A stretch of 64,000 nucleotides of DNA, filler included, from Stramenopiles sp. TOSAG23-2 (GCA_900128395.1; 28 parts of 28 records of this genome joined end to end with filler, not necessarily neighbours in it), one strand, 5' to 3'; numbered from the whole stretch's first letter, positions 1 to 64,000 are shown. Translations and numbers: made by a program. The notes: generated from the sequence alone by a model not told the origin.

Positions 1-1
1 A

Positions 2-628
2 TTTTCCAACAAATACTTCTATTTAAATGGCATCATTAATTCAAATAAAACAAAAACTGGACTATTACCTCAACAGTTTTATTACTTACGCAAAGGAGAT
101 AACAACAAGGATCAGGACAGCAATACAATCAAAAGCAATGAAAACTCTAGAAATAACAACGCATGGTGGGATATTAAAATTCCTATGGAATATATACATA
201 TGGTTTTGCTTTGTCTGCCATTTAACGAGATTTGTGAAGCTGGTGTTAAAGGATATGACATAGATGAGGAAGAAGTTGATATATTCATGAAATTCCATGT
301 AAAGAAGGTTGCAAATTGGAGAAGTGAGGCTACATTTTGGCAATCCAATCTTTGGCAGTGGGAAGAGAAAAAAATTGCACAACAGGATGGAAGCATTGAT
401 AGAATATCGACACTTCACTTCATTTTTCAAAGCCAAAAGGATCATAATAATATAGATGATGTTGGATGTTGTTGTACTTGTTTGAAAAATAGAAAATGTC
501 CTTCTATGAAGTTCGTAAATGCCAGAAGACAAGTCCAGTGTTGTAAATGTTTACTAATTACGTTCTTAGGCTGGATAACCGTCTTGGTTATGTTAACCTT
601 ACTAGTTTCGACTGCATTTGCTGAATAG
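2..628 (+). CDS. Hypothetical protein, 5'-partial, with Cys-rich patch and C-terminal TM anchor
   Basis: Frame is open from base 2 (FSNKYFYLNG...) through the 185..628 ORF; ends CCCTC...CCKC followed by hydrophobic LLITFLGWITVLVMLTLLVSTA. Confidence 0.5.
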   Translation, partial: FSNKYFYLNGIINSNKTKTGLLPQQFYYLRKGDNNKDQDSNTIKSNENSRNNNAWWDIKIPMEYIHMVLLCLPFNEICEAGVKGYDIDEEEVDIFMKFHVKKVANWRSEATFWQSNLWQWEEKKIAQQDGSIDRISTLHFIFQSQKDHNNIDDVGCCCTCLKNRKCPSMKFVNARRQVQCCKCLLITFLGWITVLVMLTLLVSTAFAE

Positions 629-986
629 GATGTATATCAACAATGCGTTAAGTTAACCGTAAGAGGTATAGATACAACCTAATATAGGTTGGGTATCTAG
701 CAACAGCTGGGAAATATCATTTTTACATCCCATTCAACGTTTGTATCGCAACGCTGCTATCCTGGCTATCCAGCTATCCAGGCTATCCTCAATGAAAAGT
801 CTAGGACCTACTATAGAGATTATACTCGAGGGTAATATAAACACATTAATCATAAATTATTACTCATTATTCGTAGCACTATAGGATTTAAAACACCGGT
901 GTTAATAATGGATACTGATGTAATAGCTGATCTTTTCACGGGCCATGAGTAAAAAATTTTATTTTAAAAATTAAAAAATAATAAAT

Positions 987-2175
987 TTAATTGCGTGTTT
1001 TAAAATGATGTTTGCTTGGTTTTACGTAGTTTTTCCAATCTTCGTTTTTCAACCAAGATTTCAAAAAGCTTAATGTCACTTTTGGTTTAAACTCTGGTAC
1101 CATGTGACCACTGCCACGAATGGTTAAAAAGTCAAAATCACCTTTATAACGTGTTACATAACCCCCCATGTATGATTTTCCATCCAATGTCCATGGTCTC
1201 CATTCTTGCTCAACTGGAAAATTTAAGCTAGTTGTCCAGTTTTGTGTTAAAAATGAATTAATACTTGGATCTGTATCGCCATTGTATATTAATACACGCA
1301 AATCAGTATTTTCAGTAACATGTTTCATAAATGGTAACAAGTTTTTCTCTGTCAAATCGTATGTAAAGCCTACTCCATTATCACCACTGAAAAAATACGC
1401 ATTGTTTGCAACATGTAATGCTTTTTTCACTTCTGGATGTTGGATCCATGCAAACAATGCAGCTGGGCCACCACATGGATAATCATTTAATGCAGCGCCA
1501 ACGTTCTGCTTCGATATTGATAATAACGTATGTGGAGGTTCTAATGAATTTTGATACCAGCAATCATCATACAAATTATATGCATAATATCCACCTATCG
1601 CCTCGTTCATTTTATCCAGCACAGCTTCACATGGTTTGCTAATTTTTGTCCCATAGCCGATTAATTCGTCACGTGGGCATGTTGTTTGTATTTCGGAATA
1701 TAACTTTTCGCTAAATTGCCCATGACCTCGAAAAAATTCAATCGTATAAAAAGGACCAGGCCCATTTGCACCACATAACACGTCTGTGCCCATGCATCCA
1801 TCTCCAATTGCAAAACCTTTCAAATTTATCGCTAATTTGTCCATTTTTTGGTTATTTAACAATTCCCTAACAAGTGTTGGAACATAAACACCAGCATAAC
1901 TTTCTCCGATAATATACCACTCGTTATTTGCATATTCTGGAAATTCCTTGGCAAAGTTATTAATAAATTCAGCGTTGTGAACTGCTGTTCTAGTATCGTT
2001 CCAATTCCCGCAACTAGTTCCGTTGCCTGCTTGTCCTATTGGGTCGCAATACGAATATCCAACTGGTGGTGGTGAATTCAAAATCAACACATTGCCTAGT
2101 TTTGTCCAGGTATAATCATTATAAAACAGGGTCGGAACGCCCGTTTTATTGTATTCTTCTGTTTTTAAGCTATTT
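987..2175 (-). CDS. Serine carboxypeptidase (peptidase S10), 5'-incomplete
   Basis: GESYAG nucleophile motif, GFAIGDG, YNGDTD, TIRGSGHMVP. The frame extends upstream of the ORF call (TLFYNDYTWTKLGNVLILNSPPPVGYSY) to a stop near 2176. Confidence 0.95.
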
Positions 2176-2219
2176 CAATGATTTTCTCTTCCAATGGGCA
2201 TGCACCAGATTTTGAATAT

Positions 2220-2319
2220 NNNNNNNNNNNNNNNNNNNNNNNNNNNNNNNNNNNNNNNNNNNNTTAATTAATTAANNNNNNNNNNNNNNNNNNNNNNNNN
2301 NNNNNNNNNNNNNNNNNNN
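2220..2319. other. Artificial contig spacer (first of 27): N44-TTAATTAATTAA-N44
   Basis: The identical 100-bp spacer, with stops in all six frames, starts at 2220, 4534, 6848, 9160, 11471, 13780, 16085, 18390, 20693, 22993, 25293, 27591, 29885, 32178, 34468, 36757, 39046, 41334, 43620, 45905, 48190, 50471, 52750, 55027, 57304, 59579 and 61853. Contig lengths between spacers never increase. Confidence 0.99.
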
Positions 2320-4533
2320 CTTGCAATTTCAAATGGGGTTCAGATGGTGGAGGAATATCAATGCCATTCCCAGCACATGGCGCTGTATCGTATGATGTTA
2401 CTACGGGAACATTTATGATGAAAGTGGATTCTCAAGACATAGAAAGATACAAGCTTTCAAAAGCCGATGGTATGAGCATCAATAGCTTGAGTGAATCCAA
2501 GTGTCCATTAGGCAGTGACAGAAAAATAGTCACTGTCATATCTGATAGTTATCCACCTGTTCCTATCGGAGGAGAAGTAGATCTTGGTTTTGGAATTGTG
2601 AAAATTCAATTTAATGAAAATATTCTTTGCCCAGTCGATGCAGATAGGATATATAGATTACATTTGGATTATGTATTACAGCTTCGAGTTGGGCAAGATA
2701 TAAGTGTTACTGAAAACCATGTATTAGGCGTAGAATTGGCCAATTTTACATGTTTGTTCTCGGGTACGAATATATTTACTAATACGATACAATTTGTACT
2801 GACTGAAAATGAGAGGACAGATTTAATTTCATCAAAAGGTTCAAACCAAGTATATGCAGCATTTGTGGGAAGCATTGTCGAAGATTTCAATAACAATATC
2901 GACACTAACAGTTTGCTAATTCACTTGTCGGAAATCGAAGATATAAAACCACCATGCATAAAAAGTGTTATTGTTGACAGTGGCACAAACGATATCACTA
3001 TATTGTTTGATGAAAAAATTCAAAGATTAAATGACGTTACTCCCACGGCGGGAGGATCTGTCACTTCGCATGATATTGGAATCAGCATAATTCCTGAAAC
3101 TAATCCCGAAAACGTTAAAATTGGAAGTTCTATGGCAGTTTCATTTGTTAATAACATAATGACAATAACAAATGTGCTGGATTCATCAGGTAGCCGTCCG
3201 TTAGGTTTCGAACTGCTTGATATATCGTTTAACTATACATATTTTACAGACTTGTCAAGCAATCCCCTTTGTGGCACACTCCCGGGCTCAATAAGCGTTC
3301 CAAAACTTACCAGAGTTCCAGAAATATCTCTCAACAAGGCACTGTTATCCCTTGGTGAACCAGCTGGCGAAGAGAAAAATGAATGGATCGATATTTTAGA
3401 ATTAGGATTTACTGCTAGCCCAATATCTTCAAGCGGTGGATCTGGCACGATAACTATAGACCTTGTGTCTTCCAAAGTGTCTAAAGGACTTTCAAGTTAC
3501 TTGCCAGGAACATTTACCTCCAGTGTTGGGCAGGTAGCTTTATGCCACACTGAAGGTAGTACAACAACTCTTTGCACACCATCCTCGACGTCCAGTTTGC
3601 AGCTTCAAGTATCAGCTGGTAATTGGAATAAGAAACATTATGTTGTAGTCATGGCGATAGGAGAGAGTCCAGCATTAGAAGAGGGGCGGCACCAGTCTTC
3701 CATGTCTGTTACTATATCTTCGACGGATCCCTTGTACAACAAGTTGACCATAGATGATATAGTTTTTGTCATTGCCGAGCCGCAACCCGATTCAACAATC
3801 CCTCCTTCAATGTCCGAAGCGATCTTTAATCAACTTGGTAATAGCATCGACTTAAAATTTTCCGGCCCTACAAATACGCCGAGTTTGTCCGCTACAAATA
3901 CCGATTGTAAATGGCTGTTAGCCGCATCAGTAACCACCACGTTAGGTACGGGTGCAAAATGTAAATGGACTAGTAATGATAATATGAAGATAAGTCTTGG
4001 TCGTGGCGCAACTATAAAACCGGGTGATAATATAATGTTATGGGAAGGTCAGAGGGTAAAGTCAAGGTTTGCTAATTTTCGTGCATCTCCGATCGCTGCA
4101 CCGTGCCAAAGTGTTTCCTGTGGTGATTCTTGTGCAGCCGATAATTGGTTAAACAATCCGGTCGGTTACATGAAACCTAGTGTGGATATTCAACCATGTC
4201 ATGGTGATACAAACGAAAGGAAAGCTTTGCCACTTTGTTGTCCAGATATTCGAGAGTATGCATCTGGGAAAATTCAAATTGTACCTCCAGATCCACCTGT
4301 GGTGCCAAATGTAGTTGTAAAATATGTATCGGAGATTGGAAGATGTGATAGTCAAGTCTCATTCGATATATCAAAATCAACAAAAAGTGGTGGTAGAAAA
4401 TTTACAGTAGCAAAAGTGCTTTTAAATGTTGCTAAAAGAAATAAAAATGCCGTGGAACGGACCGCAGATGGCGCTGGAGTTGGAATCCCAGGAAGCGAAT
4501 ACGACCCAATACCTAACGTAGTCGAGCAGGTAT
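2320..4533 (+). CDS. Large extracellular/surface protein with PKD/REJ-like region, partial
   Basis: ORF fills the contig and is beta-rich. IDLKFSGPTN, TLGTGAKCKW and IGRCDSQVSFDISKSTKSGGR resemble the start of REJ modules in protist surface proteins. Confidence 0.6.
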
Positions 4534-4633
4534 NNNNNNNNNNNNNNNNNNNNNNNNNNNNNNNNNNNNNNNNNNNNTTAATTAATTAANNNNNNNNNNN
4601 NNNNNNNNNNNNNNNNNNNNNNNNNNNNNNNNN

Positions 4634-4721
4634 TGGTAAAGCGGCAGATGATGTTGGTGCAGATGCTGGTAAAGCGGCAGATGATGTTGGTGCAGATGCT
4701 GGTAAAGCGGCAGATGATGTT
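4634..4721 (+). repeat. 33-bp coding tandem repeat (about 2.7 copies, cut by contig edge)
   Basis: Unit tggtaaagcggcagatgatgttggtgcagatgc. Confidence 0.9.
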
Positions 4722-6653
4722 TCAGATATTAGCATAGCTACTGAGAAAAGTGTAACAGCGGATATGGAGAAACAGATGAGGCAAACGTTCATGGACGAGG
4801 CGTATAAACAAAATAGTCAAAATAGAATAAACAGAGGTAAAAAGCCACATTCAAGAGCACAATGGGAGAAAAGTAATAATAATCGTAATGATTATTTTAA
4901 TCATGGAAACCGAGAAGCCAAATTTAAAGAATTTAAGAAACAATATTACAGGGACAACTTCCAATTAGATATTGAGTATAACAAATACTTAGACTATCAA
5001 AAAAAAATCGGTGGTAAACCTGTATCAAAAATCGAGTTTAAGAAAGTAGTGGATAAACATAATTTTAATGTAGATGAAGTGGTTAAGGCAAAGAAACAAC
5101 TTTCAGCGAAAACACACGAAGCCAACTTGCAAAAACAGGCAGCAAAAAAAAAGGATGCCAAAGCAAATAGTCGCGCAAAACAAAACGGCGCTGGACGCAA
5201 TCGTCTTAGCAATAAAAATTTAGAAAAACGTGCACGTAACCTTGGTATTAAAGATCTTGACGATATTAAAAAGTTCAAAGAACAAAGTCGAAGTGGAAAG
5301 TTTGATATGGATTATTGGAGTAAGAAATATAAAAATGCTTTAGATCTTGATGAAACAGGTAAAATGAGAATAAGTCTAGATTATAATGGATTAGAAAAAC
5401 GTGCACGTAACCTTAAATATAGAGAAACTAAAATGAAGGGTGTAAAAGGGGGTGGAGACCACAGAAAAAAACGCGTAACCGTAATATACACTAAAAGTAA
5501 AAGATTCAGTATTTCTGATCCAAAAGATATTAAAGAATTCCAAAGACAAATTGTAAATGGAAAGTTTGAAAAGGAATATTGGATGAAATATAAAAGGGGC
5601 ACCAGTCGAGATATGGGCAACCACTTCCACGCCATCGAACAGAATATAAACAAACTAATAAACGCACGTAAAGTTAATGGAAAAGTTGTAATAAAAAAGG
5701 TAAAGAGTGTAAAAGAATATCACGCCATGAAAAACTTACCAGATCAAGTAGACAACATAGATAACTTCATTAAAACTGGAAATAAGAAAGTGAAGATCCT
5801 AGCTACAGGTGCAAAAAACATACGCGTAGCAAAACTCGTGGTCAAGCAGAAATATACCATCTTAAAAATGCATAAATTAGGCATGTACGATGGTCAAATG
5901 GCAATCCAAGTTGTAAAATATCTTGGTATATGTGGTACATTAAAAGATGGAAATGCTCTGAAATGTTTACGTATGAGTTATCATATCTTAACAACATTAA
6001 AAGGTACATCCTATACAATTGATGATCGTAATAAATTATATAATAAATTTCAAAGCACGTTTCTGAAAAAATTGATGCCAAAAATAAATATATTTAATAA
6101 TAAAATTACTGAATCAACATCAAATAATCAATGTTGGAAAAAAGGTAAAGATCGTACAAAAACATTTACATGTAAAAGTGAATTAGCTAAATTAGGATTA
6201 AAAGAATATATACTTAAAAAAACACCAAAGAAAGGTACTGATGAAAGACGACGTTTATTATCAAAAGCAAGAATGGATTGGGATGATGCATGGTCTAGTT
6301 TTATATCAAATGTTAATTCCCATGGAGATAATGATGGTAAATGTAAAGTCCATAATAGTTTAAGTGGTGTAAATGTTGATACCGATGGTTCATATTCATT
6401 TTCATGTTCACAATCACCAGATTTATGTGATTGTATAAGTCAAGTTGGTACTGGTAGTACAAATGCAGATACGCAATATTTTGTAAATCAAAATATGGGT
6501 ATATATTTAGGTGTATTTAAAGATGGTGGTACCGCTGCATATGAGATATGTGAGATTAATGGTGAATGCCATGCATATGGTGATGTGAATGATGGGAAGA
6601 ATGCGAGGAGAAGGAGGAGGAGGTTGTTAGGACGTGGCAGAGGAGGTAGTTAG
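4635..6653 (+). CDS. Lys-rich repeat protein with Cys-rich C-terminal domain flanked by RRRLL motifs, 5'-partial
   Basis: Frame is open from the contig edge: (GKAADDVGADA)x2-GKAADDV, then MEKQ...; ends RRRRRRLLGRGRGGS-TAG. Confidence 0.75.
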   Translation, partial: GKAADDVGADAGKAADDVGADAGKAADDVSDISIATEKSVTADMEKQMRQTFMDEAYKQNSQNRINRGKKPHSRAQWEKSNNNRNDYFNHGNREAKFKEFKKQYYRDNFQLDIEYNKYLDYQKKIGGKPVSKIEFKKVVDKHNFNVDEVVKAKKQLSAKTHEANLQKQAAKKKDAKANSRAKQNGAGRNRLSNKNLEKRARNLGIKDLDDIKKFKEQSRSGKFDMDYWSKKYKNALDLDETGKMRISLDYNGLEKRARNLKYRETKMKGVKGGGDHRKKRVTVIYTKSKRFSISDPKDIKEFQRQIVNGKFEKEYWMKYKRGTSRDMGNHFHAIEQNINKLINARKVNGKVVIKKVKSVKEYHAMKNLPDQVDNIDNFIKTGNKKVKILATGAKNIRVAKLVVKQKYTILKMHKLGMYDGQMAIQVVKYLGICGTLKDGNALKCLRMSYHILTTLKGTSYTIDDRNKLYNKFQSTFLKKLMPKINIFNNKITESTSNNQCWKKGKDRTKTFTCKSELAKLGLKEYILKKTPKKGTDERRRLLSKARMDWDDAWSSFISNVNSHGDNDGKCKVHNSLSGVNVDTDGSYSFSCSQSPDLCDCISQVGTGSTNADTQYFVNQNMGIYLGVFKDGGTAAYEICEINGECHAYGDVNDGKNARRRRRRLLGRGRGGS

Positions 6654-7173
6654 ATATGTTAATGGCCGTATAATAATTACAGTATTAAAGTACAGTATAT
6701 TGAGTATTACACAGTACAGTATGACCATATGATATATAGATTTAAGATCCACGGTGTCTAATATCTATAGACCTTTCAGCCTTTCAGCCTTTCAGGGTAC
6801 TAAAACGTAAAAAGCTATATATTTAACATTACGTACTATAGAGTGCANNNNNNNNNNNNNNNNNNNNNNNNNNNNNNNNNNNNNNNNNNNNTTAATTAAT
6901 TAANNNNNNNNNNNNNNNNNNNNNNNNNNNNNNNNNNNNNNNNNNNNAAAGAAAAAAAAAGAAAGTTGTTAAAATAAGTCGAAGAAAGATGAGAAAAAGA
7001 TTACTAAAAGATTCAATATTTTAAATATTAATACATAAATATGGGAAAGTGTAGAGAAGTGTGATGTGTGTGAGAGAGGGAAAGTAATCATAATCATATG
7101 ATATTTATATTACATTTTTTGAAAACAGTAGAGACATTCAAACAACGGTTATTAAGAGGCGTGCGCCTATACT

Positions 7174-7255
7174 AATCGTTATGCATTTTTTTAAAATATG
7201 TATTTGCCGAGAGAAGTACAATGAATTTATACCCCTGGTACACAATTTATTCTCC
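7174..7255. repeat. Dispersed non-coding repeat (related copy at 43548-43618)
   Basis: aatcgtt...ttaaaat(a/g)tg.attt...aatgaatt..tac.cctggtaca(ca)atttattctcc occurs in two different contigs. Confidence 0.65.
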
Positions 7256-7627
7256 ACCTTTTCGTATAATGCCCATTTTTCATCAACAGAAGGTTGAGTA
7301 CTAACATCTAGAATCATATTTACCTCATCATTGGCAATTAATTCCTGTTACGGGAGTTATTGACACATATACTTTTGTGCGATACTCGTTAGATATTTTA
7401 CGTCTTGTGGCTCAAACACTATTATTCTTTTGAGAGTAGAAATTGTCATGGGTTCGTAGAAAATTAAAAAATCTAAAACATGCGTACTTTACTATTAATA
7501 TAATTAATACTAAAAGATATTTTTTTAATATATATACCATGTACGTAAAAAATACGGCGCGTGTAATTTTTTTTTTTTTAACACGTAATTAATTTTTAAT
7601 ACGCACTCACGGTATTTTTGTTAAGAG

Positions 7628-8725
7628 TCACTTGTCCAATAAAATCTTCCGCCATTCTAAATTCATAACATATCTTAATTCATGTTTTTGGGCAACTTCT
7701 TTACATATTCGAATTTCATACGGTTTTTTGCCTTGTAGTACATCTTCTTCGTAATCAAACAAACCAGTGCTAGCTTTATATGAACCAAGTCCATCTGCCA
7801 ATGGATTTACTTCAATTAAAATTATATTTCCAGGTCCAAGCCATGCGAGATCCAACATGGCATTTGGTACTGGCATTGAATCTTTTAACTTTTCATTAAA
7901 GAATTGAAGGCAGTCTTTTGCAATTTGTTCTTTTTTATTTTCAAGTTCAGGAAAATACAAATGATGCCAATATTGCCCAACACAAGTTAACCTTTTACCA
8001 ATGACAAATCCACGAAACTCTGCTTTCGGTTCAATTTTTGGATTCCAACCTCTTACAACAATATTCACATTATATCCTAAATCTTTACCTGTCTTTACAT
8101 CATACGCGGACATAAGGTCTTCAGCAACTCTCCAACTATCAAGCATTATTGTAACAGCTTCTTTCCCGCTTGTAACACTTGAATTTGTAATCATTAATTT
8201 AGAAAACAAACATAGTTTATCATTTAGCGTTTGGTATTTGTTTAGATTTTCTTTGAGAGCTAAGATTTGATGATATTCCAAAGTTGCTTTTTTTAAAATT
8301 GTTTTTGAATCTTTTGGAGAGCGGCTAGATAATTTAATAAAGACATTTTTTGAATTAAAATGTTTTGCAATTGAATTATCTATACGTTTCACTAAAGGTT
8401 CCAATTCTTTTGGTATTTCAGACGTAGGTTGAATATCATCCTCAGTATTTCCCTCCGAAGTTATCTTTTTCCAATTTGCAATTATTGCATTTGCTTCTTT
8501 AGGCAAAATTTTAACGAAATCACTTTCAAATGTGCAGTCTTTTAATTTTTCATACCATTTTTCCACATCAGCTTCAAAAAAATAATCAGTTAATTTAGCA
8601 TCAAGGTCAGCAGTTGGTTCTGAATTCATAAACTTTTGTAATGATAACCTTTTTGTATTTGTCACTGTTGCTTTTAAATTACTTTGTAAAGAATTGTTGT
8701 TTGTTATAGATGCTAAAAATGACAT
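7628..8725 (-). CDS. Cdc123-like (R2K clade) ATP-grasp protein
   Basis: VFIKLSSRSPKD, SWRVAEDL, EFRGFV, LTCVGQY and LIEVNP are motifs of D123/R2K ATP-grasp enzymes. Confidence 0.8.
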   Translation of the reverse strand: MSFLASITNNNSLQSNLKATVTNTKRLSLQKFMNSEPTADLDAKLTDYFFEADVEKWYEKLKDCTFESDFVKILPKEANAIIANWKKITSEGNTEDDIQPTSEIPKELEPLVKRIDNSIAKHFNSKNVFIKLSSRSPKDSKTILKKATLEYHQILALKENLNKYQTLNDKLCLFSKLMITNSSVTSGKEAVTIMLDSWRVAEDLMSAYDVKTGKDLGYNVNIVVRGWNPKIEPKAEFRGFVIGKRLTCVGQYWHHLYFPELENKKEQIAKDCLQFFNEKLKDSMPVPNAMLDLAWLGPGNIILIEVNPLADGLGSYKASTGLFDYEEDVLQGKKPYEIRICKEVAQKHELRYVMNLEWRKILLDK

Positions 8726-9988
8726 ACTAGTATGTTTTCTTTTTTAAATGTGTGCGTGGGTGTGTATGTTATGTTAAATTTCTGTTTGTCTATTCTTTTA
8801 TATATATATATCATATATATGTTTTTTGATTTGTATTTTATATATGGGTATACATATATGCACATAAAAGCAGAGGAGAGAGGTCTTCTTTTGTTGTTGG
8901 TTCACAACATTATTATTACAAAAAAAGAAAATAATATTTTTTTTAACAAAAATTTTACACACCGATATATATCTCTTTTTTTCAATTCTATCAAAACTGA
9001 AGCTATAACTTAACGTTTCAAAAAATAATACGTTGTATCTTGTAATATTTTGTACGAAGCAAATATATATAATATATATAGACGTAACGATACAAGCTCT
9101 ATTTCTCGGCCTCTGCTTGATTGTTTACCAAATTAATACGTTGTTTTTTTTTTCCTACCNNNNNNNNNNNNNNNNNNNNNNNNNNNNNNNNNNNNNNNNN
9201 NNNTTAATTAATTAANNNNNNNNNNNNNNNNNNNNNNNNNNNNNNNNNNNNNNNNNNNNATTTTTCATTTATTTATATATGGAACATTTTGAATGAGCGT
9301 TTGTAAATTGTATTTATACCAGGTAAACTGGTAAAGTTTGGAAGACGTATACACACGCCGCCGTATATTTTTTAAAAAATATTTTAACACAAAAAAATAA
9401 AAAAATATATATGTTTTATCTATATATATATATATACAAACGCTTCGTAGTTTATACACACATGTTACTCGATGTAGTATTTTTTATTTCTCTCTCTCTC
9501 TTTTGTCGTAATATTAAAATATCTAGAAATTTTTCATTTATTTATATATGGAACATTTTGAATGAGCGTTTGTAAATTGTATTATACCAGGTTTATACAC
9601 ACGCCGCCGTATATTTTTAAAAATATTTTAACACAAAAAAATAAAAAAAAAATATGTTTTATCTAGATATATATATATACAAACGCTTCGTAGTTTATAC
9701 ACACAAATTACTCGTGTAGTATTTTTTATTTCTCTCTCTCTCTTTTGTCGTAATATTAAAATATCTAGACATATCCACCCATTTTTTTATGCAGATTTTA
9801 ATTTTGGTTGAGCTTCCCATCCAGCATTACGATGCTTTTTTGCAATGATGGAAGGTATCAAAACTGCATATGCAACAAAGCCTAAAAATTTAGGCAAATC
9901 AGTATAATATCCAGCATGTAGTATTTTTTATTTCTCTCTCTCTCTTTTGTCGTAATATTAAAATATCTAGACATATCCACCCATTTTT

Positions 9989-10543
9989 TTATGCAGATTT
10001 TAATTTTGGTTGAGCTTCCCATCCAGCATTACGATGCTTTTTTGCAATGATGGAAGGTATCAAAACTGCATATGCAACAAAGCCTAAAAATTTAGGCAAA
10101 TCAGTATAATATCCAGCATTGAATCCTGTGTATGCATTAAATGCTAACATGGCTTCTACACCGATTAATAAAATGCGAGCTGGAACTGGCGGACCACTCA
10201 CTTCTGGCATTCCCATAGGCGAAGTGTTGAAAATCACCATAAAGAATAATTGAGTGATAGCGCCACTTAATCCTCCTAACATGGCAAGTGCAGGAGGAAA
10301 ACCAAGTGCAATCCCTCCACATATTGTCCCCATTACAAACAGAATAGTACCAATAATAAAGCTCAGATGTGACGCCAACGCTGCCCAAACTTTAAAATCT
10401 TTATGATTCATATCAATATTAAAACGTGAGCTTTCAGCTGTTTCATTCCATAACTTTCTGCAAGTCAACATAAATATTACTCCTGGTAATGACATTGCAG
10501 CACCTGCATACAATGCATATTGTTCTGTCCAAATAGATGACAT
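9989..10543 (-). CDS. Hypothetical multi-pass membrane protein (184 aa)
   Basis: Clean ATG-TAA ORF with coding-like composition and about 5 hydrophobic segments. Its 3' end is duplicated at about 9787-9916. Confidence 0.7.
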   Translation of the reverse strand: MSSIWTEQYALYAGAAMSLPGVIFMLTCRKLWNETAESSRFNIDMNHKDFKVWAALASHLSFIIGTILFVMGTICGGIALGFPPALAMLGGLSGAITQLFFMVIFNTSPMGMPEVSGPPVPARILLIGVEAMLAFNAYTGFNAGYYTDLPKFLGFVAYAVLIPSIIAKKHRNAGWEAQPKLKSA

Positions 10544-12160
10544 GATAATATATGTATATATATATCCCTTTTCTTGAAAAATGTCTATACGTAAAAAAAG
10601 ATTCTTTGTTTTTTACCAATGTAAATATATATAATTTCTATTTTTTCTATATGCATCAGCTTTTGTGCTTCCTCTGCCTCTTTATACTTCTTCATTTTAT
10701 TAATACAACACACAGAAGGATATAGAATATATTTCTATATGCATCAGCTTTTGTGCTTCCTCTGCCTCTTTATACTTCTTCATTTTAACAACACACAGAA
10801 GGATATAGAATATATATATACTTTTTTCTGTCTTACACCATTTCTATAGCAATGCTATTCAGTGCTATTCCTGCTGGGAAAACGTAGATTTGGACCTATA
10901 AGATCATCTAGGGTGGGCCAATGGGAGAGGGCGTGTCGTGTTTTTCCATTATGTGACGTATGATGGATTTGCACATTTGTTGTTGTTGGCAAAAATACCA
11001 ATGGTATGCTTGTTACATTTCCAAGATTTGAAACAAATGCTGAAAAATATATCTATCTTATCGATACTCCATGTGTTGCAATTGGTAAAGGAGGTGATGG
11101 TGTTCGATATGATGTATATGCTGTAAAACCAGTACCAAAATTGTAAAAACACATTTTTTCTCTACGAGAGATATAGATATAGAAAAGAAAGTGTGCCGTG
11201 TATATTGTGTTTAAAAAATCAAAATAATATTATGATTTGATCTCTCAAATATATTGTGTGATATTTTAAAATATATATTTAAAAAAAATTTGAAAAACAC
11301 ACACGCTCTAATTATCAAAAAGAATTGAATCCTTCTCCATAATATCTGAGTATATATATTATATGCGCGTATTTATATTACATGTGCGTGTATTTTAAAT
11401 ATATAATTAATTTACAAATGAACACAAGCATACAATGAAGTAATACACATTTTTATCTCTTATTACGAGCNNNNNNNNNNNNNNNNNNNNNNNNNNNNNN
11501 NNNNNNNNNNNNNNTTAATTAATTAANNNNNNNNNNNNNNNNNNNNNNNNNNNNNNNNNNNNNNNNNNNNAAGAGAGAATATTTATAAAATGATGAATTA
11601 TATATAGATGCGGTATGTGTTAATTTAAGTAACAATAGAGTATAAAAATATATAAAATATTATGATATATATATCAAAAGAAAGAGAGACGAGACAATAA
11701 AACAACATAAAAGAAATATGTTTTTTAATTTTATAATCCGTAGTAAAAATGTGAAGAGTAAAAAAGACAATACTGGAAAGATATAATATGTAAAATAGCA
11801 CCTAAATAGCACTATAGTTTGCACCACTTCCGCCACGTGTTTGTTTTGGTATTTAATAGGAGTCGTCATACATATACTAATAACTATAAAATACTTGTTG
11901 TTACACCCAGCAATCCATATTTAACATAATATGATGTGATGATATCCGGAATGAATTATGAGATACAAAAAAATACGAAGCTCGCGTGTATAATATTATT
12001 TATAAAAACTAGATTTTAGATATATTCATTTTATATTGTATCACAGTTTTTGCTCCCATATTTTTTATATATTATACGGTTGTGTGTGAATAATGTAGTA
12101 AAATACAGTACAACTTCCTAGGTCTCCGTCTTTGTTTTGTGTTTTCTTTTTTTAATTAAT

Positions 12161-12816
12161 TACCATGTTCCAAAGTTTGTGTTTTTAATATTTTAAAACT
12201 TCTACCTACATCTTGGCCATCGCCACTATGCTCTATCCAACTCATTACCATGTTCCAAAGTTTGTGTTTTTAATATTTTAAAACTTCTACCTACATCTTG
12301 ACCATCGCCACTATGCTCTATCCAACTCATTTGTGACCCTCTACCGGATCTTAAATATTTTATATTATCTATATCTTGAAGCTTTTCAATTTCACGTTGT
12401 GTTGCACCTTTACCTAACATTGCATTTAAACCATTTCCTTGATCTGCTTGAGTAGCTTCAATTTCTTTCATGTCTTTTTGAACCTTTTCATTTGATAAGA
12501 TTTTATTTTCTTGAAATTTATATTCTTCTTTCAATACAATCGATGATGATACTTTGTTTAAATGATCAACAGACTGTTTCAATTCCATTTTTGCTTTAGT
12601 CATTTCCTCCTTTACACGATTCAATTTTGCTTCTGCTAATTTCACTTTTTTCTCCGCTGCTTTTATTCTTTCCGTTTTCTTCTTGTTATTATTATCGTTA
12701 TTAATCGAACTTCCGTTTGTTAATGAAATAACAATACATAATAATACAACTAGGCATGGAATGATTTTGATTCCATGATATCGACGACGATAATGTACAT
12801 TAATTGATGACGACAT
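12161..12816 (-). CDS. Secreted/anchored coiled-coil protein, N-terminal part; 3' end disturbed by an 85-bp duplication
   Basis: Hydrophobic IIPCLVVLLCIVISL then a coiled coil. 12161-12245 duplicates 12246-12330. Possible donor GTAATT after ...TLEHG. Confidence 0.5.
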
Positions 12817-13574
12817 GATTACAATTAAGTTTGTTTATATATATATATATATATATGCATGTATTTGATTTGCATGTTGTACTACTTTTCTTCTATTCAA
12901 TTTTTCTAGATGTGAACCATATGAACCATATATCTTTGTTAATTGATGACGACATGATTACAATTAAGTTTGTTTATATATATATATATATATATGCATG
13001 TATTTGATTTGCATGTTGTACTACTTTTCTTCTATTCAATTTTTCTAGATGTGAACCATATGAACCATATATCTTTGGCCCCCTTTTTTTTTTTCGCCTC
13101 ATACCTTCACGGAATTTACTAATTTGTATACTTAAACGTCATATTACCTATCAAATACAATAAAATTTTTTCATGTCTGTTTTAGTTTTGAACGCTTTTG
13201 TTGCTTTTTCGTGTTTTAGTTTTTGAGCATTTTGAAATAGATTGAATGATAGAATAGAGTGTTTAAGTTCATTAAGTATACTTGTTGTTGTATTGCTATT
13301 TCATTTAACGATGACCCTCCCATGTCAGGTGGTCTTTTTTTTTGGGGGGGGGGGGTCTTTTTTTTTATTTTCCTCTGTATACTACTTAGTATTAATTATA
13401 CCTATATAATTATATCGATCGATCCGCGAACTGCGATCCGTGATCCGCATTTCGCGTATTATATTAAGGTATTTTATATCAATCCGATCGATGATAATAT
13501 TGATTTAGGATTAAGGATGATGATAAACGACTCGTATATAGATATAGATACAATATACATGTACACATACTCTG

Positions 13575-13605
<31 letters not shown>

Positions 13606-13690
13606 TCAAAAGTAAAAATGGATGTTCAAAGCACATATTACACACTATACACTTATTATGGTTATATTATAAATATATAAATATATAAAC

Positions 13691-13779
13691 ATGTCTGGTG
13701 GTAGAGTAAAAGCATCTTATATCGAAGATATGACTATACACCAAACCAAATGTTCCATAAAAAGAACCAGCTCAATGTA
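13691..13779 (+). CDS. N-terminal fragment of an unknown gene cut by the contig end
   Basis: ATG follows an AT-rich leader; MSGGRVKASYIEDMTIHQTKCSIKRTSSM is open to the spacer. Confidence 0.35.
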
Positions 13780-14233
13780 NNNNNNNNNNNNNNNNNNNNN
13801 NNNNNNNNNNNNNNNNNNNNNNNTTAATTAATTAANNNNNNNNNNNNNNNNNNNNNNNNNNNNNNNNNNNNNNNNNNNNGTATATATAGATAGACTCTTT
13901 CGGAAAAATACACAAAAAAATATTCTCGCTTACATATACATATATAATCAGTGTTTGATACACGTGTTAAGAAATCTATAACGCCGTGTTAAGTATATAC
14001 GTTTAGTCTTGTTAGGTGTCTTTGACTTGTGTCGTATTTAATAATATATTATAGAATAAATCAAATCTATAAATTAAAAATATATTATATTGACATTTCG
14101 ATAACAAATTAGTTAAATTATAATAAAAATAATCGTTAAACCATACATACGCACAAACATACATAAACACATACACTCGTAGTAATAATAATAACGCATA
14201 CATTTCCATACAAATTACAATTCCACGACAACG

Positions 14234-15271
14234 ATGGTATTAAATAAGAATAAAATAAAGATCACCATGATGACATTATTAATAATACAATCTTTTATTA
14301 TTATTGTCGTGAAATCAGATAAATTATCATTATTATGTATTGGTGATTGGGGTGGGGAATCAGATGAGATACCATCAAACGAAGCACAAAGGGCAGCATC
14401 TGCTGGTATGTCAAAAGTGTCAAAAGAAATAGATGCACAAGGTGTTTTGCTCCTTGGTGATAATTTTTATGATCGTGGGGTTGAAAAAAATACATCAATA
14501 CGTTTTAAAGAAACATTTGAAGAAGTATATCCTATTGAAGCTTTTGAAAAATTGCCATTTTATGTAATTGCTGGTAATCATGACCATGCTGGAAATGTAC
14601 AAGCACAAATCGATTACCATGATGCAAGTGCACGTTGGCATTTTCCATCATTGTATTACAAATTGCCATTTGAATATGTTTCATCCTCTGGTGTTAAACG
14701 TACTGTTGATTTTATTATGATTGATACTGTGAATCTATGTGGTTTCTGTGAAGATGAATACATTGGATGTGAATTACCAGGTCCATTTGATTTAGAAGCA
14801 GCGGAAAATCAATGGGAATGGCTGGAATCGCAACTTCAAACAAGTACCGCAGATTTCTTATGGGTTGGTGGACATTATCCAATATATTCTGCTGGTGGTG
14901 ATGGTACAACACCATTATTAGTAGAACGATTGTTACCATTGATGAAGAAATACAATGCACATTATATTGGTGGACATGATCACATGCATGAACATATTGA
15001 ATATGAAGGTGTCAATATGGTTATTACGGGACCAGGACGTTTTTGCTGCTACAATACAACACATATTAAAACTGTACCAGATGGTGCAATTAAATATTTA
15101 GTCTCTGGTAACAATGGACAAGGACCATCTGTTGGTAAAAAACCATCAACGAATATGTTAAGTGGATTTTCTAGTTTAGTATTTGATGATGATGTACAAT
15201 TGAAATTATACAAAGAAGATGGCGAAACTATTTATACTGCACCACCAATTTCACATCGGGCGGTTGTATAA
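14234..15271 (+). CDS. Purple / tartrate-resistant acid phosphatase (ACP5-like), secreted or lysosomal
   Basis: Signal peptide plus GDWG, GDNFY, GNHD, GGHYP and GHDH metallophosphoesterase motifs. Confidence 0.95.
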   Translation: MVLNKNKIKITMMTLLIIQSFIIIVVKSDKLSLLCIGDWGGESDEIPSNEAQRAASAGMSKVSKEIDAQGVLLLGDNFYDRGVEKNTSIRFKETFEEVYPIEAFEKLPFYVIAGNHDHAGNVQAQIDYHDASARWHFPSLYYKLPFEYVSSSGVKRTVDFIMIDTVNLCGFCEDEYIGCELPGPFDLEAAENQWEWLESQLQTSTADFLWVGGHYPIYSAGGDGTTPLLVERLLPLMKKYNAHYIGGHDHMHEHIEYEGVNMVITGPGRFCCYNTTHIKTVPDGAIKYLVSGNNGQGPSVGKKPSTNMLSGFSSLVFDDDVQLKLYKEDGETIYTAPPISHRAVV

Positions 15272-15685
15272 ACGTCTATAATATAGGATATTAGGAGCAG
15301 TGTTTTTTAAAAGGGGGGGTGTTTTTAGGGGGAAAAAAGAAAGCACCTTTTCCTGTTTTTAAGCTAAAAAGCTAAGAATTTAACACATGTGTGTGTGTGT
15401 GTGTGTCTTGCATTTTGCATGTTGCATGTTAGCTGTTTGCATGTTGCATTATGTGTGCGTGTGGGTATGATACTAAAATCTTTAAAAATTTTATAAAAAA
15501 TCTCTTTTGAGTTTAAATTACGAAATTAAATGTGATGTCAAAATACTCTCTCATATTGCTACTCTCAACCCTTTCTCCCTTCTCCCCTCTCTCCCCTCTC
15601 TCCACGTTCCTCTCAACTTCCTGTGGCCATCTCTCATTTTTAAATTATATTCGTACGAACTTCAGTACTTAGAGAAATTAGAAGA

Positions 15686-16084
15686 TCACCTCCATTTATA
15701 TGGCTTATGAACTTTTCTTCCACCGGATATCACGGCACATGGTGTGATCATTGAGATAGGTGGCAATACTGGTAACTTCGCATTGTCTTGTTTTACTTTA
15801 CGTTTAATCGATGTTTCACCAATCAATCGTACATTTTTATTATTGTATACTTTCATACCACTTAAATCAACATCATCAACAAATATATCATTCCCAAAAT
15901 CATTTTTTCCATCATTTGTTGCTGTATTATTCGTATAAAATGTATCTGAATTAAATAAATATTCTGGTGGATTGGATACCCATGCACCATGTTTTATTTT
16001 ATTTTTCATTTTATTTCTATGTTTATGCATTTGTTTTTCATGATGATGTTCATATCTAGCTTTTCTTCTTTCTCGTTTTTTAAT
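15686..16084 (-). CDS. C-terminal fragment of a hypothetical protein
   Basis: Coding-like sequence from the contig edge to TGA; no recognisable motif. Confidence 0.4.
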   Translation of the reverse strand: MKKRERRKARYEHHHEKQMHKHRNKMKNKIKHGAWVSNPPEYLFNSDTFYTNNTATNDGKNDFGNDIFVDDVDLSGMKVYNNKNVRLIGETSIKRKVKQDNAKLPVLPPISMITPCAVISGGRKVHKPYKWR

Positions 16085-16184
16085 NNNNNNNNNNNNNNNN
16101 NNNNNNNNNNNNNNNNNNNNNNNNNNNNTTAATTAATTAANNNNNNNNNNNNNNNNNNNNNNNNNNNNNNNNNNNNNNNNNNNN

Positions 16185-17755
16185 TCGTACATTTCTAGAG
16201 TCACAGGGATTCCAAATATCATCCAAATAACACTTCGCCGTTGAATTTCTAATCCATCAAGAAAATATTTTAATGCGCCATTATTATCACTATTAAAACA
16301 TTCAGATAAAATCAATACATAATCACCACGATGGATTGATTCCAAAAAACGAGTATATGCTATTGATGGCTTCATTGATATAGTTAGTAATATATACAAC
16401 CCATACATCCATAAGGTTTCGGTTATAATCATAAATACTAACCCACCAATGTCAAGAATATAATCACTTTGAAAACTTTGGAACACAAAGTCTATACCCC
16501 CCAATATTATATATAAAATTAAACTGAAAATGATTAAACCAACTGAATTTCCTAATATCCGAACAGATCGTTTCACATTTACAGCAATCGTCTCCAGTGA
16601 TTGAATAAAAATTTTAATTATCTTTTTCGCCTCTTTACGATTAATAGTATTTGGATTCATTATTTTGTGATCATCATCACAGTCAGATTCAAAAAATTTA
16701 TATATAACTTTATTGATCTTTTCTGACATTTGTTTTATTTTAAATGCAATAACTTCAGATTCTACAACTCTTATAAAGATTAAAAATGTAAAATGAAGTA
16801 TAAAACCAATAGTGAACGAGTACATAGAAACAGCAAATTCTATTGTCTTAATCTTTTCTGACATTTGTTTTATTTTAAATGCAATAACTTCAGATTCTAC
16901 AACCATTATAAAGATTAAAAATGTAAAATGAAGTATAAAACCAATAGTGAACGAGTACATAGAAACAGCAAATTCTATTGTCTTAACTATTCTAACCCAT
17001 TCTGGAATATTTGACAGTCTTTTAGAATCACTAATCACAGATATAAAACCAACAAGATTGAGAACTGTGAAAGTCAACCAACCGATAAGGGAATTTGAAA
17101 AATATTTTGTTGCCAATTGCTTTGAGGATTTCGGCAATTTTTTCCATGACTTTAAAAATGCAGAACGCCCTACGTTACCATTGAAAAAGAAAGTCAACCA
17201 ACCGATAAGGGAATTTGAAAAATATTTTGTTGCCAATTGCTTTGAGGATTTCGGCAATTTTTTCCATGACTTTAAAAATGCAGAACGCCCTACGTTACCA
17301 TTGAAAAAATGGTGAACTTTCATAATGGACATTGGCCCATAAATACAAAAGCAAATTGGAGCTGGTAATTGAGCAATTCCAATTTTTAATTGGCCGTTCT
17401 CCTGAATATTTAATAAACCAGTAATGCCGAAGTATATACTTGCTATAATTGAAATCCATTTTAAAATAAATTTAATAGGATGTTTGTCATTTTCAAATAA
17501 AAACACAAGCTTTGCTGCAAAACGAAAGGACGCAGGCATTGCTTTTAATATTTCAGATTTTGATACTGTATCGAGCTCATGTTCTATTTTTCTTGCTTCA
17601 TTTTCTTCTTCCTCTAATTGTTTAAATATATTATTATCATTATTATTATTTTCAAGCATGTTATTATTATTATTATTTTCATTCATAATGTCAACCGTAG
17701 AAATATTATTTGTTTTATTATAATCATTGACTTGATATTTATTACCAGTATCCAT
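16185..17755 (-). CDS. Multi-TM protein, gustatory-receptor-like (7TMIC) candidate, 3'-partial
   Basis: After removing in-frame 120-bp and 135-bp tandem duplications: 6 TM helices, a long TM4-TM5 loop, then ...FLDGLE...VIWMIFGIPVT. Confidence 0.55.
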
Positions 17756-18722
17756 CGAAAGTGATTGTTATATATATATAGATGTATAAATAAATATTGT
17801 TTTTCTCCCTTATAAACTTATGTATATATATCCATACATGTATATATATATATATAACTATATATAGATGTATAAATAAATATTGTTTTTCTCCCTTATA
17901 AACTTATGTATTTATATATTTTAACTAAATATTGTTTTTCTCCCTTATAATATATATAGATGTATAAATAAATATTGTTTTTCTCCCTTATAAACTTATG
18001 TATATATATCCATACATGTATATATATATATATATGTGCATCTATCTATTTTCTTATATGTTGGAAAAGTGATTGTAAAAAGGCTCCGCGTTCGAATTAT
18101 TTAAAGAAGTGCAACAAATATAGAAGAAGAACTTATAATATCATTGAAAAAAAGAAAAGTTATCAAAAATATAATACTCACGTACAAAAAATAACATTGT
18201 TTTATATCACAAAAAAATTATATCTTGAAGAAAGCTCTGGATACGATAAAAGAAACTTTCTCATATGTATCAATTTCCATTTTCTTAATTTCTCTCTAAC
18301 TTTCTTCTCTCTTTCCTATACTATAATATTTTTTGTCAAACAACAACAATTTTGAATTTATCATATAAAAAATATTGCATGGCATATGCNNNNNNNNNNN
18401 NNNNNNNNNNNNNNNNNNNNNNNNNNNNNNNNNTTAATTAATTAANNNNNNNNNNNNNNNNNNNNNNNNNNNNNNNNNNNNNNNNNNNNAGAACGATATT
18501 ATAATTTGTGCAAAGAAATTAGAGGATAAAGAACGATTTAAAAATTTTTTATTATTGTAAAAAAGAGCGCGTCATAAACGTATATATATACATATGTGTG
18601 TACATTTTTTAATTAATACACACGCACATTATACGTGTATATATATAAATATTGTTTCTTAAATAAGCTCTATCGAAAAAATTATTAACCCCCGCTTCCA
18701 CGCCCTGTGGGCACGCCCTTTT

Positions 18723-20057
18723 CTATTTCATAGCAACAAAGATATTGCCATAAACTGGTTTTCCAGCTTGTTTTCTTAATATTTCTTTTTCTTTCCATTT
18801 CAATAAATTGAATTTATATTCCTTTAGTAAATTTACAATGTAATTTACATGATGTTTAAATCTACCTGTTTTTTGTAATTGATAGGGTGGAATTGGTGTA
18901 AGACCATTTATATTTTGAGATGATAATGATGAAGATATCAATAATGCTTCAGTGGAAAAAACAAATATACCACCATCAGCCAGACATTTATATACTTTAT
19001 CAAAAACACAATCCAACTCTTTAAAATATACGAATACATCGCAACTAATGCATAAATCAATGGGTATACTAGATAGTTTATTAGTATTTAGTTGCTCATC
19101 TAATATTGATTCAATATTTGATACGTAACATGAATCGTATATATTCTTGCGTTGTTTTGCCTTGTCTATCATACCTTTGCTTAAATCAATACCAATTAAT
19201 TTTTTACATATATGCTTAAATTGTATGCCACTGAGACCTGTGCCACATCCTAAATCTACTCCGACTTGAAAAAAAAGTGGCTTTGAAATTCGAACTTCAC
19301 AAACATTTACTAATAAATTCAAACACAATGTAGGGGTTTGATATGACAATGATGCTAAACTTTCATCAAAGTAATTTGAATATTTATCATACAATTTTTC
19401 AATATATTTTAAAGGTGGAGGTGGAGCATTTGCTGCATCATCAGCCGATTTTGCATTCTTGATAGTATTATTACCACCACTACTACTACCTTTATTATTA
19501 ATACAATGTAATTTTAAAGTTTCTATACGGTAATTCCAATATTGTTCATCGTTTTCCATATCGTATATTTTACATTGTTGATAATTTTCTATAGCTTTTA
19601 AATAGTCTCCTGTATTTTTATAATGGGATCCAAGCCAATAATATACATCACGTTTTTCTTTATCTGATTTGACATGGTTTAAACATATTTTTAAAGTCTC
19701 TATAGCTTGATTTTCACTATGTATTTTTCCATAATAAAAAGCTAATGCTCTATAATTTCTTAAATAATGATGATTATCATTATTATTATTGCAGTCATTT
19801 GTACTTGGTAATAAAGATATGGATTTTTCTGTACATTTTATTGCGTCTTCCAGTTTGCCTAATTTACAATAAACTCTACCAAGCGTGAAATGAAATTGCC
19901 ATCGAGCTGCGTTGCATTTGATTGCATAGTCACAACATCTTTTTGCGTTGGTATATTCGCATTTATTATAATATTCATTTGCTAAAACAATAAATTTTTT
20001 ACCCAGCCCATGTTGTGTCGTAGTATTTGAATCATACGTAGATATTAAAGATTCCAT
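18723..20057 (-). CDS. TPR-repeat class I SAM methyltransferase (COG4976-like)
   Basis: N-terminal TPRs; LYDKYSNYFDESL..LSYQTP, VDLGCGTGLSG, GIDLSKGM, DVFVYF, FVFSTE, TGRFKH. Confidence 0.9.
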   Translation of the reverse strand: MESLISTYDSNTTTQHGLGKKFIVLANEYYNKCEYTNAKRCCDYAIKCNAARWQFHFTLGRVYCKLGKLEDAIKCTEKSISLLPSTNDCNNNNDNHHYLRNYRALAFYYGKIHSENQAIETLKICLNHVKSDKEKRDVYYWLGSHYKNTGDYLKAIENYQQCKIYDMENDEQYWNYRIETLKLHCINNKGSSSGGNNTIKNAKSADDAANAPPPPLKYIEKLYDKYSNYFDESLASLSYQTPTLCLNLLVNVCEVRISKPLFFQVGVDLGCGTGLSGIQFKHICKKLIGIDLSKGMIDKAKQRKNIYDSCYVSNIESILDEQLNTNKLSSIPIDLCISCDVFVYFKELDCVFDKVYKCLADGGIFVFSTEALLISSSLSSQNINGLTPIPPYQLQKTGRFKHHVNYIVNLLKEYKFNLLKWKEKEILRKQAGKPVYGNIFVAMK

Positions 20058-21355
20058 GTGTTTACTATATATTATTTACGTAATTTAATGATTTAATGTG
20101 CTACTATACTGCAACTACTATAAGATGGTAGATGGTAGCAAAGTAATCTTAACCTTTAACTTTTTATTTTTATTTATTTCTTTTGGTATATGTATTATTG
20201 AAATTATATATACAGGTATATATTTTTTTGGAGATGACCACCAGCAGAGAGAGAAGAAGAGGAGAGTTTTGGTCGCTCGACTCCTTTTCCTAGAGTCAAT
20301 AGTGTGTATTGTTATTTTAAAATAGCATCTAAATAGCACTATAGAATAGGAATAGCATTATAAACGAAAAACTACCTTTTCCTAGAGTCAATAGTGTGTA
20401 TTGTTATTTTAAAATAGCATCTAAATAGCACTATAGAATAGGAATAGCATTATAAACGAAAAACTACATGTATATAAGGTATTTTTATGCGAAGATTCGA
20501 CGTTTGAGTAAATAATACAGGAATGGTCGGGGACCCACTTTTGGTATCCTTTTCGATAGTCTAAAATTCAAATGGAATCCCTATATATTAATATATTAAT
20601 GCCAAAAAAATTATAAACAAATCCAGAAATTGAATACATCTATTATTGAAAAGAACTAATAGGATTACACAATGTTGTATATTGAAAGAATCNNNNNNNN
20701 NNNNNNNNNNNNNNNNNNNNNNNNNNNNNNNNNNNNTTAATTAATTAANNNNNNNNNNNNNNNNNNNNNNNNNNNNNNNNNNNNNNNNNNNNATATTACT
20801 TTAACACGAGAAGTGTAAAAATATTATAACTTAGATTTTAACCATCACTTTGTAAAGTATTTTTATTTTTTAATTCAAGAAGAATTAAATATTTCTTTGC
20901 ACGGCGGTCACTTCTTGTACGGTATTCACCTGGTAATTGGCAGATACATAGACATACCATTGAATCATATATTTTGTACTTAAATCCTATTAAAACACTA
21001 CGGAAAATGCACTACTATAATCTTTTTTTTTTTTTCAGTTTTTTGTGTCAAGAAGAATTTTTTTTAGGATAAATTGATTGCACAAAAATAACACTACACA
21101 GTATGGTAAAATCAATATACGTTTTACAAATTTAACAAAAATATATTTTATAATCAATATATATCGTTATATATGGATAGAAATGTGTACCAAATGAATG
21201 CACCACCAACAAGATAATCAACATGATCGTTTGAATAAGAAATATATATAGTAGCATCTCCTTCGAATTGATACAGATCATCGTATTGCATCATTTGAAT
21301 ATTATTTATTTATTATATTATATTTTAAACATTATTACTACTTTTTTTTTCGACC

Positions 21356-22405
21356 ATGTTGCCCTCATTAACAAATGCATCAACCAAAGTGGTCCCATCA
21401 CCTAGTTTTAAAAAGAAACCATTGCGTCCAATTGAACCATCATCAAAATCATCTAAAACAAAAACATCGTTAATACATGAACAAAATATACATTCATCCT
21501 CGTATCACAATATATTAGATGATTTAGAAGATAGAATTGGGCGTTCAGCAACACATGATGAAATGCAGTTACACAAGATGAACTCGATCGTGCATATACC
21601 GGTTGGAATTGGAAATTAGAATATCGTGTACCAGTAATTTTAAATTTCTTCATCGTCTGCTTGATGTTTAGCACTGGTATGCCTATATTGTATGTAATTG
21701 GTGCATGTGCATTTGGCATTACATATATGTTTGAAAAATTTACATTATTAATACAAAGAACGTATTGCTAAATTGATTGCAAGTATAATTCCAATAGGTG
21801 CATTGATAAAAATTAGTATCGGTACATGGATGTTAAGTAATTATAGTTTAACATTATTACCAATGGAAAATTATAACATGGCAACGCGTATATTAATGAC
21901 CGTGCCTGGTATATTTGGTGTCATTTTCATTGGTGGTATATTCATCTTTCGTATGTTGGAACTGTTGGTGTTTGATTTTGTATATCGACCATTATCATTT
22001 CTATTGACATTTTGTTGTAGTTATGGCGGTGCAATTGCAAGAAATCATTCTTCATTACATCGTAAATATTTACCTGGATATACGGAAGTATTTGCATTGC
22101 ATCCAAGTGTTGATTATTTAAATCCTGTAGAAGAAGATGAATGGGATAAATTAACACAGCAACAAATGGATGAAGGTTGGATGGTAGAGGAAGATCCAAG
22201 AGGCGGCGTCGTACGATGTAAAAAATGGATGGAAACTGTTGTAGTACATAATATCAAACGTGCTAATGGTATGAAAAAACGTACATGGGAAATTATGGAA
22301 GACGATGGGTTGCATACATACAATCCAATTGCAAACATTGTATATCAAGAAGCTATTAAACAAATGAATGATTTAAAAGGCAAAGGTGCGGAGAATGCGA
22401 GGTAG
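21356..22405 (+). CDS. TMEM63/OSCA/TMC-superfamily-like channel, internally deleted or frame-broken
   Basis: A third-frame segment at about 21562-21772 reads AVTQDELDRAYTGWNWKLEYRVPVILNFFIVCLMFSTGMPILY...YMFEKFTLL, typical of C-terminal TMs in this family, and links the two called ORFs. Confidence 0.55.
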
Positions 22406-22606
22406 ATAGTTGAGAGTGTGTATATGTAGAAATGTGAGGTGATAAAGAGGGTTGGTGGGGTATGTCACGTATAAAATATGTTTTTTGTAAAAGAAAATTG
22501 TGTTTTTTTTTTTATTAATTTTTTTAAAAAAATATAATGTTTAAAAAATCTAAGTTAAAATTGTAAATGATCTTCTTTTTATCTGAATAATATTCAAATT
22601 ATTCAA

Positions 22607-22927
22607 TGTTGTAAGTCAGGGAATACAACGACATTTGGAAACTCGAGGTGCAAGATTTTAGTATCAATATATAGCGTGGCCAGAAATGCAAGTCAAGATG
22701 GCCTTCATAAGTGTTGTAAGTCAGGGAATACAACGACATTTGGAAACTCGAGGTGCAAGATTAATGGTAGCTCTATGCTTATCTTATTGCTATGAACCTC
22801 GGTGCAAGATTCTAGTGTGGCCAGAAATGCAAGTCAAGATGGCCTTCATAAGTGTTGTAAGTCAGGGAATACAACGACATTTGGAAACTCGAGGTGCAAG
22901 ATAATATGCTATGCTTATCTTATTGCT
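22607..22927. repeat. Compound tandem repeat: three identical 50-bp units plus two 36-bp units
   Basis: tgttgtaagtcagggaatacaacgacatttggaaactcgaggtgcaagat at 22607, 22712 and 22853; gtggccagaaatgcaagtcaagatggccttcataag precedes copies 2 and 3. Confidence 0.9.
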
Positions 22928-23092
22928 CTTATGTATTAAGAACGACATGATAAAACAAGGTGTCGTCAAATCCCATTACCATATAAATATACNNNNNNNN
23001 NNNNNNNNNNNNNNNNNNNNNNNNNNNNNNNNNNNNTTAATTAATTAANNNNNNNNNNNNNNNNNNNNNNNNNNNNNNNNNNNNNNNNNNNN

Positions 23093-25292
23093 TTTTTAGG
23101 CGGTGTAAGCGAAGAAATGCAACTGATTCGGCGCGTTGCACCAATTCGCAAAGGTAAGTTGTGGTTTCTGTATATCGTCTTATGAAATTGTACTAACATG
23201 ACTTGAACGCCATCGTGAACTTCATTTACATGTAGGAGTTGGAGTATTTTCCTTCATACACAAATCTATTCAGGAGTATTTAACAGCCGCAGAAGTCATT
23301 CGTACAGTAAAACATGCATGTGCAGAAACGTTAATGTCTTTAGATGAGTTCGAACTATTTGTAATTAAAATTGAAATCGTGAGAGCAAGAAACACAGAAG
23401 ATTATGATGAGGGCTCCCCACAACATTTCGATAACTTATTCCAAAATATAGGAAGAAACAAATTAGCAAATAAAATGGCAAAACAAATAATTAAGGATAT
23501 AACGAAAATGAAAAAGGACAGAATAGATAAGCGTAAGGTAGTTAACGAATACAGTAGAGACAAGAGGAGGGATAGCTATGCAAACATATTGGAAGCTGCT
23601 AAGCAAGCATCGTTTAAATTTAAATCAGTGGAACCAAATTTCGAAATGCAAGCGGGTACAAACACTAATAAAACAGAAGCAACTCAAAAATTGGTTGCTT
23701 ATAGTAGACGGCTTATTGATATGTATAATGCCATTGAACGTTCGCCGTTAAATAGAATATTTATTGGCGCTGAAGAAGCTATATTAGATTTTTTAGTTGA
23801 TTGTATGGTTGGTGAAGAATATACGATATCGCGTATGATCGATTTAGTCGCAAGAGTTGCTACTTACGGAAGGCCGTTTGGAATGGACCATCTAATATTG
23901 GTAGAGACAAATATACAAGATCTGTATACAACAAAACTGCCAAAGCGTGATGGTGCAGGGACGTTGTTGCACGAAGCAGCAAAATTTGGTAAGTTAATTG
24001 TTTTAAGATTTTGAATCATATTAATAGTAGAAACTAACATTCTTCTTTTATTGATGAATGTTGATAGGAAAACACAATGTAATCAAACAAGCAATGGTAT
24101 CTTTAAATAAATCATTGAAACATGTAGATACAAGTTATATAGGTAGATACAAGTATGTAAATATACAAGATGCTTGGGGGCGAACACCTCTTTTTGTAGC
24201 AGCGAAGGCAGGGCATGTGGAATGCGTCAAGGAATTAATAGAAGCTAAAGCTGATAAAATGATAAAATCCAAGTTAGCTACAGAAAAAATGAATATTCTT
24301 GTGTATGATGATGGAGATAGTCCGTTTTGCATAGAGGAGGTAAAGGGTAAAAAATTAACAGAAAAATCAGATAATATTACCTTTTCAAAGGAAAATTTGA
24401 AATTGACATTAAAACAAACTTGCGGGATCGCGCAAGTCATGGTACCTGATATGGCAGTTAATGTTGAAACGAACAATAGTGATGAAACTGATCAAACAGA
24501 GTTTACCTTTAGTGTTAATATATCATGTAATAATTGCGCAGCTGCCATAATGGTTGGATGGGCACCATCACCATCATGGGCATCGAATAGAAAGAATGAT
24601 ATGCTGAGGTCATTTAATCAGAATAATTCAGGAACAATGGCAGATCATTATTGCGTTGGTGTAATAGCAGGTAGTACAAATGCGGACCAAATATTTTACG
24701 GGGAGAATGTTTTATGGCCTGACGGAAATCGTATATTTGATTATACTTTAAAAGGAAATCATTCAGCAAAATTGTTTGATGAAGTTCCAATACATCATTC
24801 ACAATACTTGAATACAAATTGTAAACACACAATTTGTAGAATGGAAAATGATAGAAACGCAGAATTTGGTAAATTTAGCTTTATTGAGAAAATTGAAGAT
24901 GATATATCATCTAAAATTAAAGCACAAAAAGATGGTAAATTTGTAAAACAGTTGGAAGATTTAATAGGGAAAGATGCTATTTTGGACAAACAGAAGCTCA
25001 AATCTATATTTAATTCTCTTAACGTTGATTTGTCAGATATGGATATAAACGAAATTTTAACTGTTATCTGTAAAACTGATGAGATAAAATCATCAGACGT
25101 TATACAATATATCAAACATATAGAAAATAATGAGATGAAATTGCTTAAAGTGTTTTTTAGAAAAGAAAAATATAGCAAGTGGTTGAATGATCTGAAAACC
25201 CCAGTTATTAGAAGGGAAAAATTAAAAGAGCTATGCAAACCTGGAAAGCTAAAAGAAAGTACTTTCAGTGCCATGTTTGATATCTTTGGCAC
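23093..25292 (+). CDS. NACHT(WHD)-ankyrin-(SPRY-like)-(EF-hand-like) protein, spliced, partial at both ends
   Basis: Introns 23154-23235 and 23989-24067 (GTAAGT, ACTAAC, TAG) join three exons in frame, giving FSFIHKSIQEYLTA, TLLHEAAKFGKHNVIK and GRTPLFVAAKAGHVECVKELIEAKAD. Confidence 0.8.
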
Positions 25293-25392
25293 NNNNNNNN
25301 NNNNNNNNNNNNNNNNNNNNNNNNNNNNNNNNNNNNTTAATTAATTAANNNNNNNNNNNNNNNNNNNNNNNNNNNNNNNNNNNNNNNNNNNN

Positions 25393-27590
25393 AGCGTATG
25401 CAGCTGCTCGTGCCGGTGACATACCTCTTGACGAAGGAGACATTGGCATCATCATCATCTTGTGGTTGTTATTATTATTGTTATTATTGTTATTGCTGCT
25501 AACCTTTCTTCCAAATCCTTCACTAAATTCTTTGATTTGAGTAACAATTCCATCTCTTAAAAACCGATCACTAACATGTGCACGAGCTTTTCTTAGTGTA
25601 TCTAAACACATTTTTAACGCAAGTAGTACTATTTGTAAATCACTTTGAGAGAGCAACGATGCAAAAAATTCAGATAATTGGGATTGTTGATTCTTTGGCT
25701 CTAATAAACAATTTAAATCATCAGATTGCATCCAGAATAAAATTTTGTTTAATATTGAAAGGCAAAGTGTACATACAGATACACTTGCAACTGATGAATA
25801 GACGTTCAGTAATGATGGTAGCATTGTTTGCGCTAACTTCAAAAGCAACCGAGCATTTTTTGGTGCAGTGATGTCATTTAATTTTTTCGGTTTAGCATAT
25901 GGATTATGCCCTGTTGCAGATGCTGATAAATTTAATCTAGGTGAAATATTGTTTCCAGTGGTTGTTGTTGTTGTCGTCTTCGTCGTAGTAGTAGTAGTTG
26001 TCATCGTCACCGTGTTATTATTATTATTATTATTATTATTATCACTTGCCATCATACTTAAAGATTTTATATCTTTGTTATCATTATCATGTCTACTTTT
26101 TTTCTTGATGTTGTCATTATCTGATGCTGACGCCGACGATGGCGTAGGAGATGTGCTACTATTTTTGCTTATGTGGCTTTTTTTACGTTTTAATTTCATT
26201 TTCTTTGATTTGTTATTGGCATTGTTTTCAAGGTTCTTACTATTATGATTACTGTTCAATTCTACAGGCACAGTTGGTAAAAGTGTATCTATTAACGATA
26301 ACAAATCGTAAACCTGTGTCGATGAGGACATTGATGGTGGTGACATTGCAGGAAAAAAAACGTCTGGGGATGACTTTGTACGTTTAACGCTCATAGAATC
26401 ATTGCCATCTATTAATGTTGGAGACGTTGAAGAATGAGATGAATTTGCCTTCTTTAATTTTGGCGATTGACCATTTCCTTCTTTATTCACTTCATCATCG
26501 TTCTTTCTCTTTAAATTAAAAGCCCATTGTAGTGGATCACTGCCAATAGGTTGATTAGTAAGAACACGTGATAAGACATTTGGTAAGTCATTATCAATTA
26601 ACATCAGACCAATTTCAGTGGAATGTTTCGATAATACGGTAAGTAATTTCACGGACAAGCTTTGTGTATTTGAAGAGTAACTTTCATTTTTATTACCATT
26701 TTTGTTATTCGGATTATTATTGATATTTGCTATAATCGTTATTAATTGTGGTAAAAGACCATGTCTTACAATTTCTTTCAACGTTACATCATCCTGTTTA
26801 AATGCATTTACAATTCTAAAGAAGCATGTTGTAGTACTTTCCACAATTTGCTGGTCACTATATTTCATCAAATTTGTCAAGGTCTGCAATGACCCTTTAA
26901 TAAATGTAGTGAATTGGCCGCTTCCAGCTTGTAATTTTTTACATGCCATAGCAGCAGTTGCAACTGCTTGCCTTTGTGTATTTATAGAGAAAAAATCAAT
27001 ATATGTTAAAACCGATGAAATACCATTGGAACGTAAAACTGAGGATGGGTGATCATTTGCAATCAATTTTAAACATTTCATTGATTGCTCTGCTACATCT
27101 ACATATTCTATACTTTTTAAAGTTCCACATAAAACATCTACTGCATCATGTTTTACAGCAACAGTTGATATAGACGGCACTATGTCAATTATGTGCGTTA
27201 AAGCTCTTATTGCAATTAACATCATTTGACCATTATGTTTTTTTGTCTTCACAAATTTTAGAAGCAATGGAATGAAAATTCTAGGACTGAATCCAGACAA
27301 TGAATATTCATTAGCAGTTGCCAACGTACAACATATATCATCCAACGATAGCATTTGTATACTTTCATCTTCATTTGTCAATCCTAAGTAAATTCGTTTA
27401 TAATTTCCAGTAAGTCGACTGCCATCGCTACTTGAAGATCCTTCCTCATCCTCTTCTTCTTCCACTTCCATAGAATGACGCCGACCTTCTCTTAAAGCAC
27501 GTAAAAATCTTAGTGAGTTGGAAGAACCGCTACTATTATTATTATTATCATCATTATTACTACTACTACTACTACTACTAATGATGAAGA
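25393..27590 (-). CDS. HECT E3 ubiquitin ligase TRIP12/UPL3/Ufd4-like, N-terminal ARM region, partial
   Basis: LATANEYSLSGF, MMLIAIRAL, IEYVDVAEQSMKCL, LTYIDFFSINTQRQAVATAA, FLRDGIV. The frame is open to both contig edges. Confidence 0.9.
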
Positions 27591-27690
27591 NNNNNNNNNN
27601 NNNNNNNNNNNNNNNNNNNNNNNNNNNNNNNNNNTTAATTAATTAANNNNNNNNNNNNNNNNNNNNNNNNNNNNNNNNNNNNNNNNNNNN

Positions 27691-27936
27691 ACAATAGATG
27701 ATGAATCCGGGGATAAAATATGGTGGGCAATGCATGACAATACATTAATGTACAAATATGTGGTGCAACCATTATTCTCAAATTCAGTTGCTGGATCCAT
27801 TGTGGTTGAAAGGCATATAAAAGATGCAAAACACCGTGTTAAAAAAAGTGGGCGGCATAATTTAAATGATATTCATTGGCGCAATGCTGTAAAGTATGGC
27901 TCTAATCTCCATATAATCGAAGCTTTAAATTTATAA
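27691..27936 (+). CDS. hAT-family transposase C-terminal dimerisation domain, 5'-partial
   Basis: TIDDESGDKIWWAMH...LFSNSVAGSIVVERHIK...KSGRHNL...YGSNL follows the WW / L.S...S...ER / K..R..L / N pattern of hAT dimerisation domains. Confidence 0.6.
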   Translation, partial: TIDDESGDKIWWAMHDNTLMYKYVVQPLFSNSVAGSIVVERHIKDAKHRVKKSGRHNLNDIHWRNAVKYGSNLHIIEALNL

Positions 27937-28799
27937 ATTTTCTGTTGTATGATATTTATCCTTTATATAATAATAATTATATGCATAATTAATTATAGGC
28001 ACAAGTTTTAATAATCGTATGGAAGCTGTGAGCTCCTTTACTTCGGCTTTGTTCAAGATCTTTGCAAACTTTGTTTTAGCGATTGCTTTTAAATAGCAAA
28101 AATTACCTAGCGTATCAACTGCGAATGGAACTACTTTATCCTTTATATAATTAATTTTATTGTTTGTATACATGTATATTTTTTGCTCGTCTATACATAC
28201 ATTATCACATAGCATATGAATTATTTAATTACTTTTCTATTATTATTATTATGATTATTATCTTGCATTTATCATTGTCATTATTATTATTATTTACATA
28301 TAAATGTTACTATCATCATTGTTTATTGTACTGTTGTATCATATTATATTATATATATTGTTATCATTTTTTATTATTTACATGAAACAATTGCAAGATG
28401 AGTTTTTGAAATGATATAGCAAATGATTTTATCTACTTAATGATGATTCTATCCATTTACATCTATATTTATTATTTTTTTATATTATTATATTATTATT
28501 ATATTATTATTATAATAATAAAATAATAATTAAAAAAAAAAAAAGGAGGAGGAGCCTGATGAGGCACGGATAATTGATATATGATGGATGATGGATTCAT
28601 GACGAAATTTCAAACTGGAGTTATAATATAGGGTTAAATATACATGAAATAACATTACAATGCTATTTGTATGTACTTTAAAATTTCATCAAAAAAGAAC
28701 CCTGACGGTTAAACCGTTCGTATAACCAAACCGTCAGACCCCCCATACCAAACCGTGGCACAAAAAGGTTCGGTTATGCCGAACCATAGTTCCCATTGA
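27691..28799 (+). mobile_element. Right end of a putative hAT DNA transposon
   Basis: The transposase tail is followed by clustered AAACCGT/CGGTT subterminal motifs (28702-28785) and GTTCCCATTGA (28789-28799), which is identical to the end of the inverted repeat at 44961-44971. Confidence 0.5.
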
Positions 28800-29703
28800 T
28801 TCATTGATTTCGTTCGCACTGTTCCGCCTTGTTCCGCATGCTGCATTTAGAATCTACCGAAAAAAAGGCTTCTTAATTGATTCAATTTCAAAACATTTTA
28901 TACTCTACTACTAGAGAATAATTGAAAAATTAAATTGTTGTTGGTGAATAAATATAAAAAAATATAAAAATATTTGTGGAACCGCTAACACAGAATATGC
29001 AAAAGCATTATACAAATCTTGAAAATATACGAAGAAACAGATCTTTGTACCATGGATCGTGTTCTATTGAATAACTCTCTTCTATAATCAATAAATTTTT
29101 CATTACACATTTATTAAATATTACCGCATTATTATGCTTTTTTAACGACATTTGTGCATTTTATATAACATCTCATATTTTATAATATTTTGTAATTATT
29201 GTATATATATATATTTAATTATATGAGGAGAAGTTAGATATATTGAATATATCTATATGTATTCGTAAGTCACTTATACATATATATGGATATATCAATC
29301 TAGAGATATACATTTTGATAAATATTTTTTAGTTTTAAATAATAAAATTAGTAAATTTTCAAACAATAACTGGTACAAACTGACATAATTTCTAATAATT
29401 AAATTTGTTTATAATTAATTTTACATGTATATATATTGCAATGGCATCGTGTATGTTGATTCTTTGGTGCTTTTGTGAATAATGTGATTTAACGTGGAGT
29501 AGATATGTTGAAATAATTAGTGTTATAATGTGACGAAATCAAAATTATGTTTTTATAAAAAAATAAATAATGTTAACGAGATGATGTACGAAATTTAAAT
29601 AAAACATTTTATGTATAAATCTTAAAATAAAATATAAATATATAAACATTAATATATAAACATCGATCTAAATAATAAAATTATATTATTTAAAAGTCAC
29701 TTT

Positions 29704-29884
29704 TTATGATATGATACAACTGCCGCTCTTTTTCTCTTTGCGTTCTCTTTCCTCGCGTTCTCTTTCCTCGCGTCGTTCTTTTTCTTTGCGTTCTCTTTCT
29801 TTGCGTTCTTTCTCTTCTTGTTTTGGTGCTTTTCCACCTTTTGAACGTATAAGATCAATGATCTTTTGTTGAATTGGACTTTTA
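29704..29884 (-). CDS. C-terminal fragment with ankyrin-cap-like helix, E/R/K repeat and CaaX box
   Basis: Reads KSPIQQKIIDLIRSKGGKAPKQEEKERKERERKEKERREEREREERERKEKKSGSCIIS-TAA; absent from the ORF track. Confidence 0.65.
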
Positions 29885-30260
29885 NNNNNNNNNNNNNNNN
29901 NNNNNNNNNNNNNNNNNNNNNNNNNNNNTTAATTAATTAANNNNNNNNNNNNNNNNNNNNNNNNNNNNNNNNNNNNNNNNNNNNGTACAGTACTTGGTAA
30001 TGAAGAAAAAAAAAAAAAAAAAATGGAATAGATCTAGTCTAATGAAAAAGAATAGATGTAGAAGACTATTATTATATGTATATATACCAGGTACTGGTAT
30101 TAAACAATAATCGTAGAAATATTTGAACAACCATTTCATTGTTAGATAATGTTATAATACATAGACAAGCCCACCAATAGAAAAATTGCATCATATATTT
30201 GCAGAGTAAAACTAATAGTAATAATAATAATAAGGAGGAGAAGAAGAAGAAATTGTAAGG

Positions 30261-32031
30261 ATGCCGCCAAAATATCCACCTTCATTACCACCAAAAACTC
30301 TAAATGATAATAAAAATAACAGCAATAAACAGATATCTTCAGAAGATATTGCGCAAATTGAACCAGTAGCATTTACGATTAATAAACTTATTCATCAAAA
30401 CGATATTCCGGCTGGCCTTTTTTTAGACTGTGAAATAGAAATTGGTGGTACAAGGTATCCACGGATCGTGGCTGTTAATCCGCATAGTATTTTTATTTTA
30501 GAACTAAACCAAAAAGAAGTTTCAAAGTATTTTGTTCGGTCACAACGAGCATTGTTAGAAATTTCTCGTGTATCTTATACAATCGGTAAAGCAGTAAAGG
30601 TAGTCTACAAAGCCTCTCAAGGTGGGGATCATGTAACTTTTTATATGAAAAATCCAATTGATTGTGTTAAAGCAATTAGTGGACATTTAAAGAGGTTAGG
30701 CATCCAGGGAAACGAGGCAGGGGCTTCTTCAAGGAAAAAAAAAACAAAATAGTAATAATAATAACAATATCAATAATAATAATAATAATGATAATGGCAA
30801 CAATAATAAGGCAAACACACCACAACGTCGAATGTCACCTTTCTTCGGTTCTTCTCTACTAAGGGGAAGTAGCAGTAGGAAAAGCAATACTCCCTATAGC
30901 AACAGTACCAATTCAGCCCCAAGATTTGGTGGTGGAGGTCGTAATGAATCCCCATATGCTTCTATTAAAAGGTTGGAAAAGGAAATGCGTGCACGGCCAA
31001 CCATCAATGTTGTTCGTGGTATAATGGATAGATACAGACGATTAATTGAACGTTGTTCCGCCGATTCTCGACCGCGTGTACAAAAACAAGCAGAAATGTT
31101 GACTAGAGATTTGCAATTATTTTTACAACGCCCAGAAGTTTTGCAGACACTATCAGATCAAGAGCAAATCGAGAAACAAAGACACCGGCGTAGAGATTCA
31201 TTGACATTATACGATATGGACGTAGAAAATGAAGCTAGATTAGCATCAGAAGGAAGAAGAAATGGAAACGCTAGTAGAAATGGACAAATTGTAGATGAAG
31301 TTACAAAAAAGGATACAAGTCCATTGGGAAATACTGAAGAAAACGTAATAGACAGCAGGACAAATGATAAAAACGATAATGATTACAAAGAACCTCGAAA
31401 AAATTCAAGCGAAAATAAGATCAACAATGGTATTCATGACAATTTTGAGGGAAGGATGACAAAAGCAATCATAAAATCTAGTAATACTAATAATAATAAT
31501 GGTAGATCAATTGCATCATCCCCATCTGATATTGATAATAATAATGAGTATATCGAGCCTAAACCAGGTTGGAAGGGCATCCCATATCATCGAAAACCTG
31601 GCGAAGTATATAAAACACCTGATAGTAGCAAATCTCAAATAAACCATAGCCGAGTCGCAGAATCAGGAACTTTGCTACCAGGAAGAGTCTTAGTTGAAGT
31701 TACTGTGAAACCACCACCGATAACTACTACTAAAAGATCTCTCTTTCACAACGTGTTCACATCACCACCAATTAATAGCAATAATAAAACTAAGAGTCAA
31801 AATCAAGATAAAAAAAAGCTATCAAAAAATGAAATTGACCAAAAAGAAATGGTAAATAATCCATCAACCTCAGATAATAAAAATAACAATAACAATCGTA
31901 GACCATCAGTAGAATTACTTGCCAGTATGATGGGTGAAAGCTATGAAGATGTAATTAAAATTGTTGGTAATAAAAATGGAAATGAAGAGGAAGAGGAGGA
32001 GGATGGAGAAGATCTCCTAGAGCAAGGATAA
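30261..32031 (+). CDS. PH-like-domain protein split by a 1-nt indel in an A10 run
   Basis: Removing one A from 30735-30744 fuses 30261..30752 with 30832..32031 through an open Asn-rich linker. The N-terminal domain resembles the TBC1D23 C-terminal PH-like fold. Confidence 0.6.
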
Positions 32032-32278
32032 AACAATAAAACATTAAGATATATTTATATAAAAAATTCTCTCTTATTTATTCGTAAATCGTAAAATATA
32101 CGACGTATTTATTTATATATATATATATATAGACAGGCTGAGAGCTTAGACCTGCACTTTTGGCACTTTCCGTTTACNNNNNNNNNNNNNNNNNNNNNNN
32201 NNNNNNNNNNNNNNNNNNNNNTTAATTAATTAANNNNNNNNNNNNNNNNNNNNNNNNNNNNNNNNNNNNNNNNNNNNG

Positions 32279-33934
32279 GGTGGATATACATTTAATAAAA
32301 CATTATTTCCTGATCATATAAAATTCATTGATACATTACATTCAAAAGATATTCATTTAGCATTGAATTTTCATCCAGATCGAGGAATTGATGCATGTCA
32401 AGATCCATATGTCAAATTCGCAAATGCATTAGGTATTGATCCTAATAGTAAAGTTAAATTACCTGATCTTGATCAGTCAGAAGGAAATGAAACGTATGCC
32501 AATGCATATTTTACATATTGCATTGAACCATTGAATGTAGATATTGCATGGACAGATACAGCAGAGGCTACTACATGGTCAAATTATTTATATGTTCGTT
32601 ATCCAGCATTACGAAAAAATAAACGAACGATTAATTTTTCTAGATATACTGGTATTGGTGATCAACGTAAACCAATTGGATTTTCTGGAGATGCATTACG
32701 AAAATTTGATACGTTGCAATATGAAGTATACATGACACCAAGAGCAGGAAATGTTGGATTTGGTTGGTGGTCACATGATATAGGTGGATTTAAAACATTT
32801 CCTGCTAGTAAATACGTAAATAATACAAATCATACGGAATCTGCTGAATTATTTTTAAGATGGTTGCAATTTGCTACATTTGCACCAATTTTTCGCACTC
32901 ATTGTAGATTTTGTGAACAACGTATATGGACATTTGGTGAAAAATGGTATCCATTGATGAAGGAAACAATGATGGAAAGACATCGATTATTTCCATATAT
33001 CAATACACATGCACATTTAGAAACATATGCAAAAGGTAGATCATTGCTTGTACCAATATATTGGTCCTCAAACGATGCTGCTTCTATGGACGAAGCATAT
33101 GATCCATTATATTCAAATACAGAATATTTATTTGGTAGAGATTTCTTAGTTGCACCAATAACACATTCATTATTAATAAATAGTAGTACGAAAGAAGTGA
33201 AGAAAATATGGTTACCACCAGGAGAATGGCAAGATTGGCGTAATACTAGCAATGTCATAGTGGGACCAAAAATATTAACAATGGAAAATTTACAATTATC
33301 CGATAGTTTTGTTTTTGTAAATAAATCTACTATTATACCAACACAACAAGATGTTGTTATGATGAGTTCGAAGAATCAGACAACAATGACGATGAATGTT
33401 ACTGAAACTGGAGAGAAAAAATATCCATTAATTGATCCTGTTGTTTGGATTATGTTTCCATCTAATTCTAATTCTGAAATGAAAGAATTAAGTGGTGAAT
33501 TGTTTGAGGATGATGGTGTCACTATGGATTATCGTAAAAATGAAAATAGTGGTATACATACAATTATTCGTGCAACATCAACATCATCAAAACTTATTTG
33601 CCATGTAAATAGTATGATCGGAAGTGGATTGTCAATGGAAACGAGAAAAACTCTTCCATCGCATCGTCGTCATTGGTTTAAAATGGTTGATATTGTTGAA
33701 AAAGATAATAATAATATACAGTATGTAGAATGTGATGGCAAACAATTGGATGAACAGAAAATTGGAAAAAGTGATGATGTTGATAAAATAATGATGGGTA
33801 ATGATGAAGGTTATTGGATTGATGAACAAGAACCAAATTCTTTGTTTATTAATTGTGGATATAAAGCGGTTCAATCGTTTTCTAGTAATAACGAGAAAAT
33901 GAATTTCGAGGTTGTTGTAAAATTTATGTCATAG
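32279..33934 (+). CDS. Glycoside hydrolase family 31 (alpha-glucosidase/xylosidase-like), 5'-partial
   Basis: GGYTFNKTLFPD, LNFHP, AWTD nucleophile region, FSGD, WSHDIGGF, RWLQFATFAPIFRTH, YLFGRDFLVAPI, WLPPGEW, LFEDDG. Confidence 0.95.
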   Translation, partial: GGYTFNKTLFPDHIKFIDTLHSKDIHLALNFHPDRGIDACQDPYVKFANALGIDPNSKVKLPDLDQSEGNETYANAYFTYCIEPLNVDIAWTDTAEATTWSNYLYVRYPALRKNKRTINFSRYTGIGDQRKPIGFSGDALRKFDTLQYEVYMTPRAGNVGFGWWSHDIGGFKTFPASKYVNNTNHTESAELFLRWLQFATFAPIFRTHCRFCEQRIWTFGEKWYPLMKETMMERHRLFPYINTHAHLETYAKGRSLLVPIYWSSNDAASMDEAYDPLYSNTEYLFGRDFLVAPITHSLLINSSTKEVKKIWLPPGEWQDWRNTSNVIVGPKILTMENLQLSDSFVFVNKSTIIPTQQDVVMMSSKNQTTMTMNVTETGEKKYPLIDPVVWIMFPSNSNSEMKELSGELFEDDGVTMDYRKNENSGIHTIIRATSTSSKLICHVNSMIGSGLSMETRKTLPSHRRHWFKMVDIVEKDNNNIQYVECDGKQLDEQKIGKSDDVDKIMMGNDEGYWIDEQEPNSLFINCGYKAVQSFSSNNEKMNFEVVVKFMS

Positions 33935-34028
33935 TATATAATATTATCAAAGATATAATTTTAAAAGTAAAATAAATATTTGTTTTAAAATTAAAAAAAG
34001 TATACATACATTCCGAGTATTATTTATT

Positions 34029-34466
34029 TTACAAACGCGCATTGCTGCCGTTTCCCTTCTTTTTCTCACCAACAAAATAATATTCACCATTGACATCTCC
34101 CGAATTGACCCATACAATTAAAACTGGATTATCTTTTGTTACCAGAGCATGTTTATCGTATGGATCATGAATATTAACATTTCCTGATAATTTATGTAAA
34201 AATCCTGAATCATTTTTACGAAGCCATGCTTCACCTGCAACGATATGGTAAGCTTCCGTTGCAGCATGTGCATGCAATGGATACATATTATTTGGTCCTA
34301 CATACATAAAACCTAGATAAAGATTATTACGACGAATTGGAGCATTGATCACATTTCCTACAAGGACACATGATATATCTGAACGTCCATTATTTCCAGG
34401 TGCATTTACCCACTGTTCACTTGTATTATTAAACCAAGAAAGTTGATTTAAGTTGGCAAGAAGGAC
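34029..34466 (-). CDS. DddQ/DddL-type DMSP-lyase-like cupin with C-terminal PTS1 (ARL), 5'-partial
   Basis: Open from the contig edge: QLSW...VLVG...LYLGFMYVGPNNMYPLHAHAATEAYHIVAG...SGNVNIHDPYDKHALVTKDNPVLIVWVNSGD...SNARL-TAA. Confidence 0.75.
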   Translation of the reverse strand, partial: VLLANLNQLSWFNNTSEQWVNAPGNNGRSDISCVLVGNVINAPIRRNNLYLGFMYVGPNNMYPLHAHAATEAYHIVAGEAWLRKNDSGFLHKLSGNVNIHDPYDKHALVTKDNPVLIVWVNSGDVNGEYYFVGEKKKGNGSNARL

Positions 34467-34567
34467 ANNNNNNNNNNNNNNNNNNNNNNNNNNNNNNNNN
34501 NNNNNNNNNNNTTAATTAATTAANNNNNNNNNNNNNNNNNNNNNNNNNNNNNNNNNNNNNNNNNNNN

Positions 34568-35111
34568 TGTATGATGAGGGTGGTACCATTTGCTTTGAGC
34601 TGCTAATAACATTGTTTATATCGTTCGTAAATATTCTATAATCATCCTTATTAGGTGCTAATTCAACCTCTAATGAATACAATGGCAACCATAGAAATTG
34701 AGGCTTTGATGCCTTTTCATTCTTTTGCTTTAATGTACATTTTAATTTATTTCCATTTCTTGTCGTTTCTATTATTTTTAGCTGTAGTTCTATAAGTTTT
34801 TCACGCCATATAATCCCTTTAAACAAACGTATGTTTGTTACTTTAGCAATAGTATTTCGCTCATCATAAACACATGAAACGAATTTTAATATTTTACAGA
34901 CCGCTGTCATAAAAGGCATAACGCAATTATCTTTAATTTTATGATCTATTGAAAAATCAGATTCATTCAATGATAAATATATTTCACTTTGCTTAATGGC
35001 TTGTTTTTTCAATGCAAGATTCATCTTCCTTACGTCAAATGAAGGAAATGTTTTATTGTGGTATTTACTATACAGTAACTCAAAAGCAAAAGTTATTATT
35101 TGTAAAAACAC
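34568..35111 (-). CDS. Polyketide/PUFA-synthase-type dehydratase (PS-DH) domain, 3'-partial
   Basis: DFSIDHKIKDNCVMPF (H-x8-P), IRLFKGI and LYSLEVEL resemble the C-terminal DH-like domain of PfaA-type synthases. Confidence 0.5.
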
Positions 35112-36039
35112 GACTATTATATGTACAGCCCTTGGCTATATTTATGGTTAACAGTAGCACAATTATCTTGTTGCAACGATATGACTTTTTTTTGTTGTTG
35201 ATACGAAGTAAAAGGAGATGTGGTGAGATACACATATGATCTCTATAGTAATTAAGATATTTAGGGTATATATTATAGCTGGATATAGTGGACAGAACTC
35301 ACATCATCATTTTTATATATTTTTTCGAACTATTATAGTTACAATAACATGTAAATAGGATTGGCTTCGGCAATACGTCACAAAAAAAAAAAGACGACGC
35401 AAGTCTCAAATTATCGAGTACGATGAAAAGTGCCCTTTGTAAATACGAAAATTAGAATACTGATATAGCTGATATTAAATAGGAGAGGAAAAAGGCAATA
35501 AAACACCTTAAACCTACCAGCTACACTCAAAAAATTGTCTGTCCTCTGGATTTATAATAGAATTTCGATAAGAAAAATCAAATATTTATTTTGCCTCCTA
35601 TGGCTATGCCAGGTATGCTAAATAGAAGAGCGGATCTATGGCTTCGTGCTATGCAAGCCTGGCAAGCTGGCCTTGGGCTGGCAAGCTGGGCAAGCCTGGC
35701 AAGGGAATACCATGGAATACCATGGAATACCATTAGAGAAAAGAGGTCTATGATATTATATGATCGTTGGCCACATCAGGTGCAGGTACATTTTTATATA
35801 TTCGTTCAAAAACAAATATGACCTAAAAAGTACATGTATATATAATATTTAATACATGAAATTTACAAATGTAGACGACAAGTGATTGCAACAAACATAC
35901 AATATATCACATCATATCAATATTTATTATTGTTTCATATTTTTTGAAACAAAAAAATTATATTATATATTATATTATATAAAAATAATTTATTACCAAC
36001 TATGTCGGATGCTCCGCAAATGCATCGGGTAGGGATAGA

Positions 36040-36555
36040 ATGCATTTTGATTTTTTTGCCTTAGACTTGCGTCCTATGAGGATTGCAATTTACAACCGGG
36101 TTCAAGAATTAAAAAAATTAATGTTCTCAAAAATTGCTGTAAACAATTTCACATTCATGCAAAAGCTTTGTGCGACCTATGAGCAAATTGGTAATAGATT
36201 AATTAAAGAACCAGCAGATATGCAAGATGATTTTCGATTAAACACTTTGTCTCCATCTTCATCAAATCGTATACGACCAAAAAGTGCAATGGCATCTGTA
36301 CGTCGTTACCCATCGCCAAAAAACGGTAGAAGCCCATCACCACCTAGGTCGGGTAGTCCAAGAAGGCGTCCTAATACAAGCACAGGACGTCGCACGAAGA
36401 AGCAAATGATTCGCCATCGACAATTAGCGTCTTCATACAATAGTTCCAGGCCTGATTGTATCCGTTGTGAAACCACAAGGTTATATATATCGATAAGGGT
36501 TTCTAGAGAGTGGGGAATTAATATCATGAGTAAATTGAAAAATAAGTGTTTATGA
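36040..36555 (+). pseudogene. Chimeric coding fragments (dynein-heavy-chain-stem-like piece joined to an S/P/R-rich piece)
   Basis: FALDLRPMR...LCATYEQIGNRLIKEPADMQD switches abruptly to a low-complexity RPKSA/RPNTS segment. Confidence 0.25.
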
Positions 36556-36856
36556 TGCATCATGAATTATACGTACTATAGATTTATAATATATGACATA
36601 ATATACGAAAAAATATTTTATAATTTACGCCTATCATACGTAATATATTTTTAAATATCGTATCATACGAGTATATATATATACGCTCGTACGAAATAAA
36701 CACCTTTACCTTCAAGACTCAGTTTCCATCTTTGTATCCATCATCAACATTGCCTCNNNNNNNNNNNNNNNNNNNNNNNNNNNNNNNNNNNNNNNNNNNN
36801 TTAATTAATTAANNNNNNNNNNNNNNNNNNNNNNNNNNNNNNNNNNNNNNNNNNNN

Positions 36857-37257
36857 AAGCATTTATATTGAATCAATTAAAACGTTTACAAGCCTCGGAG
36901 GAAGCAGCTGCAGCTGCTGCTGTTACTGATGTTTCCTTGAAAGTGGAAGGAACAGGTAAAAAAAGTTCGAATAAAATGCCTTCTAGCAGACGTTCGAGTG
37001 GATCAAGACAAAGTTTACAAGCCATGAAAGAACGCTTAGCAGCGTTAAAAGGAAATAGTACTTTTTTAAGTGATTCAAACAAAAGTGTCACAACTCGTGC
37101 TAGTATTGGAGGATCTTCGATTCCAATGCCAAAAACTAGCACATCTATGTTAGATAAAAATTTAAGAAGAAATTCTACAGATCCTAAAAGAACTTCTACA
37201 GGAACAGCTTCTGATTTTAAAGCAAGATTAAATGCATTAAGAGAAAATCGATCGTAA
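36857..37257 (+). CDS. C-terminal fragment of a Ser-rich protein
   Basis: Repeated helix MKERLAALK / FKARLNALR; open from near the contig edge. Confidence 0.5.
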
Positions 37258-37714
37258 TTACGTACGTTCGTATATTTATTTTGGAGGTGTGGTGTATGTA
37301 CAGTAAAGAAGAAGATAGAAAAAATATGAAATCAAGGGTGGGGGGAGAGAATATTGAAAAAATATACGCCGGGCATTGTTATTTATTAGTGGTATCATAT
37401 GATACCACGTGTGTATGATACGTGTGTATATTTTATACTCGGTACATATTTAATATTTATAAATATGCAAAATATTTTATAATATCATAAATGTACATCA
37501 CATATGTATTCGAAAATTATATTTTAACTCTCTCTACAACAAAAAGTATAGCTTTTATAAAAAAATATGTTCTCGTATATGAGTTTTTTGCGAGATTATA
37601 CAATACATAATACCCCGTAACCCGCTATAATTTGTATCAATGTAATATTGAGGTATTTGATACCTGAATATTTCCTCTACATTTTGATTATTATCTGGAA
37701 GTTTTTTTTTATTT

Positions 37715-38160
37715 TTATTTTTGTGCATCTTGTTGGATTTGATCTAATAATATAGTTTTTGCAGAGTTTCCTCTCCAACCATTTACACTTTCATAACCAT
37801 GGCGTCCTGCCCATGGTTTTAATCGATTCTTTTGCCAATGTCCTTTTGGTTTCGTTGGTTTACTCCATTGATCTTGCCTGTTATATAATATATATTTAAA
37901 TATTAATATATTTATGTTAGTAAATCGTTGATATAGTAATATATAGATATAAGGAATCATATATGTATATATCCACGTATATATATATATATGTATGCAT
38001 AATATACTTACAATGCTTCTGAATCCCATTTCAAGTTTCTCATGTAATAACGCCAGTTAGCTTCTCTCATGGCTGGGTTTTCTGGTTGACTCGTAGTGAT
38101 AATTAAACCAGCTAAAATGGTACCAGTTGCCATAGCACCAATTGCAGCTCTTCCACTCAT
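37715..38160 (-). CDS. Small (103 aa) single-TM protein, two exons
   Basis: Exons 38160-38012 and 37877-37715; intron 38011-37878 with GTAAGT, TACTAAC, CAG. Spliced product MSGRAAIGAMATGTILAGLIITTSQPENPAMREANWRYYMRNLKWDSEALQDQWSKP...DAQK. Confidence 0.8.
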
Positions 38161-39145
38161 ACTAATAAATATATGTGTATATATATACTATAAAAAATCC
38201 ACACACGCGCAAAAGAAAAACAGGCGGGGGTTGTAAGTCGGTCCTATATTGTAATGATAAATATACACAAACACAGAGAGAGAGACACACACACACAGAA
38301 ATATACAAATAAATGTATGATGAATTATATAGTTACATACAAAAGGTATCCCATCTTTCCATAATTTATAAATAATAATGTAAAAATCTGTGCTCATTAT
38401 TCATTTTTATTTTATTAATAACAAAAAAAAAACAACAAAACAACAACAACTTATTTTTTATTAAAAAAGGTGCTAAGCCAGGTAAGCAAATACTGTCCTT
38501 TGGTGCTTTGTTCATATATTATACTTAAAATATCATAAATAGTATACTATACGTTGCGAACATTCCCTATATCAGTGCCGGATGTTCAGATTTTCGCTCA
38601 TAGGTGCATAGCATCATAGCTCACTGCAAATAAATCGATGGGCAATAGCATCACACAGCACTCACTACGATTTTGGATATGTAAAATCTAGGCCAAAAGA
38701 TGGAGCTTAGCATGTAAATACAATTACACAATATCAGAATATTTTTCAGAATTTCCTACAGAAAACGTAGGAAATTTGGTAGTAGGTGCATAGCAGCCAA
38801 AACCAAAATGATTGCCTTAAAAAGTAAGGCGAAAATACGGAAAATCATACAACAATGGCTTTCACCATGCGAACCAAAAGACGCATTATACCGATGGGGG
38901 ACGCCAGAGGATGCTGCAGAGGTGCATTATGACTAAAAGATTCTACTAATTTTACCTCTTGGACGTTATCAAACGATGGCGCAACGTTCTAATTTCCTTC
39001 TCCATCTTCGTTTTAATCTCTCCATTCTCCTCTTTCAATAGTATGNNNNNNNNNNNNNNNNNNNNNNNNNNNNNNNNNNNNNNNNNNNNTTAATTAATTA
39101 ANNNNNNNNNNNNNNNNNNNNNNNNNNNNNNNNNNNNNNNNNNNN

Positions 39146-39305
39146 GTTGATTTTCTAATAACATTTTTAAATGTTCTATATTATTAGTCGTGTTATTATC
39201 TTTTGCATTGGTAGACGAGGAATGGTTATTATTATTATTATTATTTACATCTGACGATGCAGCACTATTTGGTACCACATCATTGCTACTATTAATTACT
39301 TCCAT
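39146..39305 (-). CDS. N-terminal fragment of an Asn-rich protein
   Basis: ATG after a (TA)n leader; open to the contig edge. Confidence 0.45.
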
Positions 39306-39886
39306 GATATATATATATATATACGAATGTATGTATATATATATATATATATATGATAAATTATTCAGGATGTGGATGATCGATTATTTATTAAGTCTTG
39401 CAATCGGAAGTATGCAAGGCATGTAAATAACACAAAACCTTTTTGTTGTCACACATATAATACGTATACATGTACATTTTTTGAATATAAATGTATAAAT
39501 TCAATAAATATTTTAGAGATTAGGGATTATTATTATTTAGTGGTGGTGGTGCGGTGGGGTTATAAAAAATCCTCGTTTGAGCTAATTAATGATACTTGAA
39601 ATGGGAATTAGAATACCAAAAAATGCGTTATGTGCCTATTATAATAAATGGTTATGGGTTATGCTGCAATTCCTTAAAATGATGTATAGCGGCATGCCCG
39701 CATGCAATGATGATACTACTAAATGAAGAGAACCACAGTGGATAAAAAATAAATAATATTTTCAAAGGCAACGTGCAAGCCCTAAGGCAAGCAAGGTACA
39801 CAAGCATATTGCATAAAAAAACAAATTCCATTCATATATTTACTGACTTATCTCATGTGCAATAGTTAAATAATAATACATATATA

Positions 39887-40273
39887 ATGGCAGATAATAA
39901 TAATGTAAGAAAACGTGTCGCTGCTAATGGAAAAGTTAATAGTTTTGAATATGAAGTTTTTGGAAAGGTTCAAAAGGTGGGATTTCGAGTAATGATGAAT
40001 AAGAAAATGAAAGAATTTAAAAATAATGACGTATCAGGTAGTGCGATAAACACAAAGGAAGGGACGGTGAAAGGTATCATGTTTGGTAACGAAGAAAATT
40101 TAGAAGAAATGAAAAATTGGTTAAAAAATGTTGGATCTCCTAGATCTAGAATTGATAAGTGTGAAATAAAAAATATACAAAAACAAGTTGAACGTGGTAT
40201 TGTTGGGTTTAAACATAATCGAAAGATCCCACTGTGTTGTTCGCCAGATAATTGTACATGCAGTATTTTGTGA
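39887..40273 (+). CDS. Acylphosphatase
   Basis: YEVFGKVQKVGFR, NTKEGTVKG, GSPRSRIDK. Confidence 0.9.
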   Translation: MADNNNVRKRVAANGKVNSFEYEVFGKVQKVGFRVMMNKKMKEFKNNDVSGSAINTKEGTVKGIMFGNEENLEEMKNWLKNVGSPRSRIDKCEIKNIQKQVERGIVGFKHNRKIPLCCSPDNCTCSIL

Positions 40274-40742
40274 TAAAAATACTTTGTATGTCTATATTTT
40301 TGACACCACGTAGAGCATATTGCATATGATATTACCTTAACCTATTATTAGTCCGCAAGTTAAAAGCAGAGAGAATTCTCTCTGTTAAAAGTTTAAAAGT
40401 TGAAAGCAAAGCAAAAAAGGAAGTTAGTATATCTTCTCTGGGGATATATATATATAAATATTATCATACTCGTATAGTCTTTTTTATTTTAATATATCAC
40501 ACATATTATTAATGCATATTTAAATATAAAAGAAGTTTTGCGCATCCTATACATTGCTACACTTTAACTTGAAGCAGACTTTTTCGCTCATAACATGCGT
40601 TTCTAAGGCCAAACATAAAGATTACCTTTTTTTTCCAGCCTCCTTCCATGCATCTCTTAACAAGTATTAGTGTTGTGTTTTTCTATTTATAGTCGTTCTT
40701 ATTAAAACAAAATTTTTCTTTTTTATATATTACTAATTTTGG

Positions 40743-41333
40743 TTACAACATTTTTAACAATTCATATGGTTGCATTTGATCATTTTTTGCTATTCTCATC
40801 AATGAACGTCCAAATTTCATGATGTGTTTTAATGATTCTTTTGCTTGCATCAAATCAGCATCGTCAGCAATTTTTACACGTATCAAAGATCTTAAATCAG
40901 TTGCATCACGTACTAATTTTCTTCTTAATGTATAAGTTAATAAACCATCAAGTTCGCTAGAACCAAACTCATTATTGTTATTTGCAGCTTGATCAGCAAC
41001 AGAAGTTTTATTATTAAATGGTAATAAATATCGCGATAAAGTACCTTGTAACATATTCAATTCTGATGCTGCTTTTTCCAAATCATTTAAAAAATTAAAC
41101 CCACGAGATGCACGTTCTAATGTGACATTCAAATCATTTTCATTTCTAATAGGTTTACGTAATAGAAATATGATTTCTCCCCATAGTCGACTTAATCTTT
41201 CACGTGTATCTTTTTTTTTTGGCAGAAAAGCTCCTGCAGTTTTTTTTGTGGTTGCGCCATCATTACTGCTGCCGCTGCTGCTACTACTACTTTTTACTAC
41301 ATTGATATTATCAATCATTGTACCTGATGAAAA
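40743..41333 (-). CDS. Hypothetical helical protein, C-terminal part
   Basis: ORF of more than 190 aa from the contig edge; no motif recognised. Confidence 0.5.
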   Translation of the reverse strand, partial: FSSGTMIDNINVVKSSSSSSGSSNDGATTKKTAGAFLPKKKDTRERLSRLWGEIIFLLRKPIRNENDLNVTLERASRGFNFLNDLEKAASELNMLQGTLSRYLLPFNNKTSVADQAANNNNEFGSSELDGLLTYTLRRKLVRDATDLRSLIRVKIADDADLMQAKESLKHIMKFGRSLMRIAKNDQMQPYELLKML

Positions 41334-41962
41334 NNNNNNNNNNNNNNNNNNNNNNNNNNNNNNNNNNNNNNNNNNNNTTAATTAATTAANNNNNNNNNNN
41401 NNNNNNNNNNNNNNNNNNNNNNNNNNNNNNNNNAATCGCCCGAACGGCACGTTTAACGCTCTACGGCACGTTTTTTACCATATACTGCTTTTCAACAAAA
41501 ATAATTATATATTTATTATAATTATTTTTTTATTATTATTAGACTACCTGGTATATTATTATTGCTATTTATTGAAAAAATCTTTCACAGTGAGTTTATT
41601 AAGGTATTATATGTATGGTGCTGTGTATATTTAATATATAAATATCATCACCAGATATAAGATATAAGGCCAGGTACCAATAATACTGTATTAGTATTCT
41701 AATTATATTTTGTTTTCTATTTTAATTCCCCCGTTAAGGTATTACGAATTACCTAGGTAGTAGTGTCGACTAAACTTGAACACCAAATCACATCATACTA
41801 TACTACTAACTACACCACCATCCACGAAAAAAATAATAATAATTTATTATAGATCCTTATATACTTTATACATGGCACCATGTAAGATATTCATAAAGAT
41901 ATATCTATTATAATTAGAATAATAGAGCAACTGTTTTAGAACAATGATTTCAACATCTGTAT

Positions 41963-43336
41963 ATGAGAATAATCCATACCTGTGTCCTTAGAAAACAAAT
42001 GAAGTCATATTCCTTGAAAGTAATAATAGTAATAATAGGCTGCTTACATGCCGTGACCGGATCTTATTGTACTGGTGGACCCAAAAAAAATGCAAAGCCA
42101 AATCTTTTTCCTATCACAACACCAAAAATTGAACATGTTGCTGATTATCATTCAAAAACAGGTGGTGGTCGTCTATTTAATGCTATTCATACGATTGGTA
42201 ATACAACATTTCCTGTGTTGCATTTATATGGATCTGGTTATGATATGGGAGTTGCTCAAGGTAATTTATTAAAAGCAAAACTTATTAAAATGTGGGATAT
42301 GTTTTTTGAATATTTACTTGCTAATACACCAGGTGGCATAAAAGAAATTGAAAAACTTTTAATTCCACTTGAACAACATAGTAAACCATATATTCCAAAA
42401 CATTTCACGGACGAATTGCAAGGTTTAGCTGATGCAACTGGCTATAACTATACAAAATTGCTATGGATTCATTTATTTCCAGAAAGTGCTGCAGGGCATT
42501 GTTCCATGTTTGGTGCTTGGGGAAAAGCAACTGCGAAAAGTTATAATAAGAAATTATTACAAATGCGAGCGTTGGATTATATTACCGCAGATTTTCTTTC
42601 GGATAATCATGCTTTAGTTGTATATCATCCATTAACAGGGGAACCATATATCAATATAGGTTTTATAGGTACAATTACCCTTGTCACTGGTGTATCAAAT
42701 GCTAAGGTCTCGTTGTCACAAATTGGTGTCTCCAATCCAGATTCTACATTTGGACCACAACGGAATGGGCAAGGAATACCATTTAATTTTCTTCTACGAG
42801 ATATTTTGCAATATCAAACAAATTTAAATGATGTTGAAAGTGCGTTGAAGGAAGCAACAAGAACAATTGATTTAATTTTAGGTTTTGGATATGGAGGTAC
42901 TATGGATGATATGAATCGTAAAGCTACACTACATGCTAACATCGACACCCCTTTTATTGGTGTACAATATGCCGCAAATCAAATACGTGTTTATGATGAT
43001 ACGAATATGTTACCTGTAAATAAAACTTGGCATCCAAAGATAGAAAATGTAGTGTATCATGGTATGGATTGGGATTGTCCCGCATGGACGTCTTTGTTAG
43101 GTAAAAAAATTCTTGAAGAAGGTTATGCAGATGGGAATCTAACAGCAGAGGGGACAATTCGATATGTGAATCCAATTGTACAGACTGGAAATCTTCATGT
43201 TGTTATTTATGAGCCAGAAAATTCTATATTTTATTTGTCTCAGTCTGTTGGAAGTAAATTTAATGGTCCTAAATATGCATATGAGCGTCCATATCTAAAA
43301 TTAAACGCAACAACATTTTTCAATGTTCAACTTTAA
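41963..43336 (+). CDS. Ntn-hydrolase, peptidase C45 / acid-ceramidase-like (Dictyostelium dcd1-like)
   Basis: Signal peptide, LHLYGSGYDMGVAQG, ELQGLADA, HCSMFGAWGKAT (N-terminal nucleophile Cys), QMRALDY, QTGNLHVVIY. Confidence 0.85.
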   Translation: MRIIHTCVLRKQMKSYSLKVIIVIIGCLHAVTGSYCTGGPKKNAKPNLFPITTPKIEHVADYHSKTGGGRLFNAIHTIGNTTFPVLHLYGSGYDMGVAQGNLLKAKLIKMWDMFFEYLLANTPGGIKEIEKLLIPLEQHSKPYIPKHFTDELQGLADATGYNYTKLLWIHLFPESAAGHCSMFGAWGKATAKSYNKKLLQMRALDYITADFLSDNHALVVYHPLTGEPYINIGFIGTITLVTGVSNAKVSLSQIGVSNPDSTFGPQRNGQGIPFNFLLRDILQYQTNLNDVESALKEATRTIDLILGFGYGGTMDDMNRKATLHANIDTPFIGVQYAANQIRVYDDTNMLPVNKTWHPKIENVVYHGMDWDCPAWTSLLGKKILEEGYADGNLTAEGTIRYVNPIVQTGNLHVVIYEPENSIFYLSQSVGSKFNGPKYAYERPYLKLNATTFFNVQL

Positions 43337-44212
43337 AAAATGATAAATGCTAAATGATGAATAAAAATACGAAATAATATTTTTTTTTTTTAATTTTTTT
43401 ACCACGACGAGTATATATTTTTATACTTCGTATATATATACGAGTACGAATTACATTTTAATTTTTAAAAAAAATTCAAAAAAATTTATTCACATATTAT
43501 ATATATGAGTAAGAGAACATTTTATATATTATATATTATAAAAAAATAATCGTTTTGCTTTAAAATGTGCATTTGGTGAGTCGTATAATGAATTGTACCC
43601 TGGTACAATTTATTCTCCGNNNNNNNNNNNNNNNNNNNNNNNNNNNNNNNNNNNNNNNNNNNNTTAATTAATTAANNNNNNNNNNNNNNNNNNNNNNNNN
43701 NNNNNNNNNNNNNNNNNNNCATATATTTTACATGAATTTCATCAGTAGTCACTTGCATAATTACGTTTTTTCTTTTTTTTTAGCAATTATATAGTTATAT
43801 ATATATATATATGTATATAACTATAACAACTATAGATAGATACGAAAAGATGTATAATTTTCTTTCTTTTTTTTATTGGTCTCCTCCTTTAATATTAAAC
43901 TTGAAATATTTGTTTTCTATACAAATGGTTTCTCATTGACTCGTCTATTTTCCTATAGCATTAATATAATCCATAATAATATATATATATAATGTATACC
44001 TGGTATACACAAACACAGTGCAAAAAGAGGCTTTTTTTTGTGAGTCCAATCTAATAAATCCTACTATAATAAAAAAAAATCCCATCACAAACATATAAAC
44101 ATATATGCCATATTAATATGTTTGAACATACTCATTACCTGAAAATAGCAAATTAAAGTTTAATTTAGTAGATACTGTAATAAAATACCGCCCTACTCTC
44201 CATTTTTTATCA

Positions 44213-44244
<32 letters not shown>

Positions 44245-44308
44245 GCTCACAAAATAGATACATACATATACACATATAATATATACAATTTATTATTATT
44301 TTTATTCA

Positions 44309-44587
44309 ATGATCCGTGATTATGCTTGGAAAGACTTAGGTGTATTTGGTGTGCCCACTTATATTATAAATGGACGTACGTTATGGGGAAGGGAACATTT
44401 AGATTATATACGACATATTTTATTTATGGAAGGATATGCAAAAATGAAAGAAAAAAATAATGATGATGATGATGTTATACGTATGATGGTATATACTAGT
44501 AGCAATCAAAAATTCTTATACGGCAAATCACTATTTTTTGAGGGAATAACAAATGGCACGGATTCATCAAGGTTGGGAAGATTATAA
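44309..44587 (+). CDS. DsbA/HCCA-isomerase (GST-kappa-like) C-terminal fragment
   Basis: LGVFGVPTYIINGRTLWGREHL; the N-terminal part is not found upstream. Confidence 0.6.
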   Translation: MIRDYAWKDLGVFGVPTYIINGRTLWGREHLDYIRHILFMEGYAKMKEKNNDDDDVIRMMVYTSSNQKFLYGKSLFFEGITNGTDSSRLGRL

Positions 44588-44801
44588 AATTGAAAAAAAA
44601 ACTTTCGCACCGACCTGTAAAATATTTAGCTATATACTGTAAAATCAAATAATCTATATATCTAGTAATTAGGTCCATTCGACTTTTTATTTTTGCTTTT
44701 TTTGTTACTACAACATAAAAAGGCCTCTCTCATTCTAAATTTTACAAGATCTAGCTACCATGCCTTAGGTAGATTCTAAATGCGGACCAATGGGACCCAA
44801 A

Positions 44802-44971
44802 TCAATGGGAACGAAATTTTATCAAAAAATGAATTTTAAAAAAGGATTTTGTGATTTCATTTTTTTAAATAAATAATCGATCGATATATTATTTTACAAA
44901 ATAAAATCGGATATTTATATGTTAAAAATATCAATAATCGGCATATTTTGATCCAATTTCGTTCCCATTGA
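44802..44971. mobile_element. MITE-like element, 170 bp, with 30-bp terminal inverted repeats
   Basis: 44802-44831 tcaatgggaacgaaattttatcaaaaaatg versus the reverse complement of 44942-44971, tcaatgggaacgaaattggatcaaaatatg (27/30, outer 17 perfect). AT-rich non-coding interior; no clear TSD. Confidence 0.65.
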
Positions 44972-46773
44972 ACTGTCCTTCAACTCTAATTTAATGCTAT
45001 TCCTATGCTAATGTTGCATGCAAATAGCACAGATTATACCGAGCCAATTACAAAGGTGTAAAAATGCATAGCTTAAGCTATATTGGATATAGGTGCTTAC
45101 ATCATTTAAGTATGACATATATGTACTGTAAGTTGTTATCATCAATATTTTTATTTTTATTTTTTATTATAATTCAGTCTATAGCACTATTCCTATACCT
45201 GGTAGTCTATTATTATTATTATTTTTGAATTTATAATATTTATCAAAATATATTATTAGTTACAAAGTTATATATAGCTAGCCCTCGATGATGATGGTGT
45301 TAGTGAAAATTCCAGAGAGATAGCTTGTATATATATTCATATTCACGTCTAGTTTGATTCATAACTTTACTGTGCTTTGTTTTAGTCGCTTTTTATTGCT
45401 TCTTCTTTAATCTACTCGTTGGTTAATTTTTAGAGAGAGAGAGAGAGAGAGAGAGAAAAAAAAAAAATACAAATTTAAACTCTTTTAAAAAGATTTTTTT
45501 TAAATTTCCTCAATCCTCCTCAATATATCCCTCTATCCTCCAAAATTTTAAATTATACTATTCAACGCGTTCAACACTATAGAGTGCACGAGTGTGCGCA
45601 CATGGAAGATGGAAAAGGGATAGAAACCTGAAAGGAACCTACTCGTGCTTGTGTTGTTTTGACAGTGGTATTTCGGTATTTCATCCTCGGCACATATGAA
45701 AGATGAAAGAAACAAAAAGAAACATGATACTTAGGAGGATTTACTCTGGTTTTGTTGTTGGATAATCACTAAATCTAATACACGTTGATCCAACTCTTAA
45801 TCAATCAATCAATCAATCGACACACAGGATATATGTACATATTGATTCTATCTATCTAAGTATATACTGTATGATCTGAAATGCCGTTAATCACTACTTA
45901 ATCANNNNNNNNNNNNNNNNNNNNNNNNNNNNNNNNNNNNNNNNNNNNTTAATTAATTAANNNNNNNNNNNNNNNNNNNNNNNNNNNNNNNNNNNNNNNN
46001 NNNNATATAGATTGTTATACTCGGTAGAATATTAATATTGGTTCCATTTCCTACGTTCACAACCTATTGCCTGCTATACCGCATCTACTGAATTTCCATG
46101 CCTTTACATTTTAAATCATGGAATGCTATATACATGCTAAAAATAAATTCGGCCACCTTTTTGAGAAAAAAAATGGCCACCTTTTTGATCTTTACCTACC
46201 CTTTGATCCTTTGATGTGTACACGTGTGTGGGACACTGTACCCTTATAATAAAATAGATATATAACATAAAATAACACTATAAAAACTTGTACATATATA
46301 ATATATTCTAAGATAAACATTATTCCTTATTTTTTATATAATTTATTTCCTTTAATTTATTTCCTTTGAAACCCCTACACATCAGGGCAGGGAATTCTAA
46401 TTTAGGGTAGTGTGCTAGTATAGAGTATAGAGTAAAATAATACCAGTATAAATAGGGAATATTAACAATAGTCGTCTATACTACCAGGTACGGATAATTT
46501 GGGATGTCCGACAGGGTTTTCGGCCATGATTTTTGAGAACGGCAAATAAAAACTGACCAAAATTTAGTAGAGCGGATCCTCTCTATAATACTGTACCAAA
46601 ATTTCACGCAGAACGCTGTCCAGCTGTTACTGTGTCGTTTATTAATTCTAATTTTCTTTTTTCAAAATTCTGGTTGTGCACTTTTGTCCAGCTGTGCTAG
46701 CTGGGCTAGCCAGCTGCTAATTAGTCTGCCGACGTGCCAACAATGTGACTATAGTAGTATAATAATACAGTAA

Positions 46774-48152
46774 TTAAAATACAACTTCACAGCATCATCA
46801 ACAAACAATGAAATATGCGCAGAACAACAATTGCGATTGAATGCAGTTTTTCTACTTGGTACATTTGGTTCTATGTCTATGAGTTTTCCAAGCGGATTTT
46901 TCATGGACAAGACAAGTAGCAAATTAACTGTTATTACTGCGGTATTACTACAAATGTTTGGAAGCGTATTGTTTTCAATATCATCTGAGACATTAGATTT
47001 GTTTTCCGTTGGTTATTTTTTAATGGGATCAGCCGGACCGTTCGCCTTGCTGGGAGGGGTTACTATAACAGCATCCAACGTTGAGGAGAAGCGGAAAGGT
47101 TTGTACATTTCAATACTAAATGGGTGTTATGATGCATCTGCAATCGTTTGGCAGATATACGTTTGGTTAGATTCAAGCATTGAAAATGGAATTTCATATC
47201 GTGTTTGGTTTTTGATTTATTTTGTGTTTAATTTATTACTATTGGTATCTATTTTAGTATTACTGCCAGGATCATTACTACAACATTCTGATGATGATGC
47301 AATGGAAAGTGAGAGCCAGGAAAGTAATGGTAAGAACAATATTTCTAAAACGCTTGAACTGACTGGTATTCAAGAGGCTAAATCAATAAAACTTGTAGTT
47401 GAGGATGATGAAGATGAAAAAAATGTTGATGAAGTCAATGTAAAAAATAAAAATAAAACAACCATTATTGCTTTACCTGATCGCCCGCTGCTTAAACAAT
47501 TGCAATCACTTGAATTTGTTGTTTTTTGCATCTTTTTTTGTGTTGGTTTATTACGGTTTTCATATTATATTGGTTCAATTGATGCTCAATTATCATGGCT
47601 TGGTCAAGAAAATGGAAATTACAGTATAATTTTTGGGTAAGTATATTCTATTCCACTAAACCTAAAAGAAGAGACACCCTCTAACACATCACCCATTTAT
47701 ACGCTACGCTCCACAGTGCGATTCTTCCATTTGGCATCTTTTCGACCCCATTTATTGGTATGCTGATTGATTCTAAAGGTTTTAAAAGTGCTTTTGTCGT
47801 TATCTATTTTTTCAAGTTTTTGCATTCAGTATTAGTAATGATACCAAATTTAGATGTTCAGATAGGTGGTTTTATCTGTTTTGCTATTTTTAGAGGATGC
47901 TTTTTTGCTACGTGTGGTGCATACCTAATAGAAACATTTGGATTGAAAATGGGGAAAATATTTGGCGTTGCAGCAACAATTGCTTCGTTAACAAGTTTAT
48001 CCCAATCAGCTTTATTGGCATTATCATTATCAATTAATGATTTTATACCATCGAATTTGATTGTTTTGGGGTTAACTTGTTGTGTGTGCTTATTACATTT
48101 ATGGTATTTTAATTGTAGAAAAGAACCCACCAGCGACTCGATTGTTAAGTAG
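46774..48152 (+). CDS. MFS transporter, SLC43/LAT3/FMP42-like, spliced, N-terminus missing
   Basis: CAEQQLRLNAVF, GFFMDK, NGCYDASA, QLQSLEF, YYIGSI. Intron 47637-47716 (GTAAGT, CTAAC, CAG) joins the two ORFs in frame (IIFG-AILPFG). Confidence 0.85.
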
Positions 48153-48365
48153 AGGCTTGTCAACTGTGTGTGTAAAAAAGTCATTTATTNNNNNNNNNNN
48201 NNNNNNNNNNNNNNNNNNNNNNNNNNNNNNNNNTTAATTAATTAANNNNNNNNNNNNNNNNNNNNNNNNNNNNNNNNNNNNNNNNNNNNTATTCATAAAA
48301 TTCAAAGAGAAATAATGTTTCATTCGCTACATCAATTTTTCCACTACTTCTTTCTAGTAATCGAT

Positions 48366-49881
48366 TTAAAGCCAAAATATTTCCTCTAAACGTAGATCTG
48401 AATCTGTGGTAAAGTTCAGTCCAACTATCTTTCCATTCACATTTAAGGCCTCGCCAATACCAACGCCACCGGTGACAATTAATGCACCTGTTGTATTACT
48501 AGTTGCTGCTGTTGAATCAGAGATTGTAACAATGCCTGTTGCCGTAAGACTTCCAATATTTGAAATTGCTGTACCGCTAATTTTAACTGTCTCTACAATT
48601 ATATCTTGACTATTTGATTTTATCTCAAATAAACTGTTGCTTGAATGTACAATATTACCTTCAATACCAACATCTCCGGTAGATGTTAAAGAACTAAGCG
48701 TACCAAGTTGTGTTAAACCTGTTGCGACTGTAATTGTACTACCAATTTCTGTTTTGCTTAATACGCTTGAACCATCAATCGTAAATATACTTCCAGAATC
48801 TCCTAGATCGAAACTACCTTTCATTATTGATGATGTGACGGTTGCAGTGTTACCATTGGCATAACTAAATGATATTTTTCCTTCTCTTAAGGCAGATGCA
48901 GACGCATCTGTGAAGCTTGCTTCGATGCTACCAACTTTTTGACTATTTCCGCTGTTATCTGGCGTATTTAAAACGATTCCAACACCAATACCATCGCTCC
49001 CACCACTCGCGCCCGTGATTGTGTGAGATAATATTACTGGAACAGCCACTGCAGTAGGTTGTGTACCAGCAACATCAATACTTATTTCGTTCGCAAAAAT
49101 TTCACCTGTGCTTGAATATACAACAGCTTTACCAGTTTGTATCGTTTTTGTACCACTACCTGTACTTATATCTTTTAGATAATTTATCTCAGTTGCTGAT
49201 AATGTTGATGCAATACCGTCAAGTATATTTAGTTCACTTGCTGTTGATTTTATTAATGTGCCACCAAGCTTCAATCCATTCTTATCTCCATCATGGGATG
49301 CGATATCTATATCATTTGTACCATCTTTTAATACAAAATTACCATTTACAGTCAAAGTCGTTAATGTACCAACACTTAACATACCTGATGCAGATACAAT
49401 TGTTGATCCTAGTGTATCTTTTGATAATACAGTCGTACCTTTTATTTTGTATACACCATCTGTTTGTAACAGATCCATACCACCTGTATTTATATCAACA
49501 ATACCAGTATCACCTGTACCACCTTTAATACTTGATATTGTAAATTTACTACTTTCAGATGAGCTTGTTGCAGTAGTTAATATTGCATCAATACATTACA
49601 ATTTCAGGTTGTGTACCAGCAATATAATTAATTTCATTACCAGAACTTTCCACCAAAACATTATTGATGTATAAACTTTGGTCCAAATTAACAATATCTT
49701 TTGTTTCTAACTTTACTATTGATGTGAGATTACGAAAAAATTTTCGTTGATCTGCGCGTAATGTAAAATTAGCATCATCGTTCATTGTTACGTAATTATA
49801 TTTATATCCATTTATTATAACAATATTAATATATGTTGTCACAAATATAATAAATTTAGAGACTGTGATAAAGCAAAGCAT
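48366..49881 (-). CDS. Phage tail-fibre-like protein with signal peptide and start of a peptidase S74 chaperone motif; frame-broken
   Basis: YKIKGTTVLSKDTLGSTIV..SVGTL, DIASHDG..GLKLGGTL, ASELNILDG, TTGALIVTGGVGIG, FTTDSDLRL. The leader ORF is 49588-49881, with a frame break near 49590. Confidence 0.65.
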
Positions 49882-51204
49882 CTTTTGAAGTATATATAAT
49901 ATAACGATTAAAACTATACAAATTTTCTTATATACTTAACTTGAAAGATACAGATGTGTATATGTATGTTTGTGTTTATATATATACAATATATTAGAAT
50001 GTATTCGTTCTATATATCGATAATAATACTATGTGTAAAATATATGTCTATTAATAATATGTCTATATATAAAAATGTGACATATGTAGTACTATCTATA
50101 TATTAATATTAGTGCTCATGATGTGTGTATGCTGGTATGCCTATTATTATAACTAATAATAATATGAGAATTAGAATTATTTACCAGAATAAAAATGTAT
50201 TGTTCTAATTGTGAAACTCACACAAATTTTGTACAGTATTTTGTAGTCTCAGTCTAGATACTACAAAATACGAATTTGTAGAGTCGAAATATAGAAAACA
50301 CCTCTATATAAAGCTCCTTCTACTTCAATAAATCTAGAACAATAAATTTACATTGCCATTCATGATTCATGATATATTTTTACGAATTTAAATATTAGTG
50401 CATTATACAATATTTTTTAAAGAACAACACACACATGATGTACACACATCATCATCAATGTTTTATTTGANNNNNNNNNNNNNNNNNNNNNNNNNNNNNN
50501 NNNNNNNNNNNNNNTTAATTAATTAANNNNNNNNNNNNNNNNNNNNNNNNNNNNNNNNNNNNNNNNNNNNTGTTTTTTCATTGTTGCATCGCATATTTTC
50601 ATATAATAATATATGTTAAATGTGAGATATAAAAAAATGAATGAATGTTGAAGATAGAAAAGAAGCTCAACTTCATACACATATATTATATAAGCTATAT
50701 GGAGATTAGTGTAAGGGGGGAAGGAAAAATTATTTTGACACAATATATATGTACATATATGACTTCATATTAGAACAATTTAAGACAGTGTATATATATA
50801 CATATATATAAGACGAATCACTGTTATACAATTCAAGGAAAATATATATATACGATATATACATATTACTTTTTTTGCAATGTCCTTTTGTTTTTTCATT
50901 GTTGCATCGCATATTTTCATATAATAATATATGTTAAATGTGATATAAAAAAATGAATGAATGTTGAAGATAGAAAAGAAGCTCAACTTCTTCATACACA
51001 TATATTATATAAGCTATAGAGATTAGTGTAAGGGGGGAAGGAAAAATTATTTTAACACGATATACATGAACATATATGACTTCATATTAGAACCATTTAA
51101 GACAGTGTATATATACATATATAAAAGACGAATCACTGTTATACAATTCAAGGAAAATATATATATACGATATATACATTAATACAACAAACGAAAAAAA
51201 CAGG

Positions 51205-52290
51205 ATGGCTTATTTAAATCACAACATATTAATATTACTTTTGGCATCAATATATATGGCAGGAACTATACATGGAATGAAAAATATTGCAAGTGGTCCA
51301 GGGGATTATTACAAAAATATTAAATATTACTTTTGGCATCAATATATATGGCAGGAACTATACATGGAATGAAAAATATTGCAAGTGGTCCAGGGGATTA
51401 TTACAAAAATATTAATCCAGATGGTGGTGACTTAAAAGCACAATTGCAGCCATTATTATTGAATCATAAAGTATTATCATATAGTGATGATTGGGATGCA
51501 TTGGATAAAGTAGATCAATACTTATCAACACATTGCAAATCTCCACAACAAATTCCAGATATTTATTCCAATTTTTGTTGGAACAATGATAAAAATCCGG
51601 GCGGTGAATGTGGAAACTACAAAAAAGAAGGAGATTGTTGGAATCGAGAACATGGGTGGCCTAAGTCTTGGTGGGGTGGTTTTTCTAAAGGACAAGGTGC
51701 ACAAACCGATCTACACGAATTATGGGCAGCAGATGGATATGTAAATAATTTACGAGGTAACCTACCACTTGGAGAAGTCTCTAGTCCTACTTACACATCA
51801 ACAAACGGAGCTAAAGTTGGACCTTGTAGTAGTGATGGTGCAACTGGTAATTGCTTTGAAATTTCAGATGAATATAAAGGTGATATTGCACGATCTTATT
51901 TTTATATTGCAACCACATATATGGACAAATTTGATTGTTGTGATACAGTTGGTGTGAATGGATCCCATATTAAACCTTGGATGGAAAAGGTATTACGTAA
52001 ATGGCACTGGTAATTGCTTTGAAATTTCAGATGAATATAAAGGTGATATTGCACGATCTTATTTTTATATTGCAACCACATATATGGACAAATTTGATTG
52101 TTGTGATACAGTTGGTGTGAATGGATCCCATATTAAACCTTGGATGGAAAAGGTATTACGTAAATGGCATGATGCGGATCCTGTATCGGATTTAGAAAAA
52201 CAATTTAACGATGCTGTTTTTGGTATTCAAGCAAATCGTTCACCATTCATTGATAATCCAGATTGGGTGAAAAAAATACCAGAATTTTAA
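51205..52290 (+). CDS. Secreted endonuclease I (EndA/Bsn family); frame broken by two tandem duplications
   Basis: CGNYKKEGDCWNREHGWPKSWW, TDLHEL..ADGYVNNLRGN, KGDIARSYFY, QANRSPFIDNP. Removing the 92-bp and 163-bp duplications leaves an 831-nt intact ORF with a signal peptide. Confidence 0.9.
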
Positions 52291-53225
52291 AAAATATACA
52301 CAAAAATACGAAGGAAAAAGAAATACTAGTAAAATATGTGTATATATATAGAGAGAGGGAGGAGTGAGAGAGAGCTAGAGTAAACACACTCTCTATAGAT
52401 TTTAAACATCACATTCTTTTATATATTTTTTACTTATACTGCTTTTTTGTGGGTAATGGGATATAATCCAATGTCCATCCTTCTGGTTGCTTTTCACTGA
52501 AACCAAATCACCATTCATTGATAATCCAGATTGGGTGAAAAAAATACCAGAGTTTTAAAAAATATACACAAAAATACGAAGGAAAAAGAAATACTCTAGT
52601 AAAATATGTGTATATATATAGAGAGAGAGGGAGGAGTGAGAGAGAGCGAGAGTAAACACACTCTCTATAGATTTTAAACATCACATTCTTTTAAATATAT
52701 TTTTTACTTATACTGCTTTTTTGTGGGTAATGGGATATAATCCAATGTCNNNNNNNNNNNNNNNNNNNNNNNNNNNNNNNNNNNNNNNNNNNNTTAATTA
52801 ATTAANNNNNNNNNNNNNNNNNNNNNNNNNNNNNNNNNNNNNNNNNNNNGAAAAGAAGAAGAACGTATATCTAGGATTGTAGTTATTGGAAGATATCTTG
52901 ATTCTTTACGTTTATATAATGACTCCTTTTTTGTAAAAAAGTAAAAAATGAATTATTTAAAAAATAAATTTTTGAAGTACGTTCGTAGTGTATTTTAATT
53001 ATTAAAATGATACTTCTTTCGTATTACAAAATTACCAGCTATAATAGTAAAAATAGAAGGGAGATGTACATACTACTTCGTACGTAAATACGAATAAATT
53101 AAATTATATTTCTTGGTGTAAAATTATTCTCCAACAAATTAAATTTTACGGAAAGTGATTTCTTTGAAAAATTAATAATACGCCGCGACATAATTTTTTT
53201 TTTAATGAGCTTGCCTTTTCATTTT

Positions 53226-54593
53226 TTACACAATATCTCCAACATCTTTCTTTCCTTTCTTTTTACCCTTACCACCATTTCCTTTTAAACTGACAAATCC
53301 TAATCCACGTCGATGAATAACACGAATTGATGAATAGTATTTCTTTGGGTCTGTAATACCTTTGCTTTCCAATTCAATACATTTTTGACCACGTCTAATC
53401 AATATGAAAAGTGCTAAAAAACGTAAGCTTGAACATGAACCAAATAAGAAAAACATTGGAAACATGGCTTGGTCATATGCAGATGGCGATGAAAATTTTG
53501 GAGCCATAGCTACTGAACTCATAATACTTTCAAGAAACAAGGTCAATAAAGTGAAAATCATAACAGCCAGTTCCCAGAATGATGTTCGGATCGCAATAAT
53601 ATCACTAATTGAAAGTCGACAAACGCGCAGCAATACTTGACTTGTAAGGAAAAGAAACATGGGCTCTACTGCTTGTGCTCCTAAACCAAAATATTGATTA
53701 GTAATTGGAACATACGCTTCAATAGCATTTTTCATCTCCAGATCTTTCATTGTGAGAACCTCTTTTGGATAATATTTATTCAATTTGCCAGGAATTTCCG
53801 TGCAATTTGTCCACTGTACTGTAGGTGTTACTGGTTTACTTATTGCACCTGGTATTAATTGACATACAGCGTCTTCGAGAAATGGTATATCAAATAGCAT
53901 ACTTTGTGCCGACATTGCTAAAAGTGCTATAATTGGTACAAGACCAATAATTCTGGAAGTCATATATTTTGATATTTGATATAGCTCATCTTTATGTTCA
54001 TGTTGAACAATATTACCAAATATAATTAGTACCCTTGCAATACCGAAAAAACCGATTCCAAAAGCAATGGTATTACCGATTGCAACAATAATTGTGCTGC
54101 GCAAACACAGAGGTAAGCACCAGAAGAACCAATATATACCAAACGTTCCGTAAATGTAGTATTTCATGTTTTCGCCAAATAATAAGGAACGTGACCAAAT
54201 TAAGAAGATTAAAACAGAAAATACTGGATTTGCTCCAGCAGAAATCTGAGTTCGATTTCTTGTGATTTCAAGAGTACATACAACTGCTTGTAAAGTAGTA
54301 AATAAAATCATGCAAATATAAATAAATCGTTTTGCTTGATTTTCTTGTGCTTTTTTAATTACTTTCCAGATCTTACGAACTAATTGGCCTTTCCAAAATT
54401 TTTCAATCGTTACAACTGCAGCTTTTCTTTCTGGCGATGCATTCTCCGACATGTTTAGTGATGTGTTATCATCATCGATGTTATTGTTTTTATTTTGAAC
54501 AATACCTTCTGCATCTTCCACACTACTATTTAAATTATTATTTTTTGATATTTCAATTCCCATTCTGACGAGATTTTTTTTAGCAAAGTTCAT
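53226..54593 (-). CDS. Multi-pass membrane protein with N-terminal IQ-like motif
   Basis: AAVVTIEKFWKGQLVRK followed by 8 or more hydrophobic segments. Confidence 0.7.
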   Translation of the reverse strand: MNFAKKNLVRMGIEISKNNNLNSSVEDAEGIVQNKNNNIDDDNTSLNMSENASPERKAAVVTIEKFWKGQLVRKIWKVIKKAQENQAKRFIYICMILFTTLQAVVCTLEITRNRTQISAGANPVFSVLIFLIWSRSLLFGENMKYYIYGTFGIYWFFWCLPLCLRSTIIVAIGNTIAFGIGFFGIARVLIIFGNIVQHEHKDELYQISKYMTSRIIGLVPIIALLAMSAQSMLFDIPFLEDAVCQLIPGAISKPVTPTVQWTNCTEIPGKLNKYYPKEVLTMKDLEMKNAIEAYVPITNQYFGLGAQAVEPMFLFLTSQVLLRVCRLSISDIIAIRTSFWELAVMIFTLLTLFLESIMSSVAMAPKFSSPSAYDQAMFPMFFLFGSCSSLRFLALFILIRRGQKCIELESKGITDPKKYYSSIRVIHRRGLGFVSLKGNGGKGKKKGKKDVGDIV

Positions 54594-55127
54594 CGTATTA
54601 AATGTTGATTATTACACTTGCTTATATTTCTTTGCATTGTTTTCGTTGTAAAATTGGTTGTCTTGTAGTAAGCAGCATATCTTATATAATATATATAGAA
54701 ATATAAATCATTTGCTCTAACATTGTATTATTGAAATTATTGTATATTGTATATATATATGATAAATATTATGTGTGTGTTTTTAGTATACTTTTTACAT
54801 ATTACACTATTTAATTTAAATATCTCTCATCGCAAAGCCAACACAATCCAAATATTACAATGCAATTTCGCAGGTACTATTATTCGAAAGAGTCTGACGA
54901 CGCAGACTAGCGTATTATTCTAATTGTATTTTGTAAAATTACATATTTTAAGGCATTAATTACTTCTTTTCCCATGGTATTTTGTAGAAATATATAGGTA
55001 AATTTTTATTTATATACTAAAATAAGNNNNNNNNNNNNNNNNNNNNNNNNNNNNNNNNNNNNNNNNNNNNTTAATTAATTAANNNNNNNNNNNNNNNNNN
55101 NNNNNNNNNNNNNNNNNNNNNNNNNNA

Positions 55128-55262
55128 TACAAAGGTGGAGCACCACGTTTTTCTGAACGTATGGCAAAATACAATCGTTTGTTATGTATTGAGGAGGAAT
55201 GCCAAGATTTAAAAATGGATGCACCATATGTAGGTATATCATACAGATTACCTCCAAGTTAA
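55128..55262 (+). CDS. Divergent enolase-family C-terminus, 5'-partial
   Basis: YKGGAPRFSERMAKYNRLLCIEEE...APYVGISYRLP versus canonical [23 protein letters not shown]; absent from the ORF track. Confidence 0.8.
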   Translation, partial: YKGGAPRFSERMAKYNRLLCIEEECQDLKMDAPYVGISYRLPPS

Positions 55263-55384
55263 AAAGGGGTTTTTCATGCATATGGTGTGTGTAATCCGGT
55301 GTTTTTACGTTTTGTATTTTTCAAATATTATATATATATATAATATATATTTAGTTTGAGTTGTATGAATCTCTCTTTTTCTTC

Positions 55385-57303
55385 TCAACGATTGTATTCT
55401 GTATACTGATTTTTTGCCATGTCTTGATCATGTTTTTGTTTACGCAATGCAGCAATTTTTTTCGCAATTTCAATACTTTCAAGTCTTATTTTTTCTTCCA
55501 TTTCCTTTCGTTTTTGTTCTTTCTTTTTTTTATCTAACCATGCTTTACGATTGCTAGCGGATAAATTTGCTCTTCGTCTTGTTTCTTCCTCTATTTCTAA
55601 TTGTTTTCTACGCTTTTGTTCCTCCGATACATTTTTCTGTTTTTTTTGACGTGCAAATAACAACATCCGTTGCTTCTCCGCAACAGCTGCACGTGTTGCT
55701 GCTTCTGCTTTTAATTTTTCTGCTTCAATTTTTTCAATTTCTTTTTGTATTTTCAATTGTTCCATTTTGCGCTTTGAAAATTTTTCACGTTCTTTTGCTG
55801 CTTCTGCATCTCGTTTTTGTAACCATTCGTTTAAACGTTCCCGTCGAATACCAGCATCTTCTGTCCTTGGTGTATCTGCATTGCTATCTTCAATTTGTTT
55901 TCGAACCACGGCGTGTTCTCTTCTAGTCCTTTCAACACGTTTCATTGTTTCCGTTTTTAATGCTTCCTCGTATTGCTCTAAAATTGTACTATTCATCACT
56001 TCGACTGGTAAATCTAATTCCAATGCAGGACTTGATAAATGCATTAATTCACGCAATTCAAAACGCTGCAATACTACTCTTGCGACACGACTTGCTTTTC
56101 TAATATTACAATAAGATAAAATCAATAAGATATGCAATCCACCTGAATATACAAAATGTTCTTGTAAATTTGGACGAACCCTTCGTATAAATTCAACAAT
56201 AGATTTAATAAATGTAACAGAGCTAACTACACCTTCCATTTTGCTAGTTTCTTCATATGTTTTACCAACACTAGTTCCATTCCCATCGTTAAATAAAAGG
56301 TTTTCCTCAAAAATTTTATTTACATAGGAAAAGGATGATTTGACCAAATCAATTAACATGGAACCGTTTAAAGCGGATGCACTATTGCCTAGCTTTGCTA
56401 ATGTACTAATCATAGTTGCTAATATGTTAAATCCAACACCTTGGATATTGCTTGAAAGCGTTGTTGACGTTATTATTATTTTTAATTTTTCTATCATTTT
56501 CATATTGCTTAAGATTAAAGAGCCTTTTGGCTCTTCTGCGATTTTTTGCAATGTTTCCAAAGCTTGCAATGTTGAAGTTTCATCAAAACGATTTTTGGAT
56601 TCGTTAAATATTGGAATTAAAACACGCATTGCTACTTTGATTTTCGATTTAATAGCAGCTGTTTTTCCTCCAGCTTTATTTAAATTTGCCATCGTCTTCG
56701 TTTGAATCGAATCTGGTGTTGATGAGAATAATTTCCTCTTTTTTGTTTTTTTCGCGGATAAAAGCCCGAATTCAATACCGTCAATATTTACATTGGTACC
56801 ATGTTGAAATAATTCATCATCATCATCATCATCATTAAAAAAACTATCATCGTCATTATCAGGATATGTAGAATCTGAGTTTTTCTTCAATTTCGCAGTT
56901 GTTTTTTAATATCTTTCCTCCATGAGGAAGCAGAATATGTTTCTCTTTTTTTTACTTCCTTTGTTTCAAAATTGTCTTCAGAATCTTTATTCTCATCAAT
57001 ACCTTTCGATGATAATCGCATACGAGGTGGTACAAAACCACTTTTTTTCCTCCAACTACTTGGACCATATTCTTTTTTACTATTTGTTGTCTTCTCTTCC
57101 TCATTGTCATCACTCGCATTTCCATTATTACCATTTAGCTTCTTTTTATTATTGCTTATATCTTTTTTTAATAATTTCATCTTTAACTTTGACCTTGGTT
57201 TTCTATTTCCAAATGTTGATGATGGATTTTTTGAACTATTTTTCATATCATTGCTTGATATAGGTGGAGGATGAGGTTTAATAATTTTTTTTCTTATTCG
57301 TTT
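55385..57303 (-). CDS. ARM-like plus coiled-coil hypothetical protein split by a probable 1-nt indel
   Basis: Adding one A to the A6 run (T6 at 56902-56907) joins 56887..57246 to 55385..56890. Confidence 0.55.
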
Positions 57304-57403
57304 NNNNNNNNNNNNNNNNNNNNNNNNNNNNNNNNNNNNNNNNNNNNTTAATTAATTAANNNNNNNNNNNNNNNNNNNNNNNNNNNNNNNNNNNNNNNNN
57401 NNN

Positions 57404-59578
57404 CTATACTTGTCGTATCTCGACACAATGAACATGTACTGGCATCAAATGATAATGTAAAGTATTGACCACCACTAAATGTACCAATACCATGTGTTGT
57501 ATCAAGACTCACAACCGTATTATGGTTTACACTACTTGGCATTCCATCACATCCACTAATTGTAGCATCAATTACTAAACTTATCGGTGTTGATGGACTG
57601 CCAAATACGATGGTATATGCATAGCCAGCAGCAGGATTTGTGATCGATGATTGTATAACACTTGTTATTGTTGTAATAGTTGATAATGCTTCTAAACGTG
57701 CATCTACACCTACTACACTTGTATCACCAGATTCATCCCATGCTATACAACCAGTCGTTTGACTATTATATGTCAATTTGAAACCTGGTCTTTTACCTTC
57801 TTGTATAGTTGCTATTTGTACTGTAATTGCACCATCATTCGTACTTATACCATTACCTAATGTATTTGTACCACCAACTACCAATTGTGGTACATTACCA
57901 GGTACATAATTACCTGAAAATGTTACTGTAAATACATATCCTTCGTTAGTTGCAGTATCAATATCAGATCGTGTTACTACTACACCATTTGTACCAGTAT
58001 CAGATATCGAGTTTGCAATATTTGCTAATTCATTTAATTGAGATTGCAATGAGTTTGCATTTCCTTGACCAGATGAAGCTTGTTCCCAATCAATATTACC
58101 AGTTTCTATACTTGTCGTATCTCGACACAATGAACATGTACTGGCATCAAATGATAATGTGAAGTATTGACCACCACTAAATGTGCCTAGTCCCCCAGTA
58201 TGGGAATTGGTTACAGAATGATCTCCACATACGCCACTACCACATTCAAATGCTGTACATGCACCTGTTCCTATGGAACTGACGGTTATCGCTTTTACAC
58301 CTGTAGTTGGGTCGGCTATTTCGATAGTGTAGGTTTTGGTGTTACCACTAGTGGTTAGTGATACCGAAACTGTAGTTAAAGTTGATAGAAGTTCTAGCGC
58401 AGTCTTTAAATCATCATCAGTAGCACTATGTTCTATACACGCACTATCTTGTCCATCGTAAGATAAAATGTAGCTACCACTAGTTATAGCAGAGCCAGCG
58501 GTAACAATCAACACTTGCTTTTTGAAGGTTTCAGATATTGTGATAGTTTGTATTTCATCTCGATTTTCACCAGCAAGACCAGCATTTGCAACCTTTACTA
58601 CTTGTTTTGCCCTTGGCTCCGATATAGTAATCGCCTGTATTTCATTTTGATTTTCACCAGCAAGACCAGCATTTGCAACCTTTACAATTTGTTTTGCTCT
58701 TGGCTCTGATATAGTAATCGTCTGTATTTCATTTTGATTTTCACCAGCAAGACCAGAATTAGCAACGTTGACAATTTGCTTTTTACTGCTGGACACAGTT
58801 GCTGCATTGTTTACAATTGAGGAATTAAAGACATTGATCTCGGTGGGAGATTCACCAGACACTCCACCACCCCGATTAGCGTTGTTATTTGTTAAAATTG
58901 AAAAAAATATGCCCAAACTACCATACTTAACATATATTGATCCTCCAGAATCGGCACTACCACCAACTAATTTTAAATAACGTAATGTTAACGTACCACC
59001 TATAATTTGAAAATGGCGTTTATCGTTTGCTGCTGTTATTGTAACTAAATTGTTGTTAATTCCGGGCATACTGTTTGTTTCGTTTATTCCAATAATTTCC
59101 AATGTATTAGTAACAGCAACATGATTATTTCCAGCTATGGTACAATCATAGGTACGTAGGTAGGTACCTTTGTTATGTGCGGTGGTACATGGCCAATAAC
59201 GAAGAATTATTTTTACAGCATTGCCGGATAAAATTGTGTGAGGTTGACTATTATGCCCTAAATCAAAAACTGCACCTTCATCAATATATACAAAAAATGC
59301 AACGCTTTCACCACCGTTGTTGCCTGCCGCTTGTACCAAAATTATACGATCTGTCTCGGTCATCTTAAGTGTAACTGTTGGGGCATTATGTCCTAAAATT
59401 TCAGCGCCTTCAAGTACTATTGGCTGGGTAGATGCATTATTATGGTAAATATTTATTTTAGTAACGTTAATCAACGAATTGGCAACTGTTTCAGAGCAAG
59501 CTATATAAAATTTACCAGTGTCTAAATCAAACTGAATGCTGGATACAGTTGGGATTAACGTATCTGCAATTTCTACTA
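57404..59578 (-). CDS. Giant repetitive surface protein fragment (NEIQTIT repeats, beta-helix-like GGSIY/NNA motifs)
   Basis: Three 29-aa (87-bp) tandem repeats at about 58520-58785; GTFSGGQYFTLSFDASTCSLCRDTTSI repeated 702 bp apart; S/T/G-rich. Confidence 0.7.
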
Positions 59579-59678
59579 NNNNNNNNNNNNNNNNNNNNNN
59601 NNNNNNNNNNNNNNNNNNNNNNTTAATTAATTAANNNNNNNNNNNNNNNNNNNNNNNNNNNNNNNNNNNNNNNNNNNN

Positions 59679-61420
59679 TTGTAACAATTGTCATATTTTC
59701 AAAATTGATGTCATTCATTGTGATATTAATCAATTTCGCAGTATGATTCATATTGTTAATGTTGCTTTTATTATTATTATTATTCGCCATCGAAGAAGTA
59801 GTGTTTGAAGATATCCTAGCAATATTGGTTGAGGTCATGGTTGTTTTATCTGCATTTTGATCAGCTTCTTTTACACCAATATCGGTAAATAATGGTATTG
59901 CAATTTTCATAAATTTCATAAAACCACCACCATTATCNNNNNNNNNNNNNNNNNTTCATAAAACCACCACCATTATCTGCATTAGTTAGATTATGATTTT
60001 CGATAATTTTGTCATCCAATGTAAGTTGCAATTGAAATTCTATTATAGTTTTTAACAAACCAGGATCAGCCTCATTACGTAATAAAATTACAAAGACTTT
60101 ATAATATTGTAAAAACACAGCTCCACCAATTGCAACATCATTATCATGCGTTGCATGTTTCATGTTCATTTTTAATGAGGTATGGCAATGATTTGGTATC
60201 AACGAAGATAAATTTAAATAAATGGCACGCGCACCAACAGGTGCATATATAGGTGCTAATAACTCAACATTTTTATCCATACTTTTCTCTTGATTTTTAT
60301 CAGATGTTGAAGAAACGCCATTATCATTCAATTTGATAGATGCATTTGTCTGCACATATGTCTTGTTACTATCTAAATTAGTAACATTTCGATTTGAAAA
60401 CTTTGTCTTTACCATACGTTTTCTTTTTACCTCATCGAGTTTTTTTATATTTATCTCTTGCTTTTTTTTCTCGGTATATAATGAACAATTTACGATTATT
60501 GGATTATTGATATATTGTTGTTGATCAATGCGAATACGATTTGTTGTTGTTGGTGGTGGAACCAATACATTTTTGCATTTTGGCGTCAATAATTTCAAAT
60601 TAATGACGCTTAGCGATGTTTTATTTGGTTTCAGTTCGCATACACTTTCCCCATATACACTTGTTTGACCAATATGGTTGTTATTGTACTTGTTATCTAA
60701 AAAAATATCATATCCATTTAAATTATCATATATGACATCAATTCCACAATCACCACCATCATATCCACATTCTAAATTATCGCATTTTTTATCACAAACT
60801 TTATCACCTATCCATGTCGATGGACACCCAGGTGCACAATATGCCCATGTACGACTTGTTTTCCCATTAGTACCACTTCCACTGTTACTGCGATAACCAT
60901 ATGCATTTTTTTTACTAACATTTAAACAATCGCCTAAATCAAATAAACAACGACTGACGTTACAATTTAAATCACATTGTCCATCACCAACCCAAGAATC
61001 TGTGCATCCTGGATTGCATTTTGGTACATCCCATGAAAGGAAAATTTTTTGCACACCACTTAACGAGAAAAAATCTTCCGGCCATACCGGTGCACCTAAT
61101 AACACATCATCATTGAAGTAAATGAACTTTTTCGACAAGCCATTTATACGATGTAATTGTGTTTCAATAGCAGGTGAGCTAAATGTTGGAAGATACGTTT
61201 TGTTTTTCCATAAATCTGAATGTGTCACAACTGTCATTTTGGGATGTTTTGTATTTAACCAATTTGGAATATGTCCAGACGTTACTAAAAAGACTTGCCT
61301 GATCCATGGAGCATATTTAAATAATGATCGAAATGAATATTTTAACTCATGGTTATCGCGGTAACGATTGGATGTCCCAATAGTTATTTCTGGTGGCAAT
61401 AAATCTTGAACTGCATTGGT
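59679..61420 (-). CDS. GNPTAB: GlcNAc-1-phosphotransferase alpha/beta (Stealth CR2 plus two LNR repeats), partial
   Basis: RYRDNHELKYSFRSL..YAPW, PTFSSPAIE, FIYFNDD, PVWPEDF, CNPGC..WVGDGQCD..CN...C.FDLGDC. The internal N17 gap (59938-59954) is flanked by a duplicated 23-mer. Confidence 0.92.
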
Positions 61421-61852
61421 TATATTTGTAAAATTATTTTCAATATTGCTGGGAAAGAATTAGGTGAGATGGTCAATGGTGTTTTACAACAAAACAGTAC
61501 TCATAAAGCATTACAAATTGTAAATAATAAAAAGGTAGATATTATATGTATTGGTTCTATGTTTAAAAGTTGGGCATTGTTACAATCAGCGTTTGTAAAG
61601 GTACTACGAGAACAGGAAAAAGGCAACTCAATAATAAGACGTTTGTTATATGTAAATGATAGTTCTGCAATTGGAGCAGCAAGATATGCTGTAATGTATT
61701 GTTTACCATTGCATAAACAACCAACATTACCATTATGTAAAAATGTAAATGTATTGTATGATTTTAATACAATACATTCACATAACACGATAACAAATCA
61801 AAAAAATGTAAAAAATAGAAATAATGATGATAGAAAAATCCAATATTGTACG
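61406..61852 (+). CDS. NAGK: N-acetylglucosamine kinase (BadF/NAGK), C-terminal half
   Basis: CKIIFNIAGKELG, IICIGSMFKSWALL, SSAIGAA. Confidence 0.7.
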
Positions 61853-62054
61853 NNNNNNNNNNNNNNNNNNNNNNNNNNNNNNNNNNNNNNNNNNNNTTAA
61901 TTAATTAANNNNNNNNNNNNNNNNNNNNNNNNNNNNNNNNNNNNNNNNNNNNCGTGTATGTTTGAACTAACATTATCATCACTACTACTATTTTGCGAAT
62001 CCGCCATGCTTGATTACGTATGGAGATAACAGCAGTAATATTGCTATTTTGCTT

Positions 62055-62092
<38 letters not shown>

Positions 62093-62675
62093 GTGGCCAA
62101 TTACAGCCTAATTAACCTCTATAATTTCTCCAAAAAAAAATATATATATATATTAATAAAAATTAAAAATTTATCGTTCTTATTTATATATACATATATA
62201 TTTATTCAACGATACTTTTCATATATATATTGTTTAATTATTGCCAATATATGAAATATTTAATATATAGAAAAATATCTCACACAGGAAGAATATTTTA
62301 ATTTCTCTTTTCATCGTTAATTAATTTTTATTTATTAATTAATTTTTTGGTACAAACATGATTATTTTTTGATATATTAAATCGGAAATTTATGTATTGA
62401 ATTTGATTATTGGGTACATATCGATATTAATAGCTATGATAATAAATTAAATAAAGGCGGGGTATGTGATCAATTTAAAAAATTAATTGGATTTCAATGC
62501 ATGAAAAATAATATTAAAATAATAATATATATATATATTATATGACGTATGTAATAGAAATATACATGTACATGTGGGCAATGTGTAAAAAACATTAACA
62601 AGTGGTTGATTATAACAGACGAAAGAAACGAAACGTAACGTTTGTATATTATTAGTGTAATTTAAAAAAACAAAC

Positions 62676-63239
62676 ATGATCGTACAATTATTTGTTATAT
62701 GTCTAGGCCCAATATGCATACCAATATGGGGGTTGTTTCCAATTGTATTGTTGTTTTTACAAAAATGTTATGCATATTTTAAAGGTGAAAAAGTTGATTT
62801 TTTTAATTATAGTAGTGTAACTAAAAAGAACAAAGAGAATGGTGATAATAAAGATGGTAAAGAAACAACAAAAAAAGCAGGGAATTTACGTGGTACAAAA
62901 CGTTATACGGAAGTTGTTGTCATTGATTCAGATGATAAATATCATGAGATTTTAAAAACGTCTAAAACACTTGTTGTCGTTGATTTTACTGCGTCTTGGT
63001 GTGGTCCATGTCAACAAATTAAACCTGCTTTTAAACAATTTGCAAAAGAATATAATGCTGAATTTTTACAAGTAGATGTAGATGAATTTGATGATATAGC
63101 ACATGATGCGGAGGTAAATGCGATGCCAACCTTTCAACTTTATGCAAATGGTGAAAAAATCGATGAACTTGTTGGTGCCAATGAAGATAATTTACGTAAA
63201 TTAATTGAACTAAATATTGGAAAAAGTAAAGACTCGTAG
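62676..63239 (+). CDS. Thioredoxin with N-terminal membrane anchor
   Basis: VVVDFTASWCGPC, VDVDE, AMPTF, VGAN; hydrophobic N-terminus. Confidence 0.95.
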   Translation: MIVQLFVICLGPICIPIWGLFPIVLLFLQKCYAYFKGEKVDFFNYSSVTKKNKENGDNKDGKETTKKAGNLRGTKRYTEVVVIDSDDKYHEILKTSKTLVVVDFTASWCGPCQQIKPAFKQFAKEYNAEFLQVDVDEFDDIAHDAEVNAMPTFQLYANGEKIDELVGANEDNLRKLIELNIGKSKDS

Positions 63240-63465
63240 AATAATCATGGGGGGAGAGTGTCATATTATTAGTATAACAAGAGATAACGTAGAAGACTAA
63301 GATGAAGAGAGGGAAAATGAATGCATATGAGACACATGGTAATTAAAAACGTATTAACATTTAAAAATTGTATATCTCTCTCAAAATAACCTTTTTTCCA
63401 CTTTCTCACACACTCACACACACACCTTTTTTCTTCCTTTCTACACGAGTAGCTATTCTTCTTCT

Positions 63466-64000
63466 TCAGTCGTCAGCTTTCCATGTCTTGTTGATACTAT
63501 TGATTTTATCAAATAATGTTATCGAATTACTATTTTGAATTGTACCATCTACATCATCATTATTGTTATTACTACTTCCAACACCACTACTACTATTCAA
63601 TATCTTACTATATTCTTCCAACGTTTTACTAACTTCATCTAATTCAAAACCTTGCTCTGCAAATTGTGTAACAATACATTTTCTTAATCCATCTCTATTT
63701 TCATCAACGTTTTACTAACTTCATCTAATTCAAAACCTTGCTCTGCAAATTGTGTAACAATACATTTTCTTAATCCATCTCTATTTTCATCATATAATAT
63801 AGCCAATATAAAATCAACTTTTTGTAATGTAAATAAACCTTTATCTAATTTATCATTTAATAATTCGTCATCATCAACGACAACATGCCCATCATTACCA
63901 TTACGATCCTCTTCTTCTTCTTCTTCATAACATTTATAATAATACGTACCATGTAATTCAATACAACGATGTACTTTTTCATAATCATGTTTTAAAAATT
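63466..64000 (-). CDS. CTNNBL1: Beta-catenin-like protein 1 C-terminus, 5'-partial, with an 86-bp duplication
   Basis: FLKHDYEKVHRCIELHGTY...KLDKGLFTLQKVDFILA...TLEEY matches the CTNNBL1 pattern EKVDRL.ELH..Y / RLD.GLF.LQ; absent from the ORF track. Confidence 0.75.

Follow-up and report, generated by a model that had tools for sequence, protein, structure and literature searches.

The contig at positions 23093-25292 raised the question of whether it encodes part of an NLR-like protein of the NACHT-ankyrin type, and whether such a protein would act as a nucleotide-dependent switch. NACHT-ankyrin architectures are well known from fungi, bacteria and animals. To our knowledge, STAND proteins of the innate-immunity type have been little charted in uncultured marine protists.

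The window analyzed here is a stretch of 64,000 nucleotides, filler included, from Stramenopiles sp. TOSAG23-2. It consists of 28 contigs of about 2.2 kb each that are not linked to one another, ordered by decreasing length, and the joints between them are N runs around TTAATTAATTAA linkers. Positions 23093-25292 are exactly one complete contig of 2,200 bp with N runs and TTAATTAATTAA linkers on either side, therefore the adjoining DNA of the window gives no genomic context. The remaining 27 contigs of the window are unrelated to the ankyrin gene. The DNA of the window is AT-rich, with a GC content of 0.24 to 0.375 (per 2-kb windows). The best explanation is that a real gene of an AT-rich marine microbial eukaryote, with introns and under purifying selection, is represented on the contig by its middle and C-terminal part.

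Three relatives of the gene were available for comparison. L001 and L002 are marine metagenome contigs that encode relatives, the only two among 434 pattern matches, and P0004 is a more distant homologue of 1,555 aa, the sole match among 743 candidates. P0004 matched exon 2 in BLASTP with an E-value of 3e-18 (73/281 identities). Other searches returned nothing more: a word-based search of longer proteins with exon-3 residues 95-407 scored none of 2,409 candidates, a search with P0004 residues 1130-1505 recovered only P0004 itself among 4,613 candidates, and the locus scans gave no relative in 328 stretches of metagenome contigs (scanned with P0002, the protein of exon 2, alone), 304 stretches of viral contigs or 174 stretches of prokaryote genome contigs. 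The library search with exon 3 was dominated by ankyrin proteins, and the best stretches all lay inside query residues 3-135, therefore that search is uninformative on the C-terminal half. A keyword literature search turned up no description of the family, which is not proof of absence. The protein belongs to a small family, so far found in marine plankton data only. As for the contig itself, one small DNA run (X1) contained 0.83 of its sampled words, and marine metagenome and metatranscriptome runs contained at most 0.12 each. Near-identical pieces of the contig occur in marine plankton data, and we draw no conclusion on habitat beyond that.

The features of the contig are collected in Table 1. 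The three exons occupy three different frames, and each frame meets a stop a few codons inside the intron. When spliced, they form a frame of 679 residues with zero stops, open at both ends of the contig. Exon 1 has colinear counterparts in L002 (FLGENGEAIEMIRRVAPIQKG) and in P0004.

Table 1. Exons, introns and protein regions of the contig, in positions of the window
Feature	Position	Strand	Description
Exon 1	23093..23153	+	Partial, open at the 5' end of the contig; encodes FLGGVSEEMQLIRRVAPIRK and the first base of a Gly codon
Intron 1	23154..23235	+	82 nt; GTAAGT ... ACTAAC (23192-23197) ... TAG; phase 1
Exon 2	23236..23988	+	250 full codons, protein P0002
NACHT-clade-type winged-helix end motif with conserved His, FSFIHKSIQEYLTA	23247..23288	+	In exon 2
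Charged linker, K/E/R/D-rich	23289..23744	+	About 150 residues; poorly conserved, length differs between homologues
Conserved helical segment (PLNRIFIGAEEAILDFLVDCMVGE ... VARVAT.GRPFG ... LPKRDG)	23745..23960	+	Densest block of invariant alignment columns
Ankyrin repeat 1	23958..24153	+	Split by intron 2 (23989-24067); consensus GTLLHEAAKFGKHNVIKQAM once spliced
Intron 2	23989..24067	+	79 nt; GTAAGT ... ACTAAC (24033-24038) ... TAG; phase 1
Exon 3	24068..25292	+	Open at the 3' end of the contig; 407 full codons, protein P0003
Ankyrin repeat 2	24175..24267	+	Pfam; PDB ankyrin and DARPin matches
Strand-rich region, orphan fold (earlier 'SPRY-like' part)	24295..24747	+	Strands appear in a low-confidence model only
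Helical C-terminal region	24862..25290	+	EF-hand-pair-like at best; contig end cuts the last helix

Both introns were found again in the relatives. L002 keeps intron 1 and L001 keeps intron 2, each at the same codon position and phase as in the contig, and the spliced frames of L001 and L002 are also open, so that the frame is open in three loci. At the nucleotide level, the contig and L002 were identical in 110/151 columns (2 gap columns) over the first 150 nt of exon 2 and in 228/301 columns (2 gap columns) over its last 300 nt. Identity in intron 1 was 52/97 columns (31 gap columns) against L002, and in intron 2 it was 54/83 columns (19 gap columns) against L001. The conserved exon-2 blocks are thus 73-76% identical, whereas the introns are 54-65% identical. 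The start of exon 3 aligned less tidily (139/226 columns identical, 52 gap columns), owing to a loop of variable length between the ankyrin repeats. The dN/dS ratio was 0.16 for L001 against L002, and about 0.1-0.13 for the contig against L002 in the conserved blocks, where dS is saturated. P0004 is continuous across the sites of both splice junctions, and splicing across intron 2 restores the ankyrin consensus.

The RNA evidence was weaker. Contigs of four RNA libraries matched the gene with at least 99% identity at 23267-23414 and 23477-23656 in exon 2, and at 24132-24282 in exon 3. No spliced joint was seen in these RNA contigs, which per run reach into 3-6 of 30 bins and are uninformative on the others. 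From an oligo-dT library, a contig of depth 2 spans 23903-24053 and runs unspliced 65 bases into intron 2. This contig may stem from pre-mRNA, from a retained intron or from DNA carried over into the library, and we took it as weak evidence against splicing that is outweighed by the comparative data. The first-pass annotation had described two clean introns joining the open reading frames and had proposed RNA reads for their confirmation. The introns stood in the comparison of position, phase, open frames and dN/dS, but the RNA contigs did not show splicing, with no exon-exon joint seen and the one contig unspliced at intron 2.

It is the same RNA contig, unspliced across the intron-2 donor, together with the missing joints, that would favor a non-functional gene, either a pseudogene or a set of exons joined otherwise than proposed here. 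Conservation of the introns in position and phase, open spliced frames in three loci, a dN/dS well under 1, the continuity of P0004 across both junctions and the ankyrin consensus restored by splicing argue against it, and we regard a non-functional gene as very improbable.

The region ahead of the first called ATG had been annotated as coding for a winged-helix-type motif. This was borne out: it encodes FSFIHKSIQEYLTA, which is conserved in 4/4 members of the family. The alignment rows of the contig, L001, L002 and P0004 share the invariant positions F-S-F-I-H-K-S-x-Q-E-Y-L, and besides FSFIHKSIQEYLTA no other match to this class of motif occurs in any of the six frames of the window.

To evaluate what the motif indicates, we used 150 ankyrin-rich proteins (226,772 residues) obtained from the exon-3 library search. 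A strict pattern, fixed beforehand, matched four proteins, all four of which carry NPHP3_N or NACHT. A looser pattern matched 13/150 proteins; it is partly fitted, because it was written after viewing seven P-loop-selected NACHT-ankyrin proteins. All 13 carriers had NACHT or NPHP3_N at E<=0.01 (11/13 above the Pfam cut-offs, 10/13 at E<=1e-6), and Pfam winged-helix models (GPIID_WHD or HTH_TANC1) reached or covered the motif in three of them, P0094, P0146 and P0068. As controls, every fourth of the 136 motif-less proteins was taken (n=34) and judged at E<=1e-6, which is stricter than for some of the positives. NACHT or NPHP3_N was found in 0/34 of these controls at that threshold, and nSTAND3, which belongs to another STAND clade, was found in 3/34. 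With 13/13 carriers against 0/34 controls, the motif predicts a NACHT-clade P-loop well within ankyrin proteins, and the earlier use of a F.F.H.S.QEY..A-type signature as a mark of the NACHT clade held among ankyrin proteins in this test. Walker A precedes the motif by 274-341 aa and Walker B by 194-248 aa in 7/7 of the proteins measured.

Profile comparison gave a narrow similarity. In hhalign, the family matched a 4-sequence, motif-picked set of NACHT winged-helix regions with a probability of 86%, and a 13-sequence alignment of NACHT-ankyrin winged-helix regions with E 3.3e-4 and a probability of 38% over 22 columns, while the reversed control gave 0.04%. Beyond the 22-27 columns around the motif, no similarity to NACHT winged-helix regions was found. 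The GPIID_WHD and HTH_TANC1 profiles of Pfam gave no match in the family members. The upstream part of L002 (182 residues) gave an all-helical model with pLDDT 53.3, and Foldseek found no fold match for it (best E 1.6).

This confinement to a short motif leaves room for an ordinary multidomain ankyrin protein outside the STAND NTPases, in which FSFIHKSIQEYL would be a convergent or chance helix-strand motif, and no profile, PDB-sequence or fold search ties the flanks of the motif to NACHT. Such an origin fits poorly with the rest of the data: in the 226,772 residues of ankyrin-rich proteins the motif class was unmatched outside NACHT/NPHP3_N proteins, no block of the family is more conserved than the motif, and the order of motif, helical segment and ankyrin repeats agrees with that of NACHT-ankyrin proteins. 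We consider it unlikely that the protein is unrelated to STAND NTPases.

Downstream of the motif and the charged linker, the family alignment gives the consensus PLNRIFIGAEEAILDF..DC...VARVAT.GRPFG...LPKRDG for the helical segment. No profile matched this segment; from its position, it may be HD2-like or an ankyrin cap. The first-pass annotation was right in placing two ankyrin repeats after the motif. Ankyrin repeat 1 reads GTLLHEAAKFG|KHNVIKQAMVSL across the intron 2 junction, and the stretch of P0004 homologous to it matched DARPin chains with E 2e-9. Ankyrin repeat 2 exceeded the Pfam cut-offs both for PF00023 (Ank; 29.6 bits against 21.1, exon-3 residues 37-66) and for PF12796 (Ank_2; 29.8 bits against 27.3), the Pfam ankyrin matches lying within exon-3 residues 30-66.

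Taken together, the order of parts in the fragment is best explained as a NACHT-clade-type winged-helix end (FSFIHKSIQEYL, with its conserved His) followed by a charged linker, a helical segment, two ankyrin repeats, a strand-rich region and a helical tail, as read from the sequence. In animal NLRs of the NLRP3 type, the histidine of the winged-helix domain contacts ADP. Our leading interpretation is that the gene encodes a STAND switch of the NACHT clade whose P-loop lies off the contig, to which we would give somewhat less than an even chance.

The nucleotide-binding part was then sought in the contig and its relatives. The contig has 24 residues before the motif and L002 has 190. Since Walker B lies 194-248 aa before the motif, the 190 upstream residues of L002 are not expected to reach it. 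Among the features defining NACHT that are given by Kibby et al. (2022) is a Walker B of the form D[GAS]hDE, and this signature was absent from all six frames of the window. Pfam models of NACHT (PF05729), NPHP3_N (PF24883), WHD and STAND gave no match up to E 10 in P0002, P0003, P0004, P0158, P0155 and L002 exon 1, nor did PADLOC and NCBIfam return a NACHT, NPHP3_N, WHD or STAND match to family members. For the gene of the contig, the segment that would carry NACHT lies outside the contig. A PDB sequence search with P0002, P0004, the family alignment and a 25-residue motif peptide returned neither an NLR nor a STAND chain. The match of P0002 residues 22-97 to a BCL10 CARD (E 0.12) was taken as chance, and a PADLOC match to PDC-M54A (12.6 bits) and the NCBIfam matches were at chance level.

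P0004 extends much further upstream. G-x4-GK[ST] is absent from all of its 1,555 residues, as is GK[ST], and Walker B had no match in a hydrophobic context. The 340 residues ahead of the motif, where the NTPase would sit, form a Cys-rich, zinc-finger-like region, and Pfam found only a Jacalin domain in the protein. We also considered the N-terminus of P0004 as the part of a NACHT that follows Walker B and rejected this, as hhalign gave 0.09% against a 7-sequence NACHT/NPHP3_N alignment and Pfam gave nothing.

The family could be read as a P-loop-less descendant of NACHT-ankyrin proteins, because the 1,277 residues that precede the motif in P0004 lack Walker A and have Jacalin as their only Pfam domain, the N-terminus of P0004 shows no NBD similarity in hhalign, and the motif and the blocks downstream of it are strongly conserved. 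In such a descendant the NTPase would have been lost or displaced, leaving a scaffold or adaptor, that is, a binding platform with no nucleotide switch. This reading of the family, in its functional part, strikes us as rather unlikely. We hold the same reserve for its structural part, in which the winged-helix end, the helical segment and the ankyrin repeats were kept and joined to lectin, Cys-rich and coiled-coil parts (P0004) or to a strand-rich region and a helical tail (the contig). P0004 is a single open frame from Met with an odd Cys-rich tail, therefore upstream exons may be missing from it. Moreover, a P-loop domain was present in 13/13 of the motif carriers examined, and the conservation of the His is hard to explain without a nucleotide.

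A wider scenario would derive a marine-protist family from NACHT-ankyrin STAND proteins whose nucleotide module was lost or displaced by very large insertions. The core of His motif, helical segment and ankyrin repeats would then have been recombined with lineage-specific sensor modules, being a Jacalin lectin, Cys-rich fingers and a coiled coil in one case, or a strand-rich domain and an EF-hand-like, possibly Ca-responsive tail in the other. We find this scenario doubtful and mention it as speculation.

The earlier assignments in the C-terminal half of the protein were not confirmed. The strand-rich region had been called SPRY-like, which found no support. No SPRY (PF00622) match was found on exon 3 at E<=1, or on exon-3 residues 95-265 alone at E<=10. 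Atlas scored the region 0.78 for SPRY and 0.76 for Neuralized, both below the lead level of the tool. The single-sequence AlphaFold2 model that includes this region had a pLDDT of 37.6, with values below 50 over residues 1-272, and is unusable for this assignment. The VIA search with this model barely probed the strand-rich region and gave Z<=5.6 in the helical stretch only.

The tail had been described as an EF-hand-like pair, and what is left of this are leads below threshold. In Atlas, the helical tail scored 0.90 to an EF-hand cluster with 146 shared features, against 170 typical of true family matches. EF-hand_EFHB_C matched it with E 0.047 and 13.9 bits against a cut-off of 27. VIA matched some EF-hand chains at model residues 265-346 (pLDDT 52-70) with Z 5.0-5.6, below the noise level of the tool for helical structures. 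The three leads agree and each is below the threshold of its own tool, so that together they suggest an EF-hand pair weakly. The 679-residue spliced protein contains neither the canonical 12-residue Ca-binding loop (by a PROSITE-type pattern) nor the relaxed pattern D-x-[DNS]-x-[DNSTG]-x6-[DE].

If the leading interpretation of a NACHT-clade switch is followed, the resting state would be one in which ADP, held by an upstream P-loop module, lies against the His of the winged helix. The ankyrin repeats, the strand-rich region and the helical C-terminal arm would together be the sensor and auto-inhibitory part. Binding of a ligand would then permit nucleotide exchange and oligomerization of an N-terminal effector. 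A role in immunity or cell death could be supposed purely by analogy, from what NACHT proteins do elsewhere. We therefore regard the label 'NLR-like' as plausible but unproven.

The closest known systems are the NACHT/NPHP3_N-ankyrin STAND proteins, which are fungal-type and NLR-like with HeLo, TIR or other N-termini, and for which P0027, P0034, P0043, P0059, P0089, P0102, P0112 and P0146 served as reference. They have in common with the fragment the motif h-x-H-x-[ST]-h-x-[EQ]-[YF]-[LF], after which come a helical stretch and ankyrin repeats, in that order. In these proteins a P-loop is detectable 274-341 aa upstream and the ankyrin repeats number 10-30, whereas the fragment has two clear repeats and no P-loop on the contig. 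Also different in the fragment are a linker of about 150 aa after the motif, an orphan C-terminal half, and a profile similarity that is found at the motif only. A protist member of the NACHT-ankyrin group would extend this known architecture, with the orphan C-terminal half added.

Compared with animal NLRs of the NLRP3 type (NBD-HD1-WHD-HD2), the fragment would correspond to the order WHD, HD2 and repeat sensor. The repeats of animal NLRs are LRRs, whereas those of the fragment are ankyrin, and no NLR chain in the PDB was matched by sequence. The limits of the NACHT subdomains used in this comparison are those given in the NLRP3 decamer preprint. For a beta-sandwich recognition domain at the C-terminus of a NACHT protein, the teleost NLR-B30.2 proteins described in PMC4852459 are a precedent; in the fragment, SPRY/B30.2 was not detected, and the likeness consists of the Atlas scores given above.

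What the family would mean depends on the upstream part of the gene. With an upstream P-loop, it would be a new NACHT-ankyrin, NLR-like receptor family of uncultured marine protists whose C-terminal arm is unusual. Should the P-loop be truly lacking, as P0004 hints, it would be a case of a STAND winged-helix and repeat module surviving without its ATPase. Because the evidence is one 2.2-kb fragment and three relatives, we present this as a lead and not as a result for now.

TANC1/2-type STAND proteins (P-loop, winged helix, ankyrin, TPR) also have a winged helix followed by ankyrin repeats, as the fragment does. They are set apart by the HTH_TANC1 profile, for which the family of the fragment has no match. 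Atlas listed a TANC2 cluster with WHD_TANC1 for the fragment with a score of 0.78, below the lead threshold of the tool, and in the motif carrier P0068 the HTH_TANC1 match lies over the motif.

P0004, a distant homologue (1,555 aa) of the protein encoded by the ankyrin gene fragment, carries three features upstream of its winged-helix-type motif, which are listed in the table below. At both sites that match the two introns of the window gene, the intron was absent in P0004.

The region of exon 2 directly downstream of the winged-helix-type motif was matched to the CARD of BCL10 by phmmer, but the match was weak and not significant (E 0.12, 15 bits), and this region was poorly conserved in P0004. 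A 151-base contig with a depth of 2, obtained from the oligo-dT RNA library of run X5, continued unspliced from exon 2 into intron 2, which could represent intron retention, pre-mRNA or DNA carry-over.

Features in P0004 and in the window
Feature	Location	Strand	Detail
Lys/Glu-rich coiled-coil-like stretch	P0004		long
Jacalin lectin domain	P0004 residues 753-887		E 1e-6
Cys-rich finger-like region	P0004
BCL10 CARD match	23301-23528		exon-2 residues 22-97
X5 RNA contig	23903-24053
Longer direct repeat	22571-22904
Tandem repeat	20284-20467		2 copies
Open frame, whole contig	25393-27590	-
Open frame	18723-20075	-	450 aa

The window (1-64000) consists of 28 unlinked contigs of ~2.2 kb each, ordered by falling length and joined by linkers of N44-TTAATTAATTAA-N44. 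Any neighbour-gene finding across these linkers is void.

The unlinked contig placed immediately before that of the ankyrin gene contained a longer direct repeat, in which a ~50 bp unit, GTTGTAAGTCAGGGAATACAACGACATTTGGAAACTCGAGGTGCAAGAT, occurred three times and in which GGCCAGAAATGCAAGTCAAGATGGCCTTCATAAGT was also present. The tandem repeat had a unit of ~92 bp (CCTTTTCCTAGAGTCAATAGTGTGTATTGTTATTTTAAAATAGCATC...). The open frame covering an entire unlinked contig had long homopolymer runs of Asn, Thr and Ser, consistent with an AT-rich eukaryote. In the 450 aa frame, the glycine-rich stretch VDLGCGTGLSG resembles, by eye, a SAM-methyltransferase motif, and the N-terminus preceding it appears TPR-like on similar visual inspection.
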